Shown: positions 1 through 37,564 of the stretch, piece by piece | How the letters are laid out: every line of letters begins with the position of its first letter | Numbering within the stretch: the first letter of the stretch is position 1 | DNA from: a virus | Reading direction: 5' to 3' (one strand) | Length of the DNA: 37,564 bases | Virus record (IMG/VR): IMGVR_UViG_3300028031_000003 | Coordinates: 1-37,564 of that record | Position numbers and translations under genes: made by a program | Notes under the pieces: model-generated | Told to the model about the DNA's origin: nothing | The model's database searches: none | The model's input: the letters and a program-made list of their open reading frames with translations, nothing else

Positions 1-127
1 GAGGAGTGCAAATAAATCCATATCAAATGCTGTCATAGAGACAGGAAAGGCTAAGTTAACAGATGTCATCTACATGGTTAATAATTTGCCTTATGCGGCT
101 GAGATTGAAAGAGGCAGTAGCAAGCAA
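1..127. repeat. Terminal direct repeat, identical to 37438..37564 (end overlap of a circular or circularly permuted genome; unique length 37,437 bp)
   Basis: Both ends read gaggagtgcaaataaatccatatcaaatgctgtcatagagacagg...gaaagaggcagtagcaagcaa. The CDS that starts at 37253 continues in frame into 1..202. Confidence 0.95.
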
Positions 128-202
128 GCACCTGCTGGAATGATAAGAGTAACCATTCTTGAATGGAAAAGATTGGTCGAAAGAAAGGCTAAGCAGCTAT
201 GA
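1..202 (+). CDS. C-terminal part of the same HK97 gp10-like protein (frame 2, stop TGA 200..202)
   Basis: Translation is ...SANKSISNAVIETGKAKLTDVIYMVNNLPYAAEIERGSSKQAPAGMIRVTILEWKRLVERKAKQL*. The RLRGNW and N-x-PYA-x-IE-x-G patterns are typical of the HK97 gp10 family. The stop overlaps the next ATG (ATGA). Confidence 0.75.
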   Translation, partial: RSANKSISNAVIETGKAKLTDVIYMVNNLPYAAEIERGSSKQAPAGMIRVTILEWKRLVERKAKQL

Positions 203-609
203 CCGTATTTTTTGATATTAATGCGGCATTAAACTCAAATTTATCAAGCATGGCCGGGCTTCCGGCTGTTGCTTGGCCGAATCAAAGCTTTGAGCCTGCC
301 GTTGGCACAATGTACATCCGGCCTACTTTTCTGCCTGCTGAGTCAGTCGTTGGTACGATAGGCGACGGTACAGATTTTAACTCTGGCATTTACCAGATTG
401 ATGTTTTCACGCCTGCGAGCGATAACACAAATGAATCAATGCTTATGCTCGACTTATTGGCTGATCAATTTAAGCGAGATAAAGATATTGTTTATAATTC
501 AAGAATAATTACAGTAAGAAGTGTGTCTCATCGAAATGTAGGCAATGTGGGTGGCTGGTACCATCAGTCATTAGACGTTATTTATTATTCTTATACGAGT
601 AAAAGGTAA
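199..609 (+). CDS. Tail terminator-like protein (gpU / DUF4128-like position and size)
   Basis: 136-aa ORF between the gp10-like gene and the major tail gene. It contains the segment GIYQIDVFTP and is translationally coupled upstream. Confidence 0.55.
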   Translation: MTVFFDINAALNSNLSSMAGLPAVAWPNQSFEPAVGTMYIRPTFLPAESVVGTIGDGTDFNSGIYQIDVFTPASDNTNESMLMLDLLADQFKRDKDIVYNSRIITVRSVSHRNVGNVGGWYHQSLDVIYYSYTSKR

Positions 610-613
610 AAAA

Positions 614-759
614 ATGAAGGCTATAAAGTTGTATTCACCCAATGGAAAAGCGTCGGTTATATGCGCCCAGATAGAATTGAATACATGAAGTCCAGAGGCT
701 GGACTGAACAGGCTAAAACTAAGGCTAAAACTAAGGCTAAAACTAAAAAGGTAAATTAA
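614..759 (+). CDS. Small lysine-tailed protein encoded in two overlapping frames (614..688 and 661..759); possible -1 shift at GGAAAAG
   Basis: An AAAAGG RBS precedes ATG 614 (MKAIKLYSPNGK...). The -1 frame is open from 628 and reads SVGYMRPDRIEYMKSRGWTEQAKTKAKTKAKTKKVN*. Neither piece alone has a convincing length, and the second piece has no convincing RBS. Confidence 0.35.
711..746 (+). repeat. Tandem repeat, 3 x 12 nt (ggctaaaactaa), encoding (AKTK)3
   Basis: Three exact consecutive copies read directly. It also creates the spurious minus-strand ORF 571..795 (SFSLSFSL...). Confidence 0.95.
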
Positions 760-760
760 A

Positions 761-1153
761 ATGGCAAATATTCGAGGAAATGATGGAGTAGTCAAAGTTG
801 GCGGGAATGTTGTTGCGGAAGTTCTTGATTTTAGCGTGGACGAAACTGCTAATACGATAGATGATACGACGCTTGGTGATACGTCTAGTACTCATAAATC
901 AGGCCTAAATAGCTGGACTGGTAGCATTAATTGCTATCTGGATGATACGGATACAAATGGGCAGGTAGCGCTTACAATAGGTGCATCTACGTCGTTGTCG
1001 TTGAATCCAGAAGGCACCACAACTGGCGATCTTGAATATACCGGTACAGCCACAATAACTGGAATTAGTCGAGCTATTTCAAATGATTCAATAGTTACTC
1101 AATCATTTACGTTTACAGGAAATGGCCCGCTCACTATTGGAGTTGTAGTCTAA
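761..1153 (+). CDS. Major tail (tube) protein, small TP901-1/GTA-like type
   Basis: 130 aa, rich in T, G and S (predicted beta), reading MANIRGNDGVVKVGGNVVAEVLDFSVDETANTIDDTTLGD..SWTGSINCY. It lies directly upstream of the chaperone pair and tape measure. Confidence 0.7.
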   Translation: MANIRGNDGVVKVGGNVVAEVLDFSVDETANTIDDTTLGDTSSTHKSGLNSWTGSINCYLDDTDTNGQVALTIGASTSLSLNPEGTTTGDLEYTGTATITGISRAISNDSIVTQSFTFTGNGPLTIGVVV

Positions 1154-1530
1154 TGGATATTGAAAGCTTATATACAGCAGACCGGCATAGCTCTGGCTGC
1201 AAAATGCGAGTTTTAGACGACCTTGGTAAAGAAACTGATTTTTATATAACTTTAGCCGGGCAAGATTCTGATATCTGGCTAGAGGCTAATAGAAAGCGGC
1301 AAAATATGCTTGTTTCTAGGGCGTTATCTAAAGATAAAGATGAGGATGATGAATCGGAAAAAGAGTTAATGGGAAATCTAAAATTAATCCTCGATGCAAC
1401 ATTAGATTGGTCTGGCGTTGATCAAGAATTTTCAAAAGAAGCTGCTCTTGTTTTGTATCAAAAGGCACCCTATATTTTAGACCAATGCACTGCATTTATT
1501 TACAATCGTGCAAATTTTACCATCAGTTAG
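1153..1530 (+). CDS. Tail assembly chaperone (gpG analogue)
   Basis: 125-aa acidic ORF between the tail tube and tape measure genes. A -1 frame ORF overlaps its 3' end. Confidence 0.7.
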   Translation: MDIESLYTADRHSSGCKMRVLDDLGKETDFYITLAGQDSDIWLEANRKRQNMLVSRALSKDKDEDDESEKELMGNLKLILDATLDWSGVDQEFSKEAALVLYQKAPYILDQCTAFIYNRANFTIS

Positions 1531-1853
1531 TTGGTGATTTATTTGATTACTGTAAGTGGATGTTTGAAGCTTACAGCTTTCAAAAAGGATTTAAAAAAAA
1601 CCGATTAACTGTTTTTAAAGAAATTGAAAGGCGCACAGGAATTGTTAGCGATTTCATAAAAAACAAGCCTGACTGTCCGGGCTGTTTTATTTATATTTGG
1701 AATACTTATAACCAAATATTAAACGGTTGCGACAAAGTCACATATTTAAATATAGATGCCTATTCAAGGCTATGTAAGTCAGATTTATCAAAAAATGAAG
1801 TAGATATTTTAATTGAAATTGAATTAATTAGGGTCAAAAATAATGCCAACTGA
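1153..1853 (+). CDS. Tail assembly chaperone frameshift product (gpGT analogue) via a -1 shift at 1512..1518
   Basis: The -1 frame is open from 1422 to 1853. The zero-frame codons gcA AAT TTT form a canonical X_XXY_YYZ heptamer 12 nt before the G stop. The shifted frame reads ...RANF-YHQLVGDLFDY... Confidence 0.6.
1512..1518 (+). promoter_or_regulatory. Putative -1 programmed frameshift slippery heptamer A_AAT_TTT
   Basis: The heptamer is in the correct phase relative to the 1153 frame and lies in the G/T overlap window. Confidence 0.55.
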
Positions 1854-3663
1854 TTTAGCCACCTTAGGCATAAAAATTGAAGCTTCTGATATAAAAAGAG
1901 CGATAAAGCAGCTTGATAAGCTTGAAAAAGAAGGCGCTAAGGCAGAGAGGTCTACTAAAAAACTTACCTCATCATTTAATTCTATGGGCACTGCAATAAC
2001 GGCTTTAGCTACTTCGTTATTGGTCAGAAGGTTAATTGGCACGGCAGCCGCTTTCGAGACCATGAAAGTTAGCTTAGAAACTGTCACTGGTAGTGCGGAA
2101 AAAGCGCAGATTGCGATGGACGGAATTAAACTTCTCGCTCAAAGCACCCCATTTTCAGTTCAAGAGCTAACCCAGTCATTCATCAAGCTAAAAGGCTTGG
2201 GTATAGCCCCTACAGAGTCATCTATGATAAGCTTTGGAAATACTTCATCTGCTATGGGTAAATCATTGAATGATATGATAGAGGCTGTTGCTGATGCTTC
2301 CACAAGTGAATTTGAGAGGCTGAAAGAGTTTGGCATTATAGCCAGAAAGCAGGGCGATCAAGTTAAGTTTACATTTCAAGGTGTTACCACGACAGTAAAA
2401 AACTCATCTAAAGACATAGTTGATTTTCTCGAGAACATAGGAAATACGAAGTTTGCGGGCGCCACGAAAAAACAAATGGATACAGTGGCCGGGTCATTCT
2501 CAAATGCTGGCGATGCTGTGGACAACTTAATAGATAAGTTGGGTGAGGGTGGCTTAAATACTGTTGTCAAAGAGCTTAATCTTGGATTTGCCAATCTAAT
2601 AAATAATATTTCAGAAGCATTTGACGATGATGCAAGCGTTAGAATTTTAGAAAAGCAAATAGACAACATAACCGAGAAAATTTTTAGACTTCAATCGGGC
2701 ATACAAGACCAGCAAGACAATAATTTTTTTGAAGATATATTTCTAGGCACTGAAAAAGGTGCATTGAATCAAATAAAATTATTTCAAGATCAGTTGGATG
2801 TTTTAACGGTTAAATTAGCTGCTGCTAAAAAAGCGACCGTTGCCGATCAGATAACGCAAGCCGGGGCTGATGGTAATGCAGGAAAAGCGCAAGAAAAGAT
2901 AGCTGCTAGACTAATAGAAGAGCAGTTAATAGCTGATGCAGTGGCTCAGCTTGGGTTGGCTAATCTAGCAGAATTCGAGGCAGAAAAGCTCGAAGCTCAG
3001 GCCGTAGCTGATGCGTTGGCGCTTAATGCTACAATAGATCAAGAGCAGTTAAAAATGGACGCGCTTGCATCAATGAGAGAGCAGGAGGCGCTTGCCACTT
3101 CGTTGGCTAGGCTTAATGAAGAGCAGCGAGAGCGTATACACCAAAGAGCAATGAAATCTATAATTATGGACTCGCTTGGAAATTTGTCATCTTTGATGAA
3201 TGCTCAAAGCAAAAAGTTATTTAATATAGGTAAAATAGCATCCTTATCCACGGCTGTGATAAAGGGGTATGAGTCAATAGTTAGTTCTTATGCTGCCGGT
3301 GCAAAAATTGGCGGCCCCCCCGTAGGCGCGGCTTTTGCTGCTACTGCTGGATTGGCTACGGCTGTTCAGATTCAGAACATTAGAAGCCAATCATTTGGCG
3401 GTGGCGGCAGTGTGTCAGCGCCTAGTGGCGGGGGTGGTGTCTCTGGAATATCCCCTCAAACGCCGACTGTGGCGCCTGCTTTAGGCTCTCAATCACAGCA
3501 ATTTGGTGGCTCATTTGTGGTAAATGTAAACGGCGGATTGGTCAATGAAGATTTCTTAATTGACGATTTATTACCAGCCATGAGAAATGCCATAGAGCAA
3601 AGAGATTTTACGCTAATAAGAAATACCTCGACAAACGGCCAAAATTTGAGAGAAGACATATAA
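1843..3663 (+). CDS. Tail tape measure protein
   Basis: 606 aa, with the TMP core-like segment FSVQELTQSFIKLKGLGIAPTESSMISFGNTSSAMGKSLNDMIEAVADASTSEFERLKEFGI, a long Ala/Gln/Glu coiled coil and a glycine-rich C-terminus. Confidence 0.9.
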   Translation: MPTDLATLGIKIEASDIKRAIKQLDKLEKEGAKAERSTKKLTSSFNSMGTAITALATSLLVRRLIGTAAAFETMKVSLETVTGSAEKAQIAMDGIKLLAQSTPFSVQELTQSFIKLKGLGIAPTESSMISFGNTSSAMGKSLNDMIEAVADASTSEFERLKEFGIIARKQGDQVKFTFQGVTTTVKNSSKDIVDFLENIGNTKFAGATKKQMDTVAGSFSNAGDAVDNLIDKLGEGGLNTVVKELNLGFANLINNISEAFDDDASVRILEKQIDNITEKIFRLQSGIQDQQDNNFFEDIFLGTEKGALNQIKLFQDQLDVLTVKLAAAKKATVADQITQAGADGNAGKAQEKIAARLIEEQLIADAVAQLGLANLAEFEAEKLEAQAVADALALNATIDQEQLKMDALASMREQEALATSLARLNEEQRERIHQRAMKSIIMDSLGNLSSLMNAQSKKLFNIGKIASLSTAVIKGYESIVSSYAAGAKIGGPPVGAAFAATAGLATAVQIQNIRSQSFGGGGSVSAPSGGGGVSGISPQTPTVAPALGSQSQQFGGSFVVNVNGGLVNEDFLIDDLLPAMRNAIEQRDFTLIRNTSTNGQNLREDI

Positions 3664-4691
3664 TGACTAGTGTTACATATACGGCAAAAAAAGGATTGAA
3701 GCTTTTTGGAAATGAGGTGGGTTCATTTCTTAATAATTCAAAGACATCTGATATAAGTGTGACTGAAAATAATTTGACAGAATTCGGGACAGTTTTAGAA
3801 TCGGCAGTTGATCAAGGCTCCGCTGTCTTTGGTTACAGTGGATTTAGTTCTGTTAACTATTTGAGCCAAGGGATTGAAAGCGCATTTGATTTTGGGTCTG
3901 GTGATTTTTCCATCTGTTGCTGGGTTAAATTTGGCTCTTCGACGACAGGAACTATATTTGATAGGTCTAATGGAGCGGATGATGCAAATAGAATAAATTT
4001 TTATATTCAAGGAACGACTCAAATTTTGCACCTCATTATTAATGGAACAGACGTTAGCAACGTTGGGTTTATTCCATTAAATGAATGGACATTTATTTGT
4101 GTAAAAAGAGAAAGCTCAATAATATCAGCCTATATAAATTCTAATATAGTTAACACGGTGGCATCAGCTTCCAGTGTATCTGGTTCTTTTTCTTCAAGAA
4201 TCGGATTAAATTTGCTAGGTTTGTCTGAATTTAATGGAAGTTTGTCAAATATAGAAATATTGCCAACAACTTTAAGTGACTCACAAATAAAGGAAAAATA
4301 TGATTCAGAAAGAGAAATGTTTAAGAAAAATTCTGTTTTCACTATATCAGGTGATGAATATAGTTTGGATATAGGTATAGATAAAGACGAAAGGACAGAG
4401 CTAGTTAAATCAAAGGCTCCTGTGTCTATTGGCGGAAGTCAAGAAACCGTATTGCAACGTGTCGATGTTTTTCATGAGATAAACATAAATAATGTGCCTA
4501 AAAATAGTTTGCCAATATATAGAAATTGGCTTCAATCTGTTAACTCTGGTGAGGTATTCACGATTGATATGGATGGTACTATAGCTTTGCCAGAAGACCC
4601 CGTATCAGTTATTTCAGATGGCGGGCATTCTGAGAATAGAGTGGGTACGCTTGATCTGTATAACATACCTGTTAAGCTGCGCGAAATATGA
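3663..4691 (+). CDS. Tail protein with an N-terminal LamG/concanavalin-like lectin domain (in the distal-tail-protein position)
   Basis: The segment GDFSICCWVKFGSSTTGTIFDRSNGADDANRINFYIQG...NEWTFICVKRESSIISAYINSNIV matches the Laminin_G_3 pattern. The gene lies immediately after the TMP (ATGA-type coupling). Confidence 0.6.
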   Translation: MTSVTYTAKKGLKLFGNEVGSFLNNSKTSDISVTENNLTEFGTVLESAVDQGSAVFGYSGFSSVNYLSQGIESAFDFGSGDFSICCWVKFGSSTTGTIFDRSNGADDANRINFYIQGTTQILHLIINGTDVSNVGFIPLNEWTFICVKRESSIISAYINSNIVNTVASASSVSGSFSSRIGLNLLGLSEFNGSLSNIEILPTTLSDSQIKEKYDSEREMFKKNSVFTISGDEYSLDIGIDKDERTELVKSKAPVSIGGSQETVLQRVDVFHEININNVPKNSLPIYRNWLQSVNSGEVFTIDMDGTIALPEDPVSVISDGGHSENRVGTLDLYNIPVKLREI

Positions 4692-7600
4692 GAATTGATA
4701 CGCCAGAGTTTGACCTACAGAATACAGCAAAGACAAAGAAGCCGCTTTATTTAATAAGAGTTTTTTTTGACGTAAAAGAAACTGATTTTGTTGAATTTAC
4801 ATCGCACGAAATAACTGAGAACTCACCAGGCGCTACAGTTATAAGAAATGTGATTAAAAAAATATCTGGCACTTCTCAGAAGATAACAAATAATTCTTCC
4901 ACTATCGGCAGCTTTTCGTTTTCTTTGGTGGATAAGAATTATCAAGTATCAGAGTTGATTAGAGATAAATTAAATGCCGGAGACGGCCTTAGGCGCAAGA
5001 CAGTTCAAGTTTTCTTAGGGTACCCTGATTTACTTTGGTCTAGTTATATCAAAGTTGGTACTTTTTTGATCGACAGCACATCATCATTAGATGGTGTTGT
5101 TTCTTTTTCTTGCTCGGATATCCAGAGAATTATTCGTGAGGATGTTTTTAGCCCGGAAAAGTCTTTTTTGGCCAAAACAGTCACGGCCACTCAACTTCAT
5201 ATTCCTGTTTCAACCGCCGATCTTTCTAAGTTTCCTAAAATTTTTCACGATTCAAGTTATTCGTCAAAGCCCAATGAATTGGTTGGCTATATTTTAATTG
5301 AAGACGAGGTTATTGCTCATTCTGGGTTATTTACCCATTCAACGGATGGGCCAAGCTTTCAAGTTTTTCCAAACAGCCGAGGCGCACTTAATTCAAAAGC
5401 TGTCGAGCATGTTTTTAATTCCGGCAAGCCAACTAGCCGACAATTAAAAATAACTGAGCATATATTTATTGAGGGCGCTGCACCTAAGGTAGCTTATCAA
5501 TTATTGACTGGGCACGTTGCTGAAAACCTGATTTTGCAGTCGGAAGATTTTACAACGACTTGGGGCGTTACTGGTGGCTCTGTCGCATCAAATTCGGGAA
5601 CGGCTCCAAATGGATTAGCGACATCTGACCGGCTTACTGTCTCAGTGGCTAACTCAGCGCATTACTTTAATCAATCTGCTGTTATACAGGCCAGTAAGAG
5701 CTACTGTGCGTCTGCTTTCGTAAAGAATGACGGGCAGCAATATTGTTTCATTACTTTGTGGCAATCTAATACAAATTATGTCAGTGCCGTTTTTGACTTA
5801 ACAGCTAAGACATTATTATCTAATAATATTTCTACCGCTACAGCCGGGAAAATCGGGATAATCGATCACGGTGATTGGGCCAGAATATACATAGTCGGAA
5901 ACTTGGGTGTTTTTGCATCTGCTTCAATCATTGTCGGGTCTGCTGGAAGTGCTGAGCCGACTTATGTGAATGGCACACCTTCATTTACTGGTGTGCTGGG
6001 TGAAGATTTATTTATTTGGGGTGCTCAGCTCTCACAAACTAATTATTTTGTACCTTACGTTTCCACTATTGCATCTGCTCAGAAAAAAGAAGTATTGCCA
6101 GATAATTGGAATTTAGGCGTGTCACATAAATTAGTTAGGCTGGATGATTACACTAGGCTGGGTGATGATGTTTGGAATCAATTTACAGGCCAAGGGCGAC
6201 ATCTAAGATTTGAGGGGCACAAAAAAACAGACGGTAAGCGATTTATTGAAAATCAAATTATGTCAGTGCTGTCGGCTTTTATGATTGTATACAGCAATGG
6301 GCAGATAGGTCTAAAAAGACAAGAGCCTATACTTTCAGATTCTAGTTATGTGAAAGAATTGGACGATACGAATATAGTTAAATATGGGAGCCTTCAAAAC
6401 AGTATGTCTGATGTGGTTAATCAGATTTTTGTCGATTGGAACTTTGTTTTTCAAAAAGATGATTACACTAAAACAAATGCGTTGATTGATTTAGATTCAA
6501 TTTCTGTTCATCAAGACGCGCCAATAAAGGAAATAAAATTCAGAGGAGTTCACACAGGCTCTCATACTGACAGTGATTTGTTGAATTATTTTGATTCAAC
6601 AAGAGACAGGCACAGCGGGCCACCACTAAAACTCCCTTTAACCGTTTTGCCTTCGCTAAATGTTTTAGAAGTTGGCGATGTTGTAAACGTAAAAACTAAA
6701 AATATAAGAGATTACAGCGTGTTGGGCGATGTAGAGCTTAATAGACCATTTGAAGTGCAACAAACATCTATTGATTGGCTGACCGGGGATGTAAAGCTTC
6801 AATTATTTGGCTCAGAAAGAAAGGCTGGCACACTGTCTAGGTCTTCTCTATCATCAGTTTTAGATGATGCTTTTTATGATGTTGGCACAGATTTGGCCAG
6901 TCTATTAACAATTACGGCAGGAGTAATGACGGCAGATGGGAATCTTGCCGGCGGCGATTCTATGGCGGATGCTATTTATAGGTATGACGGAAATCTGACA
7001 ATTCAAAATGGCGTAACATTAACAATAAATAAAAATGTTGAGCTTAGAATAAAAGGTCACTTGACCATTGATGGTAAAATTGATGGTAAAGGGAAAGGCC
7101 TACAGGGCGGCCTCGGAGGGACTTTATTTACAAAAACGGGCACAACTTTGAATGATGTTTTTGATCCAGCTAATGGTTTTGATTTTGAAACAAATGAAAC
7201 GCCGGGTAACCCAGGCTATCTGGGTGATGTTAAGGCTCCCGGCTCAGAGCGTATGAGTAAATTTTCAAATCAGAACTGGTACAATGCTAATAAAAAAATT
7301 GATAGGCTGGGAATTTTAATAAGAGGGAACGCATCATCTATTAATTTTTTCTCTTTAAAAAACAACGGCTCAAACATAAATGGACTACCGCTTAGTTTGG
7401 TTGGAACTAGCGGCAGTGGAGCTGGAGGCTGCCCAGAAACTTTGCTGCCAGAGACCAGCTCTTCTGGATTTGTTTTAAATCATTTTGGTGGAAATGCTGG
7501 AAATAGTGGAGCCGGTCTTCTGATTATTTGTCGATCTATGTCTTTTGGTGTTGTCGGAGATATTGATTTATCGGGCGATGATGGCTCACCCGGTATAAGC

Positions 7601-8845
7601 AAAAATGTGAATGGAACTAACTTTTTATTCCATTCTGGCGGAGGGCCGGGTGGGCACAATGGTGGTTTAGCCGTTTTTTTAGACGGAAACTCTACACCGC
7701 CAGAAATATCTAGCAATTTCACCGCTAGAGTAGGAGACTCTCCTATACCGGCAGGCGTTATATTTGAAGGAAAATGGGGCGGCCCTGAATACAATTATCC
7801 TAGGTCATATCCTTTTCCCGGAAGGAGCGCGGTTAATTCAAGCTACGTTTTACAGTACATCCCTGAAAACGAGGAAATCGATGAAGAAATTGATGCGCCT
7901 CCCCCAGATGTTTTGGATTTTACTGCGGGCACATCTGGAGCCACGGTGGTTTTCCGTTGGGTAGAAATCGAAGATATACTTCTTGATGGTTACGAAATAA
8001 GGTTTTCGCCCGATACCGTAAATGATTGGGATGCAGCCACAACATTGACAGCGGCTGCAAAAGGCACCAGAATAACAGACACAGCCATTAATGATGGTGA
8101 TTGGCGTTTTTACATCAAGGCAAAGCGGACAAACGGTATATATTCGCAAAATGCAGCTACATTTGATGCAACGGTAAGTAGCCCATTTGATGTTATTGTT
8201 AGTAATCAAGAAAACCCGCTGTGGTCGGGTGCAAAGACTAATTTTGTTGTGCACCATACTGGCAAGCTTGTGCCTCAGTCTCAAGATTTAGCTATTGACT
8301 CTGGGTGGGATACGTTTGATCTAGCTGTCGTTAACCCGTCCGATACGTCAAGCTACGAATCATCAGAGTTAGATATATCATTTGATGATTTGGTGAGAGT
8401 TTGGGATGAAGTCACCGGGGCTTTACTGCCCGGGCAAACAGGTGTAACGACTACAACTAATTTTCTTGATTATAGGCTAGACGCTGGCTCCTATGATGGT
8501 TTTGAAGTTTGGGGAGTTGGAGAGGTCAATGCAAGATTTATAAAATTTAAAGTTACATTAGACAATACAAAAGGTCTATCTTATTTAGACTCACAAAAAA
8601 TAACGGCTGATGTAATTGAAAGAATTGAATCACTTGATTCGCAAACTGTTGGGGTAGGAGGTACGACAATTAATTTTGCTAGAGCTTACCACTCTCCTCC
8701 GCATGTGACCGCCACCGTAACAGGCGGAGGAGCGCTATTTATAACAGCTTCTAATGTAACGACTTCTAGTTTAAAACTAGATATTTACGACACTACTAAT
8801 ACATCAGTTGGCGGTACTGCTAGCTGGAAATCTAAGGGAGTATAG
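4688..8845 (+). CDS. Large tail tip / host-specificity protein (gpJ / GTA-gp15-like), multidomain
   Basis: 1385 aa. It has a mid jelly-roll-like segment (NLILQSEDFTTTWGVTGGSVASNSGTAPNGLATSDRLTV), a glycine-rich beta-helix-like region and an FN3-like segment (PPPDVLDFTAGTSGATVVFRWVEIEDILLDGYEIRFSP...WRFYIKAKRTNGIYS). Confidence 0.8.
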   Translation: MRIDTPEFDLQNTAKTKKPLYLIRVFFDVKETDFVEFTSHEITENSPGATVIRNVIKKISGTSQKITNNSSTIGSFSFSLVDKNYQVSELIRDKLNAGDGLRRKTVQVFLGYPDLLWSSYIKVGTFLIDSTSSLDGVVSFSCSDIQRIIREDVFSPEKSFLAKTVTATQLHIPVSTADLSKFPKIFHDSSYSSKPNELVGYILIEDEVIAHSGLFTHSTDGPSFQVFPNSRGALNSKAVEHVFNSGKPTSRQLKITEHIFIEGAAPKVAYQLLTGHVAENLILQSEDFTTTWGVTGGSVASNSGTAPNGLATSDRLTVSVANSAHYFNQSAVIQASKSYCASAFVKNDGQQYCFITLWQSNTNYVSAVFDLTAKTLLSNNISTATAGKIGIIDHGDWARIYIVGNLGVFASASIIVGSAGSAEPTYVNGTPSFTGVLGEDLFIWGAQLSQTNYFVPYVSTIASAQKKEVLPDNWNLGVSHKLVRLDDYTRLGDDVWNQFTGQGRHLRFEGHKKTDGKRFIENQIMSVLSAFMIVYSNGQIGLKRQEPILSDSSYVKELDDTNIVKYGSLQNSMSDVVNQIFVDWNFVFQKDDYTKTNALIDLDSISVHQDAPIKEIKFRGVHTGSHTDSDLLNYFDSTRDRHSGPPLKLPLTVLPSLNVLEVGDVVNVKTKNIRDYSVLGDVELNRPFEVQQTSIDWLTGDVKLQLFGSERKAGTLSRSSLSSVLDDAFYDVGTDLASLLTITAGVMTADGNLAGGDSMADAIYRYDGNLTIQNGVTLTINKNVELRIKGHLTIDGKIDGKGKGLQGGLGGTLFTKTGTTLNDVFDPANGFDFETNETPGNPGYLGDVKAPGSERMSKFSNQNWYNANKKIDRLGILIRGNASSINFFSLKNNGSNINGLPLSLVGTSGSGAGGCPETLLPETSSSGFVLNHFGGNAGNSGAGLLIICRSMSFGVVGDIDLSGDDGSPGISKNVNGTNFLFHSGGGPGGHNGGLAVFLDGNSTPPEISSNFTARVGDSPIPAGVIFEGKWGGPEYNYPRSYPFPGRSAVNSSYVLQYIPENEEIDEEIDAPPPDVLDFTAGTSGATVVFRWVEIEDILLDGYEIRFSPDTVNDWDAATTLTAAAKGTRITDTAINDGDWRFYIKAKRTNGIYSQNAATFDATVSSPFDVIVSNQENPLWSGAKTNFVVHHTGKLVPQSQDLAIDSGWDTFDLAVVNPSDTSSYESSELDISFDDLVRVWDEVTGALLPGQTGVTTTTNFLDYRLDAGSYDGFEVWGVGEVNARFIKFKVTLDNTKGLSYLDSQKITADVIERIESLDSQTVGVGGTTINFARAYHSPPHVTATVTGGGALFITASNVTTSSLKLDIYDTTNTSVGGTASWKSKGV

Positions 8846-8846
8846 C

Positions 8847-9359
8847 GTGGCATTGCCTGATTTCACGACACAAGACAATACAACTTACAAAACGAATATA
8901 GATAGCACTGCCAGCGACCACAACAATAGACTAGATGGCAGCGTGTTGAGTGGTTCATTTTCTGGTAGACAAGGCTCTACTTTTACTTTTGACGACCACT
9001 TTAATTTAGACCAATTAATTGCCACTTCAGGATGGGTTACTTTGACGGGCGCGGCATTGACGGAATTGCAGAGAGTTGGTGCAAAAGTTGCTCATTTAAA
9101 AATAATAATGACAGCGGAGGAGTTTTCAGGCATAGAATCTGCGGGCACTCTATATCTAAGTAGCGTGGGCGGCGCTACTGCATTATCGATTGATAATATA
9201 GCATCAAAAGCCGCATCATCGGCCACGCTCAATGAGGTAAGGGTAAACGTAACCACTGCAAGTATTATGTTAAACTCAAGTCAAGAGTTTTTCTATTCTT
9301 ACGTTGAATCTGGTGGAAGTGCAAATGTGGTTATTTATTTAACCGGTTACGATATTTAG
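8847..9359 (+). CDS. Tail-associated hypothetical protein
   Basis: A GTG at 8847 lies 6 nt after the AAGGGAG RBS and just past the upstream TAG. The ATG at 8808 would overlap the upstream gene by 38 nt. Confidence 0.55.
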   Translation: MALPDFTTQDNTTYKTNIDSTASDHNNRLDGSVLSGSFSGRQGSTFTFDDHFNLDQLIATSGWVTLTGAALTELQRVGAKVAHLKIIMTAEEFSGIESAGTLYLSSVGGATALSIDNIASKAASSATLNEVRVNVTTASIMLNSSQEFFYSYVESGGSANVVIYLTGYDI

Positions 9360-9370
9360 GAAAAATAAAT

Positions 9371-9649
9371 ATGCTTAAATATATATTAACTATTTTGTTA
9401 TCTTTTAATGCCAGCGCAGGCGACATATTCGCTTTTTCTGGAGTTTTTGCTTACGATGATGGTGTTGGTGGTACACATAAGGATTATGATGGTCTTAGCC
9501 CTAATGGTTATTTTGGTGTAAAATATAGGCAAGATAACCACGGTTTGTCTTATGAGGTCGGGCTTAAGCATGAGAGTTCGATGGGATATAAGGAAAAAGG
9601 TGGCGGGTTTAATGGTGTTTTTTTTCAAGTTGATTTTAAATTAAATTAG
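9371..9649 (+). CDS. Small secreted / outer-membrane-type protein with a signal peptide
   Basis: MLKYILTILLSFNASA|GD is a signal-peptide-like N-terminus. The mature part is rich in Gly and aromatic residues with alternating (beta-strand-like) pattern and ends ...GVFFQVDFKLN. Confidence 0.55.
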   Translation: MLKYILTILLSFNASAGDIFAFSGVFAYDDGVGGTHKDYDGLSPNGYFGVKYRQDNHGLSYEVGLKHESSMGYKEKGGGFNGVFFQVDFKLN

Positions 9650-9661
9650 AGATAAATCAAT

Positions 9662-9823
9662 ATGGTTAACAAGATAAGAGTAACTGATAACAAGATAATG
9701 CTAACTTTTTTGTCAACTGACACAAAGCCAACTAATCACATTATATCGACCATAGGTTATGAAACTGATACGGGCAAGAAATTCGAATACAGAGGCCAAC
9801 CAATAGGTTGGGTAGATATTTAA
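9662..9823 (+). CDS. 53-aa ORF duplicating the N-terminal anchor motif of the downstream tailspike
   Basis: MVNKIRVTDNKIMLTFLSTDTKPTNHIISTIGYETDTGKKFEYRGQPIGWVDI* compares with SGDTKPMGRPSDVLYEIDTGNKFENRGQPIGWVPD in the next gene. Bases 9761..9813 match 9924..9976 at 45 of 53 nt. Confidence 0.5.
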   Translation: MVNKIRVTDNKIMLTFLSTDTKPTNHIISTIGYETDTGKKFEYRGQPIGWVDI

Positions 9824-9824
9824 T

Positions 9825-11876
9825 ATGACTATTAAAACACTAAGGCAGTCCAGCAATAAAACAATATACACATGCTTATCAGGTGACACTAAGCCAATGG
9901 GTAGGCCTAGTGATGTTTTGTATGAAATTGATACTGGCAATAAATTCGAGAACAGAGGCCAACCTATTGGCTGGGTGCCTGATAATATTCCCTCCGCCCC
10001 CGGGCACGGGCAGGTAATAGTTTCCTCGACAGACAGATCAAGATCATTTAATTTTGCTGCTAACGGCTCAGATGAGCGGCAAAAATTCTTTGATTTATTT
10101 CAATATTGCGCTGATGAATTGGCCTCAGGTAAAAAAGTTTATTCAATGATGGGCGTGGGCCATTTTGGATTTGACGGAAATGGAATTGCTCCGGTTTTTG
10201 CCAATGGTTCAGACGGATTTACTTTGCAAGGTTCTGGTAAATCAGTTACTACTCTTGGCTATGTTGGGAATACTGAATCTGGCAGTACTTGGCATATACT
10301 TAAAATTTCACCAGAAAATGACGCAGTTAAAGATATTGTATCAATGACTCAAGTTGCAGGCGTGGCTACCGTAAATATAGTTGGGCATAACGCTACAGCT
10401 AACACACTTGTTAGGATATATAATTCTATTGATGACGAGTATAACGGTGTGAAAATGGTCACAGGGATAACTGATGCGGATAATTTTACATTCAACATAG
10501 AAACTACTGCACCAGCTACAGCAACAAAACGAACTGACATAGGTGCTGACCCTATGACCTGTGCAATACACAATGATTTTTTGAAAAACTTTCAATTATC
10601 AAACTTTAGCATGCTGGATACAAATCCAGTTGCACACCAAGGAGTTTCTACAGAAGAGACGCATGGCATCGGCACTGAATATATATTAGGTCTGGATATT
10701 CATAACGTAGAATCTTCTGGAATTGGCGATGAATCATTTGAATTGCAGTGGTGCGAGGATTTCGATTTACGAAATCTACGGTCTAATGAGACGCCTTCTG
10801 TGCAAATTGCAGGGGGTGGCGTATTATCTATTAAATGCGGGTGTCACCATGGTGTTGTAGACCACCTTAGTTCTTATAACATGACACGTTATCAGCCTGT
10901 TCAATTAGGCTATGGTGTTAACTTTAAAATGGTAGTGCACAGAGAAGAGTGCTCACATATCAGTTTATCAAATGCAAATATCGTTAATCCAGCTACAACA
11001 GGGATAAGATTTAACACCTCATCCGCTGATATTAAAAACATAGAAATTGACAACCTTATAGCTATTGGTGGAGCTACAGCCATAGAGACTGGTGGCTCCG
11101 GTTTTATTCTTTCCGATATTAAATTAAATAGAATAACCGGGCTAAATCAATCTGATTCTGGAATAAATTTAGCTAGAACCGCGCTCGATGCAAAAGATAT
11201 AACTGTTAGTAATAGCGTTATTGATGGCCAATTTATGCCTGATGCATCAAGCGCGGCTTGCATGATAGTCAATGGTGATGGTATTAATTTAGTTAATAAT
11301 ATCTACAAGAATGTAAGGCAAGGTGTTATTGGCGGCGCTCAAGTTCGTAATTTAAAAGTGATTGGCGGAAAAATGATAAACATTGGTGATGCAACTACAG
11401 GAGCAACAACATTTAACCAATATGTTTATGACCAAGACACAACAAAATCTGGCATAGTTGACGGATTAACGATTGTTGACGGAAAATGTAAAACAGTTGG
11501 TTTTAGGGATTTAAAAACTATAAAAAATATTAATTTTGTTGGTACAACAACTCAGCCTGCCAACTGGATAGGTCAAGGAATTGGTAATTTCGAGAATAAC
11601 AAAAACGTACCACATAATGTTCAAATATCTGATGATGGTGGACGATGCACCAGTAATGAATTTACACATACAGCATCAGGAGGTAATGGCTGTATACGAC
11701 TAAATAATATAAATGGTGCTATTGTTACTGGAAACTCCTCACCTAATTTAACTTCTGGAAACGGAATTGTTGAGGCTTCTGGTTCTGACAGTAATATAAT
11801 AACAGGCAACAACATGAACGGTAGGCCAATAAATGTTGTTGGCGCTAGCACTATCCAAACCGGTGGAAACTTGTAA
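9825..11876 (+). CDS. Tailspike / receptor-binding protein with a right-handed parallel beta-helix (putative depolymerase)
   Basis: 683 aa with a repetitive N/G/I/V-rich coil pattern (ISLSNANIVNPATTGIRFNTSSADIKNIEIDNLIAIGG..., ITVSNSVIDG..., NLKVIGGKMINIGD...) typical of pectate-lyase-fold tailspikes. Confidence 0.65.
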   Translation: MTIKTLRQSSNKTIYTCLSGDTKPMGRPSDVLYEIDTGNKFENRGQPIGWVPDNIPSAPGHGQVIVSSTDRSRSFNFAANGSDERQKFFDLFQYCADELASGKKVYSMMGVGHFGFDGNGIAPVFANGSDGFTLQGSGKSVTTLGYVGNTESGSTWHILKISPENDAVKDIVSMTQVAGVATVNIVGHNATANTLVRIYNSIDDEYNGVKMVTGITDADNFTFNIETTAPATATKRTDIGADPMTCAIHNDFLKNFQLSNFSMLDTNPVAHQGVSTEETHGIGTEYILGLDIHNVESSGIGDESFELQWCEDFDLRNLRSNETPSVQIAGGGVLSIKCGCHHGVVDHLSSYNMTRYQPVQLGYGVNFKMVVHREECSHISLSNANIVNPATTGIRFNTSSADIKNIEIDNLIAIGGATAIETGGSGFILSDIKLNRITGLNQSDSGINLARTALDAKDITVSNSVIDGQFMPDASSAACMIVNGDGINLVNNIYKNVRQGVIGGAQVRNLKVIGGKMINIGDATTGATTFNQYVYDQDTTKSGIVDGLTIVDGKCKTVGFRDLKTIKNINFVGTTTQPANWIGQGIGNFENNKNVPHNVQISDDGGRCTSNEFTHTASGGNGCIRLNNINGAIVTGNSSPNLTSGNGIVEASGSDSNIITGNNMNGRPINVVGASTIQTGGNL

Positions 11877-12154
11877 TGAACGAGCAAGACATTAAGTCGG
11901 TCGTAAAGTCCGCAATTCAAGAGGTTTTTGAAGAGTCTCGATCAATTTCAGAGCAAGTGCATCATGATGATCATGAATTTGTGGCGCTCTTAAAAGAAGA
12001 GCGCCAATTAGAAAAACAGGAAAAAGAACAAAAGGAAAAGCGCAGGCAAGAGCTTGTGCAATCTTTTAAGAAGTCCGCCGTTGGAGCGATCACGGTGGCT
12101 TTATTTGGTTGGTTATCTGGTCTTGGTGATTTTGTTATGGGAGTTTTCAAATGA
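11876..12154 (+). CDS. Tail-anchored membrane protein (charged coiled coil plus C-terminal TM); possible lysis accessory
   Basis: 92 aa with the C-terminal hydrophobic segment AVGAITVALFGWLSGLGDFVMGVF. It is ATGA-coupled to the endolysin gene. Confidence 0.5.
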   Translation: MNEQDIKSVVKSAIQEVFEESRSISEQVHHDDHEFVALLKEERQLEKQEKEQKEKRRQELVQSFKKSAVGAITVALFGWLSGLGDFVMGVFK

Positions 12155-12522
12155 TAAAAAATAGTGTTTTACTTTACGGCATAAAACCCGAAACTGGCAT
12201 TATGGACAGCGTAATTAGAGGTGTGTTTGCTAAGTATAGTTATTTATGCGAAATAACATCAGGTTTTGATTCTCACGGCGGAAAGATCAGCTTTCATAAT
12301 ATAGGCTGGGCGCTGGATTATCGAACTAAGCACCTCCCAGAACAAATTAAAATACAAATACTTCGCGAATGCAAAGACGCTTTGCCAATGTTTGATATTG
12401 GCCTGCATTCAAAGGGAACTGAAAACGAGCATATTCACTCAGAATTTGACCCAAAGAATGACCCAGTATTTCAAGCAAAAAAAGTGATTTGGAAAAAAAC
12501 AGGAAAATGGCCGGAAGATTAA
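12151..12522 (+). CDS. Endolysin, peptidase M15-like (zinc D-Ala-D-Ala / L-Ala-D-Glu peptidase fold)
   Basis: SFHNIGWALDY matches the S-x-H-x-x-G-x-A-x-D zinc motif, and EHIHSEFD supplies the distal His. The gene sits in the lysis cassette. Confidence 0.6.
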   Translation: MIKNSVLLYGIKPETGIMDSVIRGVFAKYSYLCEITSGFDSHGGKISFHNIGWALDYRTKHLPEQIKIQILRECKDALPMFDIGLHSKGTENEHIHSEFDPKNDPVFQAKKVIWKKTGKWPED

Positions 12523-12524
12523 CT

Positions 12525-12905
12525 ATGATTATGATCACAAGATACTTAAAAAACGTTGCCCTAGCTATTATGGAGCTTATTTATGCGGTTTTTTCGCTCA
12601 AGCCCTTACCAGTGTTATATAAAATTGATTTAGTCGCTAATGCGGTGTTTTTTGGAGACCCGCAAGAGACCATATCAAGTCGAGCTGGAAAGCTTGTCCT
12701 AGCCGGTGACAGAGGCTTAGCGTATTATTTGTGCCGGGCACTTAACTGGTTCGATAAAAATCATTGCGTTAAAAATATTCAAGAAAAAGAGGGCGATGAC
12801 GAACTTATTGTTCTCGATAGGGGTCTAGTTATTGGCCTAATGGCGGCGGGCACATTTTATTATAACCCGGGGCTTTTTCTTAAATTTGTCGAGTTGATTT
12901 CATGA
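12525..12905 (+). CDS. Conserved lysis-cassette protein of unknown function (hydrophobic N- and C-termini)
   Basis: The ATG at 12525 is just past the endolysin stop. Translation is MIMITRYLKNVALAIMELIYAVFS...ANAVFFGDPQETISSRAGK...NWFDKNHC. Confidence 0.5.
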   Translation: MIMITRYLKNVALAIMELIYAVFSLKPLPVLYKIDLVANAVFFGDPQETISSRAGKLVLAGDRGLAYYLCRALNWFDKNHCVKNIQEKEGDDELIVLDRGLVIGLMAAGTFYYNPGLFLKFVELIS

Positions 12906-13144
12906 AAAAAATACCAACTTCTGGCAGCCGAAAGCAATTCACTAAAAATCTATCTGTTTTTATAACTATAGGCTACTTAATAACTGTTGTGTGCGTTGCT
13001 AATAATTGGATTTCAGGAGAACAGGTAGAAGCTGTTGGTATAACATTTGATAGGTGGTGGGTGGCTGTTGGTCTTGTCTTAACCATTTTTACAACGGGTG
13101 AAATCGGAGCAAAAGGCGCGCACGCTCATATGAATAAAGGTTGA
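12902..13144 (+). CDS. Holin (class II-like, two TM segments)
   Basis: 80 aa with TM1 LSVFITIGYLITVVCVANNWI, TM2 WWVAVGLVLTIFTTGEIGA and a charged C-terminus. It lies directly upstream of the spanins. Confidence 0.65.
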   Translation: MKKIPTSGSRKQFTKNLSVFITIGYLITVVCVANNWISGEQVEAVGITFDRWWVAVGLVLTIFTTGEIGAKGAHAHMNKG

Positions 13145-13146
13145 TT

Positions 13147-13656
13147 ATGAATACAACTCGAATTGCATTAATCATAATGATATTAGCTGCTGCAATAGGG
13201 CTGTATTTTGCTGGTAAAAAAGTCGGATTTAGCGATGCTGTAGCCCAGAACAATTCCGAAGTTGCAAAAGTAACACAGCAAGCGCTAATTGAGCAAAGGC
13301 GATTGCAAAAAATAACACAAGACCAAGCCTATGTATTTAATAAATCTATCGAGGCAGAGAGAAGCGCACATGAAAACACTAAAAATTCTATTAAGCAAAA
13401 ACCCACTGTTCAGAATTGTATTCGTAATAACGATGGGTCTAGCTCTGCTTTTATCACTAGCGGCACTATCAGGGTGCTCGCCAGTTCCATTAATAGTAAA
13501 GCCTTGCCCACGGCCGGTAATTCCGTTGGAGTTGCTGGAGAAAAAAACACAGCTACGGCCAATGATCTCTCAACCTATTCAGGTTACTCAATAACAGAGT
13601 ATAATATGTGTGCTATCCAGCTTAATTCTCTAATTAATATTGTTTCAAAACTTTAA
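13147..13656 (+). CDS. i-spanin (Rz-like)
   Basis: It has an N-terminal TM (TRIALIIMILAAAIGLYFAG) followed by a periplasmic coiled coil, and contains an embedded lipoprotein ORF in the +1 frame. Confidence 0.75.
   Translation: MNTTRIALIIMILAAAIGLYFAGKKVGFSDAVAQNNSEVAKVTQQALIEQRRLQKITQDQAYVFNKSIEAERSAHENTKNSIKQKPTVQNCIRNNDGSSSAFITSGTIRVLASSINSKALPTAGNSVGVAGEKNTATANDLSTYSGYSITEYNMCAIQLNSLINIVSKL
13370..13594 (+). CDS. o-spanin (Rz1-like lipoprotein), fully embedded in the i-spanin gene
   Basis: MKTLKILLSKNPLFRIVFVITMGLALLLSLAALSGC carries a lipobox (LSGC), followed by a proline-rich mature part SPVPLIVKPCPRPVIPLELL. Confidence 0.75.
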   Translation: MKTLKILLSKNPLFRIVFVITMGLALLLSLAALSGCSPVPLIVKPCPRPVIPLELLEKKTQLRPMISQPIQVTQ

Positions 13657-13666
13657 GGCAAAACGC

Positions 13667-13822
13667 ATGGCCAGACCAATTAAAGAAACACCTGTTTTGA
13701 CTGGTAGAAGTGCCGGTCTCTTTGAAGAAATGCTTAAGCGTAATAAAACACGCAAAGCCTCGCCTAAAGAAATCCAAAGAGGTAAAGATGCTTATACGCT
13801 TTTCGGTTTTGATAAAATTTAA
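13667..13822 (+). CDS. Small hypothetical protein (51 aa), last gene of the plus-strand arm
   Basis: MARPIKETPVLTGRSAGLFEEMLKRNK..., with AAGG 7 nt upstream of the ATG. Confidence 0.45.
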   Translation: MARPIKETPVLTGRSAGLFEEMLKRNKTRKASPKEIQRGKDAYTLFGFDKI

Positions 13823-13824
13823 GC

Positions 13825-14022
13825 TTAACTATATTTTTTATACTTAAGTTTTTTTATTGATGTAAGGTGATATTTTCCACAGGCTGGGCAGATATAAGCC
13901 CTAAGCTTATTGTCTTTATTTCGTTTACATTTTTTTTCTTTTTTTGTTCGGTTTGATTTAAAAATAAAACAAGCATCATTTAATGCCTCTTTTTTTGTTT
14001 CATAAGTAATTTTGTTGCACAT
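13825..14022 (-). CDS. Small basic zinc-ribbon-like protein
   Basis: 65 aa, with YICPACGKYHLTS near the C-terminus. Confidence 0.5.
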   Translation of the reverse strand: MCNKITYETKKEALNDACFIFKSNRTKKEKKCKRNKDNKLRAYICPACGKYHLTSIKKLKYKKYS

Positions 14023-14385
14023 TCAAAACCCCATATAATCTGATATTACGTCTTTAGCTTCCAACCAAGAATAGCACGTATGCGTCAAATAACCCTCGGA
14101 ATGTACAAATTCACCAAAGCTCTCCTGTTTTTCTGTAAGCTTATTTCTGCCGTATTTCATTTCAATATACAAGCCATGATATCCGTTCTTTGCCACTGGC
14201 AAGAAGACATCCCAAACCCCTGACTTTGCCCCTTGAGATTTTAAAACGGCCATCCTCTTAGCTCTCTGGGCCTTATTTCCGGCTAAAAACGCGCCATTTA
14301 TTGAGCTATGCATCCATTTAAGAGCCGGGTAATTTGATGCCCAATTAAAAAGCGCTTTTTGATGAATTGATTCAAAGTGTCTCAT
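14023..14385 (-). CDS. VRR-NUC domain nuclease
   Basis: GVWDVFLPVAKNGYHGLYIEMKYGRNKLTEKQESFGEFVHSEGY fits the VRR-NUC D...(E/I)xK plus Q core. Confidence 0.7.
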   Translation of the reverse strand: MRHFESIHQKALFNWASNYPALKWMHSSINGAFLAGNKAQRAKRMAVLKSQGAKSGVWDVFLPVAKNGYHGLYIEMKYGRNKLTEKQESFGEFVHSEGYLTHTCYSWLEAKDVISDYMGF

Positions 14386-14630
14386 TTTTCCAGTTTTTCC
14401 AAAGTTTCAGCTAAAAGGTGCAGCTCGCTACCGTAAATATTAGTAAACTGCTCTTTACTCATATGAATAGAAAAATCACCTTGATGATGTTCCCGGCATA
14501 AAGGGATAGTTAGAAAGTCATTTTTAATGCGCTCAGTTCGGATATGGTGTACGTTTGCTGGCGCGTCACAGACTAGGCACCCTAGCTCAGCCACTCTTGC
14601 CATGTGTCGCTTAGCCTTAGCGCAACTCAT
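14382..14630 (-). CDS. Ref/DUF968-like HNH-type nuclease
   Basis: LGCLVCDAPANVHHIRTER...IPLCREHHQGDFSIH shows the Cys pair, HH, PLC-x-x-HH arrangement seen in P1 Ref-like proteins. Confidence 0.55.
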   Translation of the reverse strand: MSCAKAKRHMARVAELGCLVCDAPANVHHIRTERIKNDFLTIPLCREHHQGDFSIHMSKEQFTNIYGSELHLLAETLEKLEK

Positions 14631-14940
14631 TTATTTTTATCCGGCTATTTCTTATGTTTTTTACATCTTTGTCAAAATCGTTTCTCGCTTTAAAATAATC
14701 ACAAATATATATGCCCCACTCTTGCAGAGAATCAGCTGCATAACTCAATTCTCTATTCAGCTCTCCCACTATTTTTACATGTTCCTCAAATGTTATAGTT
14801 TTTTCGGTTTCCTTATAATATCTTGAGCTTTCTTCATGATAGCTAGGATCGTGAGGTTCATATAATACATTAGCTTCAAGAGTTGATTCAATATCAAATA
14901 ATTGAGCCTTAACGAAAATAATATCTGGTAATTTTTTCAT
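14617..14940 (-). CDS. Hypothetical protein
   Basis: 107-aa ORF in a tightly packed minus-strand operon. Confidence 0.5.
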   Translation of the reverse strand: MKKLPDIIFVKAQLFDIESTLEANVLYEPHDPSYHEESSRYYKETEKTITFEEHVKIVGELNRELSYAADSLQEWGIYICDYFKARNDFDKDVKNIRNSRIKINELR

Positions 14941-14942
14941 AA

Positions 14943-15188
14943 TTAACCTTTATTTTTTATTTTTAATGATTCAATAAAATCAAATAAATCATTTTTATAA
15001 ATGTAAACGCCGTCCCATGATTGAAGTTCAATGTTTGCTTGTATTTCAACGAGAATACTATTTAATTTTTCATTGAATTGTCTTTCAGTGAAATATTTAT
15101 CACCTATTTTTATATTTGAAGTTCCAAGTTTATTTTGATCATACTTGGCGTATTCTTTTAATAAATTTTTATCTTTGACAATTCTCAT
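14943..15188 (-). CDS. Hypothetical protein
   Basis: 81-aa ORF. Its ATG overlaps the upstream stop (ATGA). Confidence 0.5.
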   Translation of the reverse strand: MRIVKDKNLLKEYAKYDQNKLGTSNIKIGDKYFTERQFNEKLNSILVEIQANIELQSWDGVYIYKNDLFDFIESLKIKNKG

Positions 15189-15364
15189 AAAAATTTACTT
15201 ATACCTAGCCCGCATAAAAAAAGAGCGGTTACTGATAATATTCCTAGAATAAGCTCTACAAAAATCAATCTTCTTTCAATTTTATACATTCTATTCATTA
15301 GCTTTTCCAGTCTATCGTTTATATATAGAACTTTAAACTTTAATGAAATTAAATCATTTTTCAT
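15185..15364 (-). CDS. Small tail-anchored membrane protein (59 aa, below the ORF-track cutoff)
   Basis: MKNDLISLKFKVLYINDRLEKLMNRMYKIERRLIFVELILGILSVTALFLCGLGISKFL*. It has ATGA overlaps at both ends, which suggests translational coupling. Confidence 0.5.
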   Translation of the reverse strand: MKNDLISLKFKVLYINDRLEKLMNRMYKIERRLIFVELILGILSVTALFLCGLGISKFL

Positions 15365-15804
15365 TTAATTTTTCCTTTAGTTCCATTAGAAAAGTTAGCA
15401 TTCATTTTTAGTCGTATTGTCTCTTGTATGTCGATTCCCTGCCACTCAGCTAAGTCGAGTGTTCTTAAAATAATATCAGCTAGTTCAAAGCTAAAATTTT
15501 GAGTTGGTTTTTCCCCGCGACATTCATTAACAGCCTGTCCCACTTCACTTGCTATTAACGCTAGTGCCTCTAAAACTGTTTTATTTTTGTGCCACCCCAT
15601 TCTCTCCACCCAATCAAATTGATCGATTGCTAAAGCGCCTAAACGTATATCTATATCTGCATTTACGTGGTCTTTTGCTTCTGTCAATGCGGTATCAAAC
15701 GAATGCATCATCAGAGGGAACTCGTCATCCACAGGCTCCGTCATTCTTAATGCCAAACCTGTTTTATACACACTTCTTAATTTAGTTAGTTCATCACTGC
15801 TCAT
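15361..15804 (-). CDS. mazG: MazG-like nucleotide pyrophosphohydrolase
   Basis: LALIASEVGQAVNECRG...ELADIILRTLDLAEWQGIDIQETIRLKMNAN is the characteristic MazG/NTP-PPase helix pair. Confidence 0.8.
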   Translation of the reverse strand: MSSDELTKLRSVYKTGLALRMTEPVDDEFPLMMHSFDTALTEAKDHVNADIDIRLGALAIDQFDWVERMGWHKNKTVLEALALIASEVGQAVNECRGEKPTQNFSFELADIILRTLDLAEWQGIDIQETIRLKMNANFSNGTKGKIK

Positions 15805-16022
15805 TTTTTTATACTCCTGATTTTATTAGGGTAACAACAATAACCTTTAGGGTACCACTGACCCTTGCAAGGCGTGTAGTTTGAGTATAGGTATCCTCTA
15901 GGATACTCTATTTTAAATTCAATATATTTAGCTTCATTTAGCTGTCTATCACAAGCAGTCGCCCAACTGTGAAACAAAATAGAAATTAAACATACGAATA
16001 GTATTATGTTTGTTTTAGTCAT
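15801..16022 (-). CDS. Small secreted cysteine-rich protein
   Basis: It has a signal-like N-terminus MTKTNIILFVCLISILFHSWATAC and five Cys residues in the mature part. Confidence 0.45.
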   Translation of the reverse strand: MTKTNIILFVCLISILFHSWATACDRQLNEAKYIEFKIEYPRGYLYSNYTPCKGQWYPKGYCCYPNKIRSIKK

Positions 16023-16263
16023 GTTTTTTATCCGGCAGATTTGGCAATAAACACCAATAATTTACAGTTTGCTCATACTCGCAACCATAAATTAGGTAAA
16101 CAAATACTCCGTTTTCGAAAACCACTCCACAGATATCGTCATCCGCCAGCGTTAATTTATCTTTTTCAAAAAGACGAATTTCATGGCTTGTTAGCCCTAC
16201 CACGCCTAGGTATAAGCCGTTATTTTCTGGAAGTTTATCATTGGTACTTATCCAGCTACTCAT
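16015..16263 (-). CDS. DUF551-like phage protein
   Basis: MSSWISTNDKLPENNG...NYWCLLPNLP shows the WIS-x-x-D-x-LP and W-x-x-LP pattern. The start at 16263 avoids the 74-nt overlap implied by the longest ORF (16329). Confidence 0.5.
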   Translation of the reverse strand: MSSWISTNDKLPENNGLYLGVVGLTSHEIRLFEKDKLTLADDDICGVVFENGVFVYLIYGCEYEQTVNYWCLLPNLPDKKHD

Positions 16264-16696
16264 CACAACACCCATCATCAAATAAATCTGATTTAGTAAC
16301 TGGTTTTGCGTATTTCCAACAAATTTCATATTCAGTTTTGTACGTCATTGATTGGTTAGATTTATTTATACCTATAACAAAACGGGGTCTTTTATTTTTT
16401 AAAAGACTCCCTTCATCGTCACTAACCAAGCATAAAACAGGATTTTCTGGACTTACACATTCTTGCCATGGATTTTTTTGCACTAAATCACATAATGCAG
16501 AATCATCCATACTGCCTAAGAAGACGCGCCTATCTATTCTAAAGGGTGGTTTGCCAACAACCATGTTACTGATATCAAAAAATATTTTTTCGTAACACGT
16601 TCTGCCACATCTCTTCACGCTAGGTGTATAAAAACTTTCACCATTAATAAGTCTGTCAACGAAGTCTTTTAAATCTTTCACGTTTGCATTTTTCAT
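16256..16696 (-). CDS. Hypothetical protein
   Basis: 146-aa ORF in the operon. Confidence 0.5.
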   Translation of the reverse strand: MKNANVKDLKDFVDRLINGESFYTPSVKRCGRTCYEKIFFDISNMVVGKPPFRIDRRVFLGSMDDSALCDLVQKNPWQECVSPENPVLCLVSDDEGSLLKNKRPRFVIGINKSNQSMTYKTEYEICWKYAKPVTKSDLFDDGCCDE

Positions 16697-16698
16697 AT

Positions 16699-17010
16699 TT
16701 ATTCCTCAAAAACCTCATCAACTAAAGCGCATAGGGCTTTGAATATTGCTATATGGCGAGATTTGTGTATACCTTTTTGTTCGCCTGATATATAACAACA
16801 CCATTTATTCGTATGTTCGTAATAAAATATATCCGTCATTATCTCTGGATGCTCAATAAGCTCCTCTCGCTGTCTGGCATTTTCTAGTAGAAACGGGTTA
16901 TAAATAATTTTAACTTCATTTTTTACGATAGATAAGAAGTTACAATTTTCTTCTTTTATTTCATAACCCATAAGGTCGGCCAGCTTAAGTATTGCTTTTT
17001 TATTTTTCAC
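16699..17010 (-). CDS. Phage ABA-sandwich (NinX/DUF2591-like) protein, paralogue 1
   Basis: MKNKKAILKLADLMGYEI...IYNPFL...ALCALVDEVFEE is collinear with the product of 20995..21342. Confidence 0.5.
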   Translation of the reverse strand: MKNKKAILKLADLMGYEIKEENCNFLSIVKNEVKIIYNPFLLENARQREELIEHPEIMTDIFYYEHTNKWCCYISGEQKGIHKSRHIAIFKALCALVDEVFEE

Positions 17011-17030
17011 TACATTTCCTTATTCGTTAT

Positions 17031-17414
17031 TTAAGGGTTTTTCGCTTCACCATGATCTTTATGCCATAAATTATGACAACAAGAACAAAGCCATCTTACG
17101 TTTAACGGTTCAGCATAATCATCATGGTGAGCCTCTACTTTTTTTGCTCCGCACTTTTCACAAGGCTGTTTAGTTAATTTTCTTGTTGCATTTCTGGCCT
17201 TCATTTTTACTTTGTCATATCTTTTTTTTCTGTATTCTGCATATAAAGCTAATCTTTCTGGGGTTGATCTCCATTTTTTATAATGCTTTGCGAGTCGCTT
17301 TCTCTCGGCTGTCATGCATAACTTACACTGGCTTCTATACCCAGACTTTGAATATTTATCTTTATTGAATTCGGCAAACTCCTTTTTTTTTCCGCACCTT
17401 CCGCACTTCTTCAT
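17031..17414 (-). CDS. Free-standing HNH endonuclease with an N-terminal zinc ribbon
   Basis: N-terminus CGRCGKKKEFAEF...CKLC; C-terminus CEKCGAKKVEAHHDDYAEPLNVRWLCSCCHNLWH. Confidence 0.7.
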   Translation of the reverse strand: MKKCGRCGKKKEFAEFNKDKYSKSGYRSQCKLCMTAERKRLAKHYKKWRSTPERLALYAEYRKKRYDKVKMKARNATRKLTKQPCEKCGAKKVEAHHDDYAEPLNVRWLCSCCHNLWHKDHGEAKNP

Positions 17415-17492
17415 GATTCCACCTCCATGTTGGATTTTAGCATAATGCTCAGCATTTTAGAAGAGTCCGTAATATATTGATTCAGGTAGCCG

Positions 17493-17912
17493 TCAAAATG
17501 GTATATCGTCCTCATAGCTATAATCTGTCGGTGCTGATTGATTCTGCGCCGGCTGCTTCTGGGTTTGTTGCTGTGATCTGCCGCCTAACAACTGCATTTC
17601 ATTAGCAATGATTTTAGTGGTATAACGATCATTGCCACTTTTGTCTTGCCATTTTTCTGTGCGCAGGCTACCTTCAATATATACCTGCTGACCTTTCTTC
17701 AGGTACTCACCGGCAATTTCACCCAAACGATTAAAGAAGGTAATGTTATGCCATTCGGTACGCTCTTGTTTTTCACCTGTTTTTTTGTCTTTCCAGCTCT
17801 CATTCGTTGCCACACTAATTGAGGTGACCGCGCCGCCAGAAGGCATATAACGGGTTTCAGGGTCTTTACCGCAAGTACCTACTAAAATTACTTTATTTAT
17901 GCCACGCGACAT
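17493..17912 (-). CDS. ssb: Single-stranded DNA-binding protein
   Basis: [88 protein letters not shown]..., a Q-rich linker, and the acidic tail DDIPF*. Confidence 0.97.
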
Positions 17913-17932
17913 ACCTAATTTTCCTTTTGTAT

Positions 17933-18325
17933 TTATTTTTTAAATAAATATTTGTTTGAGAAACCATCGCCATCGCCATCGCCAAAGCCAAAGCCAAAGC
18001 CAAAGCCATCGCCAAAGCCAAAGCCAAAGCCAAAGCCATCGCCATCGCCAAAGCCATCGCCAGAGCCAAAGCCATCGCCAAAGCCATCGCCAAAGCCATA
18101 TCCATGGCCAAAGCCAAAGCCAAAGCCAAAGCCAAAGCTAATTAAATTAGCCGCCTTTTTGACATAAATTTTATGCTCGACTGAACATAACCTTAAGACG
18201 GCTGATACTGGCATGAGTGTTTTTTTAATATTTTTTTCTACCATCCAGTCAAAAACACCATCTTCGCAAGCTCCCGCCTCGATCACATCCATGGCGGTGA
18301 TGTGTGTTTTTACGCTAATATCCAT
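17933..18325 (-). CDS. Protein with a globular N-domain and a (GF/GD)n dipeptide-repeat C-terminal tail
   Basis: The N-domain is [31 protein letters not shown].... From about residue 64 the sequence is [57 protein letters not shown], encoded by the hexamer microsatellite. Confidence 0.6.
17964..18138. repeat. Hexanucleotide microsatellite (gccaaa / gccatc units, about 29 units)
   Basis: Directly visible as ccatcgccatcgccatcgccaaagccaaagccaaagcc.... All reading frames stay open across it. Confidence 0.95.
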
Positions 18326-18588
18326 TTTTCCTCAGCCTCTTTTTCAACCAGAAAAACTGCGGTTATTTTATGTATGACTGGAATGTCCGCTTTTGCTCCG
18401 ATCAGGCTTTGATCGTTTGGCCCGATACTGGCAAGCTCGCAAATGCCCTTTTTGGTTGCCCACTTTATAGCCATCTTTGCATCTTTAAGGCCTAAAGTTT
18501 CCTTTGTTAAATCTTCGTTTTTATCAATGTATCCGAAAAAAACGCCGCGATGTTCTGTCGTGAAAATTACTGCTATTAAATTACTCAT
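18310..18588 (-). CDS. Conserved phage protein of unknown function (RGVFFGY motif)
   Basis: 92 aa, reading ...TTEHRGVFFGYIDKNEDL...AKMAIKWATKKGICELASIGPN... Confidence 0.5.
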   Translation of the reverse strand: MSNLIAVIFTTEHRGVFFGYIDKNEDLTKETLGLKDAKMAIKWATKKGICELASIGPNDQSLIGAKADIPVIHKITAVFLVEKEAEEKWILA

Positions 18589-18591
18589 TTT

Positions 18592-18852
18592 TTATTCCCC
18601 TATAGAAATTTCTTTAAATTGAATATTTTTTCTACATTTTTGCAAAGTATATCCTCTTGCGGCAAAAAACCACAAAACTCTGTCAATAGTATAAACATGA
18701 CCATCTACCCAATTAGGTGTGTGTTCCTGTCCTTCGTTTCCTTCCTGCAAATGATGCATTAATTTAAAAAACTTTTTTTGTTCATGAAAATCACGTAAAA
18801 ATTCAGGCAAATAATCGCCGCTTTCCAAATAATTATTTAGCTCTTCATCCAT
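18592..18852 (-). CDS. Hypothetical protein
   Basis: 86 aa, reading ...LPEFLRDFHEQKKFFKLMHH...WFFAARGYTLQKCRK... Confidence 0.5.
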   Translation of the reverse strand: MDEELNNYLESGDYLPEFLRDFHEQKKFFKLMHHLQEGNEGQEHTPNWVDGHVYTIDRVLWFFAARGYTLQKCRKNIQFKEISIGE

Positions 18853-18855
18853 ATC

Positions 18856-19578
18856 TTATTTTCCTGATTTAATTGTTTTAATTATAGCTCTGCCTATAAT
18901 TTCAGGTATTTGTGGAACAACAGCATTGCCTAGCGCCTTAGTTCTGTCCACCCTGCTGGGTACCCCATCAGTTCCTCTAATAACGCGGGGTTTGGGTATG
19001 TCGGATCGCTTGGCCCATCCCTTAATGCTTCTGTAAGATGACTTCTGTAGTGCTCCCCCCCCCAATACCTGTTTAATGGAGTGCCCCTGTATTCTGAGGC
19101 GGTTGGTGTGGGCAACAATCCATACCCTGTCTCGTCGGTGATCTGCACCGACGGCACAAGCTGGAATAACAAACGATTGCGCGGTGTACCCTTCATTTTC
19201 CAAATCAAGGAGCACGTCGTCGAGTGCCATTTTGATGAAGCCAGCAACGTTTTCACCAATGACCCAAGAAGGCTCGATTTCGCGTATAAGCCGAAGCATA
19301 TCCGGCCAGAGGTGGCGGTCATCTTCTTTGCCTTTTTGCTTCCCGGCAACACTAAATGGCTGGCAAGGGAATCCTCCGCAAATAAGGTCAACTGTTCCTT
19401 TGAGTTTTGTGCCATCTAATTTTCTCACGTCTCTATAATTTGGCACATCAGGCCAGTGTTTTTTAATTATCGCAGATGGATAGTCTTCGATTTCGCAAAA
19501 TCCTACGGTTTGCATTCCGGCCCTGCCTAACCCAAGAGAAAAGCCACCAATACCGCTAAATAAATCTAATACTTTCAT
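18856..19578 (-). CDS. dcm: DNA (cytosine-5)-methyltransferase, short form
   Basis: Motif I LDLFSGIGGFSLG, motif IV GGFPCQPFSVAG, motif VI VIGENVAGF, motif VIII QSFVIPACAVGADHRRDRVWIVA and motif X ALGNAVVPQ are present. Only about 60 aa separate motifs VIII and X. Confidence 0.9.
   Translation of the reverse strand: MKVLDLFSGIGGFSLGLGRAGMQTVGFCEIEDYPSAIIKKHWPDVPNYRDVRKLDGTKLKGTVDLICGGFPCQPFSVAGKQKGKEDDRHLWPDMLRLIREIEPSWVIGENVAGFIKMALDDVLLDLENEGYTAQSFVIPACAVGADHRRDRVWIVAHTNRLRIQGHSIKQVLGGGALQKSSYRSIKGWAKRSDIPKPRVIRGTDGVPSRVDRTKALGNAVVPQIPEIIGRAIIKTIKSGK
18930..19415 (-). CDS. 161-codon ORF embedded in the +1 frame of dcm (possible overprinted gene or alternative-frame TRD segment)
   Basis: The translation contains EDSLASHLVLPGSKKAKKMTATSGR, GLLPTPTASEY and NPALLEELMGYPAGWTEL. 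These resemble segments seen in large phage C5-MTases or MTase-associated proteins. Coding status is unproven. Confidence 0.3.
   Translation of the reverse strand: MAQNSKEQLTLFAEDSLASHLVLPGSKKAKKMTATSGRICFGLYAKSSLLGSLVKTLLASSKWHSTTCSLIWKMKGTPRNRLLFQLVPSVQITDETGYGLLPTPTASEYRGTPLNRYWGGEHYRSHLTEALRDGPSDPTYPNPALLEELMGYPAGWTELRR
19055..19063. repeat. C9 (G9 on the coding strand) homopolymer inside the dcm / embedded-ORF overlap
   Basis: The plus strand reads tgctCCCCCCCCCaatacc, the longest G/C homopolymer I noticed in the window. Confidence 0.95.
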
Positions 19579-19590
19579 CAACTTAACCTG

Positions 19591-20013
19591 TTATTTTTTT
19601 TTCATGCTATTTAAGTTTTCGTTATGAATTCTTTCGCCAATTTTAAATATTTTATCTTCCGAGACCGACATTTTTCTTGATGAATTCATTAGTTTATTCA
19701 CTAAATAAAAATTTAAGCATTCATCAAGTGCCTGATTTTTTAGACTGTCATCATTTTCTTGTTTTTTTACATCAGGTAACTGATTATAAAAAGCAGAAAA
19801 TAAAAACATTTTTCCTTTTCTCGTGATATATTTATTTGCATCAATTAATTTGAGATGCTTCATTATGAGAGTCAAGGTTCCACCACTTTTATACCCAGCT
19901 TGAGATTTTAAAACACCTTGTTCAAGCAACTTTCTATGATCTCTGGAGCCAAAATTCGAGTCGTCAAAAGCCTTTTTAATTTGTTCATCTAAAACATTTG
20001 TTTTTATACTCAT
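19591..20013 (-). CDS. Hypothetical protein
   Basis: 140-aa ORF. Confidence 0.5.
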   Translation of the reverse strand: MSIKTNVLDEQIKKAFDDSNFGSRDHRKLLEQGVLKSQAGYKSGGTLTLIMKHLKLIDANKYITRKGKMFLFSAFYNQLPDVKKQENDDSLKNQALDECLNFYLVNKLMNSSRKMSVSEDKIFKIGERIHNENLNSMKKK

Positions 20014-20016
20014 AAA

Positions 20017-20328
20017 TCACTCTCTGATTAAGCTTCCATTTAGTTCAATTCGATTTCTGTCTAAATCCCTAATTTCATCAATAACATCGCTTGCGTAGAA
20101 AACCTCCGCTTGAGAATAATTAGTTTTATATTCTCTATTTATAATTTCTTTTTTGTAAACTGCGGAATAATATTCGAATAGTAAGAAAGGATATGCGGAC
20201 AACATCATAAGTGCTAAAATAAGCACCACAAGCCAAAGCGTTTGTAGTTCGTAGTGCATCCGAAACTTTTCTTGTAAAAATATGGAAAAAATTATTAGCG
20301 TGATTATTGATATTAAAATTAAAATCAT
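20017..20328 (-). CDS. Small membrane protein (two TM segments)
   Basis: MILILISIITLIIFSIFLQEKF...LWLVVLILALMMLSAYPFLLF.... The longer ORF (to 20391) would run into the tRNA-Arg gene, so I use the start at 20328. Confidence 0.5.
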   Translation of the reverse strand: MILILISIITLIIFSIFLQEKFRMHYELQTLWLVVLILALMMLSAYPFLLFEYYSAVYKKEIINREYKTNYSQAEVFYASDVIDEIRDLDRNRIELNGSLIRE

Positions 20329-20357
20329 AAATTTTACCCCTCTTATCTTTTTAAAAA

Positions 20358-20434
20358 TGGCGCGCCTAGAGGGATTCGAACCCCCAGCCAATAGAGTAGA
20401 AATCTATTGCTTTATCCAATTAAGCTATAGGCGC
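20358..20434 (-). tRNA. tRNA-Arg (anticodon UCU), CCA encoded
   Basis: The reverse complement GCGCCTA-TA-GCTT-AATTGGATA-AAGC-A-ATAGA-TTTCTAC-TCTAT-TGGCT-GGGGG-TTCGAAT-CCCTC-TAGGCGC-G-CCA folds into a full cloverleaf of 77 nt. Confidence 0.9.
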
Positions 20435-20705
20435 ATACTTACCAAAGTATATAAAACCCTGATATCTCGCAATCCAAAGCGATCGCGATCAGGGGCGGTT
20501 TATTAACCTGCTGAAATTTTAAATTAGTTAGCTGCTTACGGCAGCAAGTCGGATGGTTCTTATGCCACAAAGTTGAACCTTCTAAAACAATCTGAGGCAG
20601 TTTTTTCACCTGCATGAAGTTAAATAGTCTGGCTATTGGGTACAGGGAGCCTTGTCACTTCTAATTTCCGTAAAACCTGTCACTCACTTACTCTATGCGC
20701 TATAA

Positions 20706-20734
20706 ATTATAGGTAACCCCCGAGCTTTTGTCGA
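20706..20734 (-). promoter_or_regulatory. Sigma-70-type promoter (TCGACA - 17 nt - TATAAT) reading toward the tRNA-Arg
   Basis: The reverse complement reads tcgacaaaagctcgggggttaccTATAAT, immediately downstream of the stop of gene 20748..21005. Confidence 0.6.
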
Positions 20735-20747
20735 CACAATTAATTAA

Positions 20748-21005
20748 TTAATTAGCACTAAAATCAACATAAAGATTATTCTTAAACATCCAGCGCTCAA
20801 GATATTTGTACTTATAATTTTTATTCAAGTAAGTTACCGTCCGTCGATAAGGGCAAACCATCAAACACTTTCCGTTTGTTAGCTTGACCCTTGCAAGCCA
20901 CTTTGACCCGAATAATCTGTACTCGTAAGGTATTTCGTGCTGTTTCATTCTTCTCAATTCATCTTCTATTTTTTCATTTGTCGATATTTTTATATCACTC
21001 TTCAT
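20748..21005 (-). CDS. Hypothetical protein
   Basis: MKSDIKISTNEKIEDELRRMKQHEIPYEYRLFGSKWLARV..., with GGTGA 4 nt upstream of ATG 21005. Confidence 0.5.
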   Translation of the reverse strand: MKSDIKISTNEKIEDELRRMKQHEIPYEYRLFGSKWLARVKLTNGKCLMVCPYRRTVTYLNKNYKYKYLERWMFKNNLYVDFSAN

Positions 21006-21342
21006 ATTTTTCACCAAGAAAATTACAAATTGCAATATTTATGCAGTCGTCTCTTTTTTCTGATTTATGCATATAAGTTACATTTTTCATATTAATCTTT
21101 TTATTAACAGATGACATCCAAAATGCGGAATATGATTCGGTTTCTTCATACATTTCAACGCTGATCTCAGCTTTTTCAATTAACTGGCTTTTCTGTTTTT
21201 CATCTAAAAAAACATTATACATGTGGGACAGATTGTCTTTTATTACAAAAAGATGGTCTGAATTTTTTAATTGCGGCCTGTCCGGCAAAACCTGATACCC
21301 CATAAACTCAGCGGCCTTAATTATTGCTTTTTTATTTCTCAT
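20995..21342 (-). CDS. Phage ABA-sandwich (NinX/DUF2591-like) protein, paralogue 2
   Basis: MRNKKAIIKAAEFMGYQV...MYNVFL...AICNFLGEKYEE shares N-terminal, central and C-terminal motifs with 16699..17010. Confidence 0.5.
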   Translation of the reverse strand: MRNKKAIIKAAEFMGYQVLPDRPQLKNSDHLFVIKDNLSHMYNVFLDEKQKSQLIEKAEISVEMYEETESYSAFWMSSVNKKINMKNVTYMHKSEKRDDCINIAICNFLGEKYEE

Positions 21343-21685
21343 ATTTACTTATAACCTGCTTGTCAATTAATTCAATTTTTTCAATCAGTTTATCGATGGT
21401 TTCGTTAACTATACCTATAGAATTTCTGTATGGCCCCTTTAAAGAAATCCTAGGATTTTCATACCTAAACTCATTCGCTAATTTTTCAGTTATTTCAGAT
21501 TTAAGAAACTTAATCAAGCTAATCGATTTTTGTTTTTCTTCTTTTATTACATTAGAAATTAAAATGATAACTTCTTGTTTACTAATATTGTCTTTGTTTT
21601 CAATATGTTGATTCATCTGAGTAAAAGTCTGATGAGCAGTTAGTTGGCCATTGGCCACTTTGTATTCAATTTCATCAATTTTCAT
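21332..21685 (-). CDS. Hypothetical coiled-coil protein
   Basis: 117-aa ORF. Confidence 0.5.
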   Translation of the reverse strand: MKIDEIEYKVANGQLTAHQTFTQMNQHIENKDNISKQEVIILISNVIKEEKQKSISLIKFLKSEITEKLANEFRYENPRISLKGPYRNSIGIVNETIDKLIEKIELIDKQVISKYEK

Positions 21686-21803
21686 TATCGTATTTCTCTA
21701 ATAGTTTGGATGCAGCAATAATCAGCTCTTGCGCAAGCTGATGTGACTCTGCTTTGTTAAGAATCTTACTAAAGCTTAACGTTTCTCCTGTCGAAATTAT
21801 CAC
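21675..21803 (-). CDS. Possible 42-aa ORF (GTG start), in frame with an upstream 15-codon ATG ORF across a single TAA
   Basis: VIISTGETLSFSKILNKAESHQLAQELIIAASKLLEKYDNEN*. The upstream piece MSFFKIQVNKLSAKC-TAA-N is in the same frame and starts at 21854. No clear RBS is present. Confidence 0.25.
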   Translation of the reverse strand: MIISTGETLSFSKILNKAESHQLAQELIIAASKLLEKYDNEN

Positions 21804-21853
21804 GTTTTAGCACTTAGCGCTTAATTTATTAACCTGAATTTTAAAGAAACTCA

Positions 21854-22276
21854 TTATTTAACTCCAATTTTTCTGAAATACTCATCTGGTAGCATGAATT
21901 TTATATTTAAATAATCACAAACTTCCATGGCTGCATCAATGAATAGTATTAAATCCTCTAAACTTGCCTTGCTAAGCGATTTAGGGCGCTTCTCGTCAAC
22001 TTCGTTTACCTTAACTACCTGATAATAGCCTAGCTTCAATTTTAGCCTGAACTTGAAGTCCTCCATGTCCTCACCAGTTTCCTTACAAATCATAGAAGCC
22101 AGTAAATGAAAATAAGAATTTTGCGGCAAGGTCTTTTTCATCTTTGCCTTTTCAAAAGTAACTTGAACTGGCTTTTTTATTTTTTTAAGCATATTTCGTA
22201 TGCTTCTGCCTAAACACTTCATATTTTTATCTTTGTCGGCCGGGTTTATGTAATACAATTTTTTCAAGAGTAGCAA
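21854..22276 (-). CDS. ninB: NinB/Orf-family recombination mediator
   Basis: KTLPQNSYFHLLASMICKETG and SLSKASLEDLILFIDAAMEVCDYLNIKF parallel lambda NinB RSLDQNRKLWACLGDVS and STSRMRVGEFAELLELIQAFGTERGVKW. Confidence 0.6.
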   Translation of the reverse strand: MLLLKKLYYINPADKDKNMKCLGRSIRNMLKKIKKPVQVTFEKAKMKKTLPQNSYFHLLASMICKETGEDMEDFKFRLKLKLGYYQVVKVNEVDEKRPKSLSKASLEDLILFIDAAMEVCDYLNIKFMLPDEYFRKIGVK

Positions 22277-22533
22277 GCCCTAACTTCGCCAAAATCAATA
22301 ATGTACACGTCTTTTCTTTGGTCTCCTTTTTTAGGCTGAGCACGCATGACAATCAAAGATTTTTCAGTTTTTTCCATTGAATTATATTCGTTATAATTTT
22401 TTGCCGCTTCTGCGAAGCCCTCGATTGTGTCACGAGTAAAAACCAAGTCATCAACGTCAACGTCAAGCCATTCATCAAGCTCTGAGAATTTTTCTGTTAT
22501 TTCTGAATCGGTTAGTTCAATTAGGTTTCTCAT
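22264..22533 (-). CDS. Acidic early protein (89 aa), first gene after promoter repeat copy 1
   Basis: MRNLIELTDSEITEKFSELDEWLDVDVDD.... The longer ORF (to 22680) would read through the promoter/UTR repeat, so I use the start at 22533. Confidence 0.55.
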   Translation of the reverse strand: MRNLIELTDSEITEKFSELDEWLDVDVDDLVFTRDTIEGFAEAAKNYNEYNSMEKTEKSLIVMRAQPKKGDQRKDVYIIDFGEVRACYS

Positions 22534-22542
22534 AATCTTTGC

Positions 22543-22604
22543 CCTGTTTGTTGTTTTGTTTAACTTGTAATAATTATACGGCCGTAATGTTGTTACGTCA
22601 ATAG
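22543..22604 (-). repeat. 62-bp exact repeat (promoter plus 5'UTR cassette), copy 1
   Basis: cctgtttgttgttttgtttaacttgtaataattatacggccgtaatgttgttacgtcaatag is identical to 24819..24880. Confidence 0.95.
22573..22601 (-). promoter_or_regulatory. Sigma-70-type promoter inside repeat copy 1 (TTGACG - 17 nt - TATAAT)
   Basis: The reverse complement reads TTGACGtaacaacattacggccgTATAAT, followed by the CA-rich leader ttacaagttaaacaaaacaacaaacaggg and ATG 22533. Confidence 0.7.
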
Positions 22605-22636
22605 GATAATTATTTCCTCTGACAAGCGGTAATAAT

Positions 22637-22813
22637 TTAATTTTCCTGAGCCAAGCAATACCCAAGCGCAACAAGCACATCTAGCTTAGCTTTAGCTAAT
22701 TTATAGTTTTGGTAATGTGTATCATTAACTTTTGAGCCATCTGGCCTGAAAATTCCGTAAACTTTTTTCTTGCTCGATGTGAATGTCCTTATTTGGTAAA
22801 TTTTCTTAGTCAT
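22637..22813 (-). CDS. Small basic hypothetical protein (58 aa)
   Basis: MTKKIYQIRTFTSSKKKVYGIFRPDGSKVNDTHYQNYKLAKAKLDVLVALGYCLAQEN. The start overlaps the upstream stop (TAATG). Confidence 0.45.
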   Translation of the reverse strand: MTKKIYQIRTFTSSKKKVYGIFRPDGSKVNDTHYQNYKLAKAKLDVLVALGYCLAQEN

Positions 22814-23025
22814 TAGTATCCCCATTTTTTATCAATTTCTCGTCTTGAAATCTCATGCCAAAGCATTAATTTATCATGCTTTGTTAGATTGCATTTTTTA
22901 AATCTATTAGGGAAAAAATCACATTCAGTATTTTTTTCGTTAACGCCAAACATTACAGTACATGAGGAACAGTGAACGCAATCAGCACATGTTTCGTTTT
23001 CTGGCAGCTTCATTTCATTACTCAC
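22813..23025 (-). CDS. Cysteine-rich (zinc-binding-like) small protein
   Basis: ETCADCVHCSSCTVMFG...ECDFFPNRFKKC. Confidence 0.5.
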   Translation of the reverse strand: MSNEMKLPENETCADCVHCSSCTVMFGVNEKNTECDFFPNRFKKCNLTKHDKLMLWHEISRREIDKKWGY

Positions 23026-23581
23026 TTTCTTTTCCTTTATTTAATTTTGCTCCTTTTCCAACAAGATACATGGCAAAATTAAAAGGTACATCTTGAGACC
23101 AAACCTCACTACCCTTAAGGTCTTCATCTTGATAATAATCATCATCAGTTATTTTTTGCCCATCTTTAAACATTTTTGCACTGAAATATACCTCCATGTT
23201 ATTTCGTCTTTTTGCTGTTAAAGTTATTTCATCACATACACCAAGTTTAAATTTTTCTCCGATAACTGACGTGAAAAAACCACTGTCATCAGTAACATCG
23301 GCAGAGGTTAAGGATATAACAGAATCTATACTCATCCTTACATCTAAATGGCAAAAAACACATATATTTATTTGATGTTCAATCAGCATCATTGCTTTAT
23401 GGTGGAGGACATACTCACCATTTTCCACCCTTTCCATCTGTGCATTAAAATGGTCATATCTATCAAGATCGCTGAGCATATTTAATTGACTATTTCTTTT
23501 GCGAAGCTTAAGTTCTAGTTGGTTAACAATTTTCCGCATTCTGTCAAGATCATCTTTTACAGTTTCGTATTCAACGAGCAT
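23018..23581 (-). CDS. Hypothetical protein (187 aa), first gene after the long leader
   Basis: The ORF has a GAGAG RBS upstream. Confidence 0.55.
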   Translation of the reverse strand: MLVEYETVKDDLDRMRKIVNQLELKLRKRNSQLNMLSDLDRYDHFNAQMERVENGEYVLHHKAMMLIEHQINICVFCHLDVRMSIDSVISLTSADVTDDSGFFTSVIGEKFKLGVCDEITLTAKRRNNMEVYFSAKMFKDGQKITDDDYYQDEDLKGSEVWSQDVPFNFAMYLVGKGAKLNKGKESE

Positions 23582-24019
23582 AATATTTCTCTCAATTTAT
23601 TTTAAAAATAGGTTGTCTAATGAGACCTTAAGGGACACCATGCATATCCACCTTAAGCTCTTCTGTTTATCTCTAATTATTAATTATCCATAATCAATTT
23701 ATATATATAATTATCAGGAACCATCAAGCATCCTGCTAAATTGGTCATAAATCCCATTTATGTCCACTTACACTGTTTTTCCGCCGGTCTCAAAGCGGTT
23801 ATATATAAATTATCCACTGCTTGTAAAAACTTGCTTTTTTGATTATCAGGCACAATAAAGCCTAAACTTTCAGTGAATCAGACTGATTAGTTAGATTTCT
23901 TGCAATGTTCAAACAGATTGGCTAAAATACTTATATTGGTTGCACAATGTGCGGTTGAATATGTAAATGCCTAAACTTTCTTACTGTTTGATCGGGCTGG
24001 TAACCTAACCAATGTTTAT

Positions 24020-24048
24020 ATAATATCTTGACATCCTAGGAACGTCAA
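24020..24048 (-). promoter_or_regulatory. Sigma-70-type promoter (TTGACG - 17 nt - TATTAT) overlapping an imperfect palindrome
   Basis: The reverse complement reads TTGACGttcctaggatgtcaagaTATTAT. On the plus strand, 24028..24048 is TTGAC-a-TCCTAGGA-ac-GTCAA. Confidence 0.55.
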
Positions 24049-24052
24049 GAGC

Positions 24053-24080
24053 AAAAAAGCCTCTTAATTGAGGCTTTTTT
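24053..24080. terminator. Bidirectional rho-independent terminator
   Basis: AAAAAAGCCTC-ttaatt-GAGGCTTTTTT, immediately downstream of the stop of gene 24093..24275. Confidence 0.8.
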
Positions 24081-24092
24081 GTGCACGATGAT

Positions 24093-24275
24093 CTATTTTA
24101 CACCTATTAGACTTTTCAATTTTTCATATATAGCCTTAGTCTTAGGCAATTTCATGGCCCTAGACCGAATTCCAGCCTTGTCATCAGGATGAACCATCAT
24201 AACCAGCCTAGATAGGCCGGCCTTTATTTTTTTGTCTTGTGAGCGCTTGTTTCGCTCGGTTTGAGAATCTGCCAT
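24093..24275 (-). CDS. Small RHH-like DNA-binding protein (putative regulator)
   Basis: MADSQTERNKRSQDKKIKAGLSRLVMMVHPDDKAGIRSRAMKL has a basic N-arm, a beta-strand (RLVMMV) and helices, as in Arc/CopG-like proteins. A GAGG RBS is present. Confidence 0.45.
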   Translation of the reverse strand: MADSQTERNKRSQDKKIKAGLSRLVMMVHPDDKAGIRSRAMKLPKTKAIYEKLKSLIGVK

Positions 24276-24399
24276 TTTGTACCTCTTTTACTTTAATTTT
24301 AAATTTTGTGACGCTTAATTTTATAGCCATAACATAAACAGAATTGCTGTTTTTACCGTGCGAAACTTCAATAGCATGTAAAAATGGCTGCTGAGATAC

Positions 24400-24576
24400 C
24401 TAAAAAAGACAAAATAATAAAACAGATATAACTGTTAATATTAAATAATAATCAAACCAACCACCGGTAACCGTCATATTGCAGCTCGGACATAAAAATA
24501 AGTCTGTTATAATGACAATCGAAAAAATCATTAAATTAACCCAAAATAACAGACTTATTAAAGTTTCAATATTCAT
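24400..24576 (-). CDS. Possible 58-aa two-TM membrane protein (below the ORF-track cutoff)
   Basis: MNIETLISLLFWVNLMIFSIVIITDLFLCPSCNMTVTGGWFDYYLILTVISVLLFCLF*. There is no SD sequence, and the AT-rich sequence could give this ORF by chance. Confidence 0.3.
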   Translation of the reverse strand: MNIETLISLLFWVNLMIFSIVIITDLFLCPSCNMTVTGGWFDYYLILTVISVLLFCLF

Positions 24577-24588
24577 ATTAAAAATAAA

Positions 24589-24810
24589 TTATTTAAAATA
24601 AAGATTATTTATGTCTGATTCAAATTTATCTAAGCCTGATGCTCCGCTAATTGCATTTGCGCAAGATAATGCATAGCGTTTTTCAGGCATTTCTACCACT
24701 TCTCCATCTTTTTGATAAACAACTGTGCTTGATTCTGTTTGTTTAACAAATAATTCAGTTTCTGAATCATCAATAATAATGTTGTTATTTGTGTTTATTT
24801 GTAAAGTCAT
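24589..24810 (-). CDS. Hypothetical early protein (73 aa), first gene after promoter repeat copy 2
   Basis: The ATG lies 8 nt after the ACAGGAAAA end of the repeated leader. Confidence 0.55.
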   Translation of the reverse strand: MTLQINTNNNIIIDDSETELFVKQTESSTVVYQKDGEVVEMPEKRYALSCANAISGASGLDKFESDINNLYFK

Positions 24811-24818
24811 AATATTTT

Positions 24819-24880
24819 CCTGTTTGTTGTTTTGTTTAACTTGTAATAATTATACGGCCGTAATGTTGTTACGTCAATAG
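24819..24880 (-). repeat. 62-bp exact repeat (promoter plus 5'UTR cassette), copy 2
   Basis: Identical to 22543..22604. Confidence 0.95.
24849..24877 (-). promoter_or_regulatory. Sigma-70-type promoter inside repeat copy 2 (TTGACG - 17 nt - TATAAT)
   Basis: Same sequence as 22573..22601. Confidence 0.7.
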
Positions 24881-24957
24881 TTTATTGGTCTTACAGACGA
24901 ACGGTAGGAATAAATTATTAGTCTTTTTGTTTTTTGTGTTATATTGCCCAGCATAAT

Positions 24958-25066
24958 GCCGGGTTAGCTTTAATCGGTAAAAGCGGTGCTTTGTAGCTGA
25001 AAAGATTTTTTAAAAATCCAGCGCTAAAGCTCATATGATCAGTTCGAATCTGGTCACCCGGTGCCA
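24958..25066 (+). tRNA. Atypical 109-nt tRNA-like gene with an extra 22-29 nt in the anticodon arm (reads as Tyr-GUA with a 37/38 insertion, or exposes a UUA loop)
   Basis: It has an acceptor GCCGGGT/ACCCGGT followed by G-CCA, a D arm GCTT-TAATCGGTAA-AAGC and a T arm ATCAG-TTCGAAT-CTGGT. The stem GTGCT/AGCGC encloses ttgtagctgaaaaGATTTTttaAAAATCc. Confidence 0.5.
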
Positions 25067-25127
25067 ATTTTAATACGAGAAATATAATGGAATAGCTGAT
25101 CAATTTGCTTTAGTCAAGGACATCAAT

Positions 25128-25202
25128 AGGCCAGTAGCTCAAAGGTAGACCAAGGCACTAATAATGCCTTGGTTGCTGGTTCAAATCCGGCTTGGCCTAC
25201 CA
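25128..25202 (+). tRNA. tRNA-Ile-like with anticodon AAU (A34), CCA encoded
   Basis: AGGCCAG-TA-GCTC-AAAGGTA-GACC-A-AGGCA-CTAATAA-TGCCT-TGGTT-GCTGG-TTCAAAT-CCGGC-TTGGCCT-A-CCA. The acceptor, discriminator and T arm resemble bacterial tRNA-Ile(GAU). Confidence 0.75.
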
Positions 25203-25206
25203 GTTT

Positions 25207-25282
25207 GAGAGTTTAGTGTAGCGTTATTACACTGGTCTTCAAGACCAGAGAAAGTCGGGTTCAATTCCCGCTGATCTCACCA
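25207..25282 (+). tRNA. tRNA-like gene with anticodon UCA (opal-suppressor / Trp-UCA type); imperfect acceptor and D stems
   Basis: The anticodon arm CTGGT-CTTCAAG-ACCAG has U33 and A37 and resembles the tRNA-Trp arm. The T arm is (T)CGGG-TTCAATT-CCCG(C) and the 3' end is ...TGATCTC-A-CCA. Acceptor pairs 5 and 7 mismatch. Confidence 0.5.
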
Positions 25283-25326
25283 TTTTTATCCATAATCCTT
25301 TGGATTTTATTAGCTTGATGGACATT

Positions 25327-25728
25327 TTATTCTCCTGCTAATTTCTTAGCTTTTTTTAAAACTTTAATTAATTTATCAAAATCAGACCAATCGCAGGCCT
25401 TTATCTGGTTAATGTATATTCGGTTTTTATCCCAGTGCAGCATACTCTTTTTATTTTGATCAGAATAAGCAAATGAGTCATTTTTTCCGAAAACAAAGCC
25501 GCTGGCTAAAATCCGGTTTTTATCTTTCTTTTTTTCCTGAGAAGGGAACCACTCAAGCTTTATCTTTTTGTTGCTACCTTTTATTAATCGATGAATAAGC
25601 TTTGGCCCTGCATGAGCAGTTCCGTTGAAAACATTAGATAGACTCCCTCGTGAGGAGCCTATCTTTTTGGCAAACTCTGTTTTTTTATTGCTGGTGAGAG
25701 TGCACCAATACGCTTGTAATTTTGTCAT
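25327..25728 (-). CDS. HTH DNA-binding regulator (Cro/YdaS-like N-domain plus C-terminal domain); putative repressor
   Basis: KTEFAKKIGSSRGSLSNVFNGTAHAGPKLIHRLIKGSNKKIKLEWF is a helix-turn-helix pattern. It is the first gene of the minus-strand arm at the divergent control region. Confidence 0.6.
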   Translation of the reverse strand: MTKLQAYWCTLTSNKKTEFAKKIGSSRGSLSNVFNGTAHAGPKLIHRLIKGSNKKIKLEWFPSQEKKKDKNRILASGFVFGKNDSFAYSDQNKKSMLHWDKNRIYINQIKACDWSDFDKLIKVLKKAKKLAGE

Positions 25729-25734
25729 GCATTT

Positions 25735-25762
25735 ATTGTATATAATGAGAAAAATAAGTCAA
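25735..25762 (-). promoter_or_regulatory. Putative promoter for the regulator gene (TTGACT - 16 nt - TACAAT), only 6 nt from the ATG
   Basis: The reverse complement reads TTGACTtatttttctcattataTACAATaaatgcATG. Confidence 0.5.
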
Positions 25763-25795
25763 CTATTTTAGTGTTATACATTTACCTTAATTGTG

Positions 25796-25824
25796 TTGAC
25801 ATATTAAAATAGTAGGTCTATTAT
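25796..25824 (+). promoter_or_regulatory. Putative rightward promoter (TTGACA - 17 nt - TATTAT), 7 nt from ATG 25832
   Basis: TTGACAtattaaaatagtaggtcTATTATtcttgacATG. Confidence 0.6.
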
Positions 25825-25831
25825 TCTTGAC

Positions 25832-26128
25832 ATGTTAAAAAAACAACGGACAAATACTATGCAAACAACTTACCCGCATTCGTTAAGCGAGCTGCCCAGA
25901 AGCTGCCTAACGGAGGAGCTTCCTAAGTCGAATCAGGAAAAAGTAAAAGAGTGGGCTGAAAAATTCCAAGCAAAAACCGGTATTGGTGTAAACATAAAGT
26001 GCTCATGCTACATGTGTGAGAAAGACATGTATATGAGCTACGCCAACAGCCGTAGGATAGACCATAAGCCTACTTGCTCAGATAGTTGTAGAGTTGACTC
26101 GAATGCTCTTAAAGTGTGGCTGCTGTGA
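25832..26128 (+). CDS. Hypothetical Cys-containing protein, first gene of the plus-strand arm
   Basis: 98-aa ORF. An alternative ATG exists at 25859. Confidence 0.5.
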   Translation: MLKKQRTNTMQTTYPHSLSELPRSCLTEELPKSNQEKVKEWAEKFQAKTGIGVNIKCSCYMCEKDMYMSYANSRRIDHKPTCSDSCRVDSNALKVWLL

Positions 26129-26367
26129 GTATATACAGTGGTATATTTTACGGGACTATTGGCGAAGATTTGCCAGTCGAGGTTGAGTATGAGATAAGCG
26201 GAAAACATTACCCCGCAACTCTTAACTCGCCAGAAGAGTTCCCAGATGTAGAAATAAAATACGTAAAATCAAACGACAATAATATACTTGAATGTTTGAA
26301 TAACAGTGCTCTCATCATTTTGATAGCTGAAATAGATCAAGAATTACAGGGGCGTGGATATGAGTGA
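26116..26367 (+). CDS. Hypothetical protein
   Basis: The ORF has a GTG start at 26116, or at 26125 where it overlaps the upstream TGA. Confidence 0.45.
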   Translation: MAAVSIYSGIFYGTIGEDLPVEVEYEISGKHYPATLNSPEEFPDVEIKYVKSNDNNILECLNNSALIILIAEIDQELQGRGYE

Positions 26368-27115
26368 GCAAGAAAAATCTGAAATTATTTGCGCTGCAAG
26401 AGACAATGATTTGCAGGTGATAACACAAAGCCAGCCGGACAGATTGCTAGAAATAGCAATAGAAAAAGGAGCCGATTTAGAGCAGCTAGACAAGCTGTTA
26501 CAGCTAAAGGAGAGATTTGATAACGAGATTTCCAGAAAGTCTTTCACAGCGGCTCTCTCAGCATTCAAATCTGAGGATATATGCATCAAGAAGGATAAGA
26601 CCGTGGTAATTGATAAAAATGATGGAGGACAGTATAGTTACAACCATGCCTCATTGGGTAATGTGGTAGCTTTATCTGTAAAGCTAATGTCAAAACATGG
26701 CCTGTCGCATCGTTGGGAAATAAAACAAGGTGATGCTAGGGTGAAAGTGACTTGCATACTAACTCACAAAGATGGTCACTCGGAGGAAACAACTTTAGAG
26801 GCTAGTCCTGATTCATCTGGTAGCAAAAACGGTATACAGCAAGTCTCATCCACAATAACTTATCTGCAAAGATACACTTTTTTATCGATAACAGGGCTTG
26901 CCGTAGAGGAAATGGATGATGATGGAACTGTTTTTCAAGATCAGAATAAAAAACAAGTAAAAAAACAAAAGCTGGAGGTAAATACAAGAAACTGGGAAAA
27001 TGCTAAAAAAGCTTACATCAGAGACGGAAATCTTGATAGAGTAAAAATGTCTGTTGATGTTTCTCACGAGCTTGAGCTAGCGCTGATCTCGGAGTGTGAA
27101 AATGCAGTATCTTGA
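26360..27115 (+). CDS. erf: ERF-family single-strand annealing protein
   Basis: YSYNHASLGNVVALSVKLMSKHGLSHRWEI...VTCILTHKDGHSEETTLEASPD...QQVSSTITYLQRYTFLSITGLAVEEMDDDG fits the ERF core pattern, including the terminal DDDG. Confidence 0.65.
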   Translation: MSEQEKSEIICAARDNDLQVITQSQPDRLLEIAIEKGADLEQLDKLLQLKERFDNEISRKSFTAALSAFKSEDICIKKDKTVVIDKNDGGQYSYNHASLGNVVALSVKLMSKHGLSHRWEIKQGDARVKVTCILTHKDGHSEETTLEASPDSSGSKNGIQQVSSTITYLQRYTFLSITGLAVEEMDDDGTVFQDQNKKQVKKQKLEVNTRNWENAKKAYIRDGNLDRVKMSVDVSHELELALISECENAVS

Positions 27116-27860
27116 TATTGAGCAAAATTCTGATGAATGGTTTAGCGCGAGATTGGGAAAGCTAACTGGTTCTTCCGTTTCTAAGATAATGGCTAAGCCT
27201 AGCGAGTACTTGGTATTTAAATATGGTGATGATGCTTATAAAATAGGAAATCTTAAGACAAAAAAAATACTAAAAAAAGAATATACCTGCCCTTTAGAAG
27301 CTAATAACGCGATGGTAAAAATGCAATCTAAAATATCATCAAAATTCTCTCAGCCAGCAATAGACTTGGCTATAAAGATAGCTTTGGAGAAAATTACGGG
27401 AAAGCTGAGTGAGAATGACAGTATTACCAGTCGTCACATGGATAGAGGCCATATTCAAGAGTGCGAAGTAATTAGAATTTATGAAAATCAGGAATTTGTC
27501 GAGGTGACAAACGGCGGTTTTTTTGACTGCGGGAGAACCGGTTTTTCGCCCGATGGTTTAGTTTATGATTGCGGGCTTATTGAGGTGAAATCTGTGATTT
27601 CATCAGTTCAATACAAAAACATTAAACGTACTGGGATAGACCCAGCTTATAAGTGGCAAATTTTAGATAATTTAATGCAGTCTAAGCGTGATTGGATAGA
27701 CTCAATCAGTTACTGTGCCGATTACCCGGAAGGAAAAAAACTGCACATCGTTAGAGTAAAAAAAGAAGACTGCTTAGACGATTTTTATTTAATTAATGAG
27801 AGAAAAAACAAGTTTTTTATTTTAATAGAAGAAATAAAGATTAATATAATGAAAGGATAG
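27096..27860 (+). CDS. YqaJ-like (lambda Exo-type, PD-(D/E)XK) recombination exonuclease
   Basis: The N-terminus is EQNSDEWFSARLGKLTGSSVSKIM, and the catalytic-type segment is GFSPDGLVYDCGLIEVKSV. Confidence 0.75.
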   Translation: MKMQYLDIEQNSDEWFSARLGKLTGSSVSKIMAKPSEYLVFKYGDDAYKIGNLKTKKILKKEYTCPLEANNAMVKMQSKISSKFSQPAIDLAIKIALEKITGKLSENDSITSRHMDRGHIQECEVIRIYENQEFVEVTNGGFFDCGRTGFSPDGLVYDCGLIEVKSVISSVQYKNIKRTGIDPAYKWQILDNLMQSKRDWIDSISYCADYPEGKKLHIVRVKKEDCLDDFYLINERKNKFFILIEEIKINIMKG

Positions 27861-27863
27861 AAA

Positions 27864-28925
27864 ATGGGCGCAAAAATTGTAGAAAAAAATGAAATACGAA
27901 TGATTGATTATGGGAATGACGATAAACAATTAACTGAAATTGCGCTTTTCGCTTTGGAGGAAAAATATCAAAAAGTTCCTGATGCCGGAACGAAAAAAGG
28001 ATATTCTGAAATAAAGATCGGCTTAAAGGAAATGCGCGGAATTTTAAAAAAATTAGAAGAAAAGCGGAAGGAAAAAAAGAAATCAGTTTTAATTCAAGGA
28101 AGGCTTATTGATTCTGAGGCAAAGAAAATAGAGGAATTTATTCTTAAAGTTGAGTTGCCTTATAAAATAGAAAAAGAAAAAGAAGATATAAAAATAGAAC
28201 ATTTGGCTCAGGCCGCTGAGGAAGAAGAGGCTAATCGTGTTTTAGCTCTTGAGAGCAAGCTAAAAGCTATCGTCGATTTTAAGGAGGGGCTTTTAGGCAA
28301 AGACCTCGATTATTTGAAAGATAGGCTACATCAAGCTAATAATATTGTCGTGAATAACATTGAATTCGAGCATTTGATTGATGATGCAAGAAAAGAAATT
28401 GAAATTTCATTAGAAACTTTGCATCTAGCAATCTCAGAGCGGCAGGAGTTTGAAGATCAGCAAGAAATACAGAAAAAAGCCCAAAAAGAAATGGATGAAA
28501 GGCAGGCTGAGCTTGATAAAAAACAGGCTATAATTGACAAAAAAGAGGCTGAGGAAAAGCAAAAAATAAGGGATTTGCAGATAGAAAAGGAAGCTCAGGA
28601 TAGAGCAAAAAAAGCTTCGGAAATGGAAGCTATCAGAGTTAAGCAAGAAACTGATGATAGGGAGGCACAGCTAAAGGAGGAGGCTGAACAGGCAAAGCGT
28701 GATTTAATTGAGGCTGAGGCGCGTATAAAGCGCGAGGCAGAGCAGGAAAAACAGCGCTTAATCGACGAGGCTGAGGCCCGGGAGAGAAATAAAAAACATA
28801 AGGTCAGAATAAATAACAAAGCTGTAGAATGCTTGGTCAAAAATGGCCTAAGCGAAACAGTAGCAAAAAAAGCTGTGACAATCATTGCAAAAAAACTAGT
28901 TGATAACGTAACAATCAGCTACTAA
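27864..28925 (+). CDS. Long Lys/Glu-rich coiled-coil protein (DUF1351-like position next to the recombinase)
   Basis: 353 aa with internal EAE/AEQ heptad-like repeats and an AAAGGA RBS. Confidence 0.55.
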   Translation: MGAKIVEKNEIRMIDYGNDDKQLTEIALFALEEKYQKVPDAGTKKGYSEIKIGLKEMRGILKKLEEKRKEKKKSVLIQGRLIDSEAKKIEEFILKVELPYKIEKEKEDIKIEHLAQAAEEEEANRVLALESKLKAIVDFKEGLLGKDLDYLKDRLHQANNIVVNNIEFEHLIDDARKEIEISLETLHLAISERQEFEDQQEIQKKAQKEMDERQAELDKKQAIIDKKEAEEKQKIRDLQIEKEAQDRAKKASEMEAIRVKQETDDREAQLKEEAEQAKRDLIEAEARIKREAEQEKQRLIDEAEARERNKKHKVRINNKAVECLVKNGLSETVAKKAVTIIAKKLVDNVTISY

Positions 28926-28954
28926 CCGAGTAACCGTCCAAGACGGACACTATT

Positions 28955-28983
28955 CCGCTGCCCAAGGACGGTGGCGGCTTTTT
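28955..28983 (+). terminator. Rho-independent terminator
   Basis: CCGCTGCC-caaggac-GGTGGCGG (two G-U pairs) is followed by CTTTTT. Confidence 0.6.
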
Positions 28984-29004
28984 AACTTAAAATGTGAGAT
29001 TATA

Positions 29005-29184
29005 ATGAAAGAAAATATATTATTAACTGTAGGGTTATTTATTATTTCGTCCTATTTTGTAAATGCGTATAAATTGGTAAATTGTGATTTTGAGTCACCG
29101 TATAGGTGCGAGGCCATTCATGGCATTGGTCTTTTTCCAGTTTTTTCCCTAGTAACTGTATTTTTTGAGAGCGACGATGAGTGA
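29005..29184 (+). CDS. Small two-TM membrane protein (59 aa, below the ORF-track cutoff)
   Basis: MKENILLTVGLFIISSYFVNAYKLVNCDFESPYRCEAIHGIGLFPVFSLVTVFFESDDE*. Confidence 0.4.
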   Translation: MKENILLTVGLFIISSYFVNAYKLVNCDFESPYRCEAIHGIGLFPVFSLVTVFFESDDE

Positions 29185-29344
29185 TAATTATATAGTTATT
29201 CATGCTGGTTCTATCTCAACCTTTCAGGCTGAGGTAAATTCAAAAATAAAAGATGGTTACAGTGTTTCCGGTGGAGTTTTCGTTATTCGCTTAATGGACT
29301 CATATAACTGTGATTATTTTCAGGCTATGATAAAAAAAGCCTGA
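29177..29344 (+). CDS. DUF1737-like small protein (55 aa)
   Basis: MSDNYIVIHAGSISTFQAEVNSKIKDGYSVSGGVFVIRLMDSYNCDYFQAMIKKA* shows the Y-x-V...VN-x-x-I-x-x-G(W/Y)-x-x-x-GG...Y-x-QAM pattern. Confidence 0.5.
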   Translation: MSDNYIVIHAGSISTFQAEVNSKIKDGYSVSGGVFVIRLMDSYNCDYFQAMIKKA

Positions 29345-29391
29345 ATTTCCTGATATTTCATATATCAAGGTGGGATTTAAGTCGGTGCAAG

Positions 29392-29703
29392 ATGATTAAA
29401 ATTAAAAAAATAACTAAACTCAAAGTTAATTCTGTTCAATTTAAGGTTATTTGGGATAAATCTAAACGAGGAGCTAGCTTCGATTACGGTAAAAAAACGA
29501 TAGAGATAGGCTGCAACAAGCTTGATGATTCTGAAATATTTGAGCTAATTTGCCATGAGATAATGGAGGTTGTGGCGTGCGAACTTTATGTTAGATTTAA
29601 TAGGTTGGATGTGGCCGATGACTATATATTTGTTTATGATCACAGGCAGCACACTACCATTATGGCCATGTTTTCGGGGCTGGTTAGCCAATTTATAGCC
29701 TAA
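29392..29703 (+). CDS. Hypothetical protein
   Basis: 103-aa ORF containing CHEIMEV. Confidence 0.5.
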   Translation: MIKIKKITKLKVNSVQFKVIWDKSKRGASFDYGKKTIEIGCNKLDDSEIFELICHEIMEVVACELYVRFNRLDVADDYIFVYDHRQHTTIMAMFSGLVSQFIA

Positions 29704-29758
29704 TGTGCTATACTACCCATAACTAGGCCTGTGGCCGTTATTACCTTGTGGGGCATGT

Positions 29759-30196
29759 ATGGCAGCCGGAGCGCCGACAAAATATAAACAAGAGTTTGCT
29801 GAACAAGCTCAGAAATTGTGCGAATTGGGAGCAACTGATATGCAGCTCGCCGATTTTTTTAAAGTGGTAATATCCACTATATATCTTTGGAAGATAACAC
29901 ATCAAGAATTTTCAGACGCCCTAAAACTTGGCAAAGAAAAGCCTAATAATAACGTTGTGAGGTCGCTTTATAACAGAGCAATGGGTTATTCGCATGAAGA
30001 TGTGGATATAAGGGTAATAGATAACCAAATTATTAAAACGCCAATAATAAAGCATTACCCTCCTGATTCAACATCAATAATATTTTTCTTAAAAAATAGG
30101 CTGCCAGAAGAATTTAGGCAAAATCCTAACGCTGAAACAGGTGATAATGACCTAGCGGAGGCGCTTCTACTACTGGCTAAGCAGCTACCAAAGTGA
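29759..30196 (+). CDS. terS: Terminase small subunit
   Basis: GAPTKYKQEFAEQAQKLCELGATDMQLADFF...IYLWKITHQEFSDALKLGKE...VVRSLYNRAMGY...PPDSTSIIFFLKNRLPEEFR is the typical HTH-type small terminase pattern. Confidence 0.8.
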   Translation: MAAGAPTKYKQEFAEQAQKLCELGATDMQLADFFKVVISTIYLWKITHQEFSDALKLGKEKPNNNVVRSLYNRAMGYSHEDVDIRVIDNQIIKTPIIKHYPPDSTSIIFFLKNRLPEEFRQNPNAETGDNDLAEALLLLAKQLPK

Positions 30197-31509
30197 ATCC
30201 TAAGCTTAAGCGCGAAGTTGAGCGATGGTACCCGCTCAAGCCTCACAAAGTTCAACTAGAGTTAGTCGATGCTATAAAAAATGGTGTTAGATTTCCTCTA
30301 GTTCCCGCTGGCCGCCGGTCTGGAAAGACTGAGCGATTTAAGCGATTTCTCTCAAAGGAGGCCATTGAAAATCAAAACGAAATATACTTTGCCGGGGCAC
30401 CAACATATGCGCAAGCTAAAAAGATATTCTGGAACGACCTAAAGTTATTAACTTTCAGCTCGACTCACATTAAAAAACCATCCGAATCTGAACTAATTAT
30501 ATTTATCCCAAACGGGACGCAAATCCATGTGCTTGGGCTTGATAAGCCCGAGAGAATAGAAGGTGTTAACTGGACTGGCGGTGGAATTGATGAAATTGCC
30601 GATATAAAATCAAAAGCTGTAAATGAAAACATTCTGCCGGCCCTAGACACAGAAGACCCAACAAGGCCGGGTAAATTGGCATGGTGCTGGTTTTTGGGGG
30701 TGCCTGACGGATTGAACCATTATTATGATATGTGTTGCAAAGCTGACTCCGGCGTCTCCCCGGATAGCAAAGTTTTCCACTGGAAATCTTCGGAAATTCT
30801 ATCGAAGGAAGTCATCGATGCTGCTAAAGCTAGGTTGAGTACACGTCAATATTTGCAAGAATACGAGGCTAGCTTTGAGACTGCCTCGGGCAGGATTTAC
30901 GAGGATTATTCAAAGGGCAACCATACTGATAGGAAAATACAGCCGCATGAGCGGCTAATTTGGATGCATGACCAGAATTACACACCTCTGAGCAGCGCTA
31001 TAGGCTTGATAGAAGGTGATAATATTTACCTTCTTGATGAGATAGTGCTCACATCAGCAATCAGCAAGCAATCAGCAATGGAATTTGTTAATCGCTATGA
31101 AGATCATGAAAACAAAAATGTAATCATATACGGTGACCCAGCCGGTAGTGCCGGTGAAAAACATGCTCATGCGTCTGATTATACGGACATTGAGGACGTG
31201 CTTAGAAGTAATGGCTGGGAATTTACTAGAAAGGTCAAGAAAAAGCATCCAGCTATAAAAGATCGTCAAAATTCAGTTAGAGCAAAAATAAAGACGGCAG
31301 ACGGAAATATCAGTCTGTTCGTTAATCCGGTTTTAGCTAGCTGGTGCGACAAGGGTCTATCAACCGTAGAATTACAAGAAGGCTCCACCTTCCAAGAAGA
31401 CCAAAAAAACCAATATCAGCACATTACCACGGCTATTGGCTATATGGTAGACTACGAATTTCCAAGTCAAGAAATTAAAGTTAAGCTTAACGTTAAATTT
31501 GCGAGATAA
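30193..31509 (+). CDS. terL: Terminase large subunit
   Basis: 438 aa with the Walker A-like PAGRRSGKTE. The GTG start overlaps the terS stop (GTGA), and the portal gene is downstream. Confidence 0.85.
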   Translation: MNPKLKREVERWYPLKPHKVQLELVDAIKNGVRFPLVPAGRRSGKTERFKRFLSKEAIENQNEIYFAGAPTYAQAKKIFWNDLKLLTFSSTHIKKPSESELIIFIPNGTQIHVLGLDKPERIEGVNWTGGGIDEIADIKSKAVNENILPALDTEDPTRPGKLAWCWFLGVPDGLNHYYDMCCKADSGVSPDSKVFHWKSSEILSKEVIDAAKARLSTRQYLQEYEASFETASGRIYEDYSKGNHTDRKIQPHERLIWMHDQNYTPLSSAIGLIEGDNIYLLDEIVLTSAISKQSAMEFVNRYEDHENKNVIIYGDPAGSAGEKHAHASDYTDIEDVLRSNGWEFTRKVKKKHPAIKDRQNSVRAKIKTADGNISLFVNPVLASWCDKGLSTVELQEGSTFQEDQKNQYQHITTAIGYMVDYEFPSQEIKVKLNVKFAR

Positions 31510-31511
31510 TC

Positions 31512-32918
31512 ATGGCCGTAAGCACATTACATTCAAAGTATTCTGAAAACATAGCTAAAATTCGCACGGTCAGAGACTGTGTTGAAGGGTCAAGAAAGAT
31601 AAAGCAAGGCAAAGAGCTGTACCTTCCAAAGCCTAACCCTGATGATGTTTCGGAAGAAAATAGAAATCGATATATCGACTATATTACTCGAGCAAATTTT
31701 ATAAATTTCACTGGCCATACCCTAGAGGGGTTGCTTGGTATGGTTTTCAGAAAAGACCCAGAAATTAAGCTGCCATCATCTATCGAATATTTAATTGATA
31801 ATGCGGATGGAAACGGACTAAGTCTTAAGCAGGTTGGCCAGTCGGTAGTTAGCGAGATTGCACAGGCTGGCAGACACGGTCTTCTGACTGATTACCCGCA
31901 AGCTGAAAGCGGCTTAACGAAATCAGAAGTAACAAATCTTGGTTTGTTGGCCACTATAAAATCATACAAGGCTGAGTCAATAATAAATTGGAGGACAATA
32001 ACCAGAGGCTCTACAACTATGCTGTCTCTGGTTGTGCTGCTTGAGCCAACGGAAGTTATCAAGGATAGTGACAATGAAGTTTCCTTCGATATAGATGTAG
32101 TTGACTACTATCGTGTGCTGTACATTGACAAAGGAGTTTACAAACAAAGGCTTTATGATAACAATGAAAAACTTATTCAAGATGAAATAATCCCAAATAA
32201 TGAAAGAGGCGAGCCTTGGAATTTAATTCCCTTCGTTTTTGTTGGCTCAGAAGAAAATGATGTAAATATAGATAAAATTCCAATTTACGACATAGCAGAA
32301 ATAAATATATCACACTACCGAAACAGCGCTGACTTTGAAGAAAGTTCATATCAAATAGGACAGCCAACGCCCGTATTGTCAGGTCTAAATCAAAACTGGG
32401 TTGACGAAAATATGAAAGGCGGCGTAATGCTTGGCTCAAGATCGGCAATTCTGTTGCCAGAGGGCGGTGGCTCGTCTTTATTGCAAGCAAATCCTAATCA
32501 AATGCCGGAGCGAGGGATGGAAATGAAAGAGGCCCAAATGGTGATGATTGGTGCCCGCATAATTCAAGACATGGGCGGAAATGAGACGGTTGATGCTGCC
32601 AGTATGCGAAATGCCGGGCAAAACTCAAAGTTATCACTGATAGTCACAAATACAAGAAACGCGCTGATGCAATGCTTGGCATGGGCAACCGAATATATGG
32701 GCGGAGACCCTGAACAAATCGAGCTAGAGTTTAATAAGCAGTTTTATGATAAATCTATTGACCCGCAAGCCGTTATTGCTGACATCCAGCTATTAGACAG
32801 GGGTGTTATTGCTAAGAAAGATTTGCGTCGAAACTTGAGAAAGGCTGACAGAATAGCCGATGATAGAACAGACGAGGATATTGATTCGGAGGCACAGGCT
32901 TCTAGCCCTATAGAATAA
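31512..32918 (+). CDS. Portal protein
   Basis: 468 aa, between terL and the Mu-F-like gene. It has a DUF4055-like N-terminus (...VRDCVEGSRKIKQGKELYLPKPNP...NRYIDYITRANFINFTGHTLEGLLGMVFRK) and an acidic C-terminus. Confidence 0.8.
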   Translation: MAVSTLHSKYSENIAKIRTVRDCVEGSRKIKQGKELYLPKPNPDDVSEENRNRYIDYITRANFINFTGHTLEGLLGMVFRKDPEIKLPSSIEYLIDNADGNGLSLKQVGQSVVSEIAQAGRHGLLTDYPQAESGLTKSEVTNLGLLATIKSYKAESIINWRTITRGSTTMLSLVVLLEPTEVIKDSDNEVSFDIDVVDYYRVLYIDKGVYKQRLYDNNEKLIQDEIIPNNERGEPWNLIPFVFVGSEENDVNIDKIPIYDIAEINISHYRNSADFEESSYQIGQPTPVLSGLNQNWVDENMKGGVMLGSRSAILLPEGGGSSLLQANPNQMPERGMEMKEAQMVMIGARIIQDMGGNETVDAASMRNAGQNSKLSLIVTNTRNALMQCLAWATEYMGGDPEQIELEFNKQFYDKSIDPQAVIADIQLLDRGVIAKKDLRRNLRKADRIADDRTDEDIDSEAQASSPIE

Positions 32919-33955
32919 TGTCCGCTAGAGATCACCTAATTGACATTGCAACAAGGCATCAGGTGCTTGTTCAGCGCTACTCTTCTGGCCAAGCCAATGA
33001 GGCTAAAAAGCTAATAAAAAGGCTTCGCAGAGAGATTGTTGCTAGGTTATCTGATGAGCCTACGAAATTTCAAATAAATAGGTTAAACCCATTGCTCATA
33101 TCATTAAATGAGCTTTACGATAGCGTATTTTCAGACTTGTCCACAAGCATTAATTCTGCTTCATTTGATTTCTCATTAAGCGAAATGAGATTTTCAGAAT
33201 CCATGATTAATTCTACCGTTGTTGATTCGGTGATTGTTTCGTTGCCAAGTACTCAGCAGCTACAATCTGCATTGATTAGCAGCAAAATGAATGTCAGGCT
33301 TTCAAATTCAAGCGTGACAATAAATCAGGCAATTCAGTCGTTTGCTAACAAGAAGTCGCTAGAAATAACAAGAACTGTAAATGATTCAATTTTATTGGGT
33401 GACACTACTCCTCAAATATCTAAAAAAGTATCTGAGCTAATGAATGTTAAGCACACTAGAGAGGTTGAGTCACTTGTTAGCACGGTGGTTAACCATTCGT
33501 CTAATGTCGCTCGAAATTTAGTCTACGATGAGAATCAAGATATATTAGATGGGTATGAATGGGTAAGCACTCTTGATTCAAAGACCACGCTTGTGTGTTC
33601 TGGACGTGACGGCAAAACTTACAACATTAATGCAGGGCCGTTTCCGCCTGCACACTTCAAGTGTAGATCAACCACAATTCCCGTTGTAAACTCAAATTTT
33701 ACAGTAGTTAAGTTGGCTGGTATGCGGCCGCAATCTGGTGACACTAGCGGGAGAACTAGTGGCAAAACAACTTATGGGCAATGGCTCAAAAAACAGTCTA
33801 AAAAGTTTCAGCAAGAAGCTTTAGGCCCGGAGCGAGCAAAGCTATTTAGGTCTGGAAAATTAAAGATAGACCAGTTTACAGATGAGCTTAGCGGTGACAC
33901 GTTAACGTTAGATGCTCTCGAATCAAAATACCCTTTGGCATTTGAATTAAATTAG
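32918..33955 (+). CDS. Head morphogenesis protein (Mu F / SPP1 gp7 family)
   Basis: WVSTLDSKTTLVCSGRDGKTYN...GPFPPAHFKCRSTTIPV is the family signature. Confidence 0.8.
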   Translation: MSARDHLIDIATRHQVLVQRYSSGQANEAKKLIKRLRREIVARLSDEPTKFQINRLNPLLISLNELYDSVFSDLSTSINSASFDFSLSEMRFSESMINSTVVDSVIVSLPSTQQLQSALISSKMNVRLSNSSVTINQAIQSFANKKSLEITRTVNDSILLGDTTPQISKKVSELMNVKHTREVESLVSTVVNHSSNVARNLVYDENQDILDGYEWVSTLDSKTTLVCSGRDGKTYNINAGPFPPAHFKCRSTTIPVVNSNFTVVKLAGMRPQSGDTSGRTSGKTTYGQWLKKQSKKFQQEALGPERAKLFRSGKLKIDQFTDELSGDTLTLDALESKYPLAFELN

Positions 33956-34223
33956 CATAATTTTCCTTATTTCTATTGGCGTTTAAGTATCTTTTCTGCC
34001 TTCTTTTGTCTATTTTTGGGCTATTTATCATGAAAATATTAGCGGGAGTTTCCTGTATTGTTTTCAATGCCTCGCTAATAGGTCTGGATTTTCCGTAAAA
34101 ATACCTAAGATATGACTCAAATCCAGCATCAATAAAAGAATCTCCAACTTTAATTTTCTCACTCTCAATTTGAATAAGCATAGCCATATACTTTGATTTC
34201 TTTCTTAATTCTTGTTTTTTCAT
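33888..34223 (-). CDS. Opposite-strand hypothetical gene inside the head module (moron-like)
   Basis: 111-aa ORF whose 3' end overlaps the Mu-F-like gene by 68 nt. Its upstream region carries an 11-bp inverted repeat and the DnaA-box cluster. Confidence 0.4.
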   Translation of the reverse strand: MKKQELRKKSKYMAMLIQIESEKIKVGDSFIDAGFESYLRYFYGKSRPISEALKTIQETPANIFMINSPKIDKRRQKRYLNANRNKENYANLIQMPKGILIREHLTLTCHR

Positions 34224-34260
34224 AAAATTCCTAGAGAAAATAAATTGATCGAAGTTAATT

Positions 34261-34293
34261 ATATCAACTTATTTTGAAGTGTTAAGTTGATAT
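34261..34293. repeat. Perfect 11-bp inverted repeat (atatcaactta - 11 nt - taagttgatat)
   Basis: Read directly. It overlaps a TATAAT on the minus strand. Confidence 0.9.
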
Positions 34294-34295
34294 CC

Positions 34296-34368
34296 TGTGT
34301 AAATCCTGTGCATAAGTTGTGCATATGTGGATAACTTATGCTATATTCTGTTTATATCCTGTGGATAA
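34296..34368 (+). promoter_or_regulatory. Cluster of same-orientation DnaA boxes (complement of TTATNCACA)
   Basis: Perfect 9-mers are TGTGCATAA (34307..34315), TGTGGATAA (34326..34334) and TGTGGATAA (34360..34368). Weaker sites are TGTGTAAAT (34296..34304) and TGTGCATAT (34318..34326). ATCCTGTG occurs three times. Confidence 0.6.
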
Positions 34369-34398
34369 CTATAGGCTAGTGGCCAAAGAGAAGAAAAT

Positions 34399-35082
34399 AT
34401 GAAGTTTAGAAATCAATTCCTAAAGTACCAAATTAACCAAAATGATGATGGTGGTGAACAAGGTGGAGGAGGTGGCGGTGAGGACTTGTCGGGTCAGGTA
34501 GAAGACCTTAAGAGCCAGCTTAATAAGCTTCAATCGAAAAATAACGAATTATTGGATGAGACAAAAAAAGCTAAGAATGAGCGTAAAGCAGCTCAAGAAG
34601 ATGCTAAGAACAAGGCTGAGGCCGCATTAAAAGAAGCCGGCGATTACAAGGCTCTTTATGGCTCAGCAGAGGAAAAATATAATGATCTTAATGATCGATT
34701 TGAAAAGTTAAACATTAGCAATGCTAATGAAAAAATAAGCAAGGCAGCTTTGCTCATGGCAAATGAGCTTGCGAATGGATTTAACGCAGAATTATTGAGT
34801 GAGCAAATTAGCAAGAGGATGAGATTCCAAGATGGGGGGATCAAAGTCACTAATGAAAATGGTGATTTGACAGTCTCATCTTTGGATGATTTAAAGCAAG
34901 ATATAAAATCAAATGAGAGGTTTTCCGGTTTATTGGCAGGAAATCAATCTAGCGGAGGCGGTGCTTCCGGCGACAAAGGTAAGAGCGGCGGTGCTGCGCA
35001 AGATAAAACACATGACGAGGTGCTGGCTATGCAGCCGCACGAACGAGCGCTTTATTTTAAGAAAAAGCGCGAAAAAAATTAA
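34399..35082 (+). CDS. Scaffolding protein
   Basis: 227 aa with a Gly run, then a long charged coiled coil (DLKSQLNKLQSKNNELLDETKKAKNERKAAQEDAKNKAEAALKE). It lies directly upstream of the major capsid gene. Confidence 0.7.
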   Translation: MKFRNQFLKYQINQNDDGGEQGGGGGGEDLSGQVEDLKSQLNKLQSKNNELLDETKKAKNERKAAQEDAKNKAEAALKEAGDYKALYGSAEEKYNDLNDRFEKLNISNANEKISKAALLMANELANGFNAELLSEQISKRMRFQDGGIKVTNENGDLTVSSLDDLKQDIKSNERFSGLLAGNQSSGGGASGDKGKSGGAAQDKTHDEVLAMQPHERALYFKKKREKN

Positions 35083-35094
35083 AGGTGAATTAAA

Positions 35095-36228
35095 ATGTCA
35101 GAAGACAATTTAGCAGCAATAATGTCAAATGTTTACGAGGCTATGGATATCATTAGTCGTGAGCCAATCGGTATGGTTGGTTCTGTTACCGTTTCCGCAA
35201 GCAGTCAGCGCGTAGCGCTAAATCAAAATATTGCGGTGGATATTGAGCCGGAAATTGTCGGTGTCTCCGTCGTTCCTGCTATGACGCCTCCTGAACCAGC
35301 AGACTTAACGCCAGAAGTTGAAAATATTGTAATTACAAAGGCGGAAGCTTTTCCATTTAAAATAACTGGTGATAGCCAGAAAATATATGACACTAGCTCC
35401 GGCTGGATAAGCGCCCGAACAAATAGAATTTTGCAGGCCATGAGAACGGCTTCTAATGCAGTTGAAGCTGATTTAGCTGCACTTCATACTCAATTTGGTC
35501 GGGCTTACGGTACACCCGGCACAACTCCATTTTCATCTACAACCGCAGATTCAGCTCAGTTGGGAAAAATACTAACCGATAATGGCGCCCCGGCAAATGA
35601 GCGTAAGCTTGTTATAGATACAACTGCCGGAGTGAATTTGCGTTCACTGGCATCGCTAACTAAGGCAAATGAAGCGGGTACCACCGACACGCTAAGGCTT
35701 GGAAGCCTGTTAGACCTTAACGGTTTTAGAATTTCTGAATCTGGAAAAATAAATACATCGGTAGCAGGTACTGGTGCATCTTACCAAACTACTGCCGCTT
35801 TTGCGGTTGGTGATACAAGTATAACGCTTGACACTGGCACGGGCACCATTCTGGCTGGCGATTGCATCCAATTCGCAGGCGATAGCAATATTTATGTTGT
35901 CCATACTGCGCTAACTGCTGGCACTGTGATAATCGCTAAAAACGGGCTTAGAGAATCGTTATCTGATAATACAGCCGTTACTGTTATTGCAGCAGCCGCC
36001 AGAAATATGGCTTTCAATCGGTCTGCCATCGTTTTGGCTGCTCGGCCTATTTCTATGCCTGATGACGGTGATGCAGCAACCGAAGTTGAGATGATTGTTG
36101 ACCCGGTTTCGGGCTTGCCTTTTGAGATAGCGCACTACAAAGGCTATCGAATGAACAGGTGGGAGCTTAACCTTGCTTGGGGAGCAAAGGTCATTAAGCG
36201 AGAGCACACAGCTTTGTTGTTAGGTTAA
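35095..36228 (+). CDS. Major capsid protein (HK97-fold, P22-coat-like family)
   Basis: 377 aa, reading ...NVYEAMDIISREPIGMVGSVTVSASSQRVALNQNIAVDI... A strong terminator follows. Confidence 0.8.
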   Translation: MSEDNLAAIMSNVYEAMDIISREPIGMVGSVTVSASSQRVALNQNIAVDIEPEIVGVSVVPAMTPPEPADLTPEVENIVITKAEAFPFKITGDSQKIYDTSSGWISARTNRILQAMRTASNAVEADLAALHTQFGRAYGTPGTTPFSSTTADSAQLGKILTDNGAPANERKLVIDTTAGVNLRSLASLTKANEAGTTDTLRLGSLLDLNGFRISESGKINTSVAGTGASYQTTAAFAVGDTSITLDTGTGTILAGDCIQFAGDSNIYVVHTALTAGTVIIAKNGLRESLSDNTAVTVIAAAARNMAFNRSAIVLAARPISMPDDGDAATEVEMIVDPVSGLPFEIAHYKGYRMNRWELNLAWGAKVIKREHTALLLG

Positions 36229-36232
36229 ATTT

Positions 36233-36257
36233 AGAGGGCTGAAACGCCCTCTTTTTT
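36233..36257 (+). terminator. Rho-independent terminator after the capsid gene
   Basis: AGAGGGC-tgaaac-GCCCTCT is followed by TTTTT. Confidence 0.85.
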
Positions 36258-36275
36258 CTAAATTGGAGTTAAAAA

Positions 36276-36437
36276 ATGTCACACGGTAAAGTTAAAACTG
36301 TCAGTATAAAATCTGATTCTAAGTCTGGTTACACGGTAATTAACGAGTCTGAATTTGATGAAAAAAAGCACAAGATTTTTATTGTTAAAACTGTTAAAAC
36401 TGTTAAAACTGTAAAAAAAGACGACAAGCCTGAATAA
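36276..36437 (+). CDS. Small lysine-tailed protein (53 aa, below the ORF-track cutoff)
   Basis: A GGAG RBS lies 8 nt upstream. Translation is MSHGKVKTVSIKSDSKSGYTVINESEFDEKKHKIFIVKTVKTVKTVKKDDKPE*. The stop overlaps the next ATG (TAATG). Confidence 0.6.
   Translation: MSHGKVKTVSIKSDSKSGYTVINESEFDEKKHKIFIVKTVKTVKTVKKDDKPE
36383..36412 (+). repeat. Tandem repeat, about 3.3 x 9 nt (tgttaaaac), encoding (VKT)3
   Basis: Read directly: tgttaaaactgttaaaactgttaaaactgt. Confidence 0.95.
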
Positions 36438-36910
36438 TGGCTGTAATTGTCACAGAAAATGGGAGCGGCCTTGCTTCTGCAAACAGCTATGTTTCTGAGG
36501 CCGATTGCACGTTTTATGCAACAGATAGAGGTGCGTCTATATCTGGTGTTGTGGCTGACTTATTGATTAAGGCAATGGATTATATCGAGTCAAATAATTT
36601 TATAGGCAGGAAAAAAACAATGTCACAAGCGTTGCAGTGGCCTAGATATGATGTTGTTATTGATGGTTTTTACCCTGAAAGCACAGAGATACCTCTGTTA
36701 CTCAAAGACGCATTGTGTGAGGTTGTCATAGGCATTGATGGCGGCACAAATCCGCTCGCGAACGTTCCACGTGAAACGGTTAAAGAAAAGGTCGATGTCA
36801 TTGAGGTAGAGTATTCTGCATCAGCTAGGCCTCAAACTTATTTGCTGGCAGCGGAAACAAAATTGAAAAAGATAACTAAATCTAATCAAAGTAGAGCGAT
36901 TCGTGGTTGA
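36437..36910 (+). CDS. Head-tail adaptor (gp6 / DnaT-like family)
   Basis: GLASANSYVSEADCTFYATDRG...LIKAMDYIE...FIGRKKTMSQALQWPR matches the N-terminal pattern of this adaptor family. Confidence 0.6.
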   Translation: MAVIVTENGSGLASANSYVSEADCTFYATDRGASISGVVADLLIKAMDYIESNNFIGRKKTMSQALQWPRYDVVIDGFYPESTEIPLLLKDALCEVVIGIDGGTNPLANVPRETVKEKVDVIEVEYSASARPQTYLLAAETKLKKITKSNQSRAIRG

Positions 36911-37256
36911 TTTTTCTGCCTTAGCCGATACAGCTCAAAGGCTGTTATCTAGCAATGGGCAAACTTTGATTTTTACTAGGCAAATTGTTGCCAGTTCTGA
37001 CCCAGTCACTGGAATAAATTCTTATGCGTTATCAAATTATTCTGGAAAAGGTGCCGGTTTTGATTATATTAATTCAGAGATTGACGGAGAAGTTATTAAA
37101 AAAGGCGACGTTAGAATTGTCTTAGAATCTGTTGATACAAAGCCATTACAAAACGATAAGGTCACATACAATGGTTCTGTATATCGAGTCATGAATATTG
37201 AAGAGGTCTCTCCCTCCGGGGTTGTCGTAATATATAAATTACAGGTAAGAAAATGA
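36903..37256 (+). CDS. Head-closure / head-tail joining protein
   Basis: 117 aa with a GTG start. The C-terminus KVTYNGSVYRVMNIEEVSPSGVVVIYKLQVRK is typical of head-closure proteins. Confidence 0.55.
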   Translation: MVDFSALADTAQRLLSSNGQTLIFTRQIVASSDPVTGINSYALSNYSGKGAGFDYINSEIDGEVIKKGDVRIVLESVDTKPLQNDKVTYNGSVYRVMNIEEVSPSGVVVIYKLQVRK

Positions 37257-37564
37257 GCTTATCATCAGATTTAGCTGCATTTTCTAAAAAAACCGAAGCA
37301 GCCGGAGAGAAAGTTTTTAGAGGGTCGGCTTTAGAAATTTTATCAACAGGTATAAAGAGGACTCCTGTTTTGTCAGGTCGGTTGCGAGGCAACTGGTTTA
37401 CAAAAATTAATAAAATAGATGGCTCATCATCCGATGGGAGGAGTGCAAATAAATCCATATCAAATGCTGTCATAGAGACAGGAAAGGCTAAGTTAACAGA
37501 TGTCATCTACATGGTTAATAATTTGCCTTATGCGGCTGAGATTGAAAGAGGCAGTAGCAAGCAA
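37253..37564 (+). CDS. HK97 gp10-like tail-completion/neck protein, N-terminal part (runs off the window end and continues at 128..202 after the junction)
   Basis: The ATG at 37253 overlaps the TGA of the upstream gene (ATGA). Translation is MSLSSDLAAFSKKTEAAGEKVFRGSALEILSTGIKRTPVLSGRLRGNWFTKINK..., with no stop before the window end. Confidence 0.75.
   Translation, partial: MSLSSDLAAFSKKTEAAGEKVFRGSALEILSTGIKRTPVLSGRLRGNWFTKINKIDGSSSDGRSANKSISNAVIETGKAKLTDVIYMVNNLPYAAEIERGSSKQ
37438..37564. repeat. Second copy of the 127-bp terminal direct repeat
   Basis: Exact match to 1..127 by direct comparison. Confidence 0.95.

Follow-up and report, generated by a model that had tools for sequence, protein, structure and literature searches.

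A gene nested in the +1 frame of a phage C5-cytosine methyltransferase gene, in an arrangement matching that of M.EcoHK31I

C5-methyltransferases made of two polypeptides have been described before. According to the passages that deal with it (PMC2836561, PMC3404938), M.EcoHK31I (E. coli HK31, YGGCCR; Lee, Kam and Shaw 1995) is a two-polypeptide enzyme whose β chain is encoded wholly inside the α gene in a different reading frame. The same passages (PMC2836561, PMC3404938) assign motifs I-VIII and X to α and motif IX to β, ascribe the target recognition domain (TRD) to α, and place the N-terminal part of β, whose first 42-67 residues are largely dispensable, over the catalytic region of α. M.AquI, as outlined in one of these sources (PMC3404938), is a C5-methyltransferase in two chains that must assemble, with small-domain elements carried by the second chain. 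In phase-variable DNA methyltransferases (phasevarions), as cited in PMC12707154, homopolymer or repeat tracts are located in mod genes. A search of the literature on nested genes in phage C5-methyltransferases found nothing beyond M.EcoHK31I.

The window analysed here, the whole 37,564-nucleotide stretch of viral DNA (IMG/VR record IMGVR_UViG_3300028031_000003), contains two genes, termed A and B, within a phage replication/recombination module; no restriction enzyme was recognised in their vicinity. Features described below lie on the minus strand unless stated otherwise. The gene A ORF extends over 18856..19581, with a likely start ATG at 19578 (18856..19578, 240 aa), while the gene B ORF (18930..19415, 161 aa) lies wholly inside gene A in the +1 frame of A. 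Re-translation and ORF listing upheld all the coordinates that an earlier sequence-only reading of the window had given for ORF A, ORF B, their motifs and a run of nine C. The GC content is 46.6% in gene A and 51.4% in the A/B overlap, compared with 32-39% in the flanks, consistent with the GC-rich segment remarked upon in that reading. Two antisense ORFs are present on the plus strand (19081..19419 and 19184..19438, of 112 and 84 aa, respectively); they were dismissed as by-products, family-wide antisense open runs being much shorter than the +1 frame. Neither megablast of positions 18600-19800 against 50,697 phage records nor a blastn comparison of the gene with 5,426 E. coli genomes gave a match. 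A protein identical to A is present in public data (P0121); the B ORF of the window is absent from a collection of 5.8 billion proteins in which A is present.

On sequence criteria, gene A is a C5-cytosine DNA methyltransferase large domain with motifs I-VIII and X. The five motifs first noticed in frame A were all located by translation: motif I, DLFSGIGG (19543..19566), motif IV, GGFPCQ (19360..19377), motif VI, ENV (19246..19254), motif VIII, HRRDRVWIVA (19111..19140), and motif X, ALGNAVVPQ (18910..18936), which starts where B stops and whose residues L216, G217, N218, V220 and P222 are invariant in 86 A homologues. Profile searches matched A to Pfam PF00145 (E value of 4.7e-46; A residues 2-165 over profile positions 1-168 of 324), TIGR00675 (E value of 6.8e-34 and 118 bits, with a cut-off of 100.65; first half of the profile only) and phrog_363 (E value of 3.7e-82, 277 bits), and all methyltransferase profiles align to A by their first half only. 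M.HhaI was recovered from the PDB by sequence (E value of 7.8e-22) and by a Foldseek search with the AlphaFold model of A (E value of 3.6e-14 over about 175 columns). The model has a pTM of 0.73, and both the large domain and the motif X helix display pLDDT values above 90. Motifs VIII and X are separated by about 58 residues, close to the 60 or so estimated at the outset. Most of this stretch is a linker (residues 163-217; 18928..19092), the A-frame reading of the C-terminal part of B, which is predicted to be disordered, with pLDDT below 50 across residues 163-189 and 195-217 and no secondary structure in the AlphaFold model. Neither the profiles nor the model revealed a TRD and motif IX between motifs VIII and X of the A chain. 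Thus A, with a disordered linker of only 55 residues at this position, is a methyltransferase without a small domain.

Gene B has its own, positionally conserved start codon. In the initiation context (19416..19440), a B-frame stop (tag) directly precedes the ATG and the purine-rich gagacgtgagaaaa lies upstream; the quality of the site is similar to that of neighbouring genes. The ATG (19415) is located 47 nt upstream of the PCQ codons of A. Across 131 loci this distance is mostly 32-56 nt, the ATG usually follows a B-frame stop by 0-5 codons, and aGGAG is often found 7-10 nt upstream. The N-terminal domain of B (residues 1-99; 19119..19415) is overprinted on motifs IV-VIII of A and follows the pattern EQLTLF..DSLAS..LPGS..KMTATSGR..W.ST.C.L.WK..TP..RLLFQLVPS, in which S36, G37, W63, S65, L70, W72, R81, F84 and L86 are near-invariant and a hairpin at residues 69-89 is modelled with pLDDT of about 85. 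It is followed by one copy of an LLPTPTA unit (19098..19118), overlapping the RVWIVAH codons of A (19108..19128), which relatives carry in 1 to more than 10 copies. Conservation within the B family is highest in the C-terminal segment NPALLEELMGYPAGWTEL (18939..18992), which displays the consensus NPxxxExLMG(F/Y)PxGWT, P143, M150, G151, P153 and W156 at 90% or above, and a helix at residues 143-150 (pLDDT of about 85). Both the LLPTPTA unit and the LMGYPAGW stretch of this segment had been picked out in the sequence-only reading. The B stop (18930..18932) falls inside the A codons for K-A-L-G of motif X.

The profile search proposed for the B translation was significant (phrog_1008, E value of 4.9e-30). 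A word search recovered 175 homologues (best E value of 2.4e-43), and a profile search of representative clusters returned 44,878 at E<=1e-3, 27,906 at 1e-10 and 4,363 at 1e-30. The segment NPALLEELMGYPAGWTEL resembles HPRECARVMGYPDSY of M.HhaI, which we take to be motif IX, and this resemblance, together with the M.EcoHK31I analogy, suggests that the C-terminal segment of B corresponds to motif IX. Pfam and PDB profile and structure searches gave no link from this part of B to the canonical methyltransferase motif IX, and a B-family profile retrieved nothing from PDB sequences even at an E value of 10. Only one of 114 B members displays a PF00145 match, a weak one, and Pfam finds nothing in P0306, a B-type protein with the IX-like segment and motif X in one frame, so the motif IX assignment stays unproven. 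AlphaFold of B alone gave a pLDDT of 65 and a pTM of 0.24, a poor fold that is expected of an obligate subunit and therefore says little either way.

The nesting was followed through 240 related loci, comprising 80 viral loci picked via B, 80 viral loci picked via the A N-terminal domain and 80 bacterial loci. Two checks suggested with the sequence-only reading, conservation of frame B in relatives and suppression of synonymous variation in A over the overlap, both gave positive results. Of the viral loci picked through B, 80/80 have B in the +1 frame of A, and all 80 loci picked only via the A N-terminal domain display a long +1 ORF, while their +2 ORFs span just 2-89 codons. In the latter set the complete +1 ORFs comprise 150-497 codons, a few others being cut by contig ends, and 72 of the 80 match B at E<1e-5. 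The same relationship holds in 80/80 bacterial genome loci from many phyla, with strict nesting in 73. At every locus examined B lies inside one methyltransferase clade and ends just before motif X. Synonymous diversity of A, measured on the third positions of conserved 4-fold codons, falls from 0.707 ahead of the overlap to 0.497 over the catalytic part of A and 0.17 in the linker, and returns to 0.70 after the B stop. Third positions of A are frozen where B needs them, as at Ala141 (GCT in 131/131), Leu127 (xxG in 124/129) and Leu91 (xxC in 113/120), and in the linker variation is highest (0.496) at the first codon position of A, corresponding to the third of B. Across hundreds of loci, A and B are each conserved and each subject to selection.

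The explanation that we favour, and hold to be probable, is that one stretch of DNA encodes the two polypeptides of an A-B methylase, as in M.EcoHK31I. Gene A would provide the catalytic large domain, in which an unstructured tether of 55 residues connects motifs I-VIII with motif X. Gene B, translated from its own ATG (19415) in the +1 frame, would provide a clade-specific N-terminal domain, the LLPTPTA unit and the motif IX-like segment. A, lacking any small domain, needs a partner, and on the M.EcoHK31I analogy B probably supplies that domain by binding A, contributing motif IX and probably target recognition. A and B would then form, as a heterodimer, the active phage methylase and shield phage DNA from restriction by the host. 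We only infer that A and B associate, that B is needed for activity, what its N-terminal domain does, and that the G tract described below might act as a switch.

This tract, G9 in the mRNA (C9 on the plus strand, 19055..19063), is located inside both frames of the overlap, as first reported, 63 nt ahead of the motif IX-like segment. No other G/C homopolymer of at least 8 occurs in the 37.5 kb window, where about 0.02 runs of at least 9 are expected from base composition; T9/A9 tracts are present at 17383 and 19594. A possible, if somewhat doubtful, extension of the two-gene explanation, which it would complement rather than replace, is that G9 is a contingency locus at which slippage between G8, G9 and G10 switches the methylase on and off or gives alternative chains; these would be an A ending in motif IX or a B ending in motif X. 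In simulated G8 and G10 windows the pairing of A (with X) and B (with IX) was destroyed in each case, with swapped or truncated products; these are the products that a contingency locus predicts and the swap of downstream frames that had been anticipated from a one-base change. In mechanistic terms, such a change would transfer motif IX to A, or motif X to B, with truncation of the partner chain, and would most likely switch the enzyme off. Related genomes point in the same direction. In 705 kb of related viral loci, 7 of the 11 G/C runs of at least 9 lie in this gene, all as coding-strand G inside B; homologous or analogous G8-G11 tracts were identified in L006, L027, L035, L037, L042, L058, L062 and L221, and a G9-G10 tract persists at one shared site in four relatives whose mutual identity is only 70-80%. 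Exactly one G is missing from L042 and from L058, and its addition restores an A with motif X and a B with motif IX. L221, an isolate genome (Ligilactobacillus pabuli), carries an out-of-phase G8 tract. In contrast, only about 5% of family members possess a poly-G tract, the out-of-phase contigs could reflect homopolymer sequencing or assembly errors, and G9 is the length given in both public records of this phage, although these are possibly derived from the same reads. As G8-G11 tracts recur in relatives, three of them one base out of phase (L042, L058 and L221), phase-variable switching in this phage is plausible but unproven.

A broader proposal, which we advance tentatively and regard as rather unlikely in its entirety, combines three elements. 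Each frame would comprise an old and a new half, the catalytic part of A and motif IX of B being old, the N-terminal domain of B and the linker of A new. B would rank among the longest and most widely conserved same-strand overlaps in prokaryotic viruses (450 to about 1,500 nt, tens of thousands of clusters, many bacterial phyla), and in some lineages a poly-G phase switch would re-assort motifs IX and X.

It is improbable that B is a real overprinted protein with an unrelated job, such as a regulator, an anti-defence factor or a DNA-binding protein. Searches of Pfam, NCBIfam, PADLOC and the PDB detected no relatives of the N-terminal domain or the PTPTA repeats of B, family members differ in repeat number (1 to more than 10), and certain B proteins, such as P0303 (869 aa), continue into long C-terminal regions of unrelated sequence, all of which would suit such a role. 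However, the confinement of B to this one methyltransferase clade in the examined loci, its constant termination just before motif X, the missing small domain of A and the M.EcoHK31I precedent all speak for a methylase function.

Very unlikely is a single A-B-A polypeptide, in which the frames would be joined by programmed frameshifting at two sites (+1 near RVWIVA/LLPTP, -1 near GWTEL/KALGN), or whose split would stem from sequencing errors or a pair of compensating indels in an ordinary single-frame gene. The sequence-only reading had obtained the enzyme in this way, and the motif order that it described, I-VIII in A, IX-like in B and X in A, does alternate between frames; P0306, with its IX-like segment and motif X in one frame, suggests a single-frame ancestor. 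The two-frame layout is, however, identical in all 240 loci examined and is for that reason not an error. The profile search proposed for the A-B-A chimera placed it below plain A on phrog_363 (256 bits against 277 bits), left coverage of PF00145 unchanged, and, when extended with the chimera and its C-terminal halves to Pfam, PHROGs and the PDB, gave no gain over A. Furthermore, over some 100 codons upstream of the putative shift site the B frame stays open and is both conserved and constrained; it has its own ATG after a stop and encodes a conserved N-terminal domain. No slippery heptamer is found at the junction (gta tgg att gtt gcc cac). On these grounds we reject the single-chain reading.

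The last option raised at the outset, that ORF B is a chance open frame cast as a shadow of A's conservation, is virtually negligible: the segment is GC-richer than its flanks and the two antisense ORFs are also open, but the longest +1 run averages 50.5 codons in synonymous-codon shuffles of the window's A against 161 observed (0/200 shuffles reach 161), +1 open runs at 60 loci have a median of 251 codons against 92 after shuffling (1/60 ever reached by a shuffle), family medians are 48 codons for the +2 frame and 65-113 for antisense frames against 234 for +1, synonymous sites of A are frozen exactly where B residues are invariant, and B has significant homologues in tens of thousands of clusters. 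The permutation null, frame lengths, frozen synonymous sites and homologue clusters refute it, and the genuine overlapping gene entertained beside it is strongly supported by homologues, by nesting at 240/240 loci and by synonymous constraint.

Standard annotation misses gene B, for which no Pfam, NCBIfam or PADLOC model exists, and RefSeq plasmid and prophage records annotate the A (dcm) frame alone. Should the recognition domain come from B, neither specificity predictions nor expression constructs will succeed when they rely on A alone. The A/B family displays clean selection signatures on both frames and offers a natural, testable and very extensive data set on the disputed issue of long out-of-frame overlapping genes in prokaryotes and their viruses. 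A poly-G tract in a dual-coding methylase would, if true, give a phage a compact means of varying the methylation of its own DNA.

Among the annotated genes of cultured phages, both A and B already have clear homologues; cultured relatives also include Lactobacillus phage Lc-Nu (ORF40). Paenibacillus phage Lily displays the same nesting, with LILY_62 annotated as dcm and LILY_63 as 'g62 internal gene', and B is 54% identical to the Lily homologue. In phage Tadhana both genes of the nested pair 54/55 are annotated. These pairs, like PHROG families 363 and 1008, represent annotation only: a search of the literature found no functional or evolutionary analysis of annotated nested phage pairs, and no published description of the family-wide nesting or of a poly-G switch.

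The putative switch resembles phasevarions in that a homopolymer lies inside a methyltransferase coding region and a change in its length shifts the frame. The known phase-variable methyltransferases are mostly host Type III or Type I enzymes encoded in a single frame, whereas here the tract is located in the dual-coding region of a phage C5-methyltransferase, and, unlike in phasevarions, one slip would re-assort motifs IX and X between two chains. M.AquI is likewise a split C5-methyltransferase with small-domain elements on its second chain, a role that is putative for B. Its subunits come from adjacent genes, in contrast to the nested second gene described here, and its β chain carries motifs IX and X, while here motif X stays on the large chain A.

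The closest parallel, drawn with published descriptions and not mentioned in the sequence-only reading, is M.EcoHK31I. [quoted passage not shown] The two systems differ in setting, M.EcoHK31I belonging to a restriction-modification pair and A/B to a phage replication/recombination module. They also differ in the distribution of parts. The α chain (309 aa) is said to hold the TRD, whereas in A (240 aa) the disordered 55-residue linker leaves no room for one, and the N-terminus of β is largely dispensable, while that of B is a strongly conserved domain. The nested gene is genuine, but its arrangement matches that of M.EcoHK31I, known since 1995, and is not a new kind of system.

Gene A, a C5-methyltransferase gene, occupies 18856..19581 of the minus strand (ORF listing and strand reading of 18700-19750), with an ATG at 19578 that gives 240 aa, and gene B (18930..19415, minus strand, 161 aa) lies wholly within it in the +1 frame. 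Sub-range translation of the minus strand places A motifs I (DLFSGIGG), IV (GGFPCQ), VI (ENV), VIII (HRRDRVWIVA) and X (ALGNAVVPQ) at 19543..19566, 19360..19377, 19246..19254, 19111..19140 and 18910..18936, respectively. B comprises MTATSGR (19302..19322), LLPTPTA (19098..19118), which overlaps RVWIVAH of A (19108..19128), and a C-terminal IX-like segment, NPALLEELMGYPAGWTEL (18939..18992), while its stop (18930..18932) falls within the codons opening A motif X. A run of nine C, which is G on the minus strand and G9 in the mRNA, was counted at 19055..19063. GC content is 46.6% in the gene and 51.4% in the overlap, against 32-39% in the flanks. Upon re-derivation, all factual statements of the sequence-only reading, which had reported these ORFs, the motifs, the G9 tract and the GC-rich segment, hold. 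The dual-coding gene exceeds its flanks in GC in 88% of 131 related loci (median +4.6 points), and the GC bump is a property of the family.

In profile searches of both translations, A matched Pfam PF00145 (E 4.7e-46) over residues 2-165 and profile positions 1-168 of 324, the first half only, as well as phrog_363, the family of A (E 3.7e-82), and TIGR00675 (E 6.8e-34); its PDB sequence match covers M.HhaI residues 13-181. No match to B was found in Pfam, NCBIfam, PADLOC or PDB, and B matched its family phrog_1008 ("DNA methyltransferase"; E 4.9e-30). A word-indexed protein collection contained 175 B homologues (best E 2.4e-43), and a profile built from 114 B proteins and searched against 1.84 billion representatives matched 44,878 representative clusters at E<=1e-3, 27,906 at 1e-10 and 4,363 at 1e-30. 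The family of A and B is very large and poorly annotated. In public collections the A protein is present (P0121) and the window's own B ORF absent, its best match being 55% identical. B proteins display a conserved N-terminal domain (EQLTLF..DS.AS..LPGS..A.KMTATSGRKC...LGSL.KTLL.SS.W.ST.C.LTWK..TP..RLLFQLVPS), one to many (L/W)PTPTA.D units and a C-terminal LNPxxVEWLMG(F/Y)PxGWT(D/E)L, which in the window we take to resemble M.HhaI HPRECARVMGYPDSY. The tentative assignment of this C-terminus to motif IX draws on that likeness together with its position just before motif X, and found no support in any profile search.

The AlphaFold model of A (86 homologues; pTM 0.73) displays a Rossmann-type large domain and a helix after motif X with pLDDT >90, while residues 163-189 and 195-217 have pLDDT <50 and no secondary structure. 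Foldseek aligned the model with M.HhaI, M.HaeIII, DNMT1 and DNMT2 over ~175 columns, the large domain only, and we conclude from this coverage and the low-pLDDT segment that A lacks a small domain. It is this domain, comprising the variable region and motif IX, that makes all specific DNA contacts in C5-methyltransferases (PMC3404938). B modelled alone (pLDDT 65, pTM 0.24) was confident only at a hairpin (69-89) and a helix (143-150), which is expected of a subunit folding only on its partner and therefore says little.

The nested arrangement is conserved in every sample. Among 80 viral loci fetched by a pattern from the B C-terminus, the A tblastn match overlaps the B match, with B in the +1 frame of A, in 80/80. 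As this sample was B-selected, 80 further viral loci were fetched via the N-terminal 157 residues of A alone, and 80/80 contain a long +1 ORF where the +2 ORF spans only 2-89 codons; complete +1 ORFs have 150-497 codons, the +1 ORF ends from 146 nt before to 16 nt after the A stop, and 72/80 loci have a B match at E<1e-5. A third sample, of 80 loci from GTDB species-representative genomes, has B in the +1 frame of A throughout (80/80; strictly nested in 73) and spans Bacillota, Pseudomonadota, Bacteroidota, Verrucomicrobiota, Desulfobacterota, candidate phyla and others. Annotation varies: in the cultured Paenibacillus phage Lily, LILY_62 (dcm) encloses LILY_63, the "g62 internal gene"; in the cultured phage Tadhana, A and B are each annotated as cytosine methyltransferase; RefSeq plasmid records cover the A frame only. 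Three genomes carry 2-5 copies of the pair with identical match statistics, Roseovarius MAG OX638333 (loci L204, L206, L209, L211, L212), Lihuaxuella thermophila (L172-L174) and a Caldisericales MAG (L179/L182); this suggests that each harbours several prophages related to one another, or else a mobile element that is repeated.

B has a start of its own. Measured over 131 non-redundant loci, the distance from the first ATG in the B frame to the PCQ codons downstream is mostly 32-56 nt (modes 47 and 50); a stop in that frame usually precedes the ATG by 0-5 codons, and aGGAG is often present 7-10 nt ahead of it. In the window, the ATG directly follows a tag stop with gagacgtgagaaaa upstream, an initiation site no weaker than those of neighbouring genes. 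In some relatives (loci L027, L035, L154, L158; proteins P0271, P0272, P0313, P0331) the B-frame ORF opens beside the A start, its ATG preceding PCQ by ~212 nt, and has an extra WPTP unit, so that nearly the whole A gene is dual-read.

Synonymous variation in A is suppressed across the overlap, a sign of selection on both frames. With 131 A proteins aligned by MAFFT and their codons threaded on, third-position diversity at conserved 4-fold-degenerate A codons, uncorrected for the tree and from a partly B-selected sample, is 0.707 ahead of the overlap (A residues 1-55), 0.497 where the B N-terminal domain overlaps the A catalytic domain, 0.17 where the B C-terminal part overlaps the A linker and 0.70 past the B stop. 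Individual A sites account for the drop: A Ala141 is GCT in 131/131, its T being the middle base of the nearly invariant B Leu86, A Leu127 ends in G in 124/129 (middle base of the invariant B Trp72), and A Leu91 ends in C in 113/120 (middle base of B Ser36). In the linker, A position 1, which is B position 3, is the most variable (0.496 vs 0.379 and 0.288); thus the B frame sets the periodicity there.

The sequence-only reading had offered three explanations, a genuine overlapping gene, frameshifted or phase-variable isoforms, and a chance ORF. Phase variation would come on top of the overlapping gene, and the evidence supports the G tract being a phase-variable switch in some lineages. The G9 tract is the sole G/C homopolymer of at least 8 in the window, where ~0.02 runs of at least 9 are expected. 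Related viral loci totalling 705 kb, only about one fifth of it methylase gene, hold 11 G/C runs of at least 9; seven of these lie within that gene, all inside B with G on the coding strand (L006, L027, L035, L037, L042, L058, L062). Four of these loci (L006, L037, L042, L058) are 70-80% identical mutually around the site and keep a G9 or G10 tract in the same place. In L042 and L058 the A frame carries motif IX and the third frame motif X, and inserting one G returns X to A and IX to B; the isolate genome of Ligilactobacillus pabuli (L221) has a G8 tract and is out of phase the opposite way. Simulated slippage in the window breaks the chain pairing: G8 yields an A of 216 aa ending in motif IX and a truncated B of 130 aa, and G10 a truncated A of 186 aa and a B of 186 aa ending in motif X. 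As neither leaves a chain with motifs I-VIII plus X, the enzyme should be off in both. Against a switch, such a tract occurs in only ~5% of members, both public records of the window's phage (ENA ERZ27262698, Logan SRR8439430) have G9, and homopolymer sequencing error is possible. A few related contigs also carry long G/C homopolymers elsewhere than in the methylase gene: L042 (2012, 2444, 3523), L006 (838), L063 (1918) and L168 (3508, C17). These phages or their assemblies may abound in such tracts overall, and the enrichment argument would then be weaker for the lineages concerned. The window also contains T9 runs at 17383..17391 and, on the plus strand, at 19594..19602; the latter, A9 in the mRNA and ~15 nt ahead of the A start, supplies the closing codons (..SMKKK*) of the upstream ORF 19591..20013, is likewise slippage-prone and could act as an internal error-rate control for read-level G9 counts.

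A single chain read A, then B, then A, by which the canonical domain order had been reconstructed, fares worse. On phrog_363 the chimera reaches only 256 bits and plain A 277, the Pfam match of the chimera is no longer (profile positions 1-165), and C-terminal pieces from either reading matched nothing in PDB. A single chain made by two frameshifts is rejected by these scores, by B's own start and by the constrained B domain, which extends ~100 codons ahead of the presumed shift. Individual related sequences do change frame. The called protein P0024 (217 aa) passes from A motifs I-IV into B at ...GGYPCQP|LVSPGTEEARKMTATSGR, implying that its contig shifts frame by one base directly past PCQ, perhaps through mutation or assembly error. 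Without a long G run, L050 (~3640-3700) has a complete B followed by an additional IX-like/X module in shifted frames, and in L054 (~1156-1206) IX and X are displaced by +1. The B-type P0306 (660 aa), not recognised by Pfam, has many PTPTA units and bears at its C-terminus MMGFPPDW and, ~70 residues on in the same frame, KAYGNAICPQV, placing IX-like and X on one chain, possibly as the remnant of an ancestor with a single frame. Sequencing error as the source of the two-frame layout is ruled out because the layout is fixed in 240 loci.

A chance ORF is rejected. With synonymous codons shuffled within each A gene (60 A-selected loci, 200 shuffles each), the longest +1 open run had a median of 92 codons, against 251 in the real genes; shuffles ever reached the observed run at one locus only, and in the window they gave 50.5 codons against 161, with 0/200 reaching 161. 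B is a genuine overlapping gene, as one of the three explanations had it, and homologues, the 240 loci, its own start and selection bear this out. Opposite the dual-coding gene, ORFs 19081..19419 and 19184..19438 (plus strand; 112 and 84 aa) look like by-products of stop-poor, GC-rich dual-coding sequence; across 131 related loci median open runs are 65-113 codons in antisense frames against 234 in the sense +1 frame, and the +2 frame is likewise far shorter than +1. A search of one literature library found no paper on family-wide dual coding or on a recurrent poly-G tract in the overlap; the breadth and strength of the former, and the recurrence of the latter, may be new, and neither is a matter of the window alone.

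The window approximates a whole 37.5 kb tailed-phage-like contig, with a 1,385-aa ORF (4688..8845), 438-aa and 468-aa ORFs (30193..32918) and a DUF6948 protein (18310..18588). A and B neighbour an SSB (17493..17912), an endonuclease VII/HNH-like protein, a NinB-like protein and unknowns, with no recognisable restriction enzyme nearby, which is a difference from M.EcoHK31I. The latter is a C5-methyltransferase of two obligatorily associated chains, alpha carrying motifs I-VIII and X plus a predicted TRD and beta carrying motif IX, and alpha-silent loss of the beta start codons abolishes in vivo methylation (PMC2836561; PMC3404938). With the IX-like end of B taken as a putative motif IX, the layout of A and B agrees with that of alpha and beta feature for feature, so B is read as the probable beta-like subunit, and the pair is probably a phage-borne two-chain cytosine methylase of the M.EcoHK31I kind. 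Two further differences are apparent: alpha has a predicted TRD, for which A has no room, and the N-terminus of beta is dispensable, in contrast with the strongly conserved N-terminal domain of B.

Follow-up and report, generated by a model that had tools for sequence, protein, structure and literature searches.

Phage genomes are already known to carry oversized 'pseudo' tRNA genes with predicted introns, and a similar non-decoding category is represented by the tRNA-like RNAs of herpesvirus MHV68 and by the T4 stable RNAs C and D, which lie in the T4 tRNA cluster. In Lak megaphages, the predicted tRNA introns were described as 'enigmatic', with a mechanism and splicing evidence lacking (Devoto et al. 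2019, PMC6784885), and for phage tRNA-Tyr a role as decoy or supplement has been proposed (PMC13096335). The locus considered here differs from what is on record in combining a very short palindromic insert, a small standard-code phage, and a coherent rod fold. Based on the predicted structure of its transcript, we regard this candidate gene as most likely specifying an RNA that derives from a tRNA but does not decode, which could be a crippled tRNA or a tRNA-like RNA.

The window, that is, the whole stretch of 37,564 nt that was analysed, represents an essentially complete siphophage genome (~37.5 kb; G+C 38%) with tape-measure, terminase, portal-region, Mu-F-like, scaffold, and major-head genes, an ERF/YqaJ recombination module, and genes for SSB, a methyltransferase, and an endonuclease VII-like protein. 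Its TerL is 65-67% identical to the TerL of Stenotrophomonas, Acinetobacter, Klebsiella, and Pseudomonas siphophages. This phage uses the standard genetic code. Long ORFs are obtained with table 11, in-frame stops interrupt none of the genes, and all three stop codons are in use across the 55 genes (TAA 29, TGA 17, and TAG 9), and stop-codon recoding was therefore rejected. No integrase was recognised in the phage, and a relic of an attP or integration site was rejected on that account. The sequence of the locus is the same at every base in the window, in the ENA assembly ERZ27262698, and in the Logan assembly SRR8439430, which comes from another run; an assembly artefact is therefore rejected as an explanation.

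The candidate gene heads a series of three tRNA-type genes on one strand, read here as a small tRNA operon of the early control region. The series lies in an intergenic region, which is bounded by the 3' end of a helix-turn-helix (HTH) gene and has a leftward promoter on its other side (Table 1). The two tRNAs that follow begin 61 nt downstream, and both are likewise aberrant, one by its AAT anticodon and the other by its TCA anticodon and weak acceptor stem. Upstream, the extended -10 element TGTTATATT is a plausible putative promoter of the candidate gene; the promoter scan omits this site because a good -35 hexamer is absent. A sigma-70-like site that overlaps the 3' end of the gene could transcribe the two downstream tRNAs independently.

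Table 1. Features of the candidate locus and its surroundings in the window
Feature	Position	Strand	Basis or remark
tRNA-like gene, whole (109 nt)	24958..25066	+	ARAGORN intron mode, Rfam tRNA, tRNA-end test, fold
Acceptor stem, 5' strand GCCGGGT	24958..24964	+	Partner 25056-25062; pair probabilities 0.63-1.0
D arm, 5-bp GCTTT/AAAGC (or 4 bp with U14)	24967..24984	+	Pair probabilities 0.91-0.97
Irregular hairpin ('rod'), 47 nt, in place of anticodon stem-loop	24986..25032	+	Predicted; MFE, centroid
Rod outer helix GCUUUG/UAAAGC	24988-24993 / 25025-25030	+	Predicted
Rod inner helix GCUG/CAGC	24996-24999 / 25019-25022	+	Predicted
Segment ctgaaaagattttttaaaaatc, 22 nt	24997..25018	+	Removal leaves loop TTGTAGC, anticodon GTA; register not unique
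Perfect 15-bp palindrome GATTTTTTAAAAATC	25004..25018	+	Tip of rod; unique in window
T arm, 6-bp GATCAG/CTGGTC, loop TTCGAAT	25037..25055	+	Pair probabilities >=0.996
Acceptor 3' strand ACCCGGT (25056-25062), discriminator G25063, encoded CCA	25056..25066	+	
Leftward early promoter	24877-24849	-	Promoter scan
Extended -10 promoter-like element TGTTATATT	24937..24945	+	By eye; 12 nt 5' of candidate gene
Sigma-70-like site GTGCCA-16-TATAAT	25061..25088	+	Consensus match only; overlaps 3' end of candidate gene
Neighbour tRNA, ileX/ileZ-like, anticodon AAT (A34)	25128..25202	+	ARAGORN, Rfam, blastn
Neighbour tRNA, anticodon TCA, weak acceptor stem (2-3 bad pairs)	25207..25282	+	ARAGORN, Rfam
HTH gene	25327-25728	-	3' end bounds tRNA cluster
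Rightward promoters	25735-25824		Promoter scan; beyond HTH gene
tRNA Arg-TCT	20358-20434	-	Default ARAGORN, Rfam at gathering score

Examination of the candidate gene reveals the hallmarks of a tRNA at its ends and in both side arms: a 7-bp acceptor stem including G1-U72, a discriminator, an encoded CCA, a T-Psi-C-type loop, and a D arm with G18 G19. The D loop that holds these two guanosines, AATCGGTA, has 8 nt in the fold with a 5-bp stem, and the arm can also be read with 4 bp as GCTT-TAATCGGTAA-AAGC. The elbow contacts are retained, with G18 G19 on one side and the T loop TTCGAAT on the other. A sequence-only reading of the locus had described the acceptor stem with G1-U72, the CCA, the D and T arms, an extra C at 25055, and a stem enclosing 29 nt, and each of these lies where that reading had placed it, the T arm ATCAG-TTCGAAT-CTGGT occupying 25038-25054. 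The long interval that it noted between the D and T arms is real and measures 53 nt (24985-25037), not 52. C25055, which had been counted as an irregularity, is better read as the partner of G25037 in a sixth T-stem pair (probability 0.998).

The detection of the gene by standard tools depends strongly on their settings. Default ARAGORN and the Rfam gathering score both overlook it; with introns allowed and a reduced threshold, ARAGORN calls a tRNA-Tyr(gta) with the 22-nt segment of Table 1 as its intron. The Infernal comparison suggested in the sequence-only reading did return the Rfam tRNA family (RF00005) in a permissive E-value search, at 20.4 bits (E = 0.048 on 221 nt), which is below the gathering score of 29, and with a different 3' partner, AGCTC, for the anticodon-arm stem. 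We further applied a tRNA-end test, which demanded NCCA, an acceptor stem of 7 bp, and a T arm whose loop reads TTCRANN. In the window, this test matched the candidate locus, two of the three accepted tRNAs, and nothing else. With a chance expectation of 0.007 per window (300 Markov randomisations), the tRNA likeness goes beyond chance, in agreement with the earlier view of a tRNA-derived gene whose extra anticodon-arm sequence is unusual in a phage.

The predicted fold of the whole transcript (-34.1 kcal/mol, z = -3.2 against shuffles) retains the acceptor stem, the 5-bp D stem, and the 6-bp T stem in its minimum free energy form, and the anticodon stem-loop is replaced by the rod, which is ~16 bp long. 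The outer helix of this rod leads through a 2x2 internal loop into a 4-bp inner helix, which is followed by an AAAA bulge (25000-25003), and the palindrome forms the tip with 6 bp and the loop UUA. Pair probabilities in the rod helices are mostly >0.9, with values of 0.58-0.64 for the loop-adjacent pairs and 0.40 for the closing pair 24986/25032, and the central domain folded by itself has z = -2.4. All 35 predicted pairs are standard (three are G-U), with no mismatches in the acceptor, D, and T stems.

The stem GTGCT (24986-24990) / AGCGC (25020-25024), the sole 5-bp stem available for a conventional anticodon arm, encloses 29 nt rather than a 7-nt anticodon loop. Its pairing probability in the transcript ensemble is ~1e-4, and the best fold forced to keep it is 5.6 kcal/mol worse. 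The register of the rod is shared by Infernal, in which GUGCU pairs with AGCUC at 25028-25032, leaving a 41-nt 'loop' and a canonical 5-nt variable loop, AUAUG. At least three mutually incompatible cloverleaf readings of the gene can be drawn. The first has the anticodon GUA, an insert of 22 nt, and a variable region of 13 nt that lacks a stem; the second has a class I body in which removal of ~30 inserted nt leaves UUGUAAA or UUGUUAA as the loop; and in the third, of class II form, the palindrome supplies an anticodon arm with UUA. A single fold that uses all of the extra sequence is clearly preferred over these readings in the structure predictions, and this preference could be altered by tRNA modifications or by proteins.

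To follow the 22-nt segment, contiguous deletions were made in silico and submitted to ARAGORN. Deletion of 24997-25018, which joins GGTGCTTTGTAG to CAGCGC, leaves TTGTAGC, as the sequence-only reading had stated, and yields a tRNA-Tyr(GUA) that is accepted at the default threshold. This deletion is not unique, and 15 others work as well. Together the 16 deletions give nine anticodons (gta, gtt, gat, aat, tgt, tgc, ttc, atc, and tta), and the 37/38 register appears arbitrary. The ARAGORN calls reflect arms that are intact, those of the acceptor, D, and T regions, and not a defined splice register, and the 22-nt intron reading of the gene is arithmetic only.

The search for relatives covered several collections. 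Seven exact or degenerate DNA patterns, which covered the T arm with the acceptor, the D arm, the anticodon arm with a gap of 0-30 nt, the insert core, and the anticodon arms of both neighbouring tRNAs, were run against IMG/VR; these returned nothing or chance matches. The 21-nt core had one chance match in IMG/VR, in unrelated AT-rich DNA outside any tRNA, and the GTDB genomes gave a single chance match in a Paenibacillus coding region. A permissive pattern of the acceptor and T loop in JGI metagenomes found ordinary tRNA-Tyr and tRNA-Ser genes among the matches listed, and blastn searches of the phages in INPHARED and the plasmids in PLSDB found no homologue. Homology was rejected both for bacterial tRNA-Tyr genes that share the acceptor stem, as only this pattern-selected stem is common to both, and for T4-like tRNA-Leu, in view of its weak 3'-half similarity (E = 0.8). 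The HTH neighbour protein had no homologue among 5.8 billion proteins or in the IMG/VR search, and useful homologues of the proteins flanking the cluster were not found. The tRNA cluster is absent from the contigs of the closest ERF (62-67% identity) and TerL (80-82%) homologues, and a covariance model of the rod fold had 0 matches in 1.27 Mb of related phage loci. Copies of the insert were found neither elsewhere in the window nor in a tRNA in IMG/VR, so that the proposed mobile miniature insertion, for which further copies would be expected, was set aside; operator repeats were likewise rejected, with no similar palindrome copies in the window. Other phages of the same terminase lineage do hold degenerate tRNA-like pieces (L018, L038, L050, and L219/L220).

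Two explanations would leave the gene with a decoding function. The 22 nt, or alternatively the 30 nt at 24996-25025, whose deletion would result in TTGTAAA as the loop and in a variable loop of 5 nt, might be a real intervening sequence that is spliced by host or unknown phage enzymes to give a working GUA tRNA, which we consider improbable. Exact removal of 24997-25018 provides U33 and a purine at 37 in the tRNA-Tyr(gta) accepted by default ARAGORN, and by enumeration it is the sole register that combines these with the GTGCT/AGCGC stem. Oversized tRNA genes with predicted but unexplained introns also occur in Lak megaphages, for example Tyr(GTA) interrupted at 37/38 by 93 nt (PMC6784885), and bacterial tRNA arrays (L141/L122) hold an Ile(UAU)-like gene with a 36-nt hairpin inside its anticodon loop. 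Against this stand the numerous alternative deletions that give equally 'valid' tRNAs and the structure of the insert itself. The bulge-helix-bulge (BHB) motif is absent from the rod, in which the 4-bp helix has a bulge of 4 nt on one side and a 2x2 loop on the other in place of two 3-nt bulges. By sequence reasoning, cuts at the predicted bulges fail to restore a 7-nt loop, and the anticodon is unpaired with the insert; the rod as a relaxed BHB was considered and rejected. The nominal splice sites fall within predicted helices. At 22-30 nt, the insert is not group I, because a ribozyme core (P3-P9) takes ~200 nt or more, and no Rfam intron family matched at E up to 10, with only the tRNA family hinted. 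RNA ligase, polynucleotide kinase, RtcB, or a splicing endonuclease was not recognised in about 38 of the 55 phage ORFs (Pfam and PHROGs; many unannotated). The hypothetical spliced product would, moreover, present the wrong identity set for bacterial TyrRS: it would have G73, G1-U72, and G37, its variable region of 13 nt would form no stem, and one base too many would stand where the T stem joins the acceptor. A73 is expected in bacterial tRNA-Tyr, and G73 deviates from it (PMC9976931). Among the JGI matches listed, ordinary tRNA-Tyr genes of bacteria that share the acceptor stem have A73, the loop CTGTAAA, and a stemmed variable arm. The intron at the canonical 37/38 position in the sequence-only reading is thus not borne out by an arbitrary register, a missing BHB motif or group I core, a stem that hardly forms, and a phage in which no splicing enzyme was recognised among the ORFs scanned. 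We hold it to be highly doubtful that a 22- or 30-nt insert that is neither group I nor BHB is genuinely excised, and the halves rejoined, in a small Gammaproteobacteria phage. The other decoding explanation, also raised from the sequence, takes the hairpin at the tip as the anticodon arm of an ochre suppressor, its loop TTTTAAA supplying U33, the anticodon UUA, and A37 to decode UAA. The tip loop does present U33 and A36-A37-A38, deletions of 15-18 nt at 24987-25004 make ARAGORN report a 'tRNA-Stop(tta)' whose variable arm is class II-like, and the adjoining tRNA has the anticodon TCA. A TTTTAAA-type loop, however, arises by construction in any palindrome of a T run and an A run. Its stem has just 4 bp and sits atop ~11 extra base pairs, so the loop would be unable to reach the decoding centre; the anticodon would be ~30 Angstrom too distant from the elbow. 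Because TAA terminates 29 of the 55 phage genes, none of which is interrupted by in-frame stops, a suppressor is implausible, and its probability appears close to negligible.

The remaining explanations give the gene no decoding role. The non-decoding reading is preferred because the rod helices and canonical arms mostly have probabilities >0.9 while the conventional stem almost never forms, because Infernal independently takes the rod register with its 5-nt variable loop, and, as regards the derivation from a tRNA, because the tRNA ends exceed chance and two tRNAs follow closely downstream. Mechanistically, a transcript with intact acceptor, D, and T arms and an encoded CCA would be recognised and trimmed in tRNA fashion, presumably by RNase P at its 5' end. 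With additional nucleotides in both the anticodon loop and the variable region, its middle would fold as one irregular hairpin that substitutes for the normal 5-bp stem and 7-nt anticodon loop. No anticodon would then have the spacing from the elbow that is needed on the ribosome, and the RNA would be translationally dead unless the insert were removed, for which we see no mechanism. We infer in this way that the candidate RNA is expressed, processed at its ends, and not used for decoding. Within this category, we favour a crippled tRNA (pseudo-tRNA) in a cluster of aberrant tRNAs, to which we assign a probability of roughly 0.45. This reading is favoured because the product of the 22-nt deletion is still abnormal for a bacterial tRNA-Tyr, because both neighbours are aberrant, because phages of the terminase lineage hold degenerate tRNA-like pieces, and because enzymes of splicing and ligation were not recognised in the ORFs covered. 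What counts against it is that 35 of 35 pairs are standard, which is unexpected in an old pseudogene with several indels, together with the encoded CCA and the plausible extended -10 just upstream. Phages also tend toward deleting useless DNA. The main rival is a selected tRNA-like non-coding RNA with a stable tRNA body, RNase P processing, and CCA, in which the rod would be functional or would serve to abolish decoding; its role would be that of a regulator, or of a decoy or sponge that occupies a tRNA-binding factor, for example a defence nuclease directed at tRNAs or an acceptor-end toxin. We view this as rather unlikely, while it has several features in its favour. The rod model clears the irregularities of the cloverleaf, in that the extra C becomes a T-stem pair, no mismatches remain, and the variable region of 13 nt resolves into the outer helix and a variable loop of 4-5 nt; the elbow contacts are kept; and oversized tRNA-like elements lie in early intergenic regions of related phages (L219/L220 and L018). 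A precedent is offered by phage tRNA-Tyr that neutralises the tRNA-Tyr-cutting systems Septu and retron-Eco7, possibly as a decoy (PMC13096335). On the other side, the covariance model of the rod found no match in the related phage loci, a partner protein is not identifiable, and much of the extra pairing could be a product of the sequence as such (GC/GC self-complementarity, the near-duplicate AGCGC/AGCTC, and the palindrome). An element acting at the level of DNA, with the AT-rich palindrome in a tRNA relic serving as an operator, an IHF-like site, an origin, or a nick site, is very unlikely. Its position between divergent early promoters and the perfect 15-bp palindrome fit such a role, but the palindrome is unique in the window, similar operator copies and an integrase were not found, and the intact acceptor, D, and T arms and CCA would be left unexplained.

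The implications of the locus depend on which of these explanations applies. If the gene is a crippled tRNA, it calls for caution in annotation, with intron-aware finders calling a tidy 'tRNA-Tyr with intron' for a transcript that probably does not decode. A selected mimic would add to the phage tRNAs that serve as counter-defence tools and not as codon helpers. Were the transcript spliced, this would represent new bacterial tRNA processing and a small, tractable model for the tRNA 'introns' of megaphages, and excision of the insert would imply that a bacterial host and its phage have a so far undescribed pathway for splicing or repairing tRNAs.

In comparison with known systems, group I introns of bacterial tRNAs share with the candidate an interruption within the anticodon loop of a bacterial-type tRNA gene; they are self-splicing ribozymes of a few hundred nucleotides, whereas the insert here has 22-30 nt without a catalytic core. 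The small introns of archaeal and eukaryal tRNAs (PMC4090602) resemble it in size, in a nominal site one base 3' of the anticodon, and in a 4-bp helix between irregularities. The candidate differs from them in its 4-nt bulge and 2x2 loop, in its bacterial host, and in that an EndA-type enzyme was not recognised among the phage ORFs scanned. As in the Lak megaphages, a phage tRNA gene too long for bacterial finders becomes recognisable and canonical, here too as Tyr(GTA) with a 37/38 site, once it loses an internal stretch that adjoins the anticodon. The Lak inserts are far longer (93 nt for Tyr) and conserved across cohorts, in genomes >540 kb with an alternative code; the candidate insert, an AT palindrome of 22 nt, belongs to a siphophage of 37.5 kb that uses the standard code, and relatives were not found.

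The candidate also resembles tRNA-Sec and allo-tRNAs (PMC5389517) in its predicted 13-bp acceptor/T branch (7+6) and G73. Its branch is neither 8/5 nor 9/4, and it has no UCA anticodon, long variable arm, or 6-bp D stem; a tRNA-Sec identity was thus rejected, with only the 13-bp total and G73 in fit. With the phage tRNA-Tyr of counter-defence (PMC13096335), it shares a Tyr-like (GUA) gene in a phage and an unusual variable region. Those tRNAs are full, functional class II molecules, in contrast to the disrupted anticodon arm, G73, and stemless variable region of the candidate. The tRNA-like RNAs that were compared are virus-encoded or adjoin tRNA genes and are not used for decoding, and the candidate is without sequence or covariance-model similarity to any of them. 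YrlA Y RNAs end at the far end of their rod with the acceptor closed, and tmRNA is far larger. The likeness to both the YrlA Y RNAs (PMC4201824) and the tRNA-like domain of tmRNA lies in the architecture, in which the tRNA body is kept and another helix replaces the anticodon arm.

The candidate, with its predicted rod, is accompanied in the phage by further tRNA genes, whose coordinates are collected in the table together with those of the comparable elements found elsewhere. The ATA codon occurs in the phage at 32 per 1000, a frequency equal to that of ATT, and an AUA-reading Ile tRNA would make sense given this usage. The A34 of the AAT tRNA directly downstream of the candidate should not read AUA, save after deamination to inosine. 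This gene looks like the ileX/ileZ tRNAs (CAU, lysidine) of Stx phages, its anticodon being AAT instead.

The TCA tRNA that follows combines a Trp-like anticodon arm with two to three non-standard pairs in the acceptor stem and a D loop lacking GG. Judging from its anticodon, it would read UGA; an efficient UGA suppressor would be costly to the phage, since TGA ends 17 of its 55 genes. Codon compensation fits the high-scoring Arg tRNA, because AGA is the commonest Arg codon of the phage (16.6 per 1000).

A region of about 2.2 kb with small early genes lies between the two copies of a direct repeat. Within the right-hand copy are a strong promoter for leftward transcription (TTGACG-17-TATAAT) and the beginning of the leftward gene that comes first. 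Directly upstream of the candidate's putative promoter lies TGGTCTTACAGAC (24886-24898), which is similar to the TCA tRNA's anticodon arm, TGGTCTTCAAGAC (25233-25245), and may be a remnant of another tRNA or a match by chance.

Features in the window and in the compared loci
Feature	Location	Strand	Remarks
tRNA, anticodon AAT (A34)	window 25128-25202	+	55 bits, well-formed
tRNA, anticodon TCA	window 25207-25282	+	36 bits
tRNA-Arg(TCT)	window 20358-20434	-	72.7 bits, high score
75-nt direct repeat	window 22530-22604 and 24807-24880		copies 96% identical
160-nt tRNA-like element	L219:2316-2476 and L220:3019-3179
Aberrant tRNA-like genes	L018:1348-1451; L038:9024-9103; L050:4151-4234		TerL relatives in IMG/VR
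tRNA-Ile(UAU)-like gene with inserted hairpin	L141:436-545 and L122:777-886		within tandem tRNA arrays
~55-nt repeated element TCCTTCGCTAYGCTCAGGATTTCGCCTGCGGGC...GCCCGCAAAACGGCTCAAG	L122 about 245-330 and about 945-1005

Among phages related by terminase, the tRNA-like genes of L018, L038 and L050 lie upstream of the terminase gene at distances of 0.6-1.8 kb. In L018 the acceptor, D and T arms are good (30.8 bits with Rfam tRNA) but surround a 46-nt centre; in L038 and L050 there are acceptor and T arms, and the middle is degenerate. In L219 and L220, whose TerL is 82% identical to that of the window phage, a stem of 7-8 bp closes the element, which further contains a D-like hairpin, a T arm (GCGGG-TTCGATT-CCCGC) and, between these two, a central domain of ~100 nt. 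The weak Rfam match (tmRNA models) is confined to the T arm; CCA is absent, a T-run follows, and the whole lies within a 540-nt G+C-rich non-coding stretch upstream of a Rad52-type recombinase gene.

Insertions also occur in the tRNA arrays of L141 and L122, which are JGI soil or peat metagenome contigs, the former bacterial with its array adjoining purL/purF. Their Ile(UAU)-like gene (43.7 bits by Rfam tRNA in L122) carries a 36-nt G+C-rich hairpin, differing at several positions between the two contigs, after anticodon-loop nucleotide 32; without it the gene is canonical, with the loop CTTATAA. The repeated element of L122 is inserted into two different array tRNA genes at the variable-loop/T-stem boundary, and one of these has a homologue in L141 (Ile-GAT, L141:561-636) that is free of it.

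Follow-up and report, generated by a model that had tools for sequence, protein, structure and literature searches.

A tRNA-like gene with a UGA-reading anticodon and a weak predicted cloverleaf in a marine siphovirus that uses TGA as an ordinary stop

Introduction

Phage tRNAs whose anticodons read stop codons have been described in the alternatively coded phages (crAss-like, Lak, Agate and Jade), which are large gut phages with recoded stops in frame in their late genes or with near-absent TGA stops (bioRxiv 10.1101/2021.08.26.457843). The same work reports a TGA suppressor tRNA in a standard-code relative of the Agate phages, a genome in which TGA ends 4 of 146 genes. Among cellular tRNAs, a Gly-type body with a UCA anticodon is found in the tRNA-Gly(UCA) of code-25 bacteria (Gracilibacteria and Absconditabacteria), hosts without UGA termination whose genomes are full of in-frame TGA. 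The UCA anticodon is also that of tRNA-Sec, in which the acceptor and T helices together make 13 bp (8+5), the D stem has 6 bp, the variable arm is long and the discriminator is G73. In E. coli genetics, the C36A variant of glyT is known as a UGA suppressor, and the synthesis of RF2 is under UGA-dependent frameshift control.

Here we analyse the whole 37,564-nucleotide virus record IMGVR_UViG_3300028031_000003 (the window), in which an initial annotation had pointed to a tRNA-like gene with a UCA anticodon. Like the alternatively coded phages, this phage carries a tRNA with a stop-reading anticodon; as in the relative of the Agate phages, the tRNA stands in a standard-code genome. We assess the gene by its structure, its nearest tRNA families, the use of TGA by the phage and its genomic context.

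Results

A complete genome of a siphovirus

The window carries a 127-bp terminal direct repeat and its gene order wraps over the ends, indicating a complete circular assembly of ~37,437 bp. It is identical to the ENA contig ERZ27262698:k141_1618878 and to a Logan contig from SRR8439430, and the phage copies in two independent samples are 100% identical. The genome encodes a siphovirus structural module (terminase, DUF4055 portal, Mu-F-like head protein, major capsid, tail terminator, chaperone, tape measure and large tail proteins) together with early genes for Erf, a YqaJ-like exonuclease, SSB, NinB, VRR-NUC, endonuclease VII, a cytosine methylase and a pyrophosphatase. In scans of its gene set with Pfam and PHROGs, none of the genes matched an integrase, a release factor, a synthetase or a tRNA-modifying enzyme.

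Among cultured phages, Paraglaciecola Antarctic JLT virus 2 is the closest (portal 47.5% identical), and all further cultured relatives infect Proteobacteria. Metagenomic relatives, Tara Oceans sequences among them, have portal identities of up to 65%. Strong sigma-70-type promoters lie on both flanks of the tRNA cluster. From the proteobacterial relatives and these promoters, we can reasonably infer that the host is a standard-code marine proteobacterium. The suggestion of the initial annotation that the tRNA might counteract a recoded or RF2-poor host therefore finds no support, all the more as relatives without the tRNA also end genes in TGA.

A tRNA-derived gene with a UCA anticodon

The gene under study, referred to as tRNA(UCA), was called by both ARAGORN and Rfam:

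25207..25282, plus strand: tRNA-like gene, anticodon UCA at 25239..25241

ARAGORN reports a 76-nt tRNA with anticodon tca and a score of 102.7, and the Rfam model RF00005 matches positions 25207..25279 with 36.1 bits, above its gathering score of 29 and with model positions 1-71 fully covered (E = 3.9e-4 for the whole window and 5.7e-6 in a local scan). The Rfam score is the lowest among the three tRNAs of the genome (36.1 vs 55.4 and 72.7 bits), and the ARAGORN score compares with 119.9 and 124.7 for the other two. The label 'SeC' that ARAGORN attaches to the gene is simply its default name for a tca anticodon. The layout of the gene is GAGAGTT-TA-GTGT-AGCGTTA-TTAC-A-CTGGT-CTTCAAG-ACCAG-AGAAAG-TCGGG-TTCAATT-CCCGC-TGATCTC-A-CCA, with A73 as the discriminator and an encoded CCA. 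It begins 4 nt 3' of the CCA, likewise encoded, of a tRNA-Ile(AAU).

The two calls, the tRNA-Ile 4 nt upstream and the encoded CCA show that tRNA(UCA) is a genuine tRNA-derived gene and stands above chance. Thus, the initial annotation was right in placing a tRNA-like gene with a UGA-reading anticodon at this position, and the anticodon arm (CTGGT-CTTCAAG-ACCAG), T loop (TTCAATT) and 3' CCA that it described are all present. Of the checks that it had proposed, ARAGORN gave a call, and the covariance-model score lies above the Rfam cut-off.

The tRNA cluster and its neighbours

The following features surround tRNA(UCA) or serve for comparison:

24849..24877, minus strand: strong leftward early promoter, TTGACG-17-TATAAT (promoter scan)
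24958..25066, plus strand: upstream tRNA-like element (Rfam tRNA model 20.4 bits, under the cut-off)
25061..25088, plus strand: candidate sigma-70 promoter, GTGCCA-16-TATAAT (consensus scan, 10/12 positions)
25128..25202, plus strand: tRNA-Ile with the unusual anticodon AAU, CCA encoded (ARAGORN 119.9, Rfam 55.4 bits)
25288..25311, plus strand: weak hairpin ATCCA..TGGAT followed by a T-rich run (read from the sequence)
25327..25728, minus strand: 133-aa HTH DNA-binding protein, convergent neighbour (phrog_3642, E = 4e-5)
20358..20434, minus strand: canonical tRNA-Arg(UCU), the third tRNA of the phage (Rfam 72.7 bits, ARAGORN 124.7)

The plus-strand tRNA(UCA) is flanked by the minus-strand genes 24589..24810 and 25327..25728, an arrangement that had been described correctly. 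The promoter at 25061..25088, as judged from its sequence, could drive both tRNA-Ile and tRNA(UCA), and the leftward early promoter is divergent from the cluster and lies within a duplicated cassette of ~70 bp. The hairpin between tRNA(UCA) and the 3' end of the HTH gene is a possible weak terminator; it has just 2 G-C pairs and was not called in a terminator scan. The HTH protein has no relatives, its sole match among 5.8 billion proteins being itself.

ATT, the codon matching the anticodon of tRNA-Ile(AAU), is the most-used Ile codon of the phage (34.6 per 1000), and AGA is its main Arg codon; tRNA-Arg(UCU) served as an internal control for a good tRNA in the same genome. The upstream element combines an acceptor stem of 7 bp and D and T arms with a GCCA end; ~34 extra nucleotides make its anticodon arm a long hairpin, and its cloverleaf-like fold has z = -2.3. 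An intron-containing tRNA was considered for this element and rejected, as ARAGORN did not call it even in intron mode. A ribozyme of the HDV-like or theta type beside the tRNA was likewise discarded after zero matches in a permissive Rfam scan.

tRNA(UCA) is a structural outlier

The acceptor stem of tRNA(UCA), GAGAGTT/TGATCTC, contains the mismatches G5.A68 and U7.U66 and the wobble pair U6.G67. The poor acceptor stem (mismatches at pairs 5 and 7) and poor D stem noted in the initial annotation are thus borne out by sequence and structure. Further defects were found in addition to these: the T stem has 4 bp owing to a U49.C65 mismatch, the D loop (AGCGUUA) is without G18-G19, C32 and G38 are able to pair, and the variable loop has 6 nt. 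In a canonical functional tRNA the cloverleaf is stable, the acceptor stem has 7 bp, the T stem has 5 bp and the D loop contains G18-G19; tRNA(UCA) falls short of this description.

To quantify the weakness, we compared for each tRNA the energy of the cloverleaf, allowing canonical pairs only, with that of the unconstrained minimum. The 64 distinct ARAGORN tRNAs of the set came from E. coli K-12 (essentially all isoacceptor families), T4 (its eight tRNAs), a giant-virus cluster and the window itself. The cloverleaf of tRNA(UCA) is predicted at -10.4 kcal/mol against an optimum of -22.9, a gap of 12.5 kcal/mol, whereas the 63 reference tRNAs have a median gap of 1.7 kcal/mol and the annotated E. 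coli, T4 and giant-virus tRNAs reach a maximum of 4.8 kcal/mol. The sole worse case (14.8 kcal/mol) is a mis-registered ARAGORN call overlapping E. coli argV. tRNA(UCA) also has the fewest canonical pairs (17), and no genuine tRNA in the comparison has a weaker cloverleaf.

The other tRNAs of the phage behave differently from each other in this comparison. The gap of tRNA-Arg(UCU) is 1.2 kcal/mol, while that of the neighbouring tRNA-Ile(AAU) is large too, at 10.1 kcal/mol, which is to be set against the outlier status of tRNA(UCA); yet the cloverleaf of tRNA-Ile(AAU) is stable at -21.0 kcal/mol.

In the favoured fold of tRNA(UCA), the 5' GAGAG is unpaired and the 3' UCUC pairs with an internal GAGA of the variable region, so that the T hairpin grows into a stem resembling a minihelix. 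For the D region, a 7-bp hairpin is predicted that takes one base of the anticodon stem. In terms of predicted energies, tRNA(UCA) is a clear structural outlier, in models that leave out modifications and tertiary contacts, so that a weak predicted fold does not amount to proof of non-function. Of the three roles that the initial annotation had put forward, the decaying pseudo-tRNA is the one best backed by the structural analysis, which supports it short of proof.

Sequence affinity to the tRNA-Gly(UCC) family

We aligned tRNA(UCA) globally with ~60 references, a small set drawn from E. coli, T4 and a few other sources. The best E. coli match is glyT, a tRNA-Gly(UCC), with a score of 19 and 51/73 identical positions; the scores of other tRNAs are 13 for Asp, 12 for T4 Gly(UCC), 7 for Trp, 5 for Cys, 4-5 for Arg and 2 for Sec. 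The D stem of tRNA(UCA), GUGU/UUAC, agrees at 7/8 positions with the GUAU/UUAC of both Gly(UCC) tRNAs, the U13.U22 mismatch included, indicating that its poor D stem is partly a family trait. The T arm is identical to that of glyT at 15/17 positions, and the anticodon loops read CUUCAAG in tRNA(UCA) and CUUCCAA in glyT. The agreement with glyT is only 2/10 in the anticodon stem and 7/15 in the acceptor.

The anticodon arm had been likened to that of tRNA-Trp. The anticodon stem does match E. coli trpT at 8/10 positions, but tRNA-His and tRNA-Gln(UUG) match it equally well and the rest of the molecule is nearest to tRNA-Gly(UCC); the resemblance to Trp is thus real but unspecific. By sequence, tRNA(UCA) appears closest to the tRNA-Gly(UCC) family and not specifically to tRNA-Trp.

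The identity elements give a mixed picture. The bacterial Gly set consists of U73, G1-C72, C2-G71, C35, C36 and the (G10-Y25):G45 triple, and the bacterial Trp set of G73, C35, A36 (with C34 in the standard Trp tRNA), A1-U72, G2-C71, G3-C70, G4-C69 and G5-C68 (PMC9976931). At the corresponding positions tRNA(UCA) has A73, G1-C72, A2-U71, G3-C70, A4-U69, G5.A68, C35 and A36. It therefore carries about half of the Gly set (G1-C72, C35 and G10-C25 with G45, without U73, C2-G71 and C36) and a minority of the Trp set (only C35, A36 and G3-C70, without G73, A1-U72, G2-C71, G4-C69 and G5-C68). Neither of these sets is satisfied, and the amino acid carried by tRNA(UCA), if any, is not deducible. A tRNA-Gly variant at position 36 (C36U) is still charged with glycine and acts as a suppressor in E. 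coli (PMC7954030).

Of all sequences found, a tRNA(UCA) in the Acidobacteriota MAG JBCCFW010000204.1 comes closest, with 56/73 identical positions; this match was picked via the common anticodon arm, which means that the similarity is partly built in by the search and is supportive only.

TGA is an ordinary stop in this genome

The 65 curated genes end with TAA (34), TGA (22, or 34%) or TAG (9). Under code 11 the coding density is 91% and every large gene is intact, including those for the terminase, portal, capsid, tape measure and tail. No gene contains an in-frame TGA, and a search of the gaps found no ORF that needs TGA as a sense codon. A comparison of ORFs under code 4 and code 15 gave no recoding signal, as reading TGA as sense adds overlapping or antisense ORFs only.

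Homologues confirm these gene ends. For four TGA-terminated genes with counterparts in related phages, the homologues end at the aligned position of the TGA in three cases and within ~2 residues of it in the other, and one homologue has a TAG at the aligned position. The tails that read-through of these four genes would produce have no counterpart in the homologues, and relatives without tRNA(UCA) also terminate the homologous genes in TGA. This shows that the genome uses the standard code and is not recoded, which agrees with the view of the initial annotation that TGA is an ordinary stop here; the ATGA overlaps that it cited are present as well.

We then looked for traces of read-through. 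Beyond a TGA, the next in-frame stop is no closer than it is beyond a TAA or TAG, and back-up stops directly behind a TGA show no enrichment. Read-through would append, for example, tails of 6-21 residues after 36910, 37256, 30196 and 4691. In two same-frame gene pairs (14023..14385 with 13825..14022, and 20017..20328 with 19591..20013), just a TGA separates the two members, and same-frame neighbours are equally common after TAA and TAG stops. Read-through fusions at these two pairs were considered and rejected: the downstream ORF of both has its own ATG, and the fetched loci contain no fused homologues. One of the upstream partners is a small membrane protein.

As stop spacing, back-up stops and same-frame pairs give no signal, nothing indicates that the genome is adapted to UGA suppression or has an obvious use for it. 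Regulated read-through, another of the roles first put forward, thus finds no support: a convincing target is missing, back-up stops are not enriched, and an accessory RF1 or synthetase is absent.

Searches for homologues of the cluster

Blastn and megablast searches with the region and with the tRNA alone returned nothing useful from cultured phages or E. coli genomes. Pattern scans for tRNA(UCA), both exact and relaxed, found no close homologue in IMG/VR, the JGI metagenomes and the GTDB genomes, and yielded only the Acidobacteriota tRNA(UCA), an unrelated soil tRNA(UCA) and chance matches within coding sequence. Scans with patterns for tRNA-Ile(AAU) and the upstream element gave one giant-virus tRNA-Ile and nothing more. 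Relatives fetched via the portal (up to 65% identity) or Erf (up to 66%), as well as the Paraglaciecola phage JLT2, have no tRNA in the equivalent region. Homologues of the cluster were thus not found in the sets scanned.

Discussion

A proposed Gly-family tRNA with a changed anticodon

We favour, with a probability of roughly one half, the reading that tRNA(UCA) is a Gly-family phage tRNA in which position 36 has changed to A, and that it is now a weak or inactive opal suppressor. Most likely, it is not a code-switching device. The gene would have descended from, or recombined with, the tRNA-Gly(UCC) family, as its sequence suggests, and an A in place of the C of the family at position 36 (UCC to UCA) would make it formally a reader of UGA and UGG. 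It would share a transcript with tRNA-Ile, and host RNase P and 3' nucleases would trim it as they do other phage tRNA clusters. The damage to the acceptor stem would have been acquired in addition to A36. Given this damage, the pairing of UCUC with the internal GAGA and the incomplete Gly and Trp identity sets, tRNA(UCA) would be expected to fold and charge poorly. It may thus be a redundant phage tRNA copy that has been drifting since the anticodon change, with presumably low activity, and a low level of read-through would explain why it is tolerated.

Several observations run counter to parts of this picture. The anticodon arm, T loop, U33, A37 and CCA are intact, unlike what free decay would leave. 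The two identical samples show no ongoing degeneration, although they offer no variation to compare. Phage and organellar tRNAs with weak cloverleaves can work via modifications and tertiary contacts. With regard to the Gly ancestry, the comparison covers ~60 references and the anticodon stem agrees with Gly at 2/10 positions. Homologues that would reveal constraint or decay did not turn up in the scanned sets.

Alternative explanations

The alternative that survives best, although we consider it unlikely, is that the phage purposely employs tRNA(UCA) as a functional opal suppressor, which would raise UGA read-through in the infected cell. Such a suppressor could give C-terminally extended or fused isoforms, disturb host termination or buffer nonsense mutations. 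It would fit with the intact U33, UCA, A37, T loop and CCA, with a tRNA cluster that has a plausible promoter, with the two same-frame gene pairs separated by a TGA, and with the occurrence of suppressor tRNAs in ~0.3% of standard-code bacterial genomes (PMC13092985). However, 34% of the genes here end in TGA, as opposed to 4/146 in the precursor described by Borges et al.; there is no enrichment of back-up stops behind TGA, and same-frame neighbours are as frequent after TAA and TAG. The candidate fusions have downstream ORFs with their own ATG, one partner that is a small membrane protein and no fused homologues in the fetched loci. There is no RF1 or synthetase that would form a 'code-change module', tRNA(UCA) has a very weak cloverleaf and an incomplete identity set, and relatives without the tRNA have TGA stops at the same positions.

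On the other hand, tRNA(UCA) might be a tRNA-like RNA that does not decode at all but acts jointly with the upstream element and tRNA-Ile(AAU), as a decoy or resistant substitute against tRNA-cleaving defences of the host, as a processing signal, or as a stable RNA like T4 rnaC and rnaD. All three members of the cluster are aberrant, one by its extended anticodon arm, one by A34 and one by its stop anticodon and weak acceptor stem; T4 has tRNA-like stable RNAs of unknown function beside its tRNA cluster; and the favoured fold turns the 3' half of tRNA(UCA) into a minihelix-like hairpin ending in ACCA. We nevertheless hold this to be improbable, as no defence or anti-defence genes were identified nearby, no homologues show a conserved alternative structure, and tRNA-Ile(AAU) and tRNA-Arg(UCU) fit the most-used Ile and Arg codons, which suggests ordinary decoding for the other tRNAs. 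We would give equally small odds to more far-reaching proposals: that the phage deliberately expresses a Gly-family opal tRNA for late or conditional read-through that remodels the host proteome (e.g. in-frame VRR-NUC plus zinc-ribbon isoforms, or derailed RF2 autoregulation), or that the three aberrant genes form a decoy set against tRNA-targeting immunity.

It is very improbable that the locus is not a gene, whether its likeness to a tRNA arose by chance or part of a host tRNA, e.g. a piece of selC, was retained as an attachment site. The low Rfam score (36 bits), the SeC label of ARAGORN and a 3' half that is better formed than the 5' half would suit this idea, but the Rfam match has E = 3.9e-4 over the window and lies directly 3' of another tRNA with its CCA encoded, and blastn found no match in E. 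coli genomes or phages. An attP or selC fragment is unlikely given the absence of an integrase from the complete genome and of any similarity to E. coli selC (alignment score 2).

Finally, the idea that a host reading UGA as an amino acid makes this a normal sense tRNA, for Trp under code 4 or for Gly under code 25, can be practically set aside: the UCA anticodon and the Gly-family resemblance do recall the tRNA-Gly(UCA) of code-25 bacteria, and some phages predicted for code-25 hosts are compatible with the standard code (PMC10746230), but those phages avoid TGA stops, unlike the present one, in which no TGA is in frame and 22 genes use TGA as their stop, with homologues confirming the positions, while the nearest cultured relative infects Paraglaciecola and all others Proteobacteria, the promoters are of the sigma-70 type, and A73 and A2-U71 misfit the bacterial Gly identity set.

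Significance and comparison with known systems

If tRNA(UCA) is inactive, which we deem more likely, stop-anticodon calls ('SeC', 'Sup') in viral genomes can come from sense tRNAs that have degenerated, in this case apparently one of the Gly(UCC) type, and such a call should not be equated with a code change unless structure, identity elements and stop usage have been checked. If it is active, an opal suppressor would operate in a phage that is still heavily reliant on TGA termination. This would depart from the path proposed for gut phages, in which the stop first becomes rare and is then recoded, and would imply that phages can tolerate or exploit general read-through.

At the level of the tRNA itself, the tRNA-Gly(UCC) family (E. 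coli glyT and T4 tRNA-Gly) has in common with tRNA(UCA) a D stem of the form GURU/UUAC with U13.U22, a T arm that differs from that of glyT at 2/17 positions, the anticodon loop CUUC-A, G1-C72, G3-C70, C35 and the G10-Y25 pair with its G45 triple. The two differ in that the family has U73 and C2-G71 where tRNA(UCA) has A73 and A2-U71, in their unrelated anticodon stems (2/10), and in acceptor pairs 5-7, which are mismatched or wobble in tRNA(UCA). The tRNA-Gly(UCA) of code-25 bacteria combines, alike, a Gly-type body with a UCA anticodon, but tRNA(UCA) is missing the bacterial Gly elements U73 and C2-G71, and this phage and its relatives stop at TGA. With tRNA-Sec, only the UCA anticodon is shared: tRNA(UCA) has a 7+5 geometry with mismatches, a 6-nt variable loop, A73 and a selC score of 2, and Rfam clan competition retains the general tRNA model for it and not that of tRNA-Sec.

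The Acidobacteriota tRNA(UCA) of JBCCFW010000204.1 has the anticodon arm, A73 and D-arm architecture in common with the phage gene, and the differences are mostly transitions, including a compensatory change of C11-G24 to U11-A24. Unlike the phage tRNA(UCA), it has a perfect 8-bp acceptor stem, a high GC content and a chromosomal context, where it adjoins a tRNA-Gly(GCC) that is clearly its sibling.

Compared with the code-switching suppressor systems of code 4 and code 15 phages, the present genome has no in-frame recoded stops, no depletion of TGA (22/65 genes) and no accessory release factor or synthetase of the kind that some of those systems include; the RF1 and TrpRS modules of alternatively coded lineages are absent. 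The suppressor tRNAs of those phages are structurally much stronger than tRNA(UCA), and their carriers are large gut phages as opposed to a 37-kb marine siphovirus. A stop anticodon in a standard-code phage is therefore already known; here it occurs together with heavy use of TGA, in a small genome, in a marine proteobacterial lineage and on a weak tRNA.

Circular closure and a repeated promoter

The window carries the same sequence at both of its ends.
1..127 and 37438..37564, terminal direct repeat, 127 bp
This repeat marks the window as the circularly closed assembly of a phage genome that measures about 37.4 kb. A gene for a 128-aa protein (37253 through to 202) crosses the junction of its ends.

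A second repeat, identical in sequence between its copies, lies inside the genome.
22533..22604 and 24808..24880, minus strand, duplicated cassette of about 70 bp
Along with a leader and a start codon, each copy includes a strong sigma-70 promoter (TTGACG-17-TATAAT). The copy at 24808..24880 drives the leftward early operon, which adjoins the tRNA cluster. From the copy at 22533..22604 it follows that the true start of the gene called as 22264..22680 is probably the ATG near 22533.

A candidate for read-through

Two adjoining genes are separated by a TGA stop only.
14023..14385, minus strand, VRR-NUC nuclease gene ending in TGA
13825..14022, minus strand, 65-aa basic protein, zinc ribbon-like
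The first gene runs into the second as TGA-ATG, in frame and with no gap. This pair would be the only read-through fusion with some biological sense, a reading that is without any support.

tRNA(UCA) in other contigs

Pattern scans with the anticodon arm of the window's tRNA(UCA) returned further genes with this anticodon in metagenomic contigs.
L019:572-648, Acidobacteriota MAG contig JBCCFW010000204.1, well-formed tRNA(UCA), 77 nt
L041:1036-1116 and L042:106-186, soil metagenome contigs Ga0079222_10036847 and Ga0079219_10276638, low-scoring tRNA(UCA), 81 nt
In the Acidobacteriota tRNA the acceptor stem has 8 bp, the discriminator is A73 and the variable loop is short. The gene follows a tRNA-Gly(GCC) after 35 nt, with D and T arms common to both. 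Its surroundings look chromosomal (short-chain dehydrogenase, LRR proteins). This tRNA may read opal codons and derive from a tRNA-Gly, in a bacterium that presumably uses the standard code. The two soil copies, identical to each other, have U73 and an irregular D arm, and show no kinship with the window's tRNA(UCA) beyond the anticodon arm, which was itself the search pattern.

Neighbours of tRNA(UCA) in the phage cluster

Two elements precede tRNA(UCA) on its strand.
25128..25202, plus strand, tRNA-Ile with anticodon AAU (A at the wobble position)
24958..25066, plus strand, third tRNA-like element, directly 5' of tRNA-Ile and tRNA(UCA)
Among bacteria and phages AAU is uncommon in tRNA-Ile, the norm being GAU and lysidine-CAU. 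Deamination of A34 to inosine, if it occurred, would allow the decoding of all three Ile codons by this one tRNA. Both ATT (34.6 per 1000) and ATA (32.7 per 1000) are frequent in this phage. In its predicted optimum fold the anticodon stem is lengthened to 10 bp.

The element at 24958..25066 combines a perfect 7-bp acceptor stem and GCCA with a D arm similar to that of the phage's own tRNA-Arg. Its T stem is 6 bp long and closes the loop UUCGAAU. Through about 34 extra nucleotides its anticodon arm has become a long hairpin that has no anticodon loop. It scores 20.4 bits against the Rfam tRNA model, below threshold, and ARAGORN, intron mode included, made no tRNA call for it. The arrangement resembles that of T4, where the stable RNAs rnaC and rnaD adjoin the tRNA cluster as this element adjoins that of the phage.

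Follow-up and report, generated by a model that had tools for sequence, protein, structure and literature searches.

Introduction

Transcriptional regulation by DnaA is known from a small number of bacterial promoters and from the lambda pR promoter, and DnaA boxes also occur in plasmid and phage origins of replication. The bacterial promoters regulated by DnaA include those of dnaA, nrdAB, and mioC in Escherichia coli, the dnaA promoter region in Bacillus subtilis, and gidA at oriCII of Pseudomonas aeruginosa. In phage lambda, host DnaA stimulates pR through DnaA boxes, and this early promoter is tied to the activation of ori-lambda. Late transcription in phage T4 makes use of the gp45 clamp together with gp55 and gp33. 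In phage Mu, late transcription depends on replication through MuC, which works together with the beta clamp of the host (PMC12867686). DnaA boxes that lie over or near sigma-70 promoters allow the initiator to double as a transcription factor (PMC11317965, PMC13438810). According to the in vivo pair-binding rule of Stringer, Fitzgerald and Wade, E. coli DnaA binds pairs of boxes that are 2 or 3 bp apart, and both boxes as well as their spacing are needed (PMC11317965). A full-text literature search returned no report of a conserved DnaA-box array around the promoter of a phage structural gene.

Here, we analyze a candidate array of this kind in a viral DNA of 37,564 nucleotides (IMG/VR virus record IMGVR_UViG_3300028031_000003, positions 1 to 37,564), referred to below as the window, and in related loci, which are designated by L numbers. 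The array shares with the DnaA-regulated bacterial promoters the placement of boxes over or beside a sigma-70 promoter and the 2–3 bp spacing of paired boxes. Unlike those promoters, it is phage-borne and lies in the structural (late) module, where it would drive the scaffold and capsid genes; it contains four to seven boxes in one orientation. With lambda pR it has in common a phage promoter accompanied by DnaA boxes, but the lambda boxes are few and lie downstream, whereas here the boxes surround a predicted internal late promoter. If the timing model proposed below is right, the array would also share with T4 and Mu the tying of late expression to replication through a replication protein, as an analogy of logic and not as homology. 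T4 and Mu use a sliding clamp and a phage activator, whereas here the host initiator would act on the DNA directly, with no phage factor identified. What would be new is the proposed extension of the known role of DnaA as a transcription factor to a phage structural promoter.

Genome Context

The window is a complete or nearly complete siphophage genome. The + strand carries its late genes, and the early genes form a leftward operon at 13.8–25.7 kb and a rightward one at 25.8–29.7 kb. In the late module, a MuF-like head morphogenesis gene (32918–33955) is followed by a head scaffolding gene (34399–35082, + strand; phrog_206, 3.9e-18) and, directly after the scaffold, a P22-type major capsid gene (35095–36228, + strand; PF11651 P22_CoatProtein). 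The recognizable DNA-metabolism genes encode Erf, a YqaJ exonuclease, SSB, NinB, a RusA-like resolvase, endonuclease VII, a C5 methylase, and a MazG-like pyrophosphatase. The initial annotation had recognized no replication initiator, helicase, primase, or polymerase, and this holds in searches of the window with Pfam, PHROGs, and NCBIfam, which leave many small ORFs without an assignment. A 353-aa protein encoded after the exonuclease gene was considered as an initiator; such a role is not evident, and the protein shows a high content of coiled coil, few homologues, and no domain. A non-coding, AT-rich region of 500 bp with repeats lies at 23582–24090.

Among cultured phages, the closest to the window is Paraglaciecola Antarctic JLT virus 2 (JLT2), with identities of 39% in MuF and 42% in the capsid protein, and more distant relatives are prophages in Halomonas, Vreelandella, and Carnimonas. 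Since these are its relatives, the host of the phage is probably a marine gammaproteobacterium. At the DNA level, megablast found no near-identical match in cultured phages, and distant blastn gave marginal short matches only.

Organization of the Box Array

The initial annotation described a 175-bp gap between an opposite-strand open reading frame (ORF; 33888–34223) and the start of the scaffold gene at 34399, and placed within it three perfect DnaA boxes on one strand, two near matches, and a perfect inverted repeat of 11 bp. The ORF list and a consensus scan confirmed the gap, its flanking genes, and every one of these features. The perfect TTATNCACA boxes are at 34307–34315, 34326–34334, and 34360–34368, a one-mismatch site is at 34318–34326, and a two-mismatch site is at 34296–34304, all on the − strand. 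To these we add a weak site on the same strand, TGTTTATAT, with two mismatches at 34349–34357; in the alignment with the closest relative, L034, this position reads TGTGTATAT, with one mismatch. The array of the window thus totals three perfect, one one-mismatch, and two two-mismatch sites in a single orientation. Four of them are distal boxes (34296–34334), which follow each other at start-to-start steps of 11, 11, and 8 bp and whose homologous positions are kept in L034, L084, and L045.

The clustering of the boxes in the window is not due to chance. The sole further perfect box is at 15764, and 1.9 are expected across the whole window. When the window was simulated 5000 times with a first-order Markov model, a cluster of at least three perfect boxes inside 80 bp never arose, and a pair arose in 34 of the simulations. 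Within the gap, the segment 34343–34368 is an 85% repeat of 34290–34315.

Conservation among Related Phages

To survey relatives, collections of metagenomes, viruses, and genomes were searched with an alignment of MuF homologues, and 131 non-redundant loci were obtained. Arrays between the MuF stop codon and the scaffold start are present in about ten lineages (the window, L034, L039, L042, L084, L045, L044, L090, L043, and L142), which are related phages from marine metagenomes, so that counts across them do not represent independent events. The junction and the orientation of the boxes are constant in these lineages. Across the 131 loci, 29 perfect boxes fall in 25 kb of junction DNA and 21 in 1.01 Mb elsewhere, a 55-fold difference in density, and all 29 junction boxes have the same orientation and read TGTGNATAA on the scaffold-coding strand. 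Six perfect boxes are found in the array of L044. The smallest arrays occupy gaps of 67–78 bp that begin directly after the MuF stop codon. Many equally close relatives lack the array.

The closest relative, L034, has a MuF protein that is 60% identical to that of the window. In the 105-bp stretch from the array to the scaffold ATG, the two are 82% identical, and in the flanking coding DNA, 56–63%. Individual boxes turn over between them: the perfect box at 34326 in the window is replaced by TGTTAATAG in L034, and, in the reverse direction, a perfect box of L034 sits where the window has an arm of the inverted repeat. Despite this turnover, each retains three perfect boxes. Judged from these comparisons, the array is under purifying selection and is selectively maintained.

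The opposite-strand cassette that adjoins the array in the window is not a constant companion. Arrays occur with no such cassette in L039, L042, L084, L045, L090, and L043, and beside mutually unrelated cassettes in the window, L034, L044, and L142. By this distribution, the array is older than the inserted gene and independent of it.

The Orphan Gene and the Inverted Repeat

The inserted gene encodes a protein of 111 aa (33888–34223, − strand, from the ORF list and its translation), and the last 68 nt of the ORF are antisense to the 3′ end of the MuF-like gene. Searches of 5.8e9 proteins and of 1.84e9 cluster representatives found no homologue; the one match, a eukaryotic Ig-repeat protein, was judged spurious. 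Pfam, PHROGs, and NCBIfam returned nothing useful on its function, and its single-sequence AlphaFold model has a pLDDT of 45. A promoter scan predicts a leftward sigma-70 promoter for this gene at 34258–34285 on the − strand, with 11 of 12 matches and a TG extension, consisting of a −35 element TTAACA (34285–34280), a 16-nt spacer, and a TG-extended −10 element TATAAT (34263–34258). As read off the sequence, an AGGA ribosome-binding site lies 5 nt ahead of the ATG at 34223, and the distance to the predicted promoter is suitable. No intrinsic terminator for the ORF was found on the − strand.

The inverted repeat, ATATCAACTTA-N11-TAAGTTGATAT (34261–34293), is AT-rich and perfect, with 11-bp arms at 34261–34271 and 34283–34293 separated by an 11-nt spacer. 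Because its arms overlap the −35 and −10 elements of the leftward promoter, the repeat is best read as a putative operator of the orphan gene. It has no second copy in the window and no copy in IMG/VR, and in the alignment with L034 it is not conserved. The initial annotation had joined the repeat to the box cluster; it is instead a separate, lineage-specific feature that overlaps the divergent promoter of the orphan gene.

At this site, L001, L002, L038, and L039 have no opposite-strand cassette, and unrelated opposite-strand orphan cassettes are found in L034 (four genes), L036 (two genes), L044/L136, and L142. Because relatives carry either nothing or unrelated cassettes at the MuF/scaffold junction, the orphan ORF, its predicted promoter, and the repeat are, on comparison of these loci, a lineage-specific insertion of the moron type at a junction that is a hotspot for insertion. 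Morons are independent transcription units inserted between phage genes (PMC3594210). Like them, the 111-aa ORF has a strong (predicted) promoter of its own, lies between two conserved head genes, and varies among relatives, being missing from related genomes. It differs from them in its location on the opposite strand, the lack of a detected terminator, and a 3′ end that runs antisense into MuF. The orphan ORF is a neighbor of the DnaA array and not its cause.

DnaA as the Candidate Ligand

Several properties of the sites suggest what binds them. Across the arrays, 37 distal sites differ from TGTGGATAA at no more than two positions (the proximal site excluded), and 24 of their 39 mismatches fall at position 5, the full count per position being 0, 0, 0, 5, 24, 3, 2, 0, and 5. 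This position is the N of TTATNCACA, and it is occupied by G in 13 sites, T in 11, C in 8, and A in 5. The flanks of the array sites, (C/T)TGTGNATAA(C/G)T, are ones that we take to resemble the R1 and R4 boxes of E. coli. The commonest start-to-start spacing is 11 bp, which leaves a gap of 2 bp (the window, L034, L039, L042, L044, L084, L045, and L142). The arrays contain pairs of same-orientation boxes 2–3 bp apart, as the pair-binding rule for DnaA in vivo describes (PMC11317965). Because the degeneracy at position 5, the flanks, and the 2-bp spacing all fit DnaA boxes, there is good indirect evidence that DnaA would be the ligand of the array.

Arrays of these related phages contain no reverse-orientation site in any lineage. 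They therefore do not have the core of a DARS, which consists of DnaA boxes I and II in opposite orientation. A search for ATCCTGTG-N4-ATCCTGTGNATAA found only coding VDNP repeats in unrelated phages.

A Predicted Promoter and Two Hairpins ahead of the Scaffold Gene

Within the array of the window lies an extended −10 element, TGcTATATT (34339–34347, + strand), which belongs to a predicted sigma-70 promoter, P_sca, with a start at about 34354. Counterparts of this element precede the proximal site in many relatives: TGnTATAAT in L084, L045, L044, L043, L090, and L335, TATAAT in L142, L036, and L117, and TGtTATTAT in L034. In the 11 lineages tabulated, which have a TGTG-type proximal site and do not include L335, the distance from the end of the hexamer to the proximal TGTG is 11–12 nt, that is, 6–7 nt before the hairpin described below. 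The promoter scan called TTGTGA-18-TATAAT (with TG) in L084 and TTGTTA-17-TATAAT in L036. P_sca of the window is below the threshold of the scan, with TATATT as its −10 element and, as the best −35-like sequences, TTGTGC (19-nt spacer) or TGCATA (16-nt spacer).

Relative to the predicted start, the boxes of the window lie at about −58, −47, −36, −28, and +6, and those of L034, L084, and L045 are, as in the window, at about −47, −36, −28, and +6. In L142 they are at −56, −45, −34, −23, and +6, and in L044 they run from −97 to −25 with a further one at +6; in both of these lineages the boxes overlap the promoter.

The 5′ end of the predicted transcript would form hairpin A, TATCC-TGT-GGATA (34355–34367, + strand), which contains the proximal perfect box (34360–34368, about +6). 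Hairpin B, GGCT-AGT-GGCC (34374–34384, + strand), lies just 5′ of the scaffold ribosome-binding site and is a compensated version of the common GGTC-(A/T)GT-GACC seen across related phages. Two tandem stem-loops with NGU triloops occur 5′ of the scaffold ribosome-binding site in 41 of 81 non-redundant relatives, against a mean of 0.3 in shuffled sequences, and the core stem takes 26 different forms in hairpin A and 15 in hairpin B. Those of JLT2 are CUAUC-AGU-GAUAG and GAUU-UGU-AAUC. The single-sequence fold of the leader is uninformative (z = −0.8), and the support for the hairpins is covariation. The distal boxes are unable to form hairpins. Because the proximal box coincides with hairpin A, its sequence may be constrained by RNA structure too, or even by RNA structure alone, which counts against the reading of a DnaA-controlled promoter. 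Because 34343–34368 is an 85% repeat of 34290–34315, the proximal box may have served as the template whose duplication gave rise to the distal boxes.

Promoter and hairpins are found with no distal boxes in L335, L336, L036, and L146, and for this reason the promoter looks older than the array, and the boxes seem to have been added to a promoter that was already there. More distant relatives have the hairpins alone, in gaps of 7–50 nt. The likely order of evolution is hairpins, then promoter, then boxes.

Proposed Mechanism

We judge the case to be evenly balanced for the following reading: the sites would form a true, maintained DnaA-box array around the internal sigma-70 promoter P_sca, through which DnaA controls transcription of the scaffold and capsid genes. 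DnaA binding, the activity and start site of P_sca, and the direction and timing of its regulation are deduced from sequence features. Transcription from P_sca would begin at about 34354, at the base of the conserved 5′ hairpin, and produce the scaffold/capsid mRNA, and host DnaA would bind the same-orientation boxes, most of them 2 bp apart, cooperatively. The boxes covered by DnaA, from −58 to +6, span the −35 region and the spacer and would overlie the RNA polymerase binding site, and DnaA occupancy would therefore set the output of P_sca. The likeliest effect would be repression by a DnaA oligomer, since an extended −10 promoter needs no activator; activation is possible because the −35 element is weak, and the direction of regulation is a guess. 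Repression would be lifted once phage replication titrates DnaA or raises clamp-dependent hydrolysis of DnaA-ATP. Scaffold and capsid synthesis would thereby be delayed until after replication, and the production of head proteins would be coupled to it. The array may also affect the divergent promoter of the adjoining inserted orphan gene.

If DnaA controls P_sca, the phage would possess a regulator-free coupling of late expression to replication or to the growth state of the host. The array is readily testable, being about 100 bp long and open to standard DnaA assays.

Alternative Explanations

The initial annotation had offered three readings of the cluster, namely a DnaA-dependent origin, a DnaA-titrating element, and a DnaA-regulated promoter. 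The regulated promoter fits best, being favored by a conserved extended −10 element whose distance to the proximal box is constant across about ten lineages, and the origin fits worst. At such an origin, a DnaA oligomer would open adjacent AT-rich DNA and load the host helicase, in place of a phage initiator, and transcription that begins at the embedded promoter could assist or prime the opening. The lack of a recognizable initiator, helicase, primase, or polymerase in the window would suit it, as would the AT-rich DNA that the window has on the TGTG side of the boxes; in E. coli oriC, the unwinding element adjoins R1 on the corresponding side. However, the AT-rich segment of the window is a lineage-specific feature for which the leftward promoter accounts, and the minimal arrays, which extend for 67–78 bp from the stop codon to the ribosome-binding site, contain neither AT-rich 13-mers nor DnaA-trio-like repeats. 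Because these gaps begin right after the MuF stop codon, they leave no room for an unwinding element. Like the left-half array of oriC, P1 oriR, RK2 oriV, and pSC101, the array is a same-orientation cluster with some boxes 2 bp apart that could support a DnaA oligomer, and its spacing resembles the low-affinity arrays of oriC (PMC11317965). It differs from those origins in having no unwinding element, Rep iterons, adjacent replication gene, or skew change, and in a minimal size of about 70 bp. Cumulative GC and AT skew, which the initial annotation had proposed might switch at the cluster, turn only at about 13.8 and 25 kb, where the direction of transcription changes, and show no inflection at 34.3 kb; as skew here follows transcription, it is weak evidence on an origin. 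The phylogenetic distribution points both ways. The few relatives in which a homologue of a phage helicase or initiator is detectable (JLT2, L168, and L202) have no array, and phased DnaA-box arrays, some of them origin-like, occur in at least 120 other viral contigs. Against this, the array is missing from L038, L335, and L336, relatives of similar layout that have no recognizable initiator either in the stretches read. On whether the array replaces phage replication genes, the comparison points neither way: array-bearing and array-lacking relatives alike are without recognizable initiators in the parts read, and the early regions compared for array-bearing lineages were just those of the window, L136, and L337. 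The AT-rich, repeat-bearing non-coding region at 23582–24090 is an alternative candidate for an origin. With no skew change, minimal arrays of 67–78 bp, and many relatives that lack the array, the origin reading is not supported, and we consider it very unlikely.

The array could alternatively act as a sink, in which amplified copies soak up DnaA or, like datA, promote DnaA-ATP hydrolysis and so stop host initiation, any effect on phage transcription being incidental. Each genome carries several boxes of the high-affinity R1/R4 type, and hundreds of copies would presumably rival the chromosomal sites; phased arrays are also widespread, at varied positions in unrelated viral contigs. The datA locus has an essential IHF site among its boxes; in the window, 34262–34274 in the inverted repeat agrees with the IHF consensus WATCAANNNNTTR at 12 of 13 positions, as read off the sequence, but this site is not conserved in relatives. 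A pure sink would have no need of a fixed position, yet the array always occupies one junction, in register with the −10 element and hairpin A, and just one other perfect box exists in the window. We think it highly doubtful that the array serves primarily as a sink, while a sink is plausible as a side effect. A different objection to DnaA control of P_sca is that the sites are not DnaA boxes at all, and are either iterons for a phage or other host protein or decayed duplicates of the RNA hairpin A (UAUCC-UGU-GGAUA) that act on the mRNA. The proximal box is indeed hairpin A of a double-hairpin RNA element found across related phages, the 85% repeat between 34343–34368 and 34290–34315 points to duplication, and relatives with no cassette would be expected to transcribe the distal boxes from upstream too. 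Yet the distal sites cannot fold into hairpins, and they keep 8 of 8 specified positions while N varies freely, as decaying copies of TGTGGATAA would not do. The flanks and 2-bp gaps fit the known requirements of DnaA, and the early regions of the few lineages available revealed no phage protein that goes with the array and could be a candidate. A ligand or function other than DnaA binding is, on this evidence, unlikely.

Arrays in Other Viruses

A more general form of DnaA control of P_sca would be that a family of marine siphophages uses DnaA and a phased array as a switch or timer for scaffold and capsid synthesis, with no late regulator of its own, and that phased arrays are a common and overlooked strategy of phages. 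This wider claim is possible, and we advance it tentatively, inclining somewhat against it. At least 120 IMG/VR contigs, with a GC content of 25–67%, contain three perfect boxes separated by 2-bp gaps (a pattern of 24 fixed bases), which suggests that phages commonly employ interaction with DnaA as a strategy; the wider pattern may matter more than the single locus. If true, phased arrays would let phages read or manipulate the replication state of the host.

In unrelated phages, an array is located directly before the scaffold and capsid genes (L225), before genes for an acidic protein and the capsid (L259), and before the prohead protease and capsid genes (L317), and in others it precedes a small-terminase-like gene. 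No general preference for positions ahead of head genes can be claimed, because head and packaging genes turned up both before and after such arrays when they were counted systematically. Among the matches listed, the array lies outside long ORFs in 104 of 120 and has no nearby reverse box in 97 of 120, and the largest arrays among them reach nine boxes. A multi-box pattern with 9-bp spacing, which the window does not match because its corresponding step is 8 bp, identified 20 further contigs with arrays.

Phased DnaA-Box Arrays in Other Viruses

Arrays of three to nine perfect DnaA boxes in the same orientation, spaced 2 bp apart, are present in IMG/VR contigs from unrelated viruses (at least 120; loci L215-L334, plus L011-L030), the GC content of which ranges from 25 to 67%. 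These phased arrays are mostly intergenic, and several lie directly 5' of scaffold/protease and capsid genes or of small-terminase genes, while head genes are also found on the opposite side of such arrays. In three further viral loci, three or four copies of TGTGGATAATCC fall within coding sequence (L033, 3394-3426; L031, 4081-4125; L032, 2043-2075), where they are translated as VDNP repeats and are thus DnaA boxes set in a reading frame. The copies in L033 are located at the start of a scaffold-like gene, at its 5' end.

The MuF/Scaffold Junction

The junction between the MuF-like head gene and the scaffold gene is a hotspot for opposite-strand orphan-gene cassettes, each with its own promoter. 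Such cassettes occupy 33956-34258 of the window and, in related loci, L034 6617-7983, L036 11184-11670, L136 11054-11773, and L142 2866-3345; the corresponding region of L134 is 6252-7865. The equivalent hotspot in Paraglaciecola Antarctic JLT virus 2, the nearest cultured relative, is the junction 3' of the capsid gene. No protein encoded by these cassettes matched a PHROG family, and the 160-aa protein of the L034 cassette has a weak, sub-threshold match to a TAT signal-peptide family. The 111-aa orphan ORF of the window has no stop codon inside the inserted DNA. Its reading frame runs on, antisense, through 68 nt of the MuF gene's conserved 3' end (33888-33955), and its C-terminal 22 residues are therefore probably accidental.

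Directly 5' of the scaffold ribosome-binding site are two tandem stem-loops with NGU triloops (34355-34384), which may serve as an mRNA stabilizer or as a translational operator of the scaffold gene. Tandem stem-loops of this kind were found in 41 of the 81 related loci, where chance would give 0.3, and in L134 (MW805362, 4338-4364). They are conserved throughout a large family of marine phages and covary heavily, the two stem-loops having 26 and 15 distinct core stems; in a sister clade, the NGU triloops are replaced by AGA loops. The element has no match in Rfam.

Other Features of the Window

Within the leftward early operon lies an AT-rich, non-coding region of 500 bp (23582-24090) that could serve as the origin or as an attachment site, or could encode a non-coding RNA. 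Besides several direct repeats, it contains a palindrome pair, TATATATA, and a bidirectional terminator-like hairpin (24052-24081). Two DnaA boxes with one mismatch each form part of a 13-nt repeat there (TTATCCATA at 23684 and TTATCCACT at 23810).

Three tRNA genes are present (25128-25282 and 20358-20434), namely Arg(tct), Ile(aat), and a third whose anticodon is TCA; ARAGORN assigns the last to SeC, and it scores 36 bits in Rfam. Judged by its anticodon, this third tRNA would read UGA and is possibly an opal suppressor, in which case a stop codon might be reassigned in the phage or in its host. A tandem repeat of the hexanucleotide GCCAAA (x 26; 17975-18138) lies within overlapping minus-strand ORFs and adjoins the SSB gene.
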